Source: Vermamoeba vermiformis (taxonomy: Eukaryota). From it: a stretch of DNA of 64,000 bases. Shown piece by piece: positions 1 to 64,000 of the stretch. Numbering within the stretch: the first letter of the stretch is position 1; each line of letters opens with the position of its first letter. The notes below the pieces were generated by a model. It did not search any database and was not told the DNA's origin. It was given only the letters and a program-made list of their open reading frames with translations. The stretch spans positions 310,001-374,000 of the forward strand of contig JBEWZL010000066.1 in assembly GCA_045837725.1 (NCBI GenBank), in the 5' to 3' direction. A program made the translations under genes and the position numbers.

Positions 1-1647
1 TGGATGAGCCAACGACGGGTCTAGATAGTGCCGCGGCGTATCAAATAATGACACTGATCAGTTCCACCGCGAAAAGCTTGAACATTGCAGGTATATTATT
101 ACACCTGAGTATCAGCACTACACTTAGCTAATCGCCAATAGTTCTGGCCACAATACACCAGCCCAGCGTACATACATTTGAGGTGTTCGATCAAGTGTTA
201 TTGCTCGCAAAAGTACGTAGCATCCATTTTCATCATTCAACTAAGCGACACCAGGGTCAAACAGTCTATTTCGGACCTACAAACAAGATGCAGGAGTACT
301 TTGAACACGACCTCAGAAAGCCACTGCCGAGGAATGTCAGTCCTCCAGACCATTATATCGACACTGTCAACACGGACTTTGACACCGTGTCAGATCTAGA
401 GCAGATCACGACCTATTGGGCGATGAACCGCGAGTTAAGCGTGCTCGATCAGATTGCTGAATTAGATCAAAGAGCGAGTGCGAGTGACACTAAAACACAA
501 CAAGCATTTCAATCCGATTTTGTATCGCAGGTACGTACTGTGTTTCCAAATAAGGAAGTTGCTGATTGTACGAACGATAGACGGGCTGGTTGGTCCACCG
601 CAGCATGAAGATTATTCAGCGAGACTACGTATCGTACATCATTCGCATTCTATCAGCGTCTGCAGGTGCAATACTGATGGGCAGTTTGTGGTACAAGTTG
701 CCGAATGACACCGATCACCTGCGCGGGTACTATGGAATCGCCTACAATGTAGCACTCATCAATGCGTTCTCGTTGATTGCCAGTATACCTGACAGTACGT
801 AGCAGATCGCATTCAGCTGAGAGATATTCTAACCAAGCTGCAGTGTTGACGGAGCGGATCCGATTCAGTCACGAGCACTCAAATGGCTACTATCGCGTGT
901 TTTCGTGGTTTCTCGCTGCGAATATAATGTCGTCTTTATATCTGTTGGTTGTCTCGCTGTGTTTTTCTGCCATTGCTTTCTTTATGGTACGACCAGTGAA
1001 TGTTCAGCCAGTGAAAAAACCAGGCAAATAACAATGTTATTTGCTCAGGTTGGTTTCACTGAGAGCGTTGAAAGATTCTTCATATTTGAAGCGATTGTCT
1101 TATTGCTCCTGCTGTGTGGTGAAGGTAAGAGAAGGGCGTAGTTTGTTATATTTGCTCACCAATTGTCCTAGCACTGCTGCAGATGATCAGTGTCCTCGTA
1201 CCTCTGTCGTCAATAGCCACAACACTTGGATTGGTCGTAGCAGGACTGTCAGGAGCACTGTCGGGAGTGTTCATCCGTGAGTCAATAGCTCAATTATAGT
1301 ACGTTGACTGACTTGCCATAGGGTTCAATAACATGCCCGTCTATTGGGTATGGGCTAAGTGGCTCAGTTTCTTTCACTACGGTGTCAATGCACTGATGCT
1401 CAATCAGTATCAAGGCACTGATGTGACGTGCATCCCTACAAAGCTACGCCCATGTCCTAACGTCAATGTCGATCAAGTGGCAGTTATCTCGGGAGATGAA
1501 TTGATCCGACAACTGGATCTGACTTTCACGGACATTGGTTATCCGCTGTATTGTCTCATCGCTTATTTTGTTGTGCACAAAACAATCACTTTGATTGCTC
1601 TCTGCGGTGTTACTAGGCAATCCCAAAATAAAAATAGCACAAAGTGA
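1..1647 (+). CDS. ABCG (White-like) transporter, 5'-truncated by the window edge, multi-exon
   Basis: The window opens in the Walker B/D-loop (L)DEPTTGLDS, followed by the H-loop TIHQPS and GQTVYFGP. ABC2 membrane segments follow (ERIRFSHEHSNGYY, MPVYWVWAKWLSFFHYGVNALMLNQY). Stop at 1645-1647. Confidence 0.9.
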
Positions 1648-1671
1648 GCTCTGATCTTGGTACCAACTGAC

Positions 1672-4600
1672 TTACTCTTTAATGCCGACTTGATACAATA
1701 TCCAAGCATAGTACTCGGCACGTTCTTTCAACAAGTCATATCGACCTGATGCACCAAAGTGACCTTGCACCATTTCAGTCTTGATGAGCAGTTGATTGTT
1801 GTCAGTCTTCATCGTCCTCAGCTTGGCCACGTACTTGGCTGGTTCCCAGTACGCCACACGAGGATCATTAATGCCCGTGTTGATGTGAATGGCTGGGTAA
1901 TCAGTTTTGCGAATGTTGTCGTAGGGCGAATACGACAGCATATAGTGGTAGTACTGCTGGTCTTGAGGATTGCCTAATTAGGAAATGTCAGTCACGTGAT
2001 CGTTGTGAGTGCCAGCGTCTATCTTATACTCACCCCACTCCTCGTATTCGTTGACTGTCAATGGCAGTGATGGGTCCAACATGGTGTTGATCACATCGAC
2101 GAATGGAACACGTACCAGTGCGGCCTGTATTCGAGTTAGTATGCTTCATACGACCTCGTTGGTAAGTTGTAACACGTACTCGATACAGTTCTGGGCGCAT
2201 ATTCATCACGGCACAAATCAACAGACCACCTGCACTGCCACCTTGGATCACGAGCTTGTTCGATGAGGTGTATTTCTACACGTGGTATTTAGTATACTAT
2301 TGCCGTATGAGGCAGGTACTACTTACGTTTGTCAGTAAATATTCAGAGCAAGCAATAAAGTCGTAAAAAGTATTCTTCTTCTTCAACAGTTTGCCGTCTT
2401 CGTACCAAGATCTGCCCAACTCACCGCCACCTCTGTTCGATGTCGATTAGTTCACCAAGTATTAGAGAATTACCATACGTACCTAATGTGAGCATAAGCG
2501 AAGACAAATCCTCGATCAAGCAATGAGATCAAGTTCTCGTTGAAATCCGGATCGATCGAGACTTCATAAGCTCCATAACCGTACTAAAAATTATATTAGT
2601 ACCAATTTAAATATATATATATATGTAAAGTAATGTATGATCCCCTCTGAGCAATCAATCAACCATCATGTAACGACTGTGCTTTAGGACCACTCAAATA
2701 AATATCAACAAGCATGCAATGCGCTATTAATATCTATATCGACTTGATTGATATAGGAGATAACACCTTCTCGATGCACTCAAATGTTATGAGACAAGGA
2801 GGCCGTTTCTCCCTCAAAATAATTTGCGGATCTAACCATCAAGATCGGATCCAATTACTTAAATAGTACTATTAGTGTATACTTACCAGCATCATTGGGT
2901 TAGACCCGTCGTGTTTGAACAAGTCCTTGCGATAGACGAGCGAGATTGGTACTTTAACACCGTCGTGTGAGGGTGCAAACACACGAACAGTCTCGTACTT
3001 GGAGGCGTCATATCCGAGCACCGGCTGCGTCTTGACCACGTGTGTCTCGCGCGTGGACATGTTGTAGTCGATGACACTGCGCGGTGTGACCATGCTGCTG
3101 TACTTGAATCTATTGGCTCGTAATTAGCAAGGCTGTTCTAACGCGTCAAACTCATCACTCGACACGAGTGCACGTACCGGAACAGTTCCGTGTCGTATTC
3201 CAAATTAGTATCGGGCTCCAAACTGTACACTGTCTCGGAGTGCTTCACAGTGTGGATTTCACCTAAAGACAGCTCTTAGAACCAATCTCAAATTTAACAA
3301 ATTACTTTCATGTCTTACCAGTAGTCGTGTCCATGACGCGCAAATATTGCAAACCTCCCTCGCGCGTGAACAACTGCAAAGGTAGGTGATAAGGGAGATA
3401 TCTTTGGCAATACAATCGCAGCCAGTACGTACCACTAAGTGCTTCTTGAACACATTCATAATTTCAATCTTCACGCTCGGGTTGTGCGGCACCAACTCGC
3501 GCCACTTTGATCTGTCCTCGAACGAGTTCTAACAAATGACAGTCAGTGTCAGAACAACGACTTTGACACGTGTCAAACTAATAGTGTCAAATCTCGTGTC
3601 AAAATTACGTACCACATCAGTGATCATCACACGATTGTTGTGCGCCTCTTCATTGGTCAAGATAATAAAATGACCGTTTTGATGTTCGATTGTGTACTAT
3701 TATTGAAAAATTAAGGGTCAGATCTAGAGTCATATTAAGTAATGTCTTAAGCCTTACCTCTACATCTTGCTGTCTAGCGCGGAACAACTTAAAATTGCTG
3801 TTCTGCGGCACATCAGCATCGAGCACACGTATTTCAGTGGCAGTGCGGCTCATGCTTGCAATGAACACGTACTTGCCGTCTTGAGACTTGTACAGCTGCA
3901 CACGGAACTTCTCGTCCGTTTCTGAGAATTAAATAATATTAATACTGTATTAATAGTATTATTTATTCGACTTCGTACCAGTGTAGAGAAGCTCGTCGCT
4001 GGCTGAATCCGTTCCCAAAACATGTTTCCAGAGCTTGAAAGGACTAAAATAGCGATGTCAGGTAATAAATGGGTAATAAGAATATTTAAGCTCGAGATCG
4101 AAGTGTATGTACCAAAAGATCTATTAAGAAAAAACATACCGCTCAGCATGATCCATAGTAGTATAATATAAAGTCTTGTTATCATTGTTCCACTCTAATG
4201 AGCTCTCAGTATTCTCAATTCTGTCTTCAAAGACTTGACCAGTGGCCAGATCTTTGACTTGGACTTGAAACTTCTCTCGGCCAATGTAATCGACTGAATA
4301 AGCCAAGAACTTTTGATCCGGACTCAATTTAAGGAGGCCTAAGACACATGTTGTTTGATTCTTGGCTAATTCGTTCTGATCCAGTACCGGCTACAAAATG
4401 ATAAATAATGAGAATTAAATATGAGTTGATAGTAGTCTTACCTCTTCAGGTCCATTTAACCCTTTAGTGCGCGTTCTTATCTTATATTGAAGGCCTTCAA
4501 CGGTTTTAACGCTGCAGTATTGAAGTCAGTACGCGGATCTGAATTTTTGAAAAGATAATTCTACGTGCATGTAATAGTATTCTCCATTCTTATAAGGAGG

Positions 4601-5055
4601 CTCAACATCAGTTTCTTTAATTCTCGACACTAATTCTTTGTAAATTGTATCAGCTAGCGGCTTCTGTTCGGCGATCACATCTGGGATGCGAAAAGTGAGT
4701 TCATTTGCACGAATTAGTCTTAATTTAGTTGTAAAATAGAAAAATTACCAAGTCTATATTTGTTTTCGGCCTCTAGATAGTCCAACACCTCCTGATTGGT
4801 CTTGTCTCTGAGCCAAAAATACGGATCGTCATGTTTGTTTCCGTGGATGTCCCACAAATGCGACTTTTTGGCCGCAAGGGGTGGTTTAATAGTGTTCTCT
4901 GAATATGTAATCATGTTACTATGTCTGTTCGTCGTGTTTGTACTGTACAGCAAGATCGCTGCCAGCAAGATCAGCAGTGTCAAAATTAACTGTAGTTTGT
5001 CTATTTTAATAGTAATGCCAATTAGACATACTTTAAAATAATTTAGTAATTTCAT
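1672..5055 (-). CDS. Oligopeptidase B (S9A prolyl oligopeptidase family), multi-exon, with hydrophobic N-terminus
   Basis: N-terminal DDPYFWLRD, propeller [12 protein letters not shown], nucleophile GGSAGG, catalytic Asp in [12 protein letters not shown] and catalytic His in GHFGASGR. The ATG at 5055 is inferred. Confidence 0.9.
3562..3577. repeat. Palindrome TTTGACACGTGTCAAA, representative copy of a dispersed motif
   Basis: Perfect 16-bp palindrome inside an intron, with an identical 16-mer at 45922-45937. The 12-bp core also occurs at 7916, 11679, 13442 and 63414. Confidence 0.8.
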
Positions 5056-6087
5056 ATTTAGATTTAATAGCAAATAAAATTGAAAATAAATGCAAAAAAA
5101 TGTTGGATCTGACGTGGCACTGCCGAAATTTTGACGTATTAATATTGTTGCTCTATTATAGTGTACCTATTTTCGAAGTTGTACTGTACAATCGGTTTAT
5201 TGACAGATGTGTTGAATTTCGAGTGAGACCAGATCTTGCCCGAGAATTCAACTTGGTTCCAACAGGATTAATGCCTTGATAAAATAAGCTATTAGGTCGT
5301 ATTAATTTTTGTATGAGTTTAGCACAGGTGAAAGACATGTGGTTCTCCTAATAAAATAAATTGCTAATAATTACCAAAAAAATCTATTTCAAATTTAATT
5401 AACAGCTTCGCTGTGCCTGACCAAACGATAAATTTAGGTTAATTATTCAATAGTAATAGTGGCAGGGTAGAGTCTTGCTACAAGTGAAAAGTTAAAGCGT
5501 TTGGTGAATCCTCAACAAAATTTCCACCGTAACCGCGACAAATGCAAAGGTCATAATTAAAACGCGTACCTGTGTTATAGAATCAGTTAACAATGTTAAG
5601 AATTAACCAACAAAATCCTCACAAGACTTGGCGAAAAAGAAGGAGAAGAAGGACGCATTAATTTCAATAAGGCCAATTCAACTTAGAATCCACGACGTAA
5701 GGATGAAAGTCTTATAATGATATCTGAAGCTATATCTCTTAGCTGAAAAACAGAATATAATATAATCTTTTTTGGACTCATGTCTAGACACAAGTTCGGT
5801 CCAAACGTCCACGTCCAGTTCTCATGTTTTGTAACGATTTAATCTTCGATTATTTCGCAAAAACGAAATAGTGATTGCCATATTAGCACATTATAGCTTC
5901 CGCTACCACGTGCCCCGCAATATTTATTTCTTTTTAACTGCAGTTTGGGTGCAATTTCAAAGCTTTGAAACAACACCACTTGTTGTCAACACGCACTAGC
6001 AAGTCAAAGTGTTATCATAGCAGTGGTGCATTGATCATTTATTATTTGTTTCTTTCTATTTATTTGTTTAGTTTGACGCGATCATAG

Positions 6088-9000
6088 ATGCGTCTCAAAT
6101 CAAGCGGAATCGCTGTAATCGTGCTTATTGCACTATGCATATCATTAGTACAAGGTAAATACCAAGTAGAAGTTGCTAATAAGTCTTTTCTCGATTAATT
6201 AAATTACGCGGCTAATCCGATCGCACCATGAAATTAGTACTCATGACTTGTATTATAATAGGCCAGCGTACCTATACTAACTGCGTTTATCTGGACGGGC
6301 ATTCAAATATGCGCTTGTCATGGAATCTAACGGACACGGAGATATTAGGCTCGATTGAAGGCGATATTGGCGACGGCTGGATGGGTAAGCATACAATAAT
6401 ATTAAATAATTATTATTTGTCGATTTTTCCGTCTTCACGACAATTAATTTGGATCTACTTCAAAATAGCGTTCGGAATTGCTTTGGGGTCCGAATTCTAC
6501 ATGACTAGCGACGGACAGGGTACCGATGCTATCGTTGGTGCTATGCGTGACGACGGAGCATGCAATAATGGCTGCATTCGCGATTACTGGTAAATCCAGC
6601 TTTCTGTTGTAGCTTCTTTCGCAAAATTTTCAATTAGTTTCTCACTTCGCATTCATAAATAGGATTTATGCATATGCTACACCACGTCTGGATACTTCGC
6701 AAGATGTTCAGCTCGTTAGCGCGAATAGGACAGGCAACCACGTGACATTACATTTCAGACGTTTGTTGAACACTAATGATACTGCTGAGGACCGCGTAAG
6801 TCGATATTAGATGAACAAGAACTATATATTATAGCCAGGCTCATATACATACAAAATTTCCTTATTGGGATCTTGTTCCCTTTTGGGGATAGCGATCGAG
6901 ATCTTCAGCTAATTAAGATGAAATTAGGCAATTAATACGACAATTCAACGCATTAACTGGGCGTATAACACCAATAAAGATGCCCTCAATAGCAACGGTA
7001 CTCTAATGATGCGCCATGAAAATCAAGGCACTTTGTTGCTGAACTTGACTGCGCCATGTAAGGACTTATTAATGCCGATTATAAGCACCATAATTAATAC
7101 TAATATAATGTAGCGCAATGCGTGCTTCAAGCTCAAACAACTACCTTCACCAATCACGACGGCAATTATCGTGCCTCATGGGTCATCGATCAGACAGCAG
7201 GCACCATCACTGTCACTGCTAAAGCTAAGACTAAAGGTACGCATATACCAAATAAGGAAATAATTTTAAAATTAACATTATCTCGCATAGGCTGGGTCAG
7301 TTTTGGATTTAACACCAAGCCAGGCATGACTGGTGGTGACGTCATTGTCGGTACGTTGCATTCATTTCCAAGCAATAAATGAGACTCACACAGCGTGTTA
7401 CATCTAGGCTGGATCGGCCCTAACAACAGCACTGTCGTGACTGATCGGACAGCAGTCAAAGAAGAGTTGCCCGTGCTCGACACTTCGCTGCCGAACGGTG
7501 CTAATGACGTGACTAACGCGCAGGCTTACACTGAAGTGATTGACGGCGCTACATTCACCGTGATTGTGTTCACGCGTCAGTTAGTCACCAATGATCCCAA
7601 CGACATTGCATTGATTGACGGTGACGCCACACCAACCTACTTGATGTGGGCGTATGGTGGCGATGCCTCTGTGCACGGCGATAAATTTGATCAAGTAAGT
7701 TATCTCGCGAAGAAAGTGCCTAAAGATCGCTATATTAATTCATCATAGCACGTGGACGCTGGCTCAGAACAAATCAACTTCTTCGACGGTTGTATTGCTG
7801 CCCCTCGTTTGATGGGTTTCGCTCTTGAAAAGGCTCACGGCATGTTGATGGTGATTGGCTGGTTCTGCTTCTTGCCCATTGGTACGTATTACTTTGTTGA
7901 AGTAACCAAACTCGTTGACACGTGTCACTTCAGGCATGTTCGCCTCGCGCTACATGAAGACCATGACACCGCGCTGGTTCCCCACACACGTCGCCCTGCA
8001 GACTATTGGTGTGGCCATGATCATCGTCAGCTTCATCATTATTGTCGTTGAACACAGCGGTGCTATTCATGTGGGCTTGCATCAGATCGTTGGTGTCATT
8101 GTGTTTGGATTGACACTTTCCTTGCCTCTGTTGGGCATTATTGCTGACAGAATGTTCGATCCTAAACGCAAGTCTGCTCCTGTTTTCCCCGATCAGGTAC
8201 GCACATTGCCCATTATTGAAAGTTCCAGTCGGATCTAACTTAATGCAGCTCCACTGGTGGATCGGTCGCCTTACCTTCTTGGGTGCCATTGTCAACGTGT
8301 TCTTTGGTATCTGGGAGTTCTCAGTCTATTCAATTCTGCTCTGGGTCTTCGCTGCTGCATGGCTCATTCTCACTCTCGTCGTGCTCATCGTGCAAGAACG
8401 ACGTGTCGGTCAAACACACGAACAAGACTACAAAGAAATTGAAATCAAGAGTGACTCTGAAAGCAGTGCCTCTAGTACGTGAAATCAATCCCTACTTGTT
8501 TCCACTGGATCTAATTTATTCACAGCACTCACTTCCAGCAAGCGCACGTTGAACAAAGTAGAACAAAAGAACAACTTGAACACTTTCATCGTGTACATTG
8601 TGTAAGTATAATAGTGGGTCGTTGATTAGTACAATAATAATTAACGTGCAACACTAGTTTGAGCGCTGCACTCGTCTTAGCCTTCTGCGTGGTGCTTGGC
8701 ATAACCCAACCTTTTGGACACCGTCTGTTCGATAGTAAGTCGTATCCTAATTTCGCAAACATGATACTAATAGGCTGCTAGCTGACGGTCAGTTGTGCAT
8801 GAGATTTGACAAGTACCAAGTTAAGCCCGTTGAAACTGCTTACGTTTGCCGGTAAGTTCTGTCGCTGATTATATTTGGCTTATACTATGTGCCTAATTAT
8901 CTCGCAGTGGTTTTATGTTCCCGCAAGATCGTCCCTATCACGTGCTCAAATTCGAACCTATTCTCGACAACCCAGCCTACGTGCATCACATGATCTTGTA

Positions 9001-9991
9001 TTCTGTGCCCGAGTACGTGGACAAAGAGTACTTCTCGTGCGGTGAAACTCCTCCTGGCGCATTCCCGCTGTACGCTTGGGCTGTGGGCATGGACACATTT
9101 GAAACACCCGAGAACGTTGGCTTTAGAGTCGGACGAGGTACGCCACTAAATGAATCCCATCATATATAGTCCGCTCATATCTTATTACTAGATGCTGTCA
9201 CGCAATACATTGTGCTCGAGATTCATTACAACAATCCCGAAAAGACCTCTGGCATTGTTGACTCATCTGGTGTGCGCATGACCATGACAGCGGATCTGAG
9301 ACCCATCGATGCAGGTATCTTCGTGCTCGGTGTTGATACTGGCAGCATCAATATCCCTGCTAACACCGACATCTACGAGGTAAGACATAATTTATTTAAA
9401 AAGACTATTAAACAGAAAGGGCTACTAACAGCATTGTAGATGACATCAACGTGCGGTGCCAAACAAACCAACAGTTTGCCGCCTGCCAACAAAGTCAATG
9501 CCCTGGTCGATGACTACGTTATCTTCAGCTCGGGGTCTGCACATGCATCAACATGGTCGCCAGATTTACACTGAACAATTCAGGTACGTTTGACACGCGT
9601 CAAACTGTCACTTTGACACGCACACTAACCAATTCCACAGAGACAACCAGAAGATTGGTGATGTTGGCTGCAATGACTACTTTGACTTCCAACGTCAGAA
9701 ATTTACACCAGTCAATGTGACTCTCAAGCCCGGTGACCAGTTCATCACGCACTGTATTTGGAACACTACTGGCTCGGACCAGAATGTTAAAGGCTGCGAG
9801 TCGACCTCGTGCGAAATGTGCCTCAATTACATTGCTTATTACCCACAAATCCCTGGTGGTATGTACCAATCGTATTCTTTGTAATATTGTACTTGAGGTA
9901 ACTCATCTTGCGTGTAGGTGGTGGCAGTTGCGTCGGCAAACCAACCGCAGTGGACAACCCCGTAAGACGACAAAACTGTCCCGCAAACTAA
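6088..9991 (+). CDS. Signal peptide + 2x DOMON + cytochrome b561 + extra TM helix + copper type II ascorbate-dependent (DBH/PHM-like) monooxygenase fusion
   Basis: By-eye splicing gives one frame. It runs MRLKSSGIAVIVLIALCISLVQG; DOMON1 (FYMTSD...MRHENQG); DOMON2 (PGMTGGD...DQHVDAG); b561 His motifs AHGMLM, WFPTHVALQ, LHQIVG, LHWWIG; then CuH VHHMILY and LEIHYNN, CuM HMHQHG and CEMC. One extra G at about 9532-9535 breaks the frame. Confidence 0.85.
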
Positions 9992-10152
9992 ATGGAGTTC
10001 CAACTATTTATTTTCTGTTTAATAAAATACAAACCTTTTTATTTTTCGAATTCAGTGAAAGCACGTGCTGTTTAACTTGTGCAATCGTGCGCAAAAAGTA
10101 CAATTAAATATCTTCATCTCAAGACTAGCACTGCCACGCTTAAATTGTAACA

Positions 10153-11926
10153 ATGGATGTAAGATTTAAAGGCATATCTCGTTTTGATTTTGTTCACTAA
10201 CCGCGGATTTAGACGTTTGAGCCCATCGTTGAAGTATGCAGCCATGTCATTGAGGTGGAATTTCATGTATATATGTACCATATATTTGAGAAAGCAGGTA
10301 AGACACGACTTTTTTAAAATAACGGTAACGATCCCGCTCAAATTTTTAACCTCTTGTATCATAATCGATTGCATCAAAAATTACACGCCAAAATTACATT
10401 GCTTTTTATAAGCCACGGAGAGTAATTATCGACGTTCAATTTCAATTTAGTGATCCGGTCTGAAATTGCCAAGCGATTCAGTTTCACAATCTCATTGCAT
10501 CTTAATAGGTTACAAATTACATACTGTAAGAAACCCCACTCGAGACGATTATACACAATTGCCCTGCGAAAGTGTCGATCTAACGTTGATCAAACAAAAC
10601 GGGGACACAATAACGTAAGTATAACCACTTCTAAAGGCTATACTAAGTGTTATCTTTTTATAGACGCAAAGACGTTATTCCTGAAGCCTACTCAAATTGC
10701 CTCGACTTTTATGTACTGGATTTACCTCAACCAGCCTTCTTCCCCTCTTATTGGTGCCATACTTTATCCCCCAATGGTGTCGTATTAAAACAAGTAGTAT
10801 TTCAAACACTCGACAATCGCACCAAACTGCCATTCACGATGATTATTCCAGATTTTATGTTGAGGTACGCATTCGAGTCACATCCGCCCTTCATTAACCA
10901 TTTCACCTTGAAGTATTGAACTCGATGAAGTGAGAGCAGTTGAGTGGCGTACAGGACGTGGCCGTGAGTACCGTGTTGATTTTGTATCGATTCCAGATTT
11001 CATTCAACGACAACGACTGTACTCTCCGCTGGCAGCCAACAACACTGAGGAAAAACAGAACGAGAAATCACGTGCTCAACCGATCATCACCGACAAGATT
11101 GTGGACTTGAGACCCATTTGCCCACGCATATTCAATCAGGGCGATCTCGGCACTTGTGGCGTCACTAACTTCACCTCGTTGATCGAGTGGACCACGGGTA
11201 AATATCACAAAATATTACACGACTCCAGCATTAATGACACAAAATTTGTCACAGGCAAGAAGCTGTCCGTGCTGTTTTTGTACTGGAACACGCGTGTCAA
11301 AGTCGACAATCAACTGCACTACGATGACAGTGGTTCGGAGTATGACTCGATGATGAAAGCTGTCTTCGACTACGGCTTGTGCTCGGATGAGTTGTGGCCC
11401 TACAACACGGTCAAGTTCTTGGAAGAGCCTCCTAAAGAAGGTACGTATAAAGGTCCACGTGTCACGCAACGATGTACTAATGCTATCCATCTATTAGCTT
11501 ACGAAGAGGCTGAAAAGTGGATCAAATTCAAGCCCGAACAATTTCACGCACTTTCAACGCTCGATGAGATTAAACAAAGCTTGCGTCAGAAGCGACCAGT
11601 GCTCGCTGACATTATGTTTGGAGGTGAAGCTTATTGCAAGGGCGTGACGCGATCAGGACAAGTAAGTTGAACTTAATATGACACGTGTCATTGAGCATTC
11701 TAATCTGACACTTTGACAGGTGCCAAACATGCCACACGACAGCGTGGTAGTTGACAGCAACGAACACTCGTGTCTGATTGTCGGGTACAACGATGAGACC
11801 GCACAACTGATCATTCAGAACAGTTGGGGTACTGGTTGGGGTGTCGGTGGCTTTGGTTACGTGCCTTATGAGTACATTTTGACCAAACACTTCACGCACT
11901 TGACCACTTGGAATCCAGAACAATAA
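10153..11926 (+). CDS. Papain-family (C1A) cysteine peptidase with N-terminal extension and no obvious signal peptide
   Basis: Catalytic motifs VDLRPICPRIFNQGDLGTC (Gln/Cys), NEHSCLIVGY (His) and IQNSWGTGWGVGGFGY (Asn). Upstream exons splice in frame back to the ATG at 10153. Confidence 0.85.
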
Positions 11927-11995
11927 GCCAAGCGGACCTATTTTGTATTTGTATTGTAATAAAAGTATTGATTTCTTACGGCCAGTGAGATTTAT

Positions 11996-14413
11996 TTACA
12001 TGACAGTACACTTGTCTTTTTCGCCTTTTTTGGCAATATCTGTGTCAGAAAATAGACTTGTTTTCATCGCCTCTTGTTCAACAATCCGTCGTATCATCTT
12101 TTCAGCGAGCCATTTGAACGCAGGCATTACTTCTTGCGTATTTATGGCCCTACACTACCGAGTTAAAAAAATTACATTTAACGAGTAAAAAGTAATCGTA
12201 CCTGACTTCAAATACAACTGCATCAGGATATTTTGCTGCAAATTCGTTTAATTGTGATGTTTGTATGACACGGTCATCCTCGTTCTTAGAATTGTATCTG
12301 TGGAACATGTTAGCGGAGTTAAATTAGCCTTAAAATTATCCACATACCCAAGGATCACGATATGACTTAGTTGGCTGTACCTCGCGATGTTCTCATCAAG
12401 GCTCTGCAGCGCATTCGGATCTGACACATCGCACGCACACAGAGCCGCGAAGGACTCGATTGAGAATTTGTTAGTGCTATGACATGAGGTAGAGCAGATA
12501 GACGTACCGGCAAAATATGCGCATGAACAACTACAAGCCCGAAACAAGTTTGTACTAAACCAGTCCAAGCTTCGAGGGTCGGATCTGTCCAAAGATTAGG
12601 CCTAAAATGAGACATATAGAAGATACTAACCGATTTCGTCAGCTAGATCCTGTTGTGCCAATGCTTCACCGATTCTGTAGCACGCATTGTCGTGTCCACC
12701 TCCCGACTGCAACAACTTCTATTTGTAAAATTAGCGCGTTGAGCAATAAAGATTAGAACAGCACGTACAATACCAATGCCCGGCCTTTGATAACTATAGC
12801 TCATTGCACACACTTTAGCAATCGCAATATCCTCCTTGAAAAGTTCACTGCACAAAAAATGAATAAAGTTTGGTCAAGTTAATAGTATTTAAGACTTGCC
12901 TTATTATTTGACAATAATACTTTGATGTGCGAGCTATTTTGATCAATTGATACACTGGTAAGTGCTTGCAAATTTCACGAACAAAAATCTCGTCAGGCAA
13001 CTGAACGGTGACCGGTATCTGGTCCTCTGAAGAAACAAACATTACTAAATATGGTAATATGAACATCATCTCCATACCTGAGTACCAATACAGCTCGTTT
13101 GATAGCTCGCCGTTGCTTTTGACACCACCTGCCACGTGATAAATGAGGCTCTTGCCGACAATAATTTTTGACATATTATTTACCAAACACAAAGATGCCA
13201 TTAAGGGTCTGAACTGATCGGTGATAAGATAGTTGCGGAAGTTCTCCTAATTCAGTTTCACTCAGTGGAATAAATTTGTTGTCATTTTCTACAGGCCAAA
13301 GTCAGTAACCATTGTGGGGCCTATACTTTTAGCAAAGTTTCTGACCTTTGTCAAAGAATTGAGTCTTTGCAGGTTTCTTATCTTCGTAAAGGCCGCCAAT
13401 TAGTATATGGATACCATCGATGTATTCTGCTGTCACTCCATTGACACGTGTCACAGGTACTGTAGTGAAATAGGAATGATCGGGCGAGAATTGTGATCTA
13501 TCGTCTATTTGAGCGATTAGATACGTGCCCTCGTATTAATATAGTCATACATCGACTGTATAATACTGTCATATGATCACTGCCTCCATAGACAAGTGTG
13601 CACTGGTCGTTCGTGACAGCGCCGAAATAACTTCGCGGTGACTTTTGGTAGCTTTGAAATTGCAGCTGAAGCTTTGGCAAGACATCGCCTTAATGATTGC
13701 ATCAGCGTATTGTGATATTATTGCGCATAGTATGGCCTACCAAGGTCCCAATCGTACACTATTCCGTGATCCAAATCGTTTGCGCCAATTAAACGCAATA
13801 TATTTTGACCAGGTATAATGTTGAGTGCATGTCCATAACGAGGTAAATGACAGTTTTGTATGAAATTCCACGTACTTGTAGCTGTATTTGCGCTGCATTA
13901 GTGACACTCGGGTATCAAAAAATCTTTCTTACAAAAATTATAGAACCATAAATCGTCCAATACGTTGTCTTTGTTATTTTTACCACCGTGTAGTATTAAA
14001 TAATGCTACCAAATGTGTTAGTGTTATAAATAACGACAGGATCTCTTGGATCTTACCCTATAAACTGCCGTTGCGTGAGAATGTCGTGCTCCAGGGCCAT
14101 GTTTATTTTTTAAATTTTTCCATTGCCGGGTTGCTATTACGTAGTTTAATTATTTTGACGGAGGCAGTAAAATTAATTATGATTTTTAAAAAATGCTGGC
14201 TCACCTATGTCAAATTGATAAAAATCGTCCAATACTGCTCCATTAATGTCCTAATCCACCATAAATATATAAAGAATAATCGTAAACGTTCATCGAGAAC
14301 TTCTCGCGAGGAGAAGGCAGTTCTTTAACTACCGTATTTAATGGAGTTATTTTACGCCATGACCCGTTGCATACTCGTACATGATGACCTCTTTCATCGT
14401 TATTATTTTCCAT
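11996..14413 (-). CDS. Kelch-repeat + F-box + degenerate Ras-like domain with C-terminal CaaX (CTVM)
   Basis: Kelch blades PSPREKFSMNVYDYSLYIYGG, SPRSYFGAVT...LVYGG and YHVAGG. F-box QLPDEIFVREICKHLP. Ras-like segments VVAVGG, DPTLE and FEVRAINTQEVMPAF. Ends KDKCTVM*. Several apparent 1-nt frameshifts. Confidence 0.7.
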
Positions 14414-14839
14414 GCCTGATTGAACTGTGGCTGTTTTAAGCCACGTAAATGAAAATGAATTACAACTAACCGCTGTCCGTTTTCAATTTCATTTATTCTT
14501 AGGTCTCTGATGATTAATTGGCCGGTTTTAAAATAATTCTGACCAATCGCGTAATAACGGATCCAAAAATGGAAAGGACAAAACAAATACAGGTCTTTAC
14601 AGAGGACGTGAATATTTTTTTATGGTCGTATAAAGGTTGACGAGATTTCGCGATGCTTTTAGTCTGCTGGTAAATGGCGCAAAATCGAATTTTCGACGTC
14701 CATGACCCTCTACTACATTCGCATATCAACGCCAATCATTTCAAAGGGACTCTCCCTATTTTATTCTATTTACATTGGTTGTTATATTGTTATATAACAC
14801 AGTAATTTTTGAAGGTGACGTCTTCGTAATCTTTCGTTC

Positions 14840-16091
14840 TTAATGAGCTTCTTCAGCACTCGATTCAAGTTGCACGTCAACAAATGATTTGGGCTCACGT
14901 GTTCTCTCACTGGCACTCGACGGGGCACTGTCCAAGTCATCTTCTTCGACTTGTTTGGCTGAACGAGGCAACTCTGCACTGCTCATCTCTTCGTCTTGCT
15001 TCTTTTTGCCGTCCATCTCAATCAAATTGTTGCGACGAATCATCACGATCAGACTGATGAACCAGCCAAGAGCGCTCAAAAAGCCTAGTGTCACACGCAC
15101 ATGTCAACATTAACGTCGTACTGTAATCTTTAGCAACGTACCCATAATGGCCCAAATACCATCAGCAGGTCCAGATAGACCAGTAGCGCCGTATAAAGTA
15201 TCTTGGTCAATAACCTAATGGAATCAGAATGAGATCAAGTGCTGGATCCGCGCGGGCATAAGTACTTACGAAGAATAAAATACTAGCGATACCAAAGAGG
15301 ATCATAATCACGATTGAGCACAACTATATGATAGTTTAGTAAGTGCGCTTAGCCCAGTTATGATTTGAGTTTAATCAAGTGTTCAGTCTTAAAATGTAAA
15401 TGTGACAGGAGGATCCGTGCACAAATCTTTTTAAAGCAATCTTTCTTGAAGTTTATAAAATAAATGGCAATTTATAAATGGGTGCTGGTTATAAACGCAT
15501 TAAATGAGCTAGTAAAATGACTTACAAATTGGATGACATAGTTTCTACGGGTCAACTGATATTGTCGCTCGCCCTTATTCGCCAATAATCTATGTTTGTA
15601 TTAATTAGTATAATTCATACAAAATTCAATGGAAAATAACGTTAATTGCGGTAATACATGTGCAAATCACGCAAGATCCTGCAATGTTACAAAACTGCAA
15701 CGCGACATACCGGTATTTGGCTTGGGTATGGAAGGTCAATACATTAATAAATAATAATAGCGCTATAATGCCTGACAGCGCGGCCAAGACTGCAGGAGCT
15801 ACTCGCTATTGAAACATTTCAAATTAGTTAACGTTTTTTTCAAAATCAGAGGAATAATATTGTCGTAGATTAGCACTATTAATTAATGGCAAAGAATGTG
15901 TAAAAATTGATTTTTTCTTGAAGGGATCAGATCCGCTAATTATTCTCCGTCCGCTCCATAATGTGTAAAGCTACGAAACGACATCTTACCTCGCGAACAG
16001 CGTAAGCAATTACGGCGGCGATGCAAACTACGACCCATATCGCTGGGAAAATGACTTTCATCGCATCCTTGAATCTCTGCTTATGTGACAT
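14840..16091 (-). CDS. Small multi-pass membrane protein of unknown function
   Basis: MSHKQRFKDAMKVIFPAIWVVVCIAAVIAYAVRE is followed by several short hydrophobic exons. The last exon reads GFLSALGWFISLIVMIRR plus an acidic tail. Confidence 0.6.
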
Positions 16092-16490
16092 GGTGGAGTA
16101 GTGCTAAGTGATAAAGAGGTATATAGGCTATAAAATAGTGACTTGTGGTCTCGTAGTGTTGGAGTGAAATGAAAAAGTGCAAAATCTCAGCGCGATGAAT
16201 TTAATCATGAACGAATCACGTGATTCTTAAGGGTCCCTTAGGTCGGAATTACGTACCATGAGTGAAACAGACCCATCTCAGCAATATATAGGCCAATAAT
16301 GATATTGGAGTGCCACCTAGACCGCGCGACTAAGACAGACGAGTAACTCGCTGAGATCCGGTTGAAATTGCTACAAGTTTCTAAAGGACCCTTTATATGG
16401 ATATTAAGTCTGTTTATTAGCCGATTTTAAACAAAATTATTTCGATTGGCCGCTTGGTTATTTACACGACCGAGTATTTTTAAAGCGGAT

Positions 16491-18587
16491 TTAAGTTTTT
16501 ACGTTTTCAGATGCTGCTTTTAAGCCTTCTCGCCTTCTCCACCCTTCTCACCGCCAGCATCATCACCTTCAAGCTCACCAGCTTGTTGGGCAGATTTAAT
16601 GGCCTTCAAAGCTTCAGCGAACTTCATCTCCCAATCAGTAGTGCGGTTCTTCCAGAACGGATCCTTGAACTTCCATCGCAATACTGAAGGCAATGCCTTG
16701 CTACCCTCAATGAAGGTAGGGAAGGGAGGTGGTCGGCTATGAAAGAAGAATACATTAGAGTCTAGCTAAGACACAAAGAGCATCGAGATCTGCTTACTTG
16801 TGAGGGCGATCCGGAGTATCGTAAATTTCAACCCATCCTTTCTGTTAATAGCAAAAAGGTAAGTGACGTGATAAAAGACAAAATATTAAAGTAAGGATGA
16901 TAAGATCCGATATAGGAAAATGACTGACACGACGATCATGGTAAATCCAATCGTGCTAATTTTTTTTCCACCAACTGGCGAACGTGTTCGGTATGAACTT
17001 TGTATGAAACTAAGTTTAGCTCGGAACGGTAAGTCAACGAAGGACTTATCGGCCGCATATTAGGCAGCAATAAATTATGGGTGTGAGTTCACCAGCGACG
17101 TACCTTGGGTCCCGGCACAGCACCCTTGACCATAATCAATTGATCGTCCACGTTGATTCGCATGACTCGCAGTCTCTTTACTGTGACGCGTGAATTGCCC
17201 ATTTGACCAGGCATCTTCTTGCCCTTGAACACTTTACCAGGGTCTTGGCGTTGACCAGTTGAACCTGCTTTTCGGTGGAATTTTGAAGCACCGTGCGTGG
17301 CTGGACCTCCCTTGAAGCCCCATCGCTTCATGACTCCTTGGAAGCCCTTGCCCTTACTGCGAACAGTCCGGTCAGTACACGTGTCACACGAGGTTCGACG
17401 AGCAATTTCAGCGCTGATAATGCTCTTATATGATAGACTAATGGACTTACGAGATGGCAGAGACATTGACGAATTGACCAGTGAGGAAGTGTTGCGCCAA
17501 GAGCTTGGTGCCAGGAGGAAGAATGGCGTCCTCAGTGACACGGAACTCGACTAACTTGTCCTTGGGAGGAACACCAGCATTGGCAAAGTGTCCTTTCATT
17601 TGATATGAGATCTGCATTATAAAATTCGTTAGTGTTTGCTTCATCAAGTGTATTAAAAATGGCCGTAAAAGGCAGAGAGTGCCGGATCTGTCTTCTTCTT
17701 TGTAGTCTAGAGTTGCTTGCATTTTTAACTTACTTTATTTAATTTAGCCAAGCCAGCACCAACTTGAAGGGCACTGTAACCGTCTTTGGCTTTGGTTTTG
17801 ACTTGAACGACCTAATACAACAGATGCGCGTCAGTTATTGCTCTTGCATTAAAAATTGTTAATAGTATCTTTCTATTAATATGTATGATAAACACGCAAA
17901 TAATTCATGCGCTCCATAAAATAGTTGGTGCATCGAGCTCCACGTGAACTTACGTGATTATCTTGCACTTGGAGCACTGTAACAGGCTGTCCTCGTCCCC
18001 AAAAATCTACTTCTGTTTTCATTCCAACTTTTCGTACAATTAAACCAGTTCTCTTGCTGATCCCTCGTTTCCTGAATGCGATCGGGTTAGAGCTAGTCGC
18101 AGCGTAGATATGCCAAATAGGCAAAATAAAAAATTTGAAAGCAATACTACACGAATATGCGCGTATTGCGCGAATAAGGAAGACGAACTAATATCAGATT
18201 CAAATTAAAAAATTATGTATTAATTTTACTATGATAGCTCGACGATGTATTGGAATTAAAAATCACTAATATTATTTATACGATATATAGTACACACTAG
18301 AGCACTTACCATCCTGTTTTAGTGTCCTCTGGAATAACTTTACCGGTGGCGATTTTTTTATTTGTTAATAAAGCCACCAATTTGCCGTCTCGCTCTAATT
18401 GCTGAACTTCGGCGTCTGTATAGCCCTTGACATCATATAAATATTTATCCAAATCGAATGACTGTTGATGAAAAATTCGGCCGCCATCGATCAGAGCCCC
18501 CTTGGGTCCGAATCGGCTACCTTCCTTCAGACGCACGATGAAGTTTCGTACGCCCGTTATTCCAGACCTCCTAACATAAATAGACAT
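16491..18587 (-). CDS. MRPL3: Mitochondrial ribosomal protein uL3m
   Basis: uL3 motifs [42 protein letters not shown] and PPPFPTF. Arg-rich presequence-like N-terminus. Confidence 0.92.
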
Positions 18588-19475
18588 GGTGTATTAATCT
18601 GTCAGAGCTGTGGTGTCCAGCGGCAAGTAAGAGAGCAACAAAAAAAATAAGGCAGATGTTCAAGTTACAGCCCCTGTCACCCACAATAGCGACCTCGACC
18701 ACACTATCATTGCCTACGCAATATGCAGTGTCAAGAGGCATGATACCATATGTGGCAGTCACTGAGGTGCTTGCTGCTGAGTGCGCGGGATCGTGTCATC
18801 AAATCCTCAAGTACCTGGCTCCCTAAAATCGCCAAAATAATTTATTTACATATATTCATATATAGTACAAGCATATTTAGATTTTTTACAGCATTGATAA
18901 TTTTTGTAACGGAATATTAACGGTCAATTCCTTCCGGTAGCGGTGAAAACGGATGCAAGGACGGCTGCCACGATACCGGCAATTGCAAGGCACGAAAATA
19001 CGAAATTTAATATTCCAGTCATCCTGCAGTGGAAGAGAACATTAGTACGAGTAAGTACACGTGAAACAGAAGATGTACCGAATCTGCGGGTGTTTTGAAC
19101 GGATGTAAACAGCTCCTAGGCACCACAAAAATGGCATTATGAAACCCACACCGAATCTTCGTTAATTAATTGTTAATTTGATTTTTCAATGCATTTCTAG
19201 TCCTTACAGGATCCAACCGGCCTGGATGTGCTTCCTCAGCAAGTATTCCTTCCTATCTTCTTCGACATAGCTTTTAGATACCATTTGTCACAATTTGCAC
19301 TTATCAATGCTGCTTGTGTGTTCGTAGTAATTTGGCTAGCAATTCAACCGCTGAAATTTTATTTGATTTTATTTTCAAAGCTGAGCGGAAGGACGCAACC
19401 GCATTGATTCGTGTCGCGCTGTTGGTGATCGTATATCAGAACGTTCTTAGACCTGTGGAGATCATACGCGCCGAG

Positions 19476-20554
19476 ATGGAGTCAAATTCAAGTTTACTAG
19501 GGTTGTTACCCGCTGAAATTCAAGCTTTAATTTTTGGTTGCGTGACATTAGCTGATATTACGTCGTAAGTACTTAAGGAGTTGATTTAATGCAGTTCTGA
19601 ATTTTTTCACATTTTAATTCAGAATTTCTTTGACGTGCCACTACTACCGCCTCAACGTCTGGGCATTCATCTTGACATTAGACCCCATTGCATTGCAAAA
19701 TATGGTCGCGCAAGCGGCTGACATAGCAAGCTCGGCATACATCGACGATCTGTTCAGCGAACCAGATCCTCGCTTGGTCGAGCTCAGCAAGGTTCAACAA
19801 CTACCAATATTCCACAAAATATTCGAGCGGGTTAGTTTATCGCGCAGAAAGCTCGACAAGTTTGTTTTGTACGCGGCAGAAGGTTTTGACGACATCAAAG
19901 AAGAGTTCTTCAGTGCCATCGAAAAGTACCCGTCATTCATTGAGAACGTAACCTCGCTGACAGCAATTGATGTGAGAAGAGAGGACTTGGAGAGGTAAGA
20001 ACGTTATATTGGTATCATGGCATTTGTCGTACTAACAACATATCACTAGGTTCACAAAGTTGACGCCTCACCTGCGACATCTTGACTGGCAGCCGGTCGA
20101 TCAGTGGTTACCTAATCGCTTGTGGGACCTCAAACTGCCTTCGCTCACCTCTATAATATTTCGGCGGCTCAATGTCGTATACTGGAGCATGTTAAATGAC
20201 GTGTTGTCAGCACTCCCGTCACTTCTTTCCTTGGAGTTCATTGGTGGCAGTATTATTGCTACCCGAACGGCGTACATCCCGAGAAACTTCAAATTACAGC
20301 GTCTTGGCTATCTGAATTGTTGTTTTGTTCCGTGGAGTGAAGCACCTACCTTGTCTCAGCTTAAACAGCTCCTTACCTCTTGGGTGCCTGCTCTGAAGGC
20401 ATTAGATCTCCGCGGAAGTGTAGCGCTGCGAAGTCAAAGCAACTTGTTGGATATACAACGAGAACATCCTAATTTAGAAATTACCCTTGGTTTGTATGAC
20501 AAGGTGGACCAGTCAACAGAGATGCTTGCATTGTTCACGTGCGAGAAAGAATAA
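19476..20554 (+). CDS. F-box-like / leucine-rich repeat protein; may extend further 5'
   Basis: F-box-like LLGLLPAEIQALIFG, then LRR-like segments LPSLTSIIF, LPSLLSLEF and VPALKALDLRG. A second F-box-like stretch (LDVLPQQVFLPIF) near 19220 suggests upstream exons. Confidence 0.55.
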
Positions 20555-20656
20555 ATAACTGTGGTCGACTTGATTTGCTCAAAGATTAGAACTATTTATA
20601 TACGGCATATTACCGCGAGTATATGCAACAAATATTCATCGAGTGATGACCAGTTT

Positions 20657-21410
20657 TTACAGCTTGAGTTTGGCTTCCATCATTTGATGCACGCCCTTGG
20701 GGATATCTTCCTTCTCGAAAGGATCTAATAAATAATTAATATTTGGTCGTGAGCGATATCATTTGACGTAAATACATACCGCCTAAGTAGTCCTCAAATC
20801 CAAATTCAAGATCTTTCTTAGTGATTGTGTCCAAACCAGCAAATGAGCTCTTCAATACGGGCAAACGTTGGAATGATGATAAAATTTGCTTTTCCATCTC
20901 AAGGCGCATAACCTAAAGGAAGAAGCGAGATCAGAAATTGAATTGCTGATGCAACGTTGCAATTTTAATAACAATTGTACTTACCATATGTGAACCATAA
21001 ACATTCTTCAATGCAGTGTATTTCAATTGCTCTTGAGTCTTGGCGTGCTGAACAATAAAATTAGCGGATGAAAAATTTTCATAATTGTAATTAAAAAAGC
21101 AATAGTACTCTAAATATTACTAATATTATTATAATATTATTGCCACTACATTTGTATTATTTTCTTGTTGAAATCGTGTTTTGTAAGCGAAATTATAATT
21201 TTGTTTTGCCTCATAATAATTATTCACTCGTCTTCCAATCACGTACATTCTTTTGAATATATTCTACAGGGTGCACGGTGGCCATATGTGCATTTTTAGA
21301 GCGAAGAAACTCGTCGTCTCCGAGTTTGACGGTAGCAAGAGTATCCTGCAAAAAATTTGTCAGATATGCTTCTATGTGGAATCAACCGTGCGATTTAATA
21401 GACATACCAT
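20657..21410 (-). CDS. POMP: Proteasome maturation factor POMP/Ump1
   Basis: Spliced translation gives HPVEYIQKN, LKNVYGSHM, RLEMEKQILSSFQRLP, FGFEDYLG and HQMMEAKLKL*. The ATG is a one-codon first exon at 21408-21410. Confidence 0.85.
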
Positions 21411-21556
21411 TGTTATTTATGTTACACTGTTCAAAAAAATTAATTATTCAATTTGGCTTGGCTGACAAATTTTTTATGCATTGTGACTAGTCATTTTTAC
21501 CACCACGTGCTACCCAAGCAACAGTATTCTATTGTTAGCCACCGACTATTTTAACA

Positions 21557-22682
21557 ATGTTAAAAGCACCTGTCGTCTGGTTCTTGAAGAGCAAGTCTGA
21601 GGAAGATAAATACAGCAAGGTACGGGTCACATCTCAAGCTCATAACAATCAAATTGTTACCAAAATATTCGACTATTTTATTTCTAATGATTTTTATTGT
21701 TTAAACATCATTGAAGCCCTTTTTAATTGCCCTCATATGTCAAGCACTTAATTTTTTATTATAGCTGTTTGAAGCTCACGGTTACTCTGTACACTTCTTG
21801 CCCATGCTTGAATTCGCATTTAAAAATGAGAGTAAATTAGAAGAAATAATATTGAATAATTACGACGTATTACGCCGGGATCATACTCACCAGTCCTCGA
21901 GCCGCTGAGGCATTAGACCGTTGTATACAACACATTAGAAAGCTTATCGATGCAGAGGCTAATGTAGAGCTAAATGAGAGACTCAAGAATGCTGTTGAAT
22001 ACTGGCAGTCACATCCACTTTTTGCTGTGGTACGTAGAATTTATTAGAAGGAGCCTTCATTGACCTTACGGTTATAGGGTGCTAGAACGGGATCTAGCTG
22101 TGCCGAAATAGAGTTTAAAAACAAAATTGTTGGCGAATCAGATGCAATTGAGCTATGTTCAAGAATCGCGCAACATGGTGACTTTGCACGACCTCTGCTC
22201 TTTTTGTGCGGCAATTTAAGACGCGACGAGTTACCTAATACACTGAAGGCGCGTAACATTGCATATGAAGAGCTCATAGTATACGAGACGCTTCAATGCA
22301 AAGATGCACTGGCCGTCAATACCTCGAGGTAAACCTTGACACTTACATTCATACCGCTTTCATTGGCTTATCGTGTTCATTCGTTCAGGTGGCAAGAAAA
22401 TGTGCCTAATTGGGTCGTGTTCTTCAGTCCTAGTGGTGTTGAATCAATGCTATCGCAGTATTTTCCAGCGAACCACGACTTTTGGAAGGTAGATCTGCCG
22501 CGCTTGTCTTTTCTTCCCATTCTAATGCCTTGATATAGAGCGTTAAAATAGCGTCTATAGGACAAACCACCAATCAAGCTATCATGCGCGACTCAGCCTT
22601 TGGTCGAAGTGCGGATGCAGTAGCTCAAAAACCAGCTCCGGATGCGTTGTTAGAAGCAATTTCTCAAGCGCACAACATCTGA
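21557..22682 (+). CDS. UROS: Uroporphyrinogen-III synthase
   Basis: Motifs GIILTSPRAAEA, PLLFLCGNLRRDELPNTL, VYET, WVVFFSPSGV, SIGQTT and AQKPAPDALL. Confidence 0.9.
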
Positions 22683-22757
22683 ATATGAACGTCACTAGGT
22701 GTTTGAATCAAATGACGTGTCAAACAATATGGGTCTTGGATTCGGTCGTTTGGTCCC

Positions 22758-23261
22758 ATGGACAGTCTCGAGTTCATCAACAATATCATCACTTACAAAG
22801 CTGTACGTAGCACCTAATATGCTTCTAATCGAAACTAGGACTCATCCTTTGAATGACACAGGATGATGCGTTTGACGGAGATAAAGGCATACAGTTTGTA
22901 TGGGAAGGCAACACTGTCGCGAGCAATGGTCACAACAATCAGTTCACTCCTTCTGGCATTACCAACCAGCGACCTGTTTCCGACTTTTATTACACCATTG
23001 TACGTAGTATTGACAGTATATATGTGTTCAAGACTAACATCATCGATTAGAACGATTTGACTGTCTCGTATACCAGCCGCGTGTTAGATCTAGAAGTGAT
23101 TCAAGTGGGCAGTGACTCGAACGCACCTTCCTCGTCCAATACACCATCAACATCGATTGCAATTAGTACGCCTGATAATGTACCGTAATCGACTCAGCGG
23201 ATCCACCCGCGCGATCTGGTCTGCTCTAATTATTGCCGTCTTAATTGCAACCCTCTTGTAA
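22758..23261 (+). pseudogene. Possible fragment of a small GPI-anchored or secreted protein gene
   Basis: Short exon-like segments with GT-AG/CTAAY signals, a Ser/Thr-rich stretch and a hydrophobic terminus AIWSALIIAVLIATLL*. No signal peptide or clean continuous frame was found. Confidence 0.3.
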
Positions 23262-23303
23262 AAACTAATAAAAACATTCAAAATTAATTTAATGACGTTG
23301 TAT

Positions 23304-26300
23304 TTACATGAGTGCGGACAGTCGCTGAACCACAGTATTCATCAGTGGTCTTTGCGCGGGGTCTTGGTGCCAACAGTCTTCGATCAACTCGATGATATCA
23401 GCATTAATCCCAGCTCTGTGTTCGAGAGCCAATCGCTTTCCAGATTTAATATGAATCTCGATGTCTGATTGCCACTCAAAATCTATAAAAGGCTGTTGTT
23501 CGTAAATCACTTCCCACATTAAAATCGCAAAACTGTAAACATCTGCGCTCATGTCAATGCGCGGATTCTTTCCGAGTGCCTCTGGTGCCATGTACGAAAT
23601 TGTGCCTACGTTCTTAGTCACCGTCATGATATCCTCAGCAATGAATCTAGAGGTTCCAAAGTCTGTCAGTTTGATATGCACTGGTGTCTTAGGCTGGAGA
23701 GAAAACACCAAAATGTTTTGTGGCTTGATGTCGCGATGGACAATTCGGTTCAAGTGCAAGAATTGAAGTGCTTTTGCAATCTCGACTAATATTGTGATTT
23801 TCATCGAATACGACAGCTTCATTTTCTGCATCACGCTGGATAGACTTCCCATTGGTGCATATTCGATCACAATGGCAAAGTTATCTGTGACATTTGAGGC
23901 ACCAATAAATTGGACGATGTTCGGGTGTCGCAAATCTTTCATCAACGTGACTTCTCGTTCGAATTCAATCTTCATTTCGTCATTCAAATGTTGACTGAGT
24001 AGTCGCTTGACAGCCACTTCTTGTCCTCGATAAATTCCGCGACTAACAGAGCCAAATCTACCCAAGATAATTAATTAGGTCGATGTAAAGGAAACTCGGA
24101 TATTAAGTTAAAAAATTACCCTCCGCCGCCGAGATGTTCGCCAGTCATTTCGATTTCTGCCAAGTCGATCCAAGTAGACATGGTACTGGCCAATTTGAAT
24201 TCAAGTGCGGAATAAATCTTTTGGCGGTCGAAAACGATGATCAAACAGATCTTGCATTTGGCTGTCATTCTCATTTTCACTGAAAGTGTCAAATTCAACT
24301 GTTTGTCTTCTTCCAATAAAAATGACGCTGGTTCAACTTTGATTTCGTATTTGGGAGATTGTGGAGAATAAATATCAATTCTAACTCCGTCTTCATGTAG
24401 CAGCGAATATTTCTTCTTCTTTGCTCGGAATATTGATGATGACGGTGGCGCGTAAAACGAAATTTCATGTTGAGTCCACGTGTCAACTTTGACAGGTTCT
24501 TTTGCCACACTAGGCATCGACACGTTGATTTTTCCTGGCAACGAATCTAACGGACAATACGTGTACTCGTCAGTGGGCATCCATTCCCAAGTAGTCGACG
24601 GAATAACTGACACGACGTCACGTGCCAAAGATTCAGTCTTGGCTTGGGTGAGCAACGATTGAAGTTCAATCTCCTTCTCTTGTTTGGCCAATAACTTTCT
24701 TCGAAATATCACGACGGCGACAATTGCAACAACGACGACTAATACCGGCGCAACGATCGCTATTACCAAAATTGGAACTGTCAAACTTGACACCGACTCG
24801 AAAATGAACGGCATCGATTCTGCAGTAGCACTTCCGCATCGAGCTCTGACGGTGTATCGTCGTCCTTGAGTTTCTCTTGTCACGGTGATAGCAATAGTGC
24901 TGCTTTCGGCGTCGATAAAGTCTTGACTAATTTGGATCCCGTCCAAAAACCAAGCGTGATTGGTGCAATCTTCTTCCAAAATAGCGACTTGGAGCGTTAC
25001 TGTCATTTCAGAAAACCACGTGTGCTGCACAGTCGTCGGGTGAGGGCCGTCAAATATCGTGTCATATTCGACCAGTTTGAGATCCGCGCAGGTTGTAGCA
25101 GATCCAGCTGGGTTTGTTGCAGTCATGCAAATTTGATGTAATACACCGCACGACAGTTGAGCTGGCATTATAGCAAGTACTGGACTGGTCGTCGATTGCA
25201 CTACTCCATTGATGGTCCAAGCGTAGCTGACATTTTGACCGAGAGTACTGAGCTGTATTGTCGTAGTCTTGTGACATAGACTGACAGTGTCAATTAAGTT
25301 TGCGCTGAATTCTGGGGGCCCGTTGACTGTTAGTGTCGCATCTTGTCGGATCCGTTGATTGCACTGATCGAATATTTCTACGGTGTACTTTCCATCGGCA
25401 CTTTCGGATACATTTGTTAACATCAAAGTCGGGTCGGTTTGATCGGTAAGGGTTGTGAGTTCATGGCTCCAGCTGACTCTTGAATAGGGACCAGAAATAT
25501 CGACGGAAAATTCGTGTGACTGGCCACGAAAGATTGCACTGTTTGAAATTGCATTCAACGCGGTCGTGAATCTCTTGCTGGCGAAAAATCTGCTGCTGCC
25601 CGTTTCCCCGACAAGTACGAACGATGACGTCACGCGTGGTAGTTGGTTTGGCGCTTGATTGGCCGAGTAAAACCATTCGCCAGTCGTAGTTTCATAAACA
25701 GTGAATGAATTTCTACTTATGGCAATGATTTTGCTGCCACGGACACGTGTTTGTACGACAGTGTCAATTGGAAATGACAGCTGTGTAAATGTCCTGCGTG
25801 TCAGGTCAAGTCTGTCTACTCGCTGCGTTCGAAATAAATAGACAAAGTTGTCTAAATACGCCATTGCCAATTCTCCAGCCAGAAAATGTGTTGGCATGTC
25901 AAGCACGGTCCAAAATGCATCTTCAATGTCATAGATATCTATTCTAGTTGATAAGTCGCCATTTTCTGTTGTTCCTTCACCGAACAAAACATATTCCGGT
26001 GTAGTTAACAGTTTGACATTTGCGCGAGGCGTGCTTAAGCGTGCGGTGGTGAAGGATTTGTCTGTTTTGTTGAAAATGACAACTTGGGTACTGGGCTCTG
26101 CGTACGACGTTAAAAACATCAGCGTGTCAGTTGAAGTCCACGAGACCATAGAACGTTGTTCCGTATCTTGCCACAGTCTCTCGCCCGTGTCCATGTTCAC
26201 GGCGAGAATAGCATTTCTGTTGTTGAAGGCAAAAAACAACGTGTTCCAATTCGCAAAGTGGGGCTGAAGTCCAGCTGCCTCGGGAATTTCAACCTCTGTC

Positions 26301-27752
26301 GTCCATTGATCCAACAGGATGTTGTAAAAATAGAAAGTCCAAGTATGTGACTGCCAAATTAAGTAATCGTCGGTGATGATGGTAATTCGCCCGGACGCTG
26401 TCGGCGGCACTATCAGTTCTAACTTGGTTTGTGGTACTGTCGAGCATTGCTATTTGGGGGGTGAGCGTAGAAACAGCAAAAACAAGATATCGCTCCGATG
26501 TTGCTTGTAACTGGGGTCGTGGGAGGTATTGTATCTCGGTGGTCTCGCTCGTCAATAAGTTGTTACTGATGATTCTGCCAAATGTAGTCCAATAGACATT
26601 ATCGCCACTAATGGCGGTATTAACATTCAATGGGACAACAGTTTGCGTCAATAACGCTGCAGTGTTGATAGTCAGAACTGACGCTAATGAACGTGTCGTG
26701 CTTGTGGCGTAAATGATTCCATTGTGGGCTATAATGTTCGTTACTGCTGGATAAAATCGTTGCGGCAAGTTGTACCGCGTAGAAGTACTTCGTTCAAAAT
26801 TAGTAACGACAATTTGACCGGGCTCTATCGTGTATAGCTCGTTGTTAATCATCACGTGACCAAATCTGTTGTTGATGACTGGCAGCGTTTGAGACAGGAT
26901 TAATTGTCCGGTGAGCGAGATGAGATTTAATTGCCCGTTGCCAGATATCAAAACAATTGCCGAAGATGATGGCGCAAAGTACATTCCAAAGTTGGCGAGA
27001 GCAGCTCTGACTGGACTCGGAAATTGGCCGGTTCTGATTCTTGTTTCAACGTCATACATATCCACCATTAAATTGTTATTAATGTTTGTCATGCATATTA
27101 GGTGAGTTCCGTTGGTAGTGGCGCCTAACCACGCGATCTGTTATTATTGGGCTAGCTGAGAGATTTTCTGGATCTACGATCAATATTGTATCTCCGTATA
27201 TAATCGCCTTGGAGCCTATAGCTATGCCTCTGAGATAAGCATTTACATATAATTCTGCTGGAATTGACCGGGTGGATCCCGAGTGCGTGTCAAAAATGTC
27301 AATCTGAGCTTGGTATGTTCCATCGGCGAGAAAGCCTCCAATAAATAATATATATTGACCGACTGCTAGTGTTAATATTTGTCGACGAGAGGTAGGTAAT
27401 CGCATTGTTGACCACTGATTTTGTTTCGTGTCCAAAATGTCAACCAGATCGGATGTGCCAACACCTGCTGCATCCTGCATTCCAACGAAATAAATTTTAT
27501 CATCCACGATTGCCATCGAGGATCCGGGACGTGGCACGCTTAGTTCCAGTGGTACAAAGCAACCTTTTATCAATATTATTATTTTTAATATAAATTTATT
27601 TTGGAACAAGTACGAGCATACCTTTAATTACGGCAAAATATAAGAAAACAATAATTGCTTCGTATAAAATATTCTTTTTTGCTAAAAGAAACGAATGTTA
27701 ATTAATAAAAACGGCTTTTAAAAAAATATGAAGCATTTTTACCTCTCTGCAT
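23304..27752 (-). CDS. Single-pass receptor-like kinase (TKL / Entamoeba TMK-like) with Kelch-like and Ig-like ectodomain
   Basis: The signal peptide comes from short exons (MQRAKKNILYEAIIVFLYFAVIKG). Kelch-like repeats, Ig-like units (ADGKYTVEIFDQC, SYAWTING) and a TM helix ILVIAIVAPVLVVVVAIVAVVIF follow. The kinase has VAVK, HRDIKPQN, DFG and YMAPE. Frameshifts near 26400 and 27130. Confidence 0.88.
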
Positions 27753-28032
27753 TGTCTGTTTCCCTAATCCACCATTGAATTAGACATATGTCGTTGTTAT
27801 GTTGCACGTATCAAACTTTGTTACACAATGGGACAAAAATTTTCCGACGAGTTTAGGAGATCTAATGGCGTAATAAACCAGTGCAGCCACAATGAGCAAC
27901 GGATCTTTTGAATAAATCTTCAATTGATGTATCGTTTATTAAAAACGAAGGACGGCGTCACTCGAATACATCGTAACGGCAAGATTTTGTGTCATTCTCT
28001 TTCCTGGATCACGCTTTAAATAAAATACTTGA

Positions 28033-31000
28033 TTATGTTTCTTTTTCTTTGAAATGCATTGCAGCGTCCGGCATAATCGAGATAACGGACACGCCCCACT
28101 TATTTTTCAGCGTCAGATCCGCACCTTTGTCCACCATTTCTTTGCACAACCAATGCACTTCGTTCCTTTGCAATGCCAACATCAGCGGTGTGTTGCCGTC
28201 CTTGTTCTGAATATTGACGTTGGGATTCTGCTGTAACAAATAGCTTTGCACTTCATTGCGGTGCATTGGATAGCTCAACAACACATTTCCGTTGATGTCT
28301 TGAGTGTTGATGTCAAAGCCAACTTGTTCGATCAAAAATTCAGCTAAGAATAGGTACGAAGTGGCCAAGCTGAAGAGATTGTGCGAGAGCTGGGCGTCGG
28401 TTTTGGACATCTCGATTATTTTCTTCGTTTCGTTAATGACGAATTGAATGTTCTCTGGTGTCATCAAATGACTTGCGTTTTGAGTAAACCAATCTAACAG
28501 ATTAACAGTCAGTCATAATGTATGAGGATGAATTAGAGCTAATCGTTACCTTTGGATATGAGCACACTGTAGCCCTTGAAGTACTTGACGAGATAATAAA
28601 CAAACGAGTGTCCCTGTACATCCACCGCTTGGAGTTTGACGTTGTGCTTGAGCAGTTCTTGAATGAGGTGGAAGTCCGATTTGAGACAAGCAATCATCAG
28701 CGGTGTCATGTTGAAGCCTTGTTTAGGCAAGTTACAATCGGCACCGCATTTCACCAGCGTCGACAGCAATGAACTACATCTTGGATAATCAAGGACGTAG
28801 TGGATCGGTGCAATGCCGTTGTTATCTACTTTGTTGACGTCAACATGCGCTGCAAGATATTTCATCACATCTGCACTGTTAAATATCGCGTAATGTATGG
28901 CTGTCTTGCCTTCGCTGTCTGTCAAATCAGGTCTAGCGCCACGTGCCACGAGATACTCTATCATTGGAAAGAGCTGGCGCTGGCCAGAAGCTATTGCCCC
29001 GAGAAGCGGCGTTACTTTTGTACCTTCTTCGTCAGAGTAAGCATTAATATCTGCGCCATAGAACAACAATAAATCGACAATTCCCAAGAGCCTATATACA
29101 GGGAGCATAGGTCTCTGTCTAGCGAGTTCATATAAAGGCTGTAATCCTTTTGCAGGCGAAGGCTCGGCTCCGTTCTCTAACAGCCAGCCTATTAAATCTT
29201 CGCGTTGTTCTTTAATTGCCACGAGCAGCGGTGTCATGTGATTGGTATCAGCGAGATTGATGTTGATGTTATATTTCTTGACGGCGTGATCCAGCACTGG
29301 AATTTCGGCTTCCCAGCATTTGATCATGTAGTTGAATAGTGATGTGCCTACTTCATCGCTGTCCTCATCATCTTGTTCTACTTTGTTCAGGTCTTCAATC
29401 TTCAACAAATCCACAAAGAAATCTAGCATAGTCTATCTTCTCGCTGATTAATAAATTGCACCAATGCAAGTCAAAGAGCCAATTTATGTCCGGAGAGCTG
29501 TTGGCGTTCTTCTCAATGATCAGTTTTATCACTTGTTGGATAAACGTTATGTTATCACTTTTGCGATTATCGTCTTTTTCATCACCAAACAGCGCGCTTC
29601 CATCAATTTTAGCACCAGCGTTGACTAGGTACTCAATCCACGACATATTCTCGAGTGTCAATGCACGTTGGATTGGAGTCTGGTAGTTCGCGTTTTTGCA
29701 AGTCAGCCAATCGTTTGCTAATGGGCCAAACTCTCTGATGTACTCGTCAATCAAGCCTGTTTCATAACCACCATCCATTACATGGTGCACAATATTGCCG
29801 GTCTTATCCGCGGATGAAATCATTCGTTGAAGTTGTTCTTTGGTGAATATCTTGTGAAGTTCCGCGGAATCAAAAGAACTTGCGAGGCGCTCCATAACGG
29901 CAGGAGTCATAGTTTCCGAGATTTCTGCGGCGTTTTTGATCAAAAAGGCTTCTATATTCTCTTTTTCGTCTCGCTCTAACAACATGTTGAGTCCGTCAAT
30001 CGCCGGGAAGTACTCGTAATAGAAAAACGCTTTCCAAGAATCCTTTGCCACTAGTTTTGTGGCCACGCTCGATAACGAAGTCTTTTTTGGTCTTCTCACA
30101 TTAATTGGTTGACGAGTGATAGCCGGAAATTTGTATTCGTTGATACGGTCCTGCAAATCAATCTCGTATTGGACTGATGAATACTTGGCCAGCTGTTTGA
30201 CATCCTCGACTTTCGATCGCATTATGTGGCACAGTAAGGGTGATTTGTAATCGTCCCCAGTCCATACGTCATCACCTGCCCATATTTGATCATATGAGTA
30301 GTGCTTGCGCCAATTTTTATCTGACATGCTGCTGATGCGCAATTCGATGTTCTTCGGTACTTCTTTCACCAAATTCGTGCTACTGTGCAGCACTTTGAGC
30401 GAGGGGAAGCTATCCAAGAGATTTGTTACAGATACAGGCCATTGAACGGCTAATTCCACCACGTTTGGATGTTTCTTAGTCGAGTTCCATTGCAATTGTT
30501 GGTCCAGAAACTGAACTCTCGTTGCGTTCGGAAATAAGTCCATCATATTGCTCGAAATACAGGCTGTTTTGATGGAATCGAATGTCATGCCAGGGAAGTT
30601 ACTTCCGTCATATTCCATGGAGAATTGGACGAATGTATGAAGTCGTGGTGAAGATTTGAATAAGGCAGCCAATTGAGCTTTGGATAAACGAAGCCCCGTA
30701 AGCACGATTGTTGTAACTTTAAATCTTGATGCGATCGTAAAATACTTGTACATGTGCAGCGGTATCGAGGTGTTAATAAGCAGCTGTTTGTCGTCAGCCA
30801 GGATGGCAGCTTGGTACCATTGCTTGCAAACAAAAATCAAAGATTGGAGCCAATATTCAAACCGAAAATATCCGAATATGAAATTGCCCAATATCTCGTC
30901 AGGAAGTAGCGCAAAGTCGAAGTAGATGTCTGACATTTTATTAGAAATTATCAAAAATGAATTCTTTAATTAAAAATTTACCTTCGGTCATCTTTCGTTT

Positions 31001-31143
31001 AGGAACGTAGTTATTAAATGAAGCCTATTTTTCAACATCATGTTAAATAAATATTTTGGACAAATGAAGATGCTTACTTGGACATCCGCTTTATGTTTCT
31101 TCGAATTTCTCTGATCGTTGGTAGTTGATGCATTTCTTTTCAT
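28033..31143 (-). CDS. F-box + LRR-like + ankyrin-repeat protein
   Basis: Two short basic 5' exons splice into the F-box FALLPDEILGNFIFGYF. Many ankyrin repeats follow (TPLLVAI, TPLLGAI, TAIHYAI, TPLMIAC, GNTPLMLA). Frameshift near 29430. Confidence 0.8.
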
Positions 31144-31212
31144 TGTTAACTATTGTACGATATCTTGTGCAGTGCTCTTATGTCCAACTAAAAAGCCGAA
31201 GAAACAGATCTT

Positions 31213-34200
31213 TTATTTCGTCTTTATCGACATAAACCGAGGTAACAACGGGTTTCTATCGCTGTTAGGAATATTATTCTTTTGGTTTTCGATATATTCT
31301 GTCAAGTTCTTAATCATTGAGGCCAAACACGAGTCCACACAACTACGAGCAATGCTTCGCAACTCCAAAAAGTCCTCAGGCTTGAAAGGATTGACCTTCT
31401 CGAACAACTTCGGATTGGCTTTGAACTTCTCAAGGACCTCGTCCTTTAGAACTACACCGATTTGATTAGACAGAGTCGTGAACAGTTCGTAGCGACTGGC
31501 AACCGAGTCACGTAAGTCATAATGTGGATCTGTTAAAAAACACTTGTTAGAGGATACGAATGTAGTGATAGTAGAGGATAGAGTACAACGTACCTATTTC
31601 TTCGGGCGTTAATACATCGCCGTACTTGGTAATGACGAGGGGCTTAATGAGATGCTTCCAGAAGTACATGCTTGCAGTACTGTTTCCACTGTTAAATTAT
31701 CAAAGTTAGGTGTGGTAATTGTTGAAACGAACGAGCTAGTTACTTACAAGACTAGGTTAAGATAGGATACGAGAGTATTTACAGACAAGCCAGAAACAGA
31801 GACCGACTTTAGGCGTCGCAAAGTGGTGCGTAAAAACACTTTGGCTACACGTGAGATAATCTCGGCAAACACCAAGCTTGAGTACTTAGGGCTCTGCGTG
31901 ATATTTTGTTAGTCAATCTCTGAAGGGTGATGTTCAGAATAAGACTTACGTTCTTCAAGTAGGGTCGCAACAAGCCCAAAAATCGGATATTAATACCGAT
32001 TCCATGGAGTTCTAAAGTTAATGTAGGACCGTCATAAACTTTGATTTCTTCGTTGATGAGAAGCTCGGCAAAGTACGGGATCAGCTTCTCTTTCAAGTAG
32101 TCTTCGACTTCTTGCAAGTTTTGTTCGTCTTTTCTCTTGTCTTCGTCTTCAACTTGGAACATTGTAAACGCGTCAGAACTCAACGGCACTTTCCACTGCT
32201 GTAACATTTCATAGCGGAGAAGATTGTACAACTGTCGTCCTTTGAGGGATGATGTTGCGACGATGATAGCATCGCCGTAGATCGGAACTTGAGCCATACT
32301 TGTAGCTCGTCTATTAAGAGTGGGATTTGTCAAGTGCTGTTCATATGATAGGATTAGTATTGGTTGAATGTAGAAGGCTATGTGCTTGTACCTCTTTATC
32401 GATGTAAAAGATGGAGCCACGAGGGAACAGCGACTCTTTGAGTTCAATGCTAGGATTGTCCTTGATCTCTGCAAACTGATTGCGCACTTCAGTTCTCCAG
32501 CCCTTAACACGGACTTCAATAATTTGCAACGGAGCCATTTTAGTCCATTGGCCGTCCGTGTACTCGGCGTCTCTTGGCATTTTGAACACGTGGAAGGTCT
32601 TTTCTGGTGGAAATGGTGGCATGACACGAGCTGTGTCAATGACGTAGTACCGGCCGTCGAGACCTTTGTGACCTTCAATATCGCCTGGTCCGTAGATCTT
32701 TCGTGGTATCTTGATGCCAACTTTGTGGCCTTTAAGATTGGCGGCCTTCGCAGCTGATCATAAAATAAGATACTTGCTTTAAAGTGAGTAACAAGGCGCA
32801 GTAGTTACCTAGCTTCATCTTTTCATTTAGAATTTTATCCTCCTTTAAAACAGTAACACCTCCGTCATCACTGCCGTATTTGAGCGTGCCTTTACCGATA
32901 GGAAGACATGGGGTGGCTGTTCAAATGTTAGACGGTGTAATTGCGTAAAGTGCGTATAATTACCAATGATTCTGAAGCCGCGATAATCTACAAGAACAGT
33001 AATGGGCACTCTAAGATCAGGGATTCGTGCCCAGAAGTACGCTTTGATGCCTAATATCTCACGATCTAAAGCTCGTTAGTACCGGGTCGATTTTTAGTAA
33101 GACATAGGACTTACTTGCTGCTTTGGCTGCGTTTGAATCGCCACCGTAAATACCCATGGAGTCGATAGCAAACTTGAAGAAGATGCCTTTGAACAGGTAC
33201 TTCTGACCTCCAGCCACACCACCAACGTCAACTGGTTTGATTGACTTTTGTTCTACAGGCAAGTACGCTTCGTCTATGATCACACGAGCAATCATCTCGG
33301 CGTAACCAACAAACTCTCGAACAATGCCGTGATAGTAAGTCAACTGGCCTAACAGCTCCGTTTCTACAAGTAGTTAGCACGTGATGTGAAGACACTCCGA
33401 GTGTCAAACTTACCATTTTTAGTCATTTCAGTTTTGCCGTACGAGTCCAACAAATGGTCTTGCCAGTTACGCACAGGGAATGCAAGTATCTTTTCCATCA
33501 ACGGATGCAAAGTTCTCGTCGTGGTCATGATTTCAAGTTCGCCCTTAGCACCGATAGATGCCGTTGTAACTGGGATTGGCCACTTCTTTTGTTGGCTCGT
33601 CCATTGATTTAGCCTTCTCGAGACCTTCAGGCTCTTCTTCGCTGCTGGACTCGTCTAGCTCTGTCTCACGGTAAACAGTCGAGGGATCGCTGTAGCCTTC
33701 AATTGTCTCTGTGTAGCCCCGGCTAGGCTTGTTTTCTTTATCGTCATCGTCACTAGCTTGGTCTTCATCCAAATCTTCACCTGTGCCGTAGGTGCTCTTG
33801 TAGTAATTGAGGTAACTATCGGTACGAAGAATACTGTTTGATTTCATCAGCGTTTGCTTCTTAAACTGCGTTTCTTGCTCTTTCTTCTCCTCGTCTTCAT
33901 TGTCGCTGTCATAATCCGTGTCGTCCGTCGAATACACTATTTCAATGTATTGATTGGATGTTGATGTCTCAGTGTTTGGCTTGTCGTCTGAAAGAGTGGT
34001 TGGTCCATATAGCGCGATTCAGCACTGTCTAAGTACGTGCTAGACACGCCAAGTCCTTCAGTGTATCGTTCGGATCCACTGTTATTATCGGATGTGCTTA
34101 CGACATATCCTGTGTTGTCGAATTTAGCGCTGAGCCTAGAATTTTCTGACGTTCGTCCGCCTGACGCTTCAGGATATTCTTCGTACTTTTCGATGTTATC

Positions 34201-35246
34201 ACTGCCGGGTTGCGTTGTGCGAAGGTTGACAACTTGATCCGAAGGTTCAGAAACGCTCTCGAAGAAGTTAACGCGAGCTGATAATGTGCCACTAACACTC
34301 TTTTTAAGTGTTCCTGAAGTAGCTGAATTTTTCAATCGTGCAGAGAATGTTCTTTGTAATGTGGGTTTGCTGTTGAGCATTTCCATGTCTTGTGTTAGGG
34401 AGGTATTCTTTGCAACTTTTTCTAAATCTCCGACGAGACTGTCTGATGCATGCGCTCCACGTACATTAGTCTACGAAATTTCAAAGGTTAGGGTTAGGTT
34501 GTTAGCTATTTTTGGGATAGTTTTTGGATCTTACGTTTTCGGTCTCCCAGGCAATTTCATTTTGTATGCCAAATAAACTTCGCAATTTAATAAACGCGTG
34601 ATCGAATTGGTGCTCTTGACCTTTGTCATGATAACACTGGATGCAGTACCGCAGATCTTTGCAATGCGTGCAGACAAACATGACACCAATAATCATTTTG
34701 CGGCAATTTGAGCACGGCTCGTGTTGTAATACTGGCTTATTTTCGACATCTGCGCACGACATTAATTAACAAATTTAGCTATGAGTTATTTTTAGATCGG
34801 AATAAAATTTACAACAAATCCGCGTATGAGATCTTGTATAAAGCGATTGAAGTTGTATTTACCTTTAGTGGCATTGGGGAAATTAAATCCGCGAAGAGCG
34901 TGAGCTAAATCAAACGCTACAAACGCGTGAGTTGCCGGATGGTACTCGGGAGCGATCCTTTCGCATTTGTGACATAGTTTAAAGTCCTCGCATTGAATAC
35001 ATTTATAACCTACAATATAAATCAATATAAAAACGAGCTTGATTCAAATTAAAACACGGAATTCTGATCGACACCACGAAGAGGCAAATAAAATAATAAC
35101 CTCAATAATTAGCGTCATTATATTAATTTATATCCATGTCATTTCTTCTAATATATTAAGGTACCTTTAGTTACGGTAGAGGCGTTCTTCTGTCCAGTTT
35201 GAAATAGGCGTTGCTGGCAAACACTACAAGTTAACTTGCTGGACAT
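31213..35246 (-). CDS. ZZ zinc-finger + Clu-domain protein
   Basis: Two ZZ-like fingers (YKCIQCEDFKLCHKC...H..TH and CSNC...CTHCKDLRYCIQC...H..DH) and an acidic low-complexity linker. Clu-family motifs GGVAGGQKY, GIFFKFAID, VDYRGFRII and LHGIGINIRFLG. Confidence 0.75.
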
Positions 35247-35795
35247 TTTGATATTTACAATGACTCAATATGATTGAGTTGTGTAGTGTTGCTATTTAAA
35301 ATAAGTATGAAATGGTCAGCGTCAAGCGATTTTCGGTTCTTTGACGATATTTTTTTCGCGTCTTCTGAAAATGTGGAAAAACTCACAAAAGAGAAACATT
35401 AACCTTTAAGAACACCACAAAATTGTATATTGCGACGTGATTTTTGGTTGACACATCGCGATGACCGTTTAAACACTTCCCGATTGTAAGATCGATTGTA
35501 AGATTCAGATCTCTGAGCGTGACATACATTCTGATCGTCATTCGCTATTGTTCCTATTATTCTAAAATTCCGCCACCCCTTAAGGTCCCATTTTGCGTAT
35601 CTTTGTTGGACGAGTAAATCACAGTAACGGTTAATTTTTTGGCAGCCAAGGGAAAAGATTTTATGCGCATTGTTCGTCAAAGCCAATTACGTCCTTGTAT
35701 CATATCACACATATTATTAAAGATATTTACATAATAGTTGTTGTGCTGTCCAGTTGACACGAAGACTACAAGGTCGATCTGGATGAACCGGCACA

Positions 35796-38700
35796 ATGAA
35801 GGCTATTGCTGTTAAATTATTAAACAAATACCTCGGTGATTATGTCGAAGGTAAGATCGAGTATATAATCGCATAAAATAAATAAAGAACAATATTCGTA
35901 AAAAATGACGAAATAGTTCCATTTAATCAATTAGATCACCGTCCGAAATCGTAACGATTTTATCAAAAATAAGAATATATACTTTTGAACGCTTTGCACG
36001 ATGTAAAATGCGAAGGGGCATCAACTTATGTCAAATCCGAATTTTATTAATTATTTTCTGATTCACAGGCTTTGATGAGAAGTTTAAAGTTGGTATTTTA
36101 AGTGGAACAGTAGATGCTCATCATTTAAGACTAAAGAAAAATGCTCTTGATAAATTTGGGCTTCCAGTGACCGTTGAAGAAGGTAAGTACATCCAGATTA
36201 CGCAAGGAGCGCAAAATAAGCCTTATTTAACCCATTCCTCGTTACAATATTAATTGATTTTATAGGTTATCTCGGTCACGTTCATTTAGAGATCCCTTGG
36301 TCGAGTTTGAGCAGCAAGCCAGTCGTGATCCGACTTGAAGACATTTTCATTCGAGTCAGGATTGATGTAAGACCCATTCTTTATCATGCCTTATCTATTT
36401 ATACTCACATGATCTTATACTTGATAGAAATCCAACCCGGAAAAGCGGAAACGGGATCGGCTTGTACTTGCGGAAGTTCTAGGGCTGGATAAACCAGAAT
36501 CAGGTGCGTTAATGTTGCTCAAAATAAGGAATTTTTCGATGAATATGCTTTAAAGCCTATATCTAATCATATATGACTTGCAGAGGAAGAGAAAGACAAG
36601 AAAGCTAGAGAAAAAGCTCAGCAGCAAGAAATAGCTGATAAAATGAAAAAAGAAGACGGATTTATGCAGCAGTTAATTATAAAGATAGTTAATAACGTAC
36701 AGATAGTCATACACGTAAGTCATTAACGGATCATCTTAATTACGAAAAAACTTGTAAAGTTAGCGTAGCAAGTACTGAGACTAATTTATATTACAGAATC
36801 TACATATACGATATGAAGATGAAATAACAGATCCGAAACATCCATTTGCTGTCGGTTTTACACTCGAAGAAATTCGTTTGCGATCCACCGACGAACATTG
36901 GAACGAAAAAGAGTTCATTAACATGGAAATAGCTAATCCTTATAAGGTAATGGTTATAGGATACATAACTATGTATACTAATCGCCTGTTAGATCGTTAA
37001 ACTACGAAATTTCTCGCTGTATTGGGATAACTTCAAAGATAACTCTGCTTTCTTGAAATATTCGAGCATCGAAGAAATGGCGAATCAATTTAGAGCATTG
37101 GTGAGTTACGGATCATGTTTACAATATGGTACTAACTATTTTTAGATCAAAACTGATAAAGCTGATCCCGAGCATCAATACATTTTGTCACCTATTTCTG
37201 GTGAAATGAAAGCAGCCTATTATAAGGACTTAAAGACTTTGGAAAAGCCTAAAATCAATTTGGAATGCAAATTATACAGCTTGGATCTGTCGTTGGACTC
37301 GCAACAATACAGATCTGCTTTCAGACTATTAGACTACTTTTCTACACTATATTTCCGCGACAAAAAGGTACAATTATACAATAATGTACATTTCGTTTCT
37401 AATTATGGTAATTAGCGTCCTAAAAGACCCACCCAAACTGTTCGCCAAAATCCTAAACAGTGGTGGCAATTCGCTGCTAACTGCGTGATGGCTAATATTG
37501 AAAAAGAACGCACCAAGAAATACGGATGGCAATGGAGCTGGCATCAAATTAAAGAACGAAAGATTAATAAGGCGCATTACTCGGATCTGTTCAAAAAGAA
37601 ATTGGAAGGAAAACTCACCCCGAAAGAAACTGAAGAGCTCGACGACTTAGAAATGGATAAGCTGAATTACGACGACATTATTTTAACGAGGAAGTACGTC
37701 TATTCACTGGTACAAGAACGAGAACGAAAAGACAAGCTCAAAAATGCCAAGTCTTCATCCGTGTCAGGTGATTCAGGCGAGGCCAGTCGCACGTCACGGT
37801 TCTTGGGATGGCTCGGATTTGGTGCTAAATCACAAGCCCCACAGCCTGTCAAAGAAATCGAAAAGCCCGCGCCGCCACCAATGCCCCCACCAAAGACAAC
37901 CAGCGACGAAAGTGACAGCGATGACGAGTACTATGACGCCGCTGAAGACGTGCATGAAATGGATGAAGACGATTTGTGGAAAGAAATTTATTCAGCTGCC
38001 AATATCAACTCTGGCGCGGACGATTTGTTGCGAAAATATCCCAAAGATTACGTCAAAACACAGATCGATCTTAGTATTCAACGAGTATCAATTTCATTGC
38101 GAGATGAAAAGGGCAAGCGAGACAACATTGCTGTCTTTTCACTCCTTGATGCAAACGGAGTTGCCAAAATGCGAGAAGGCTCGTTTGGTCTCTTGGTCGA
38201 TTTGGGCTCGCTGTTCATCAGTGATTACCATACCAAAAAAGGCAATCGATTCGACATTGTATCTCCGAACAAAGGAGCTCACTTTCACACGCACGGAAAC
38301 CTCTCAGTGCGCGGCGATAGTGAGAAATTGGCACGTATTGCCATCGACATTAATCCACCTGATGAAGTGACACCTGTCAACGTGCGTGTCGAGTACAAGA
38401 GTGGACCGTTGTTCATCACGTTCTCTCGTGCACTCATCGATAGAATCGTGGACTTCTTTGACACTGGTGCACCAGCTTCACAGAACCTTGTGCAATTGGC
38501 TCAAGCAGCGAACAATCAACTCGGCCAGCTCACCAAAGCTCAACTGCGCTATGCTCTTGAACACCGCAAGACCCTAAAACTGAACATCGATCTTGACGCA
38601 CCAATGATCATCATTCCGCAAGACATTCACGATCCAACGAGCCCTTCTCTGCTAGTCGATTTGGGTCATTTGCAAATGACTGCAAGACCGCCACCTCCGC

Positions 38701-41700
38701 AAAAGTAAGTATCATTTAGGCATTTCATACAGTTTCTAACACCTGTTAGGGAGGAGAATCTGCTGGACACTGTGTCTCTGACGACAATGAATGACAGTGA
38801 ACTTGAAAGATTGGACGTGTATTTCTATGACGTTTTCAATCTCGAGATGACTGGCCTCAATGCCGTAGTGACAACACGTGAATGGTCAGATTGGCGAAGC
38901 TTTACTGTGGAGCAGCAACAGGCGTTAGAAGTCATTAACAACTTCGATGTGAACTTGACGTTGAAACTCCGTCGTAAAGAGCAGGAAATGATTCCGAAGA
39001 TCAAATTTGCTGGTAAACTGCCCATGTTGTCTGTTAACGTCAATGAGGGCAAGTTGCAAACAATCTTCGATGTAATCAAGACTGTGAGCACTCCTACGAT
39101 CTCTAAGAAAAAACCTGTTGATGCCCCGAAGCCCGTTAACGTAAGTGTAATCCTGATTTGGTAGGAGCTCTAATTAATCTTTTTCTAGCCTCGATTATTG
39201 CCTGTCAAGTTGAACCCCAAGAAGAACTTGACGAACTTCGCTCAAATATTCAGCACTTACATTCCCGAGACAAAAATCGCCGACGACTCCGTACTAAGTC
39301 CTCGTAGCCCATCAAAGAGTCCTAAAGCTAGCAATACGAATCAACAAGAAGATGAAGAAACAGCGCTGAAGAAACTTGTTTACGCCAAGTTTGAAATTTC
39401 ATCGTTGGTTATCAACTCGTTCTTTACAAAGAAAAAGGCTAACGGCGAAGTGCAATTCTTGCCATTGATTATTGTATGTTATCAATCATGCTCTAGCTAC
39501 ATTTCTAACGCGCTTGTACTAGGTCACTCTCCGCCAAATTGGTGCGTCCTTCAACTTGAATAACAGACTTATGGATCTGCAAGTGAATCTCAAGTCATTC
39601 TTGGCCGAAGATAAGATGACCATGAATTACAACGAGCTCGATAGCGGCGGTGACAGTCCTGCCGAACCATCGTTGTCGATGAACCAGGAGATCTCCTTGC
39701 AACGATCATTTGACGGCGAGTTGCAGCAAGAACTCGATCAAGTTAAGCCGAGATATATCATTCACTCGGGAGTCGAGCACGAGAACGAACAATCGCAAAG
39801 TGACGTGTCACTCATTAGCATTCGCTTCCTATCCATTGGCAAGACAAGTCCAGAGTACAAAGGTGTCAATAATGCATTGTCTATTGACTTCACTGATGTG
39901 CTCACTGCGAATATGAATCGTTTGCCCGTTGCGGCTCTGTTGCAGTTCATCTTCAACATTGTCAACTTGATCACGAGCTTCACAGCCAAACCTGCGGACC
40001 AGCAGGCAGCGTAAGTTTGTTTATCATAAAATCCGAGTATATTAGGTGTATTAATGTCCTTCGCAGTGTGGCTCCTAAAATTGAAACAGTTAAAGCCGTC
40101 CAAGCTCAACCGACTGTTGCAGATCCAAACCGACCGATCTTTTTCAAGTTGGACATGTCAATGAAACTGCTCAAGTTCAATCTCATCAAGGAGAAGTCCA
40201 CCTTCTTAATGTCATCGCTCAATAACTCAGCTTTGAACGTTTCGGTGATGGATGACGGGCAAGTCAAAGTCGGTGGTCATTTGGGTCAAATCGAAATTAA
40301 GCGCGAAGGCCGCAAGATTTTGATGACAGAAGGTGACAAGGTTGCAAGCGTCTTGCTCGAAATGTACGCCAAGACAGCCTCCTATTATCCTGTAAGTTGT
40401 TACCCACAGCAAACCTTCAACTTCTGACACGGTGTCATAGGGCTACGACATGTTGATTGACGTCCAGCTTGCATCGCTGAAAGGCATCTTCTACTGGGTT
40501 CTAATTGACGAAATAGTCACGTACTTCTCTGGCTTCGGAGTAATGCTCGATATTTTGAAGCGAAGTGCGTCCACTACCATCTCAAACGCTGCCAGTAGCA
40601 GTAAGTTAACACAACCCAAGAATATGTTAGGACACCTCTAACTCTCGAGCAGAGATGAAGTTGAAGGTCGAAGTGTCCAATCCTTTCATTCGCGTGCCTA
40701 AGAACACATCACTTCACAACTACAAGCTGTACGATATCCATTCACCTGAGATTGACGCTGAAGGATACATGCTTCTCGATTTGGGTAAAATCTCCATCGA
40801 GAACCACTTCGTAAGTAGCAGCAAACGTTAAACGAAGCATCTTACTAACACGTTGGACTACTAGGGTGAAAATACTGAAGCGTCAATTGACGTGATGAAA
40901 ATTGACATCTCAAAGCTGAACATGAAGTCGATCAATATGGTGCGAAAGGGCGACGACGTCAGCACGAAAGAACGTTGGGTGTTGAATAACACTAACGTTG
41001 GCATACAATTGCAACGCATCTTAGCTTTCAAACTGCCAGATCCAAAGTTGCCACGACTTGACGTAAGCATCACTAAAAGGTCTTTTGAGACAATTCTAAC
41101 ACGACATTACAGATGATATTGAATATCGAAGCTATCAAAATCGATTTGACCGAAGAACAGTTTGCTCTCATGTTCGGAGTTTTGAGTGGAAATTTCACCG
41201 AGAAACCTCTTATTCCCGATAAGGAAGAACTGCAGCACTTGATCACGCACTATCCCGTACTTCAACGTGCTATTCAAGCTGAAGCACCAAAGCCTGCCGT
41301 TGAAGACAATCATGCCTTCGACTCAAAGGTGATCCACAACACTCACTTTGAAGTCCGCTTGGCCAATGCTATTTCATTCTCTTTCCACAAGAACGACGGG
41401 TTTTACGAGGACGGGTAAGCCTATTGACGTTGTTATATTCACCATCTAACTGTTGTTTCTGGTAGATCTTCCGCCGCAATGATGAAGTTCGCCGTAGATG
41501 ATTTCACGACGATTATTGACTTGTTTAACGATAACATTCCCGATGAAAGTCGTCCTTATCACGCGCCTGACTTTGAGAAGACAAAGATTAGGATCTTTTT
41601 CAATTCCATTGTCCTCGAGGACTTGCGCGAGAACACTGGCATGACCTTGAAGAAGATTCTCAACTTGACCTACAAAACACTTCCAGAAGATCCACCAATC

Positions 41701-44700
41701 AGCGTCAGCTTGTCAAAACAAGGCAAAGTCATCGTGCGCGTGGAGTTCTTAAAGCCACAGATATTCTTAATGCCTGGCACACTGTTGGACTTCAAGCGAT
41801 TCATCTTCCCGCTGATTTCTGACATGATTGTCTCGTTGAACAAATTCACCTCTGCTGGCTCGGTCATCGTGGAACTTGCCAGATGAGACACTCAAGGAAG
41901 CCTTGCCAATGCCTGATCCATCTCGTTCGAGATCGATTATCTCGCTGATTGTGAATGATCCCGAGGTCTTTGTTGTTGAAGACCCTACTCAGGCCAAGGA
42001 AACCACGGCCTTTGCATTGTACTTCCAACAGATCTTCTTGCGCGTGATCAATCCTGACGCTAGTGGCAAGCAATTACTGGAGCTCAACTTCGCATCTACT
42101 GAAGTAGTGAAGTGCGTTCTTAACATGTTGGTACGTAATCTAATACAGCTTTTTTTGAACCAACAAAATCTTACTTGATAAATAGACTCTGGAGCGTATG
42201 AACAGCAATAATTTGCTATCATCAACAAAGATCACGATGCACACTTCAGCGGACAAAGTCCAACGCAAGACAGTGTTTGACATCGGTCACATCAACATGA
42301 TTGCGTCGTACATGGACATTAAGAGCGCTCTTGACGTATACAAGACATTCGAGCCACTCATCACTGACTTCACAGCCCCTGCTGCCCCAAAGCAGTCCGA
42401 TATCTTTGAGTTCGATGCACAACCCGTTGCGAACTTATCAGAGAGCTCAGACTCAGTCGCACCATCACCCAACCAATCACCGGCCAGAACGTCTGACATT
42501 CGTTTGGGCAATTCTAGACTGAATTTGGGCACTGTTGGCAGTCCAGCTAACTTGCCTAAACCGAAGTCAACGCCTTCTACACCACGAGGAACTGATGGTG
42601 AACCGATTATCAAGGCTGAAGAAGCTTCACACAACGTACGTTGACACCTTTGTTAAAGTTTAAAACACTAACCTTTGGTAGTTGTCTGTCTACATCCGCG
42701 GCATTAACTTCAGTTTCTTGAACGACAAGCTTTACGCAAACGTCATTATGCCCGTGCTCAAAGCCAATTTCTTCCAAATCATGGTCATCGTGTTGACGTA
42801 CCCGAGTCAAAAGCTCGAAGTTCACACTCAAATCTACAGAATGGGCATTGACGGCTATAACAATAAGATGGCTTTCTACGAGCCTTTTGTCGAGCCCGTC
42901 TCATTGCGATTCTTGGTAAGAAAATGAAGGTCACTTATTATGTCATACTAACTCTGATCAGCTCAACCGTCCCCACAACATGCCAATGGTCATCAACATT
43001 GAATCTGCTGATGTGATGAACATTAACTTGACCAAGCCGTTCTTGGACATTCTTTTCAATACACTTGATACTTTGAGTAACACGGGCGAGAGCTCAGAAA
43101 GTGATAACCATCATCACATTGCCAAGAGCAAAGTTGATGCTCACAGACCCTTCTTGCTCCAGCCCTTCGTGGTGAAGAATCAGCTAGGTACTAGAGTCAA
43201 TTACTTCTCGATTGCAAACGAATTGGTAAGTGTAGTTGATACAATGTGAGTTCAAGACTAACGTTCATGTTCAGGATCCGCAAGAAATTGACAACGACGA
43301 AGAAAAGCCGTTGATCGTCAAGTCACGTAGATTAGGTGAAATCTTTGACCAACAATTCGAGTACAAGTTGTCGATGCAGTTCACGAATACCTTGCGTGAA
43401 ACAATGATCATCAAAGAGTTGAACATCACGAAGGTTGGCACAAACTACTTCCAAGTAGACTCGAATGATTTGCAGAAGAGATTGTTGTGCGAGGTTACAT
43501 TCGACAAGGGCACCAAGATATTGACTATTGGTACCAACAACAAGATCTTCAATCACTGCAATCACGACGTTGACGTTCAAGTCACCAAGCTTGATGGTTC
43601 GATCTTGGTCATTCCTAGCCTCGGCAAAGGTCAAACAAGACTGTTGCCCATTGACTGCTTGACGTTCATCAACATCAAGTTCAAACCGTCGAACACGGAG
43701 TTTGAATGGAGTGAAGCTGTCAAAGAGACTTCGCTGGTCTGTCGCAACAAAAAGACCCGTGTGTTATGGAACTACGTCTTCTCACAACAAAACATTCGCA
43801 CGAAGAACTCGTCAAAGGTCGCTCATCGTCGAACCAAACGAAAGAACGCGAATGATGTGAAGAAGAATCACACGGGAATCTACGCCATTGTGCTGTACCC
43901 ACCTTTCATCTTAGAGAACCTTTTGTGCTGTGAAGTTCATTTCCGCGTAAGTGATAGCACGTGATGCTTATTTGTCAGACAAAGACTGACCTCTTTTACA
44001 GATCCAAGACAGCAGCTCTAAAGAAGTGTTGATGCTCTCATCACTCAAGAAAGGTGCTTTCATCGATATCTGCGCAAGATCTGCCGGTCAATCCCTCTCG
44101 ATGGCCATCAAGATCCCGGGCTTTGATTGGAGTGATGCTGTCCCGTTCACTGAACCTCAAGCCTCCACTTACAACCGCAAGACGTTCAAGCTGTTCGATG
44201 GCTTCAAACGGCCTTTGCAGCTCTATGCGGACATGGTCAAGTAAGCTCCAAACTGACAAAATAATCTCATATCTAACTTCGTTGCAGCAATCCTGCGTTC
44301 CCTACGTGCCGCCGCTTAGTGCTCTACGCCGATTATTGGATTGAGAACAGGACTGGTCTGATGATGTACTTCAAGGACTTGCCGTATGAGGACAATGACT
44401 ACGCGTCGGGTCAAAATATCACGCCCAAGGAGATCGTCAAGGACTATTTGCAGCAAGGCGATCCACGCGATTGGTACCACAATTCACCTGCGAATAGTCT
44501 TCACAACTCGTCGAGCAATGTCTCAAACACGAACACAAATACCAACGTGAACAATAGCAACACTGTCAACTACAACACGCACTACGTTGAATTGCCAGTG
44601 CTGCAGTACTTTAGACCAACAATTTGCTTTAAAGTCGGTAACTCTGGTTGGTCTAATGTAAGACTCGAAAATTCACTCTCTTTCACGTGCTTACAAACTT

Positions 44701-47700
44701 TTAAATAGGAGGTGAACATTTCTACGAAGAACGAGACTGGCATGGGCGAGGCTACTATTAAGACTCCACGCTTGTTCAAGTTCAAGATCAACATTGACAA
44801 TGCCCCTGGAAAGGTAACGAAATTTTTCACGCCCATATAACCACGTGCTAACATGATTTGTAGTACTCTCGAACAAAGGTCGTGAAAGTTCATCCAGCAA
44901 TGATTCTCGTGAACAAGATTGATGAGCCGATCTTCTACCGTCAACGAGACTTCAATAACTACGTCTACCAGTTGTACCCTAATGATGAGGTCCCAATCTA
45001 TTGGTTCTACTCGAGCAATTCGGCCGCTCAGCGCTTGTCAATTTCGTTCTATAAGGACAACGCCAGCTTGAGCAGTTCACAGAAAATAGAAGATTTCTGG
45101 TCACTACCGTTCAGTCTGGACAAAGCTGACTTCTTCCAACTGAAACTGAAGCAAACATCAACTGATCCGAATAAGAAGTTTGTCATTAAGTTGATTAACG
45201 TGCAAGTCAAAGTGTTGCGTGAGACTACATTCGTGGTCTTCGAGAAGGCTGAAGAGCCGATCTATTTGATTGACAACCAGACTGACTCGACCTTCTACGT
45301 GCAACAGAAGGTATACTAAACATTGACCTTGTTTTAAGTACTCTTCTAACACAACCATAGGGCTGCAAATTGATCGAAGCCATCGAGCCTCGCAAGATCA
45401 CGCCGTACTGTTGGGAAGACCCGCAAAATGTCGCGCAGACTTCGAACTCGAACATTGAGCCCAAGAAGTTACTAGTCGCTGCGGCAGGTGCTCAGAAAGG
45501 AGGCATGATTGTCGAGCTTAACTTGGACAACCCGAGCGAGATGCCCGCGGTGCCTCTACCAGGGCCCGAGAAGCAGTCAGCACGCATTGATATCAAGCCT
45601 AATGGCGGACCTAAACGTGTTGTGACGATCTATTATAGCCACGCAAAGATGCGTCGAACCATTCCCATTCTCAACGAGACACTGCAAGTCACGTCTGAAT
45701 TGTCCGTGTCATTGCAAGGCATTGGCATTTCACTGATGAGCACGAACTTCTATCGCGATGAAACGTCAGACATTGCTGGCTACAACTCGAGCAGACGTCA
45801 AAAAGAAGTCATGTACATTAGTGCCCGTGGACTTAACTTCAAGCAGTACTCGACGAATAAGGACGTCTCTATTCTCGAATGCTTAATTGGAGCCTTCCAG
45901 GTACACTCAAACTACCCTCAATTTGACACGTGTCAAAATATCTCACAACCTCCATTTAGATTGATAACCAATTGGTACCAACAAAGTTGCCCGTTGCTAT
46001 TTCTAGTAACAGTACGCTGGTGTGGGAGAAGGGAAAAGAATTCTTGCAATTACGCATGCAACGCAGTCCCAAGTTCAACACGATAGACTTCCATTGCAAG
46101 TTGAACGAGTTCGAGCTGAAGATCGATCAGAACTTCTTGATTCAGATCTTAGCTTTCGTTGCATTTATTGTGACCTACTTCAGCAAGCGTTCAGCGGCGG
46201 TTGAAGAACGAAAACTGTTCGAGAAAATTTCACAGAGCATTCGTTCATTCCATAAGTACGTTCTCACTTCAAAAATGATTACTACACCTTGCTAATTAAT
46301 TAATAATACTTTTTAGGTTGACTTTAAACGATGTCACTTCCAACGTGTTCTATTTGGAAAATTTCTTCATTAATGAAATCAATACGCACATCACCTTCAG
46401 AAGCGAGGCCAATCCTGATTATGATCACAACTTGTAAGTCATCCATAAGCATAATATTGTCAATATGACCCTTATTAACTTGATTTTCACCACAGGGAGG
46501 GCTTTGAAGGCATTTTGCGCTGGATCCCGTTCGGTCTCTTGTCCGCAGCAAGCAATTTACCGATCAATCTCGAGCCATTCGCCACGAAACAGACGTTCTT
46601 GTTGCAACAAGAGCTCATTACGCGCATCGTAGACCATTACAAACGATGGCAGATGTATGTCAAACAAGTGTGGAACAAACTGGATCCGACAGTCGTTTCA
46701 AAGACCAACCCTTCACTCAACCTCTTCGTACGTACCTATTAATACTACCATAGCGATGATAATACTAATTCATTGACAGATGGATCAAGTCCAAGGTGTT
46801 GCTCCCGAGGTAGTTGGCGTGAGTCCAGCTCGTTTCCCGCGCTTCTTTGGCCCCGATCAATTGCTGTCCATCTACGAGGCCGAGAAGTCAGAGGGCCAGT
46901 ACCTAGTTTCAACAGTCAACGACGGTCAATATGCTGGCACGGAGTTCTACAACTTCCACTACCACGTGGTGAAGAACAAGTACATTATGTTAGCCACTAC
47001 CAAACTGCTGATGTTCATTCGACGCAAAGACGGTCAATGGTACTCTTATTGGGTCAAAGAACTGCTTGGTAAGCCATATCCTCGCCCACGTGATCTCGAT
47101 CCGGTCCTAACGTAAATTTCCTTTTTTAGAAGGTCGCGAGGAAAAAGTGAAAATTGTCAATATTAAGGCCCACAACGGCAAGTACTTGACCTGCGAGAGA
47201 ACTGGCGGAGTTTTCGCAAACAGATCTGCTGCTAGTGACTGGGAAGAGTGGCAGATCGAGAAACAGCCACAGCTCGGTGACAAAGTTGCGTTCAGAAGTT
47301 TCCACGGCAAGTACTTGAGCTCGGACACGTTCGGAGTTATGGCTGGCAAACCTGAAGCCAAGAAATGGGAAATTTGGAGAATTATCAAGCTACAGAACAA
47401 CCCTGGCAAGATCGCTATTGAGAGCTACGAGGTAAATTAATTTTCACTGAAACCTTTGATTTTTAACCAATCGTATTAAGTTCTTCTATTACTTAGCAAA
47501 AATACTTGACGTCGGAGAATATTCTCGGAATTAACAAAGTGAGCGCTAATCGATCGGCAATTAAGACCTGGGAAATGTGGGAAAGTCAAACAATTGTCAA
47601 ACTGGTCTTTGTTCGTAAGTACTCAAAAAGACTATACCCAGAATATATATGATAATAACACGACCTTATTTCAGCTTTGTCGAACTCGTACTTGATCCGT

Positions 47701-48441
47701 GAAAAATTGTTGCCGAACAAATTCATCGTGCAAATTACTGCAGGACTTGAGACCGGCAAGCCCTTAGCACTCGATAATCAAGGCAACATTTTGAAGTACG
47801 ACCGCACACAGTGGATCAAACACATTGGCCAGGCACGCTACATTACTTCCACGCAAGGCGCGTTCTTTATGCTCGAACAAAAGACCGGCTATTTGTATCA
47901 ATGGAAGAACGGCAATTGGCTCAAGAAAAATGCCAGTCAAGAAGTCGATAAAATCTACGCAGGATCAGAGAGCACATTGGTCGGAGTCAATTCCAAATTA
48001 GGAAAGCTCTATAGATGGCAAAATGAAGACTGGACGGAAGTGCCAAAGGGCTTTGAAGGCGATGTCAATTCAGCGGGCATTAACAGCAACGGTGACTTGT
48101 GGGTTGCGACTCGTGGTGGTCACGTGTTCAGATTCCAAGAATTAAGTGGCCAATGGACCTTCGTTCTTAACGTAAGTACCATTTCTAAATTAGGAAATTT
48201 TCAGTGAATTGTGGAACTCGTTCTAACAAATCTTTTTGTGTAGATCTTGGCGCATCAAGTATACGTTGCAGGAGAGACAGTTATTGCGGTGAATGAAGGC
48301 AACAGCAACAAATTGTACAAATACAACGGCAGCAATTATTGGGATGAAGTGGCGCAACAAACTAAGTCCTGCTGTGTGTCGCTCGACGGTGTAATCTACT
48401 TTGTGGATCAAGACGGCCAAGTGCTGCAATATCGTAAATAA
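35796..48441 (+). CDS. VPS13: VPS13-family bridge-like lipid transfer protein with C-terminal fascin-like and beta-propeller extensions
   Basis: Chorein N-terminus (LLNKYLGDYVE, IPWSSLSSKPV, HIRYED). Six VAB-like repeats with conserved Asn (VVKNQL, IFNHC, ILENLL, WIENRTG, ILVNKI, LIDNQT). PH-like region after RFPRFF. Confidence 0.92.
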
Positions 48442-48538
48442 TAAACGATTCGTTTCTTTTAGATAATATGCATAGTAAAGGGAGGGCCTTTGTATTTTTG
48501 AAGAGTGATTTTATTTTGTACAAAAATTAGATCGATGT

Positions 48539-51500
48539 TTAAGATCTCAATTCGTCATAAGCGAACTTGAGCTCGTGCAACAATGGTGCAGGGAATTCTT
48601 TGCCTAAAGTGCTGTAGTATCTCTTGATATCTTCGAATTCCTTAGTCCATTCATCAACATCAACCTGCAAGGCCTCATCAACGCTGCTTGTAGGCACATC
48701 AAGTCCACGCAAGTCGAGCACGGAGGACTCGGGAATCAAGCCGATAGCAGTCTTGTGCAAGCCCTCAGTGAGGGTGTTGGTGGTTCGTTCGTGAATGTAC
48801 TTCAAGATACGCGAGTTCTCGTCGAAACCAGGCCACAAGAAGTTACCCTTCTTGTCCTTTCTGAACCAGTTGACCACAAAGATCTTAGGCATGTTGTAAC
48901 CCAACTGCACTCTGAAGTCGAGCCAGTGTTGCAAGTAGTGGTTGATGTTGTAGCCGAGGAAAGGAGTCATTGAGAACGGTTCACGTTCAACGCCGTTCTT
49001 GCCTTCGACACCAATGACTGAGGCCAAGAAGACACCTTGTTCCCAGTTAGCAGCTTCAGTGACCAAGGGGAAGGCAGTGCTGCGACGGCAACCAAAGATG
49101 AAAGCAGAGATTGGCACACCGTTAGGGTTCTCCCATTCAGGATCAATCACAGGGCATTGAGCGCCAGGAGCAGTGAAGCGAGAGTTGGGGTGAGCAGCAG
49201 GGCGTCCGCAGTCAGGAGTCCACTTTTGACCAGTCCAATCGACCAAGGAAGCAGGAGGTTGTTCAGTCATGCCCTCCCACCAGACATCACCGTCGGGGGT
49301 AACAGCGACGTTGGTGAAGATGGTGTTCTTGCGCAAAGTGGCCATGGCAGACTTGTTGGTCTTGTCAGAGGTACCAGTAGCAACGTCGTAGAAGCCAGCC
49401 TCAGGGTTGATGGCCCAGAGTCTGCCGTCGTCGCCCAAGTGCAACCAAGCAATGTCGTCACCAACGCAACGAACGGTCCAACCAGGAATAGTCGGGACCA
49501 ACATGGCAAGATTGGTCTTACCACAGTTCTTGGGCAAAGCAGCACCGACGTAGATACGCTTGCCTTCAGGGGAAGTGATGCCCAAAATAGCGCAACGTTC
49601 AGCGAACCAACCCTGCTTCTTGCCCATGACAGAGGCAATGCGAACACCGAAGGAGATACGAGAGACAAGGGCGTTAGAACCGAAGCCACTGCCGTAAGAC
49701 ATGACGCTGTAGTTGTCAGTCTCGGTGTCAACAAAGTGAGCGATGACTCTGTTGTCAGGGTTGCAAGGCCAAACAACGTCCTTTCTGGCCAGACTCGAGA
49801 GGAGCACCAACCGAGTGGACGCAAGGCAAGAAGTATTGAGTGTCCTTCAACACGTTCAATACATCAGTGCCCATGCGAGTTTGGACGCGCATGTTGGCCA
49901 CAACGTAGGGCGAGTCAGTGATTTGAACACCGAATCGTGAGTATTGAGAGCCAAGAGGACCCATGCAGAATGGCATGATGTACATGGTACGGCCCTTCAT
50001 GCAGCCCTTGTAGAGGGTCATCATCTTCTCCTTCATCTCCTTAGGATCGGCCCAGTTGTTGACAGGACCAGCCTCCTCAGGAGTCTTGGTGCAGATGTAA
50101 GTGCTGGCGTCAGTGCGGGAAGTGTCGCGAGGATCAGTGCGAACAACGAAGCTGTTAGGTCTCAAGTCGTCGTTCAATCTGTTCATCGTGCCCTTCTCGA
50201 CCATCATGTCGCACAATTGGTCGTACTCTTCTTGTGAGCCAGTGCACCAGTGGACGTGATCGGGTTGCAAGAGAGCTTGCATTTCATCAACCCACTTGAC
50301 GAGCTTGTGGTTGCTAGTAGGAGCAGCAGTAGCAGCCAACAATCTAGCCTCGAGTTCGTCAACGTTGCTAGCGATGGCAGCAGGAAGTCTGGAGCCGAAC
50401 TTGGCGTAGAATTGACGAATATCGGGAATTTCGTCGAGCCACAACTTGGCGTCGACGTGCAAGAGCTTGTGAATGGTGTCCTTGCCAATTTCCAAACCAT
50501 CAACGTCCAAAGCGTCGTGAGTAGGAACGTAGCCGATAGGAGTAGCACGAGCCTTGCCAGTACCATCGACACGCTCGCAGATCCACTTCAAGACACGGCA
50601 GTTCTCGCCAAAACCAGGCCACAAGAACTTGCCCTTCTCTTTCTGGAACCAATTGACGTAGAAGATCTTAGGAGACAAGAAGCCCAAGTTCTTTCTGAAC
50701 TCAGTCCAATGAGCAAAGTAGTCTCCCATGTTGTAACCGCAGAAAGGCAACATCGCAAATGGATCACGACGGACTTGACCAAGCTTGCCTTCAGCAGCGG
50801 CTGTTTGTTCAGATGAGATGATTGAACCCATGAAGACACCTTGTTCCCAAATGAAGGCTTCAGTGACCAAAGGAACGACGCGTTCACGACGACCACCGAA
50901 CAAGATGGCGCAAATGGGGACACCATTAGCGTTCTCCCACTCAGGATCAATCACAGGGCATTGAGAAGCAGGGCAGGTGTAGCGAGAGTTGGGGTGAGCA
51001 GCAGGACGTCCGCAGTCAGGAGTCCACTTTTGACCAGTCCAGTCAATCAGCTCAGCAGGAGGTTGTTTAGTCATGCCTTCCCACCAGACATCACCGTCAG
51101 GAGTCAAACCGACGTTGGTGAAGATGGTGTTTCTGTTGATGGTTTGCATGGCAGAAGCGTTGGAGATGGAAGAGGTACCAGGAGCGACACCGAAGAAACC
51201 ATTCTCAGGGTTGATGGCGTACAATCTGCCGTCATCACCGACGTGTAACCAAGCAATATCGTCACCAACGCAGCGAACTGTCCAGCCAGGAAGTGTGGGC
51301 ACCAACATAGCAAGATTGGTCTTGCCACAAGCTGAAGGGAATGCGGCGGCGATGTAGTACTTGTTGCCTTGAGGAGAGGTCAAGCCCAAGATCAACATGT
51401 GCTCGGCCAACCAGCCTTCTTTTCGGCCCAAAGTAGAAGCGATACGCAAAGAGTAGCACTTCTTGCCGAGCAGAGCGTTACCACCATAGCCACTACCGAA

Positions 51501-54500
51501 CGACATTACTGTCGGGTCTTCAGGGAAGTGAGCGATGACAGTGTTGTCAGGATCGCAAGGCCATTGGACATCCTTCTCGCCAGCCTTGAGAGGCTTGCCG
51601 ACAGAGTGCAAGCAAGGCAAGAAGAACTTGCTTTCGTCCATAATGTTGAGGACCTTGATACCGATACGGGTCATGATCTTCATATTCACGACGACGTAAG
51701 GAGAGTCGGAGATCTCGACACCAAACTTGGAGTAAGGCGAACCGATGGGACCCATGCAGTAAGGAATGACGTACATCGTACGACCCTTCATGCATCCGTC
51801 GAACAACTTGTTCAAACGTTCCTTCATCTCCTTAGGATCAGCCCAGTTGTTGGTCGGTCCAGCGTCGTCCTTGTCCTTCGTGCAAATGAAGGTCTTGGAC
51901 TCGACACGAGCAACGTCGCGAGGATCAGAGCGAGCCAAGTAGCAGTTGGGCTTGTACTTGGGGTTGAGAGCAGTGAAGGTGCCTTGCTTGACCATCAAGT
52001 GGCACATTTCGTCGTACTCTTCTTCAGTACCAGTGCACCAGTGAACACGGTCAGGCTTGGTCATAGCACGAACTTGCTCGACCCATTCAATCAACTTCTT
52101 GTTGTTAGTTGGAGGTGGGTGTTCAGTACCGATCTTCAATCTCTTCTCCAACTCGAACATTTCTTGCATCAACGATTGAGGAATGCGAGTTCCGAAAGTA
52201 GCGTAGAAGTTGCGAATAGACTCAATTTCTTGCATCCATTCTTGGCATTCGACTTCAGTCAACTTGGCGAGGGCGGAGTCAGTGATATCCAAACCGCTAA
52301 CATCGAGAGAGTCGATAGTGGGCACGTGACCGATGGGAGTTCTGGTGCTCTTGGAAGTCGGGTTACGACCAATACGACCGCAGATCCATTTCAAGACACG
52401 GGAGTTTTCACCAAAGCCAGGCCACAAGAATTGACCGTTCTCGTCCTTTCTGAACCAGTTGACGTAGAAGATCTTAGGACTGTTGTAACCAGTGAATTTT
52501 CTGAAGTCCAACCAGTGCTTGAAGTAGTCTGCCATGTTGTAACCGCAGAAAGGCAACATCGCAAATGGATCACGACGAACTTGACCAAGCTTGCCTTCAG
52601 CAGCAGCTGTTTGTTCAGATGAGATGATTGAGCCCAAGAAAACACCGTGTTGCCAAGTGAAGGCTTCGAGAACGAGAGGAACCAAAGAGTTACGGCGACC
52701 TCCGAAGATGATTGCGGAGACAGGAACACCGTTGGGGTTCTCCCATTCAGGATCAATCACAGGGCATTGAGCAGCGGGAGTGGTGTAACGAGAGTTGGGG
52801 TGAGCAGCGGGGCGGCCACAGCCAGGAGTCCACTTTTGACCGGTCCAATCGATTAACTCAGCAGGAGGCTGCTTGGACATGCCTTCCCACCAGACATCAC
52901 CGTCAGGGGTCAAACCAACGTTGGTGAAGATAGTGTTCTTCTTGATGGTTCTCATAGCAGAGCTGTTGGTGTGTTCTGAAGTACCAGGAGCGACACCGAA
53001 GAAACCGTTCTCAGGGTTGATGGCACGGAGAGTACCATCGTTAGCGACGTGCAACCAAGCAATATCGTCACCAACGCAGCGAACTGTCCAACCAGGAAGT
53101 GTGGGCACCAACATAGCAAGATTGGTTTTGCCACAAGCTGAAGGGAATGCAGCGACGACGTAATGTTTAGCACCTTGAGGCGAAGTCAAGCCCAAGATCA
53201 ACATGTGTTCAGCCAACCAGCCTTCTTTTCGGCCCATAGTTGAGGCAATACGCAAAGAGTAACACTTCTTGCCGAGCAGAGCGTTACCACCATAGCCACT
53301 ACCGAATGACATAACTGAAGGTTCTTCAGGGAAGTGAGCAATGACAGTGTTGTCGGGGTTGCAAGGCCAAGAAACGTCTTGTTGTCCAGGTTGCAAAGGA
53401 GAGCCGACGGAGTGCAAGCAAGGCAAGAAAGCTTGATCACCCATGTAAGTCAAGACCTTGGTACCAATACGGGTCATGATCTTCATGTTCACGACGACAT
53501 AAGGAGAGTCGGAGATTTCGACACCATAGCGAGAGTAGGGAGAGCCAAGAGGACCCATGCAGTAAGGAATGACGTACATTGTACGACCCTTCATGCATCC
53601 GTCGAACAACTTGTTCAAACGTTCCTTCATTTCTTGCGGATCCATCCAGTTGTTGGTTGGTCCGGCGTCGTCCTTGGTCTTGGAGCAGATCCAAGTCTTG
53701 GACTCGACACGAGCAACGTCGCGAGGATCAGAGCGAGCCAAGTAACTGTTAGGTCTGAGTTGGTTGTTCAAAGGAATGAAAGTGCCTTGTTGAACCAAAA
53801 GCGAGCACATTTCGTCGTATTCAGCTTCAGTACCAGTGCACCAATAGACGCGATCCGGCTTGGTCATCTTGCGGACTTGATCGACCCAAGTAACCAAAGC
53901 CCTGTTGGTAGTGGGGACTTGGTCTTCATCCAAATGCAATAATTTGTCTTGTCTCTCCAATTGCTCGTAGAGAGCGGTAGGAACCTTGTGACCGAGAGTG
54001 GAAAAGAAGTTTTTGATTTGAGGAATCTTGCGCAAGAAGAGGTCTCTGTCGACATTGAAGAGCTTGGAAAGAGTATCCACGGAGACTGAAAGACCAGAGG
54101 TATCGAAAGAGCGGATGGTAGGGACGTAGCCAATGGAAGTTCTCTTCGCATCCACTTCACCGTCAATTCGACGGAAGACCCACTTGAAAATGCGCGAGTT
54201 CTCTCCGTAACCAGGCCACAAACGCTTGCCGTTGTCTTGTCTGAACCAGTTCACGACGAAAATCTTTGGGCTGCGAGAAAATACCAGTCGATTAATAACG
54301 CGTCGAAATTTCCGTGGATAGATAGTAAAAATTAGGTTAAAGAGACATACCTGCTGTAACCCAAGAACTCTCTAATCTTAAACCAATGCGAAATGTGGTC
54401 ACCAATGTTGATGCCAGTATAGTTTGACATAGCAAACGGATCTCGATGTTCAGGGACAGTTGTTCCCATAGCCTCGTGTTCATCGACAGCCAAGGTGGAG

Positions 54501-56559
54501 CCCCAGAAGACACCGTGCTTCCAGTTAAAAGCTTCGTATATTAAGGGGTACGTCTCTCTTCTGCGGACACCGAAAACGATGGCAGAAATGGGAACTCCGT
54601 TAGGGTTTTCCCACTCTGAATCAACGACGGGGCATTGAGCCATAGGGCACGTGTAGCGTGAGTTGGGGTGAGCAGCAGGACGACCGCAGTCAGGAGTCCA
54701 CTTTTGACCAGTCCAGTCAATAAGAAGTGGAGGAGGATTGCGTGTCATGCCCTCCCACCAAACGTCACCTTCAGGAGTCAAGGCGCAGTTAGTGAAGATA
54801 GTGTTTCGTTGAATGGTGTCCATAACACCTCTGTTGCTGTAATCGGAAGTGCCTGTATTACAGTAATTCAATTAGTTTTTGTGTGACGAATTCGAATTGT
54901 TGCAAAGTATTGACATACCAGTGGCAATGCCAAAGAAACCAGTCTGTGGGTTGACACCGTAAAGACGGCCGTCGTCACCAACGTTCAACCAAGCAATTTC
55001 AGTGCTGACGCAGCGTTGAGTCCAACCGGGCAAAGTAGGCACCAAGAATGACACGCTAGTTTGACCAGTACCGGCAGGCATGCAAGCGCAAACGTATTTC
55101 TTTTGTCCTTCGGGAGATTTCAAGGCAATGATCGACGAATGAGAAGCCAAAAACTTGGGATTTGACTTGGTCAAGGCAGATCCCATTCGTAAGTTGAGTG
55201 AACGACGAAGCAAAAATCCAAAAGCGGTACCGAAGCCCATCATGTGAGGAATAGGATCATCGGGGAAGTGCGCGAGCCAAACGTTGTCCGGGCTGCAAGG
55301 CCATGGGACGTCGCGTTGGCCGAAGTACAAAGGCATACCGACTGAGTGCAATGAAGGCATGAAAGGTTCATCTTCGCCCATAAGATCTAATACCTATCAT
55401 TTTATGCGTCAATAATTTTATCGGCGCAGTTTTACTGTCACGTTATGAAAATTATTCGGAACTTTTTGCCAGATTCATTCACTAAACAATTCAAAATTTC
55501 TAATATTGGAGTACTTACTCTAGTTCCAACGCGCGCTACTGTTCGTACGTTCATTACGACATAAGGTGAATCAGTAGCGATGACGCCAAACTTGCTCCAT
55601 TGAGATCCGAGTGGTCCCATGCAGAACGGAACAATATACATTGTTCTGCCTTGCATAGAGGCATGGAATAATTTTTCTAATTTAGCCTTCATCTCGTTAG
55701 GCTCCATCCAGTTATTCGTTGGGCCGGCATCTTCTTTGTTATTTGAGCAAATAAAAGTTCTCTCGTCGTACTTGCTGAGATCTCGCGGGTCTGTTCGAGC
55801 CAAGAAAGATCCTGGTCTTAATTTAGGATTGAGGCGAATAAATGTGCCATTCTCGACCATTTTGTTGCAGAGCGTATCTCCTTCTTCTTTGGATCCGGTG
55901 CACCAGTAGACCTGATCGGGCTCGCAAAGCTTTCTTACTTTCTCAACCCATGTGAGTAATTTTACGTGACTAGTAGGAGGTAGTTCCGATTTAGCCCTAT
56001 TGAGATCCGACATCCGTTAGTTTTATGCATCCAACCAAACACGGCGTTTTAATCAAGAATAATTGCTTGATACGTGACAATTTATTTACTGCTCAAAGTC
56101 TTAAAAAGGGACTTCCATAAATACCGTCCACGCGAAGTTTCTACTTGGCAATCTTTTCCACCCGAAGAAAATTATTTTAGGCCAAAATCCTTCGCAAATC
56201 CTATTTAATCAAGGGACGCTGGATCAGATCAAAAGATTTGCACCTTTCCGCGCAGATCCGCAGCGTTCTTGAATGGGACGGATTCGCGAGACGATAGGCC
56301 AAAAGTAACTTTGCAAGAAATTGAAACTTTCTTGAACAGAAAAATATGCCGAAGTAGGGTCACGTAATGGTATAAATGATCGTCTAATAAGTAAAAGAGG
56401 AACTGATTGAAAAATTTCGGATCAATTTTCGAAAACGGTAACTATTGTAAACAATTCCAATGAGCGCGATTGTGCTTACCCTTTGCTGGCCTGAGTACGC
56501 GGAGACACTGCCTCGGGCTGGGGGATATTTAAAGAGATAGTAACCTTTGGTTGGTCCAT
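48539..56559 (-). CDS. Giant GTP-dependent phosphoenolpyruvate carboxykinase with four tandem PEPCK units (about 2,400 aa)
   Basis: Exon 1 (56559-56480, [10 protein letters not shown]...) splices in phase to 55996. Three more introns follow, then one exon of about 5.7 kb. There are four copies of the HPNSR / NWF / WPG.GEN scaffold. Units 2 and 3 have [25 protein letters not shown] and VGDDIAW. One extra A near 49782. Confidence 0.92.
50320..53920 (-). repeat. Internal tandem duplication (period about 1.8 kb) between PEPCK units 2 and 3
   Basis: Identical nucleotide blocks include 51778-51827 = 53581-53630. Near-identical blocks lie at about 51254 vs 53060 and about 50727 vs 52533. Confidence 0.9.
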
Positions 56560-57195
56560 TTGTAGTAGTTACTTCTAGAATGTCAACCAGATTCGATGAA
56601 ACAAATCAACGAGCGATAACTAGACCAGTCGATGACTTGTTATGTTGTTCTATCGAAGAGGAATGTTAAAAACTAAACGTGGAGGTCAAAACTAAACAAT
56701 TGTTTACTGAAAACCGGAACTTTTCGTGAATTTCCAGACGTTTGATTTTTGCTTTGTGAAAGTTTTCGCTAACAAAAACGCAATATTTGGAACGGACGCA
56801 GTCCAGATCGTGTTTCAGTTGACACAACAGAGTTCAAGAATCCGCAATTATATCAAAGTTTACAATCACCCATGGATGCAGCAAGTTAGTAATGGTCACG
56901 TTAATCCAAGCTCAGACAACGTTCAGTTAAGTCCTAAGGGTGTCTCTTCGTCAAACAAGCGTGTGTATTCTCGTTTCACGAGAAGAATATTCCTAAGCCG
57001 TAAGTTGTAACGCGGGTGTTATTGATCAATAACTCGTGATCCAGATCGCAACGTTTAACACCTCCTTTACTAAAATTATATTTTTTTCCGAGTCCAGTGA
57101 ATGTCCTCCTGTGCATATCTGCAGTCGCCTTATTGATATTTGGGTTTAGAGACTCGTATCAATTTTTTTATTTATTTTCAAAAAATATATCGAAG

Positions 57196-59287
57196 ATGGA
57201 ACAACACACGAAGCTAACTACCGTAAGGTTTCGTGTCCATTGCGATACTAGATTAGGAGAGCACGTGCACGTAGTCGGAAACCGTCGAGAGCTCGGCAAC
57301 TGGCGACCTACTGCGGCTAATCAGCTCAAGTGGACAGAGCACTCTTGGTGGGAGTCCAAGATTCCTCTTGCGCCTGGAGAGCTCGAGTACAAATATGTTA
57401 TTACAGAAGACCATTCAAATATGGAGCTATTCGAGCAGGGAGATAATAGAACGGCTACTGTTCAAGGCTTAGATGAGGAGACAATCGTCGATGTCTGGAA
57501 CAAAAGAAAGCGTACAGCATCTGCTACATATGATTTCCCAACAACTAGTCAATTACGAGTAAGTAAAGGGTCTGTCGAGGAATATTTTTAAATTTACGCG
57601 GGTATTTTTTCGGATTTCTTGCACGGACTACAGAGGTCTTTGCATAAATTATTTTACCTAATTTTTGCGCAAATAAATTGATGCTCGAATTTTCTAGATT
57701 ATGAGTTTCAACATCCGCTATGACAATCCACATGACGGACCGTTTCAGTGGAAGCATCGTAAAGACAAGGTAAGGACAATTTTGCCGGATTATGAATGTA
57801 CTCATGTTAGTAGGTCGCGAGCATAGTGTCGTTTCATCATGCGGACGTTGCTGGCCTTCAAGAAGCTTTGAGCAATCAAGTAGATGTAAGTTGCACGTCA
57901 GCTGCGAAGGATCCAGAAGCTTGAGGACCCTTCGAGAGGTGTACTTTGGAACGACCTAGAGTTTTCGAATGCACGACGTGCTCTAGAACGGATCCACACC
58001 TTTCTCGAAGATTTTTCAGCTTCTAAACGTTCTGGATGCACCTTCGATTTCTAATTCGACGTTATTCTAGGACCTTGCTAAGGCATTCGGGAATCGGTAC
58101 AAGTATGTCGGCTGGGGTCGTGATGATGGAAGGCGGAACGGAGAATTCGCACCGATATTCTACAGAGCAGATCTGTTCGAGGCAAGTAACGGATCCGAAT
58201 CTCAGCAACAAGCGCTGTCAGATTACTACGCCACTCTATGTAGCAGTCACTTATTCTTTGCGGATAGGTCGAGGAGAGTGGGCTGTTCTGGCTTTCAACA
58301 ACGCCAGATAAGGTCGGATCGTTAAGTTGGCGCAGTTCTTTGCCACGCATCTGCACGTGGGCTCGATTCAAACACAAGTCTATTAAGTAAGTACCCTCAA
58401 ATAGTTAAAAAGCACCCTTTCCTGCGATATGTTCTGCAGATCGACCAAAAAAGCAAAAAAAGCAAAAAAGAAACGACCGCAGGCGGGAGTAACACCCGCA
58501 TCCACTCGCATTGCCAACCGGACAAGTTTGCACTTGAGTTGATGACCCCGAAGGGCCAGACGAGTGCTCTATTATTGAGCTACCACGGTCAAATGTGAAT
58601 TGGCTATTTTAGTCTTATGAGCTGCCTTACCAAATCTGCTGATTTTAATTGTGGGAACAAAATGGGTCTTTCGTAGCCGTCTAATAATCTTCCTTGCGCA
58701 TTTAATTCAATCAATTTAGTTTTCTGTGCCTTAAGCCTTAAATCTTTGTGCACCAAGAGAGATCTTACTAACCGAATTTGTGGATAGAACCGGATCTCCT
58801 TTCCTAGTCTTCAATACACACTTGGATCATATGTCGCAAGAGGCACGTTTAGAAGGCCTCAAGCTTATTCTATCGCGCATAACAACGTTGTCCATGGGCT
58901 TGCCAACGGTGCTGTTGGGCGATTTTAATTCGCCACCACGCGAAGGACTTGTGGACAAGATAACTCAAAGTAATGCTAAACAGTCGTGGGGTAAGTAATG
59001 TGCAAGTATTTTAAGCACTCGAGGAATTTTGTCGACCAAAACTTACATCTGATCCGGATTTGTCTCTAGGAATTCACCTCCAAGACGCTAAAGAGAAGAG
59101 TAAAAACCCGGCTCATGGACCTACTGCTACATTCATCGGATTTCAATTCGAGGCTAATGATTTGATCGATTACATTCTCGTCTCAGAGAATATTACAGTC
59201 GTAAATTACGGTGTACTGACGGATGTGTGGGACAACAACTTTCCACCGTCAGATCATCGCCCGATTGTTGCAGATATCACTTTTTAG
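57196..59287 (+). CDS. CBM20 starch/glycogen-binding domain + endonuclease/exonuclease/phosphatase (EEP) domain protein
   Basis: CBM20: VVGNRRELGNW, EYKYV, FEQGDNR. EEP: IMSFNIRYD, GLQE, GRDDG...GE, FNTHLDH, LLGDFN, IDYILV, PSDHRPI. Confidence 0.85.
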
Positions 59288-59520
59288 AGCCAATGCGATA
59301 TTTGGTCATCGCCGATCGTACGCAAGCGTTCCACACCGCGAATCTGATGATCTACCACTTGGCCAAGAATTTGTAAATAACGGAAATTGTACATAAACAA
59401 CCTACATTTCAACGAGTTTCGAGGCTAAAATTCTTCGTGTTGTGATTCATTCTTTGATTGCGGTCGATGGAAATTTGGACGCGTATATTCCTTTTAAATT
59501 ACGCAACTGAAGTGAACAAC

Positions 59521-61296
59521 ATGGCTGAAGGAGTATTAAGAGAGCTAAATATCGCGAGGCAACAGCCTCAAGTGTATATTGAACATTTGAAAGCCAGGAG
59601 GAAATTGATGGTAAGACAGATCTGTGCTTTTTTGATTTAAAATTCCTATAATTCTAAAATTCGTTATTAATCGCATAGTAATGAAATTGAAGTGGTTCAT
59701 TTTATACAATAAATTTCGTGAATTGCAAAAATTTAATGAAAATTTTACGCTTTATTTCCGTATTATTACATCTGCGCGCTACACTATTTTTTTAGCTTAA
59801 TATGCACCAAAGGTCAGCTTTCGCGTTAAATAAATACTGAATTTCTTGGTAGGACTCGAATGGTCTGATCCGCAGACCGGGAAATCCCGTTGGTCTACAA
59901 ACGAAAGAAGGCTATGCAGCCATTGACGAAGCAATAAGTTACTTAGAAGGACAGATTGGACAACCATATCCCGAGTTAACAATGTCACACGGCATGTCAA
60001 AAGCCTGTCAAGATTTGATCGATGTTAATGGTCCGACAGGCGTCGTAGGTAAGTCCATACGATCCCTATACTATGCTTACACATATCATCCATTAAATGC
60101 CTACAAAGGTGTCATTCTGATCGTATATCTGTTTCGATAGGTCACACAGGTGCAGATGGAAGCACGCTAATGGATCGGTTAGCAAGGTACGGCCAGATCC
60201 AATACACTGCCGGCGAGAACATCGATTATGGCAACACTGATCCCGTTCAAATTGTGGTAGCACTAATCACCGATGATGGAGGTGAGATCGACCGCAGACA
60301 CGTGCCACGAAATTTCGGTTTTCTCACTGCTTTTTATCGCTTAGTACCCAACCGAGGACATCGTACAAATATCTACAATCCGCAGTTTACAGTTGCTGGC
60401 ATCGCACTTGGCCCACACAAAGTGTACGGTCATTCGTGCTGCATGGACTTTGCGGGCGGGTACATCGAATCGACACCACCGCCCGAGACTTCAAATTACA
60501 CTTGTAATACTGGACCACTTCAATCACCGAGGTACTCAATGCCGCCTCCAATGCAGCAACAAGATGACTCAGGCCCGCCGCCATTGCCTCCTAAACCAGG
60601 CATGAAAAAGGCATCAATGCCACCAGCACCAATTACTCAACCCGATCAATTACCAACACTTCAACCAAGCGCAAAAAAGTCACAACCATTGTTCAACGGT
60701 CCACCGCAATTACCTCCGCTCCAACCTGGTGCCAGAAAATCAATGATAGCAAACCCTGGAGGAGCGCCGCAAAACCCACCTCAACCAGGTGTCAGAAAAG
60801 CATTGCCTGGATTAACGCCAACGCCGTTACAAAACCTTCCTGCTGGCGCTAAAAAAGCTGTAATGTTGAATGTTGGTCAGGCCCCGAATGCCCCGCCAGG
60901 CCGAAGACAATCCGCACCTCCTCCCGTAGCCCCTGGCAAGGCCGCAACAGGTATGTACGACTTATTTCCTTATTTGGAAACTGTTCTAACATTCTTGGTG
61001 TAGGTCCTGTTAAAGTTGCAGAGTTTTCAATCGGCGGCAATCCATTTGCCACATGTCACGAGCCGTTGATTGAAATGGACGCTTCACAACCGGGTCAATT
61101 GATATTCAAGCCCAAAATCGGCAAAAGCGAAGTTAAGATAATAGTGACAGTCGTGGGCACGAACACGATCAAATTTGACACTTCGTTCGCTGTTGGCGCT
61201 GTCACGTGTCAATCGTGTCAAACTTTCGTGGTGCCGAGTAACTTCAATACATCGAGTATTAAGGTCGATGTAAATAAGATCGTAGTGCCTCAATAA
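59521..61296 (+). CDS. CAP/SCP-domain protein with proline-rich linker, no signal peptide
   Basis: Motifs ELNIAR, GHTGADGS, AGENIDYG and DDGVPNRGHRTNI. Pro-rich repeats precede a beta-rich C-terminal domain. Confidence 0.8.
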
Positions 61297-62496
61297 ACCC
61301 TGAAGATGGTAATATTATCGAATATTGAAGCAACAACATAATAATTGAAAATTGGATTTATATAGGATCTCGATCCGGTTACTTGATGTCAACTTGAAGG
61401 CTTGAATTAGTCCAATCGCTCATTCTTCCACGTTTTCCTTGCGTGGCCGGCGAATATTTGCTTCGAGATTGACCAATGGCAAGCAATCCACTGACGTTGA
61501 ATTGCCAATGCAAAATCAGGCTGTGATCTGGCGTATCTTGGTCTTATTCGGGCTTTGACGTTGGTCCCAGCTTCTCTGCAAATTTCTATTTATTGGTGAT
61601 TGGGCTCACTGGGTATTATCGGTCAGGCTTGTCTACCTTGAAACGGGTAAGTCAGACTTCTCGAGCGGATTTATGATTCATCCAAGGATGCGCATTAATT
61701 AAGGATGATTTACCTAGTTTCTCGAGTATGCTGAAGGCTTCTAGCAGATACAGGTTCAAGTTTGCCTTTTTGAATCGGATCGAGATAGACATCCAATGCA
61801 CTCCTAATGGTAGCAACTACCTTTGTATGGTGTGCTGGCCATAGTAAGTAAGTAGACATCAACTAGAGCATAGATCCGTTGCATCTGTGTGGATGTGGCC
61901 TGAACTTGCCTACACTCTCACTTCGACTGGGCGACTCCATTCGAATTCTAGTTTGCGTATTTCGTACAAAACCGAGATTTCGTTTCTGATTGACTGCTGT
62001 CAACTTCCGTTCCTGTAACTTTGCTGCATATTTTGCGTTGTGAATTTAACGATTTTTTTAAAAGATTAAAAAGTCGTTTAAGATATACTCTGGGAATTCA
62101 CCAATATGACTTATAATCACTCAATCTGACGGAAATATCATTAAACAGGACTATTCTGATAACGCAAGACCTCAACTTTCGCCTTGACGCGCTGATCTGC
62201 TGAGGCTTATCAGATCCGACCTTCGCACGATGGACCAAACCTGATTGTATTGAAAATACAATGACGAGCATGCTCTTGCTACTTACAATCATATTTGGTG
62301 AAGAGATCGATTTGCTACTGGTAGATGAGTCATCGAAAGTTCACATGACGTCATTGTCACGCAGATAGAAAATTATCGCGAAAATGAGGAATTCGAGCGC
62401 AAAATAAAAGTCGAATCAGTTTTGAGCTCATTCGTAATCAAATTACACCAATAGCAACAACACCAGATAACAGTCGAAGTATCAACAACAATCTAT

Positions 62497-63658
62497 ATGA
62501 CTCGACGTACCGTACTTTCAATAAGCATACTAGTGCTTGGATGCATTCAAATCGTCCAATCAGCAAACTGCTACAACTACAACGGCGGCTTCTTCTACAC
62601 GGCCACATCTCTTGGTCAAAGCTGCACAACGGTCTGCAGCGCCTACGGTGGATTCGACGCTATTGCTACACAGCGCACGGGCAATGCGGTAGGCAGACAC
62701 TTCTACCCTTTGAAATCCGACGGCAGCAACTGGATGTCCATTGAGTGCTCATCTACCGATTCTAACATAAATTGGGGCTCTTCGGGCGTTGTTCCTGACC
62801 CAAATTGGAGCCACCCTTACTGTTACGTGCACTGCGCTTGTAACTCACTTCCACCCAATGTCGAAAGCTGCGACGGAGACCCCTGTAATGGCGTCACTGA
62901 GGGGGGCGAATGTCACTACCCACAAGCATCATGCGGCTCGGGACAGTGCCTACAAGGCGTCTGCAACTTCATCAACTCTACTAACGCCCCGTCCTGTGGT
63001 AATGACACTCAGTGCCGTGCTTACAGCTGCGTTGAAGGCGAATGCATGGCTACGTCAATCAACAACAACCAGCCCTGCACACCCGACTTCACTCCCATCA
63101 TTTCTCCTTGCCAAGAATATGTTTGCAGCCAGGGCGAATGCGTCTTAATGCCCGCTAACGAGGGCGGAAACTGCGACTATGACACTTGTACTGACGGTAT
63201 CTGTTCTGAAGGTGCTTGTATCAGTTACAGAGCGAAACCTGATGGAACTCGGTGCTCCACTAACAACGTCTGTTCTCTGAATGAGGTGTGCAGCTTTGGC
63301 ACATGTGTTAGCAACGGCACGAAGTGTGGTCAATGCAGCTCGTGCGATCCACTAACTGGATGTCACCCACTTTCAAATGTCACGTGCGATGATGGTGATG
63401 ACACGACGTGCGATGACACGTGTCAACAGGGAGTCTGTGTTGGCCAGAGCATGCCCTGCACCCGAAGCGTCCTTGTCGCCTCAAACAAGCCCGATTGATC
63501 CATCTCCGAATGCCAGTCCCAGCGCTCCGAATGCTAGTCCAATGAGCACTACACCCGGCTCTCATCCAACGAGTGCGACTCCTACGAACAGCGTTGTCTC
63601 TGGTGCATCACTCATGGTAATGCCACACTTGTTTCTCGCTCTGAGTGCTCTATTCTAA
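62497..63658 (+). CDS. Secreted or GPI-anchored cysteine-rich surface protein
   Basis: Signal peptide MTRRTVLSISILVLGCIQIVQS, then Cys repeats (CDDGDDTTCDDTCQQGVC). A Ser/Pro/Thr stalk and hydrophobic tail LMVMPHLFLALSALF* are reached through a frameshift near 63490. Confidence 0.75.
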
Positions 63659-63773
63659 ACACACTTCCTAACGAATCTTAAAATATGTCAAAAAACCAAT
63701 AAAAATTGGATACCTGCTTGGTATTCATAAAAGCTCGTTTTTTTTTTTTTTTAGGGGGGTTTTTTTTTGGAGG

Positions 63774-63804
<31 letters not shown>

Positions 63805-64000
63805 CGATACATCTATTTTTTAGTTTTTATTCGAGTGCGAATGAATTACTTCTAATGATAGTCACATATTAGTTCTCTTCGAGTTGTCTCAAAAGTTGAT
63901 CTATTGAGGGTCGTTGTTCCGGATTCATATTCCAGCACTGCTTCATAATTGAGGCTAGTTTCGTTGGACATGACTCTGGAATGACAGGTGTCAAACCAGA

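Follow-up and report, generated by a model that had tools for sequence, protein, structure and literature searches.

Does a single gene of Vermamoeba vermiformis encode both a copper monooxygenase and the cytochromes that could reduce it? The window (the whole stretch of 64,000 nucleotides that was analyzed) carries a candidate for such a gene, and its assembled sequence contains an apparent stop at 8482 and a G run that shifts the frame. An earlier note, made from the letters alone, had proposed that this stop lies in an intron and that a whole electron chain resides in one polypeptide. Our model opens with the ATG at 6088, stays in frame as far as the G run (9533-9536), and, after a one-base shift, ends with the stop at 9989-9991. 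The resulting 913 amino acids comprise, from N to C terminus, a signal peptide, two DOMON domains, a cytochrome b561, one further helix (the sixth), and a copper monooxygenase of the DBH/PHM type. The 18 introns are all GT-AG, measure 47-132 nt, and have a GC content of 34%, versus 49% in the exons. P0002, which is used in the feature list below, is a complete V. vermiformis transcript ORF of 917 aa with all of these domains; the window model is 85% identical to it across residues 2-913.

6088..9991, + strand: whole gene; 19 exons, 913 codons once the G run is read through
6088..6263, + strand: putative signal peptide (aa 1-23); hydropathy peak 2.38 at aa 3-21; intron 1 splits the region
6276..7047, + strand: DOMON domain 1, heme type (Pfam); M75 at 6501, H178 at 7015
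7137..7784, + strand: DOMON domain 2, heme type (Pfam); M245 at 7326, H349 at 7749
7809..8404, + strand: cytochrome b561 core, helices 1-5 (Pfam, P0002); His at 7836, 7987, 8080, and 8252
8405..8575, + strand: cytosolic loop, charged and Ser-rich; low confidence, pLDDT <50 at 539-571 of P0002; carries the disputed intron
8475..8525, + strand: intron, 51 nt; excises the apparent stop at 8480-8482
8576..8706, + strand: helix 6; hydropathy 2.98; helix 571-600 in the model; intron 8602-8657 splits the region
8793..9295, + strand: copper monooxygenase N-terminal (CuH) domain (Pfam PF01082); His-His 8984-8989, His 9224
9302..9922, + strand: copper monooxygenase C-terminal (CuM) domain (Pfam PF03712); His-x-His 9540-9548, Met 9816
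9533..9536, + strand: G run; shifts the frame in the assembly; one base fewer in three of four runs

Read evidence came from four runs (X2, X3, X5, and X8) among 20 that hold part of the stretch. X3, X5, and X8 were taken as RNA by guess; their contigs are without introns, and the DNA run X2 is without such joints. A 51-base skip at the 8475-8525 intron was found in X3 and X8, with the tool's placement one base leftward. A single spliced contig from X3 spans 7933 to 9857, and one from X5 spans 7410 to 9379; the length of the latter, 1548 letters, equals the summed exon lengths of the model. The region 8400-9000, for which the earlier note had suggested an RNA check, is spanned by both. All 15 splice joints listed (at least 15 of 19) agree with the model introns in length and place. 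As a control, a donor, branch, and acceptor set resembling that at 8475 was found at none of 2652 coding positions. The stop is intronic, as had been claimed, and the contigs of three runs together with the complete ORF P0002 bear out the in-frame splicing through the sixth helix into the copper monooxygenase.

As assembled, the locus could be read as two neighboring genes, or a pseudogene, mistaken for a fusion: a stop occurs at 8482 when the intron is ignored, a frameshift lies ahead of the CuM site, and the missing base at the G run is not listed for X5. However, transcripts do not end at 8482 with the monooxygenase transcribed apart; spliced contigs cross this junction in all three RNA-like runs. 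The monooxygenase also has no start of its own between 8480 and 8800, where the sole ATG (8761) is intronic and is followed by a stop six codons later, and relatives carry complete fused ORFs. On these three grounds we rejected the two-gene reading for the lineage, and we give it almost no credence at this locus. The DOMON-DOMON-b561-monooxygenase fusion is real, with one spliced transcript and one polypeptide.

The G run was the second obstacle, since in the assembly as it stands the frame ends at codon 814 and the CuM site is lost. Two of the RNA-like runs, X3 and X8, have one base fewer there, as does the DNA run X2. X5 is ambiguous, with a depth of 4.25 and no deletion among the rows listed; equal "side" lengths in X5 were dropped as evidence, as these lengths appear to count reference positions. 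The orthologues P0002, P0003, and P0012 are open through the site, and in the genomic loci L010 and L011 the alignment over it lies in a single frame. Because the base is absent in three of four runs, and the orthologues and both loci are open across the G run, the lineage has an intact gene. The frameshift, which the earlier note feared might be real and remove the CuM site, is probably an assembly error and possibly a strain allele; the window's own strain possibly carries a null allele.

A Pfam search with P0002 returned DOMON, Cytochrom_B561, Cu2_monooxygen, and Cu2_monoox_C, each above the gathering cut-off. The same four families were found with the window exons, Cytochrom_B561 as a weak match in a single exon (E 0.004). 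The polypeptide has four predicted b-heme sites and both predicted copper sites. The Met/His pairs of the two DOMONs (M75/H178 and M245/H349) and the four b561 His (H378/H411/H442/H482) are kept, as first reported from the letters. The CuH ligands are H656/H657/H718, aligned to DBH and PHM, and the CuM ligands are H803/H805/M876. The latter lie 3' of the G run and are out of frame in the present assembly; read past the run, both ligand sets are present.

The structure model of P0002 (pTM 0.64) has six transmembrane helices. Its DOMON 1 matched the cellobiose dehydrogenase (CDH) cytochrome domain with Z 15.6, and its b561 part matched 4o6y (Z 13.8) and Dcytb 5zle (Z 13.4). The copper core compared to PHM gave Z 29 and an rmsd of 2.9 over 287 residues, pointing to the two-domain PHM/PNGase F fold. 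The closest PDB sequence match of the copper domains was DBH 4zel (E 7e-39). The DBH arrangement of DOMON to core was not reproduced, with an rmsd of 18.6 over 428 residues for the model against 4zel_A. DOMON 2 adjoins the membrane domain, helix 6 brings the chain back to the luminal or extracellular face, and a layout with the DOMONs and the copper domains both on the non-cytosolic side is supported. This same-face layout, also proposed before, was strengthened by the model together with transcripts and orthologues. The six-helix topology did not hold up as a sign specific to the fusion, as it is ordinary among CYBDOM proteins (PMC10691727) and in unfused relatives. Two helices beyond the fourth-His helix are found in 27 of 30 family rows, and helix 6 was rejected as evidence of design, since it is also present in close relatives that end after it.

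We propose that the protein is a type II copper monooxygenase, embedded in the membrane and self-sufficient, in which hemes wire a cytosolic reductant to copper for the hydroxylation of a luminal or surface substrate; we put the probability of this reading at about 0.6. The cytosolic b561 heme (H411/H482) would be reduced from the cytosol by a one-electron donor, which most likely is ascorbate, and the electron would cross the membrane to the outer b561 heme (H378/H442). From there it would pass to the DOMON 2 heme (M245/H349), the DOMON 1 heme (M75/H178), and CuH. CuM would bind O2 and attack a C-H bond, hydroxylating a small substrate in the lumen or at the surface; this substrate would be DBH/MOXD-like and not a glycine-extended peptide. 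The cytoplasm would probably supply the reducing power directly, with no need for vitamin C to be recycled by a separate system. Ascorbate synthesis ends with the enzyme GULO, which is present in Amoebozoa, and Dictyostelium is without it (PMC4396506). Of the earlier claim that one polypeptide holds the whole electron chain, the anatomy gained from the transcripts, orthologues, and structure model, and the self-reducing function is something we still infer. When the two DOMONs with heme were predicted as a complex with the copper domains, without our alignment, the score was 0.08 and the mark 0.34, values that count neither for nor against the wire.

The front half resembles CYBDOM proteins (plant HYP1/CRR, animal FRRS1/SDR2, and insect CG8399), which have one or more extracellular Met/His DOMONs before the b561 core. 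Four His in helices 1-4 and an even number of helices also fit the definition in PMC10691727. In contrast to CYBDOMs in the literature searched, which are without a catalytic domain, this protein continues after helix 6 into a complete dicopper monooxygenase. In plant HYP1, cytosolic ascorbate is the source of electrons that cross the membrane and reach Fe(III) and Cu(II), and three hemes have been modeled as their conduit (PMC10784544). The modeled ascorbate contacts of HYP1 (Arg at -7 and Asn at -3 from the fourth His) have no positional match in this protein; cytosolic Arg (22/29 and 22/30 rows) and Trp (29/29 rows) are conserved. The DOMONs share their Met/His heme fold with the CDH cytochrome domain, which passes electrons one at a time to LPMO, a copper enzyme (PMC10726044), and by this analogy they would act as mobile shuttles. 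CDH and LPMO, however, are two separate soluble proteins; their electrons come from a flavin and sugar, and the acceptor is an unrelated monocopper enzyme.

The back half has the core of DBH, tyramine beta-hydroxylase, and MOXD1/MOXD2, with CuH (three His), CuM (two His and Met), and a DOMON in the same chain. In DBH, as described in PMC4846438, CuH is the electron-transfer site, a single DOMON without heme ligands abuts the core, and a dimerization domain of ~100 residues follows; here a six-helix cytochrome separates the DOMONs from the core, both DOMONs keep their heme ligands, and the tail has ~22 residues. The protein thus lacks the features of DBH and TBH proper, namely a single ligand-free DOMON that immediately precedes the core and a dimerization domain at the C terminus. 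The core superposes on that of PHM/PAM; however, no PAL domain was detected by Pfam in P0002, and the Arg that in PHM stands two residues ahead of the first CuM His is present in 0 of 30 rows, the window having Gly. This Arg binds the peptide carboxylate in PHM. With both it and the PAL domain missing, a PAM-like amidating enzyme was ruled out.

The same anatomy (a cytosolic donor, a two-heme membrane core, and an external O2-binding metal) would permit an uncoupled transmembrane oxidase that, in the phagosome or on the cell surface, makes peroxide or radicals from O2 at its copper, to kill prey bacteria or cross-link a cyst wall, and yields no specific hydroxylated product. We regard such an oxidase as very improbable, because the DBH-like fold is complete, the CuM Met and the following Asn-Tyr are kept as in DBH, and DBH/PHM enzymes are tightly coupled.

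An architecture search, also suggested by the earlier note, recovered the same domain order in five named genera of Amoebozoa (Vermamoeba, Nolandella, Physarum, Phalansterium, and Vermistella) and in 25 among the best 150 cluster representatives at 50% identity. As judged from sequence, the locus belongs to a widespread family that lacks annotation and is not a one-off. Pfam finds the b561 independently in 19 of 23 proteins tested; the four missed retain all four His. Five further proteins have the reverse domain order. In trees of the monooxygenase domain, a single clade of all fusions was rejected (p-AU 1.7e-6), as was a single clade of the five reverse-order proteins (p-AU 1.1e-5). In contrast, the b561-first set as one clade was not rejected (p-AU 0.63). 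The trees thus reject a single origin, and repeated fusion points to functional coupling. The self-reducing idea gained from this recurrence and from conservation across Amoebozoa; heme-to-copper transfer itself we infer.

Ligand counts were taken from a 30-row alignment, with the rows covering a site as denominator. DOMON 2 keeps Met in 26/26 and His in 27/27 rows, the b561 His are found in 28/28, 30/30, 30/30, and 30/30, and all 12 tested ligand sites are intact in 18 of the 22 rows that cover all 12. By these alignments the heme ligands are nearly invariant and the copper ligands mostly kept. Strain differences (40 rows listed, 34 exonic places) were mostly synonymous, with 19 synonymous versus 3 not in the front half and 11 versus 1 in the monooxygenase. 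Among fused members, CuH ligands are lost in Physarum P0021 and P0160 and CuM ligands in P0108 and P0118. P0086 and P0088 are without the CuM Met, perhaps through gene-calling errors.

Of the fused proteins that lost copper ligands, P0021, P0160, P0108, and P0118 retain every heme ligand, which would fit a b561/DOMON half that reduces Fe(III)/Cu(II) at the surface or in the phagosome, for metal uptake or for loading copper into the attached domain, and sends no electrons to catalysis. Characterized CYBDOMs are ferric and cupric reductases (PMC10784544), and the copper sites of DBH are labile (PMC4846438). We nevertheless find this improbable: both copper sites are complete in most members (the 18 of 22 above), stand-alone six-helix relatives could serve as the reductase, and repeated fusion to one enzyme class is unexpected for general metal uptake.

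Some relatives have DOMON-DOMON-b561-helix 6 and no monooxygenase (P0027/P0063, P0083, P0085, P0093, and P0099, some of which may be truncated), and others have DOMON-monooxygenase and no b561 (P0113, P0138, and P0168). Because close relatives carry either half alone, the halves work apart. The fusion might accordingly fix only stoichiometry and place, with the CYBDOM half re-reducing a diffusible mediator (monodehydroascorbate or a quinone) that in turn reduces the copper. Such a tether matches DBH and b561 in chromaffin granules, where reduction of the copper sites is mediator-borne (PMC10691727), and it needs none of the heme-to-copper contact that the wire would presume. The mediator-using DBH, however, has a DOMON without heme ligands (PMC4846438), whereas both DOMONs here keep them. 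DOMON 1 also clusters loosely with the DOMONs directly preceding the copper domains of soluble relatives, apart from DOMON 2 (SH-aLRT 91). We therefore judge the tether unlikely, though it is the alternative to be taken most seriously, and prefer the wired monooxygenase.

Searches beyond the named members were less productive. A profile search with an 8-row alignment gave no additional named fused member. Among ESM Atlas clusters of at least 50 members, no listed cluster had both b561 and monooxygenase families, and all matches were below 0.9, to ordinary DOMON-monooxygenase and CYBDOM clusters. Insensitive pattern scans gave 4 candidate stretches in prokaryote genomes and 24 in viral contigs, none of them confirmed. 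The neighborhood of the gene holds no biosynthetic cluster hinting at a substrate. No description of a b561-monooxygenase fusion was found in the literature searched, including passages of PMC12665527, PMC5501833, and PMC11934334, though the DOMON survey of Iyer et al. 2007, Asard et al. 2013, and Verelst and Asard 2003 may show the architecture.

As a natural system in one chain, the protein would form a copper counterpart to the self-sufficient P450 fusions. Judging by the conserved residues, amoebae may retain a hydroxylation chemistry at the surface or in vesicles. A single construct makes two questions testable, the reduction of CuH by a DOMON heme and the coupling of b561 output to the monooxygenase.

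More tentatively, and with the odds somewhat against it, the DOMON could be a heme port through which a CYBDOM partner delivers electrons, as the physiological reduction route of the whole MOXD-type branch. The partner would have been fused at least three times independently and be separate elsewhere, and the ascorbate-fed DBH/TBH with heme-less DOMONs would be the derived exception. If so, assays of MOXD1 and other orphan enzymes may have failed for want of heme or a reducing partner, and the fusion suggests a route to assaying them. In unfused-class proteins, Met and His are both kept (within one residue) in 79 of 90 DOMONs directly before the copper core, a count in which two of the proteins are probably missed fusions. 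The DOMONs that keep the pair include those of the animal MOXD1 homologues P0040 and P0044; in two proteins named tyramine beta-hydroxylase (P0036 and P0049) the pair is not kept.

The window's DNA is eukaryotic and rich in introns. The gene under study was modelled with 19 exons and 18 GT-AG introns, and its frame is open from the ATG at 6088 to a run of G residues. Up to this run it encodes, in order, a signal peptide and two DOMON domains, then five membrane helices that a charged loop separates from a sixth, followed by the CuH domain. With a shift of one base at the run, the frame yields the CuM domain and a stop codon, for a total of 913 residues.

Landmarks of the gene model (window coordinates)
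6088, + strand: ATG, start of the open-frame model
9533-9536, + strand: G run shifting the frame as assembled (gene model and run alignments)
9989-9991, + strand: stop codon of the gene model, read one base on

Exon by exon, Pfam returned DOMON, Cytochrom_B561 (weak), Cu2_monooxygen, and Cu2_monoox_C in this order; each of the four families was above the cut-off in P0002, the V. vermiformis orthologue. No usable start for a separate monooxygenase was found in the interval from the apparent stop at 8482 to helix 6.

Twenty public sequencing runs contain part of the stretch, and four were aligned in detail (X2, which is DNA, and X3, X5, and X8, presumably RNA). Contigs without introns were recovered from X3, X5, and X8; 15 of the 19 joints were listed, and all 15 agreed with the model. 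A 51-base skip spanning the stop at 8482 was listed in X3 and X8, and single spliced contigs run from 7933 to 9857 in X3 (record 10) and from 7410 to 9379 in X5 (record 12). The b561 and monooxygenase exons therefore share one transcript in X3, X5, and X8; the earlier note had correctly placed the stop in an intron, with splicing continuing through helix 6 into the copper monooxygenase.

A frameshift at the G run had been named as possibly removing the CuM site. The run is one base shorter in X3, X8, and X2; X5 had low depth there, with no deletion among the rows listed. We judge the frameshift to be an assembly error with a likelihood of about three in four, the possible alternative being that this strain carries a real null allele. 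For the lineage the loss does not hold, as an intact gene is present: P0002 is a complete transcript ORF in EukProt (917 aa, 85% identity to the gene model), P0003 and P0012 resemble it, and genomic loci L010 and L011 align in one frame through the G-run site. From these matches, the window probably derives from an amoeba related to Vermamoeba. Among the 40 rows of strain differences shown, 30 of 34 exonic ones were synonymous (19/22 in the front half, 11/12 in the monooxygenase).

The family search used P0002 as query, with profile scans of 227 proteins, and covered the best 150 of 6755 matches. The order DOMON(s)-b561-monooxygenase occurs in 42 rows of the 227 proteins, part of them redundant or partial, and in 25 of the best 150 50%-identity representatives of the 6755 matches. 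Named organisms with this order are Physarum, Vermistella, Phalansterium, Nolandella, and Vermamoeba, which together span the main amoebozoan lineages. Pfam confirmed the b561 domain in 19 of 23 fused proteins tested; these proteins are unannotated in public proteomes.

Ligands were counted in 30 aligned rows out of the 42 fused ones, the denominators being the rows that cover each site. The ligands that the earlier note had read from one gene proved mostly retained: the four b561 His in 28/28, 30/30, 30/30, and 30/30 rows, the DOMON2 Met and His in 26/26 and 27/27, the DOMON1 pair in 15/18 and 21/21, the CuH ligands in 27/29, 28/30, and 28/30, and the CuM ligands in 28/30, 28/30, and 23/26. 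All 12 tested sites are retained in 18 of the 22 rows covering them. Copper ligands have gone from four proteins that keep heme ligands: at CuH in Physarum P0021 and P0160, at CuM in P0108 and P0118. In P0021 (Physarum polycephalum) Ser-Asn stands in place of the CuH His-His and DOMON1 lacks its Met; the CuM, DOMON2, and b561 ligands are intact. If real, this protein is a natural test of whether heme can replace CuH. At P0002 position 681 of the family alignment (A2), the CuH domain carries a Cys-x-x-Met-Pro motif whose Met, present in 24/30 rows and not in the Vermamoeba proteins, is possibly a pocket residue or an additional metal ligand.

The reverse order was found in 5 of the best 150 representatives (of 6755 matches): Coleochaete P0115 (DOMON-monooxygenase-DOMON-b561), the similar P0133, P0189, and P0194, and P0170 (temptin-monooxygenase-b561). 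Trees of the monooxygenase domain were calculated from 39 rows chosen after inspection of a larger FastTree phylogeny (LG+G4, quick search); backbone support was weak. A single clade was rejected for all fusions (p-AU 1.7e-6) and for the five reverse-order proteins (p-AU 1.1e-5), and was not rejected for the b561-first set (p-AU 0.63). Therefore, there were at least three fusion origins, or b561 was lost repeatedly.

The AlphaFold2 model of P0002 (mean pLDDT 83, pTM 0.64) comprises two beta-sandwiches, six long helices, a disordered loop (539-571), and a two-domain core. It matched PHM (Z 29.3, rmsd 2.9), the cytochrome domains of pyranose dehydrogenase (Z 15.8) and cellobiose dehydrogenase (CDH; Z 15.6), and plant and human b561 (Z 13.8 and 13.4); among the structure matches listed, no solved chain spans both halves. 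In 27/30 rows the fourth-His helix is followed by two more, so the monooxygenase stays on the DOMON side, as the earlier note had placed it. As evidence for mechanism this topology fails: an even helix number is usual in CYBDOMs (DOMON-b561 proteins), as described in PMC10691727, and thus permits self-reduction but does not argue for it.

Anatomy, transcript, and conservation are the established parts. Electrons would pass from a cytosolic reductant to the inner and then the outer b561 heme, on to the DOMON2 and DOMON1 hemes, and from there to CuH and CuM, followed by hydroxylation; we give this whole path, through four predicted hemes, a probability of roughly 0.6. The main rival, a diffusible mediator recycled locally, appears rather unlikely. 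The plant CYBDOM HYP1 is described as taking electrons from ascorbate in the cytosol and delivering them to Fe(III) and Cu(II) outside, its three hemes modelled as a chain (PMC10784544), and the CDH heme domain as giving single electrons to LPMO (PMC10726044). In DBH, CuH is reported as the electron-transfer site, supplied by two ascorbates, and the DOMON as being without heme ligands (PMC4846438). For the fused path the donor is probably ascorbate, because GULO is reported in Amoebozoa; it is given as absent from Dictyostelium (PMC4396506). HYP1's modelled ascorbate contacts have no match by position in the fused family. In its CuM strands the fusion's core is closer to DBH than to PHM, which makes peptide amidation unlikely.

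In proteins classed as unfused, 79 of 90 DOMONs lying before the copper core retain Met and His; the pair is not kept in the two proteins named as tyramine beta-hydroxylases. This pattern suggests that heme-mediated reduction could be the rule across the MOXD-type branch. This retention may already be recorded in a 2007 DOMON survey. The DOMON/b561 and monooxygenase modules are each well known; no description of their union was found in the literature searched, whose coverage of relevant papers was incomplete.

The halves also occur apart, as DOMON-DOMON-b561 proteins with six helices and a tail of about 20-30 residues after the last, and as soluble DOMON-monooxygenases whose DOMON is similar to the fusion's DOMON1. 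Past helix 6, relatives of the first kind (P0027/P0063, P0083, P0085, P0093, and P0099) soon end, and most have a Cys close to where the fusion's monooxygenase begins; they probably derive by enzyme loss, and some may be truncated. A second V. vermiformis protein, P0031, is an unfused DOMON-monooxygenase with signal peptide, C-terminal anchor, and DOMON Met/His. P0182 (2531 aa) has twelve DOMON-like repeats and then a b561 domain. A seawater metagenome contig (L003:5057-8550) matches P0002 over its DOMON1 and again from b561 to monooxygenase, where one alignment of 483 columns keeps to a single frame; marine members with few introns therefore exist.

Within the window, neighbouring genes gave no substrate hint and no sign of a pathway cluster. 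The fusion gene is flanked by a divergently oriented prolyl oligopeptidase (S9) family gene (~4100-5170, - strand) and, downstream, by a papain-family protease (~10900-11930, + strand); more distant are an ABC-2 transporter, ribosomal protein L3, a kinase, ankyrin and kelch proteins, and VPS13. GTP-dependent PEP carboxykinase units form a tandem run at 48542-56016 (- strand), for which an assembly artefact, a polyprotein, and a tandem array are all conceivable. Within it, 49758-54371 (- strand) is one stop-free frame of 1538 aa with three PEPCK_N and three PEPCK_GTP matches, the ORFs on either side hold additional units, and GC content rises to 49-52%.

Follow-up and report, generated by a model that had tools for sequence, protein, structure and literature searches.

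PEPCK occupies the point where gluconeogenesis branches from the TCA cycle. The GTP-dependent enzyme, a single unit that is usually monomeric, is a monomer in textbooks as well. Chains of solved single-unit PEPCKs measure 605-626 residues (the structures compared in this work are 4wiu and 4r43 for Mycobacterium tuberculosis Pck, 2qew and 1khb for rat/human cytosolic PEPCK). A gene of Vermamoeba vermiformis, located in the window (the whole stretch of 64,000 nucleotides that was analysed), departs from this scheme, since its conceptual product has four units per chain, two of which are devoid of M1 ligand and lid. The other two, units 2 and 3, match single-unit GTP-PEPCK (EC 4.1.1.32) over the full length, and keep all 22 active-site positions. 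As an example, unit 2 matches 4wiu with 797 bits (residues 2-589). Among single-unit PEPCKs, the closest relatives are those of bacteria (64-66% identity).

Proteins in which a fold has been duplicated, and one dead copy keeps its ligand site and regulates, are known, among which the mammalian 100-kDa hexokinase I and the pseudokinase-kinase of JAK. These have other folds, and two units rather than four; in addition, a regulatory role was demonstrated there, but is only proposed here. Nuclear-encoded polyproteins occur in euglenids and dinoflagellates (LHC, RbcS, form II Rubisco), and consist of many tandem copies per mRNA, with repeated identical cleavage linkers and identical mature units. 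The V. vermiformis gene shares with them the presence of tandem copies on one mRNA, and a PEPCK with 8 units falls in one cluster with a fragment from a euglenid. Yet, each PEPCK linker is specific to its position, and the units at the two ends are degenerate. The purified Euglena PEPCK described in 1988 by Ponsgen-Schmidt et al. is reportedly an unusually large native enzyme.

Three-unit PEPCK entries have been deposited for the chytrids Nowakowskiella (P0014) and Cladochytrium (P0016), for Porphyridium (P0019, P0021) and for MMETSP1172 (P0018). Their units are arranged head-to-tail, and joined by 'RLHF....PT.N' linkers similar to those of the family described below. Each of the 12 units of Nowakowskiella, Cladochytrium, Porphyridium purpureum and MMETSP1172 differs at 0-2 of the 22 positions, so that caps, as degenerate first and last units are labelled in this work, are missing; unit 1 of Porphyridium aerugineum, by contrast, differs at 9 positions. 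The group forms a separate clade (support 99 in the LG+G4 tree), which is sister to the capped family in the same tree (support 88) and not resolved in the C20 tree. These three-unit proteins are known from database annotation only, and no paper on them was found in the literature searched.

Organization of the gene and state of its active sites

The gene includes five exons and four GT-AG introns, all residing in the 5' part. Its features are the following.

48539..56559, minus strand: complete coding sequence of the four-unit PEPCK gene, ATG at 56559, stop at 48539-48541
56480..56559, minus strand: exon 1, N-terminal leader MDQPKV..., joint 55995>56479 in RNA contigs of X2, X8, X15
55997..56479, minus strand: intron 1, 483 nt, GT..AG, from RNA contigs
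55519..55996, minus strand: exon 2, last part of the leader and first part of unit 1, from Pfam and exon model
55394..55518, minus strand: intron 2, 125 nt, GT..AG, joint in X2, X8, X15
54919..55393, minus strand: exon 3, unit 1, from Pfam and exon model
54853..54918, minus strand: intron 3, 66 nt, GT..AG, with an in-frame stop inside, joint in X2, X8, X15
54351..54852, minus strand: exon 4, unit 1, from Pfam and exon model
54271..54350, minus strand: intron 4, 80 nt, GT..AG, joint in X2, X8
48539..54270, minus strand: exon 5, end of unit 1, complete units 2, 3 and 4, stop codon
53916..55977, minus strand: unit 1, N-terminal end unit (N-cap), residues 34-630, interrupted by introns 2-4
52113..53915, minus strand: unit 2, canonical GTP-PEPCK, residues 631-1231, 22/22 positions kept
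50322..52112, minus strand: unit 3, canonical GTP-PEPCK, residues 1232-1828, 22/22 positions kept
48542..50321, minus strand: unit 4, C-terminal end unit (C-cap), residues 1829-2421
49782..49784, minus strand: AAA run (CAG AAA G GAC) with one base in excess, frame shift inside unit 4

The ORF at 49755-54254 (minus strand, 1499 aa) spans all three unit junctions in frame, and contains [25 protein letters not shown] and [11 protein letters not shown] at residues 106, 706 and 1305. PEPCK_N and PEPCK_GTP were found three times by Pfam in this ORF (E = 2.3e-272 and E = 0), the remainder of unit 4 in 48539-49783 matches PEPCK_GTP (1.3e-140), and the three upstream exon ORFs of unit 1 score 5.2e-57, 2.4e-26 and 1.3e-60, values so extreme that chance matches are of no concern. 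All four units qualify as GTP-dependent PEPCKs (PF17297 and PF00821; N-terminal and C-terminal P-loop domain). The first-pass annotation had described four complete tandem units in one gene, with the U1/U2, U2/U3 and U3/U4 junctions inside the 1499-codon ORF, and both the Pfam scan (PEPCK_N plus PEPCK_GTP, four times) and the translation of the ORF agree; its unit borders fall within about 15 bases of the refined ones, and its end coordinate is the ATG at 56559. Neither the introns splitting the N-terminal leader and unit 1 nor the break of the frame in unit 4 had been mentioned. Linkers between units are 8-12 residues long. Leaving out one base of the AAA run gives a conceptual product of 2421 aa (271.3 kDa). 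Over 2417 aa, it aligns without gaps and at 95.6% identity with the product of a relative (P0123, 2419 aa), which is coded on a 7.4-kb contig. A single 2413-aa ORF is carried by the 7412-nt contig L001, and the region of exon 5 is one 1915-aa ORF in the genomic contig L002 of the relative.

In spliced RNA contigs, each of the four introns shows up as a GT..AG joint; no contig of the DNA run X1 has any of these joints. RNA contigs cross the U1/U2 (X2, X8), U2/U3 (X2, X8, X15) and U3/U4 (X2, X8) junctions, each being bridged by spliced contigs of two or three studies, and no single read or contig in the sequencing runs examined covers the entire gene. The locus is a single transcribed region, from which four introns are spliced out, and all junctions are in frame. 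That it is one gene, and not a set of adjacent paralogues, had been proposed in the initial annotation, and is borne out by the junction-bridging RNA contigs and the gap-free 2419-aa product of the relative. Low-depth bins were also noticed over intron 1 (56156-56432) in RNA runs; they are compatible with splicing, and were not counted as evidence alone.

Active-site residues are numbered as in rat PEPCK. In PMC4370629, equivalents of the M1 manganese ligands are named, and the Phe triad is shown to be essential; roles of M1 ligands, P-loop, Phe triad and loops are assigned following this source and PMC12529880. The M1 ligands Lys244, His264 and Asp311 are complete in units 2 and 3, and incomplete in unit 1 (Lys244Arg, Asp311Glu) and unit 4 (Lys244Ile, His264Arg). 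The P-loop Gly-Lys-Thr and the M2 ligands Thr291/Asp310 are present in units 2, 3 and 4 (CGKTN, DD), and replaced in unit 1 (TGQTS, TE). Similarly, the guanine pocket (Trp516, Phe517, Phe525, Phe530, Asn533) reads WFFFN in units 2, 3 and 4, and WFRYN in unit 1. The omega-loop lid segment measures 30 residues and includes the T-AAA-EG motif in units 2 and 3, is 29 residues long and lacks the motif in unit 1, and is 7 residues shorter (23) in unit 4. Altogether, 11 of the 22 active-site positions are altered in unit 1, including Lys244Arg, Lys290Gln (P-loop) and Asp310Thr/Asp311Glu, and 5 in unit 4 (Tyr235Phe, Lys243Arg, Lys244Ile, His264Arg, Ser286Lys), which retains P-loop, Asp310/Asp311, Arg405, Arg436 and guanine pocket. 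The scores of units 1 to 4 against a bacterial-PEPCK profile are 778, 1069, 1055 and 865.

The predicted chain is thus laid out as degenerate end unit, canonical, canonical, degenerate end unit, which matches the mixed architecture postulated at first. The packing of the four units as a covalent pseudo-tetramer, and a regulatory role of the degenerate ones, which the first-pass annotation had likewise put forward, are possible. Judging from the residues kept, units 2 and 3 would be working GTP-dependent PEPCKs, interconverting oxaloacetate and PEP. Units 1 and 4 are predicted to be unable to run the standard PEPCK reaction, because both lack the M1 ligand Lys244 and the omega-loop lid motif, and because the P-loop lysine and both aspartates are also gone in unit 1, and His264 in unit 4.

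Distribution and conservation of capped tandem PEPCKs

The V. vermiformis gene is a family member, not a one-off. We propose to call capped tandem PEPCKs the proteins in which end units without Lys244 flank at least one canonical unit. This organization was found in the window protein, in 9 four-unit proteins and in the 8-unit P0271. Four-unit members come from Echinamoeba, Cavostelium, Phalansterium, a Schistocerca record and metagenome clusters, and orthologues with four units are present in all three amoebozoan phyla looked up. Among the matches listed, 9 cluster representatives have 2344-2454 aa, and 3-unit and 8-unit forms also occur in databases; a search of proteins >2624 aa turned up mixed multi-enzyme fusions, and no additional representative of multi-unit PEPCKs. 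The 8-unit P0271 has been seen only as member of a cluster, together with a fragment of the euglenid Eutreptiella. How many catalytic units the caps enclose differs by lineage, with 2 here and 6 in the form clustering with the euglenid fragment. Three-unit cap-middle-cap forms of Arcella and Soliformovum come from Trinity assemblies, and could be collapsed repeats, as hinted by a 1806-base joint in run X1. The organization had not been recognised as described in the first-pass annotation. This holds for print, as no description of a four-unit capped PEPCK was found in the literature searched, but not for sequence databases, where such proteins are common.

Conservation was monitored in 12 capped proteins (nine four-unit, two three-unit, one eight-unit), which provide 26 middle units and 24 caps. 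In middle units, 21 of the 22 active-site positions are kept in every unit, and Phe525 in 24/26. Lys244 is present in 26/26 middle units, and in none of the 12 N-caps and 12 C-caps, where its replacements vary (R, I, T, S, A, D). The lid segment has 30 residues in 24/26 middle units, and its T-AAA-EG motif, seen in all 7 middle-unit sequences inspected, is missing from all caps. The segment is not shortened by 6-7 residues in 7/12 N-caps and 4/12 C-caps. Residues lost vary from cap to cap, and since lid lengths vary too, caps may possibly have a new activity in some lineages. Gly-Lys-Thr, Asp310, Arg405, Phe517 and Asn533 are each conserved in 12/12 C-caps, His264 in 3/12. Profile scores follow a low-high-high-low pattern in every complete four-unit protein examined, and linker sequences are conserved by position in Tubulinea and Evosea. 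Caps fall in one clade in both trees (support 99 with LG+G4, 96 with C20); a single N-cap clade is not rejected (p-AU 0.325).

Alternatives to the proposed single chain with inactive ends

The 271-kDa product may be a true polyprotein, a precursor cut at the linkers, from which two active PEPCKs and two PEPCK-like proteins of ~67 kDa each would be released. Linkers are indeed short and conserved by position, and the clustering of the 8-unit form with the Eutreptiella fragment fits as well, euglenids being known for polyproteins. The outcome of the packing prediction is also compatible with cleavage. In the AlphaFold2 model of units 2 and 3 obtained from 75 aligned sequences, where all single-unit rows lie on the unit 3 half and the unit 2 half has only 24 multi-unit rows, both units are folded (pLDDT 91.1, pTM 0.59, linker pLDDT 66), and neither a confident relative placement of the units nor a defined packing was obtained at this pTM; with 12 aligned sequences, pLDDT was 37.9 and pTM 0.26. 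Yet, the three linkers differ by junction, each being conserved across species, and no one cleavage motif is repeated. Moreover, the 'PT.N' following each linker corresponds to the usual N-terminus of bacterial single-unit PEPCKs, which begin with MT(S/N)N, and no targeting signal is evident by eye. Stoichiometric co-production would not be a reason to keep dead units at fixed ends. Processing into separate proteins seems, on balance, unlikely.

Alternatively, end units may be neofunctionalised enzymes, in which the GTP site and the Arg87/Arg405 site serve another reaction or metal chemistry. P-loop, Asp310/Asp311, Arg405, Arg436 and guanine pocket are kept in 11-12 of the 12 C-caps, Arg87 is retained in 24/24 caps, and the listed variants in unit 4 are all synonymous (15/15), which denotes strong selection. 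The caps are nonetheless not uniform, as would be expected of a new active site: Lys244 has been lost in all 24 and variously replaced, His264 is kept only in 9/24, and lids vary in both length and sequence. Neofunctionalisation of the end units is quite improbable.

The 1499-codon ORF ends inside unit 4 in the window as given, and the remaining 414 codons are in another frame. Should the frameshift be real in the source strain, a ~2010-aa product would end in the N-terminal domain of unit 4, and unit 4 would be decaying. The window sequence itself carries the extra base, followed by TGA at 49755-49757. However, the base is missing at 49780/49782 in 4/4 sequencing runs examined, at full depth, including a DNA run in which 147/213 pieces are ≥99% alike, and in contig L002 of the relative. 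No other disabling change was found in the 414 downstream codons, and the 11 listed unit 4 variants residing there are all synonymous in the restored frame, as are 36 of the 38 listed in the whole coding region. Single-base deletions were also found in X1 at the non-coding positions 56042 and 56563, as indel errors would produce them. An error of this assembly, flagged here, is the probable cause of the break, and genuine decay of unit 4 is very unlikely. There is hardly any chance that the array results from mis-assembly, or that neighbouring paralogues have been taken for one gene. Units 2 and 3 are indeed mixed up by short-read assemblers, as one X1 DNA contig joins 51174 to 52981, skipping 1806 bases, but pairwise identity among units is only 52-78%, independent RNA contigs bridge the junctions, and the identical four-unit order is seen again in the 9 representatives listed, as well as in genomic contigs of up to 465 kb.

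Possible meaning of the end units

Taken as a whole, the V. vermiformis gene is probably the orthologue of a conserved amoebozoan capped-PEPCK gene, encoding one ~2420-aa (271 kDa) polypeptide with four GTP-PEPCK folds. How the caps act is more speculative. They may be non-catalytic modules, retained in a chain that stays uncut. The C-cap, which has an intact nucleotide pocket, might bind GTP or GDP, and tune or stabilise the catalytic units, and the N-cap would be mainly structural. In a broader and tentative reading, which we regard as possible at best, cap-(catalytic)n-cap PEPCKs would be obligate single-chain assemblies of an enzyme found elsewhere as a monomer, whose pseudo-PEPCK end units act as sensors (of GTP/GDP, for the C-cap), setting activity or direction of the central enzymes at the PEP-oxaloacetate node. 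They would be as old as the last common ancestor of Amoebozoa, or older, and would be shared with euglenids, the catalytic number being tuned by lineage.

For annotators, the rule is that long protist PEPCK models are real, and not to be split. Legionella and giant viruses are commonly hosted by Vermamoeba, whose core metabolism is therefore of practical interest. If the interpretation is correct, pseudoenzyme domains evolved by internal duplication would have in these proteins a clean natural case, and the conserved chain of 271 kDa, in which two units are live and two dead, would represent a new way of regulating or building a central enzyme of metabolism.

Gene model and reading frame

The minus strand carries four PEPCK units between 48539 and 56559. 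The 1499-aa ORF reported in the first-pass annotation was found at 49755-54254 (-), and the three linkers quoted there are present in its translation, at ORF residues 106, 706 and 1305. In the Pfam scan, meant to reveal four units, PEPCK_N and PEPCK_GTP were each detected three times within this ORF; the remainder of the fourth unit lies at 48539-49783, and the first is spread over three upstream ORFs. Exons were derived by reading the DNA and locating splice sites.

Exons and introns of the PEPCK gene (DNA reading and splice sites)
56559-56480, minus strand, exon 1
55996-55519, minus strand, exon 2
55393-54919, minus strand, exon 3
54852-54351, minus strand, exon 4
54270-48539, minus strand, exon 5
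Introns 1-4, minus strand, GT..AG, of 483, 125, 66 and 80 nt

Introns are confined to the leader and unit 1. Units 2, 3 and 4 reside in the last exon, as do all three junctions, which fall inside the 1499-aa ORF as originally proposed. The conceptual product measures 2421 aa (271.3 kDa). The adjoining ORF (57040-57591, +) contains a CBM_20 starch-binding domain (E = 2.2e-17), a carbohydrate-binding protein neighbouring the gene of a gluconeogenic enzyme. ORFs just downstream of the PEPCK gene (47659-48441, +) gave a weak Tectonin match (E = 0.0025; 17.7 bits, under the curated cut-off of 30).

In the window, one surplus base in CAG AAA G GAC ends the long ORF within unit 4, and the other 414 codons of the unit run on in a different frame. 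An assembly error most likely explains the break. Once a base is skipped, the product is 95.6% identical, with no gaps over 2417 residues, to P0123, a 2419-aa protein of a relative encoded by a 7.4 kb contig. One base is absent at 49780/49782, at full depth, in all four runs compared with the window, obtained in four studies (one DNA, two RNA-derived because spliced, one recorded as RNA), and L002, a relative's genomic contig with 84.5% DNA identity across the gene, has one base fewer at the site, its last-exon ORF extending to 1915 aa. Among the listed coding variants between runs and window 36 of 38 are synonymous; in unit 4 all 15 are, 11 of them downstream of the break. The DNA run X1 also misses one base at 56042 (intron 1) and one at 56563 (just upstream of the ATG), both non-coding, which, along with the deletion at 49782, is suggestive of single-base insertion errors at various places in the assembly. 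That the break is a private, recent mutation of this strain, and the truncation real, is very improbable.

RNA contigs contain a GT..AG-ended joint for each of the four introns, three of them in runs X2, X8 and X15, one in X2 and X8; none was seen in the DNA run X1. The U1/U2 boundary is bridged by contigs of X2 and X8, U2/U3 by contigs of X2, X8 and X15, and the U3/U4 junction together with the frameshift site by contigs of X2 and X8; no contig of the runs compared with the window covers the entire gene. L001 is a metagenome contig of 7412 nt with one intronless ORF of 2413 aa; P0123 matches this locus at 73% identity in the best segment. The cluster members P0123, P0128 and P0133 (2419-2430 aa) derive from contigs of 7404-7509 nt, lengths that suit the predicted mRNA after splicing. 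Mis-assembly of the four-unit gene can practically be discarded. One X1 contig joins 51174 to 52981, skipping 1806 bases, roughly the length of a unit (side 72, 26 shared letters), probably because units 2 and 3 were collapsed in the assembly of short reads. Likewise, collapse of four-unit transcripts may account for the three-unit Trinity forms of Arcella and Soliformovum.

Active sites and putative roles of the units

On a profile of ten bacterial single-unit PEPCKs, units 1-4 of the window score 778, 1069, 1055 and 865. The low-high-high-low order recurs in every complete four-unit protein, and in the eight-unit protein P0271 six high scores are enclosed by two low ones. For each unit 22 active-site positions were tabulated, in the numbering of rat PEPCK. 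Units 2 and 3 retain 22 of 22. Unit 1 carries 11 changes (Tyr235Phe, Lys243Arg, Lys244Arg, Ser286Ala, Cys288Thr, Lys290Gln, Asn292Ser, Asp310Thr, Asp311Glu, Phe525Arg, Phe530Tyr), unit 4 five (Tyr235Phe, Lys243Arg, Lys244Ile, His264Arg, Ser286Lys). The assignments of the metal ligands, the P-loop, the Phe triad and the loops were checked against PMC4370629 and PMC12529880. Four PEPCK folds share one frame, with two active sites intact and two not.

In 12 proteins capped by degenerate end units, Lys244 is present in all 26 middle units, in none of the 12 first and in none of the 12 last. Last units keep the Gly-Lys-Thr P-loop, Asp310, Arg405, Arg436, Phe517 and Asn533 (12/12 each), and only three keep His264. 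The lid-bearing segment measures 30 residues in 24 of the 26 middle units, and is shortened by 6-7 residues in 5/12 first and 8/12 last units; the T-AAA-EG lid motif occurs in 7/7 middle units printed, and is absent from 24/24 end units. PEPCK needs both its M1 metal site and its lid for catalysis; for this reason units 1 and 4 are predicted to be unable to catalyse the reaction. Judging from sequence, units 2 and 3 would catalyse the normal one. The role of the lid is dealt with in PMC12529880. Identity to orthologues is 44-59% for end units versus 67-81% for middle units, and the former evolve faster, still under purifying selection.

Hexokinase I and pseudokinase tandems are models for the roles of the caps. 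Possibly, the chain would stay whole, the C-cap (unit 4) would act as a sensor or stabiliser by binding guanine nucleotide, and the N-cap (unit 1) would be structural. In AlphaFold2 predictions both middle units fold well, and the pTM of 0.59 and low linker confidence speak neither for nor against a fixed packing. It is rather unlikely that the product is a polyprotein destined to cleavage. Neofunctionalisation of the caps is improbable.

Descent and distribution

In an LG+G4 tree of 103 units, those of capped proteins are monophyletic (98) and divide into a clade of caps (99) and one of middle units (84). The corresponding values are 99, 96 and 98 in an LG+C20 PMSF tree of 70 units, which omits mg9, mg15, mg17, mg31, mg35, four of the eight P0271 units, Cladochytrium, Porphyridium aerugineum and several single-unit rows. 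In the latter tree, first (100) and last units (99) of Tubulinea are distinct clades with the same order of species; for the family as a whole, monophyly of first units is not recovered, nor is it rejected (p-AU 0.325). The first (LH.xEDQP-PT.N), second (xxE(V/I)xP-PT.N) and third (AA(T/Q)(A/D)A-PT.N) linker signatures are common to different phyla, and such position-specific conservation speaks for an ancestral four-unit order. As PT.N is the usual N-terminus of bacterial PEPCKs, true linkers span merely 8-12 residues or so. The closest single-unit sequences are bacterial (64-66% identity).

The closest relatives fall in a cluster at 90% identity which contains a EukProt sequence labelled Vermamoeba vermiformis. 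Four-unit proteins occur in Echinamoeba (2399 aa), Cavostelium (2400 aa), Phalansterium (2395 aa) and several metagenome clusters, partial multi-unit forms in Thecamoeba, Pyxidicula, Arcella, Soliformovum and Paradermamoeba; the labelled species belong to Tubulinea, Evosea and Discosea. Separate three-unit PEPCKs are found in two chytrids, two Porphyridium species and one MMETSP sample. The ENA protein P0271 (4821 aa) shares a cluster with a fragment from Eutreptiella gymnastica. It has one degenerate unit per end and six canonical ones, the latter with identical linkers in repeated pairs (units 4/6, 5/7), as if a block of two units had been amplified. A capped four-unit protein of 2434 aa is filed under Schistocerca gregaria (NCBI, P0010/P0146, LOC126325537); in the unit trees it falls within Tubulinea, beside a metagenome cluster and Echinamoeba, and may come from an insect-associated amoeba, or from transfer.

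Other fusions and novelty

Five two-unit metagenome PEPCKs (P0028, P0030, P0031, P0034, P0035) branch outside the capped family in both trees. Their first unit is degenerate (8-9 of 22 positions changed, Lys244 retained), the second canonical. In P0278-P0284 (3052-4177 aa) PEPCK domains are combined with triose-phosphate isomerase, phosphofructokinase and aldolase, isocitrate lyase and malate synthase, or PEP-utilising domains; these are giant fusions of several enzymes or, alternatively, gene models that were merged. Many bacterial PEPCKs of 830-1110 aa are fused to aminotransferase (PF00155), alpha/beta hydrolase (PF12697/PF00561) or GAPDH domains (PF00044/PF02800, actinobacterial names). 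Evidently, PEPCK often serves as a fusion partner.

No description of tandem or multi-unit PEPCKs was found in a full-text literature search whose reach left out most subscription journals, and database entries carry generic names. A description elsewhere in the literature is possible. The PEPCK family is textbook knowledge; what appears undescribed is the conserved capped multi-unit layout.
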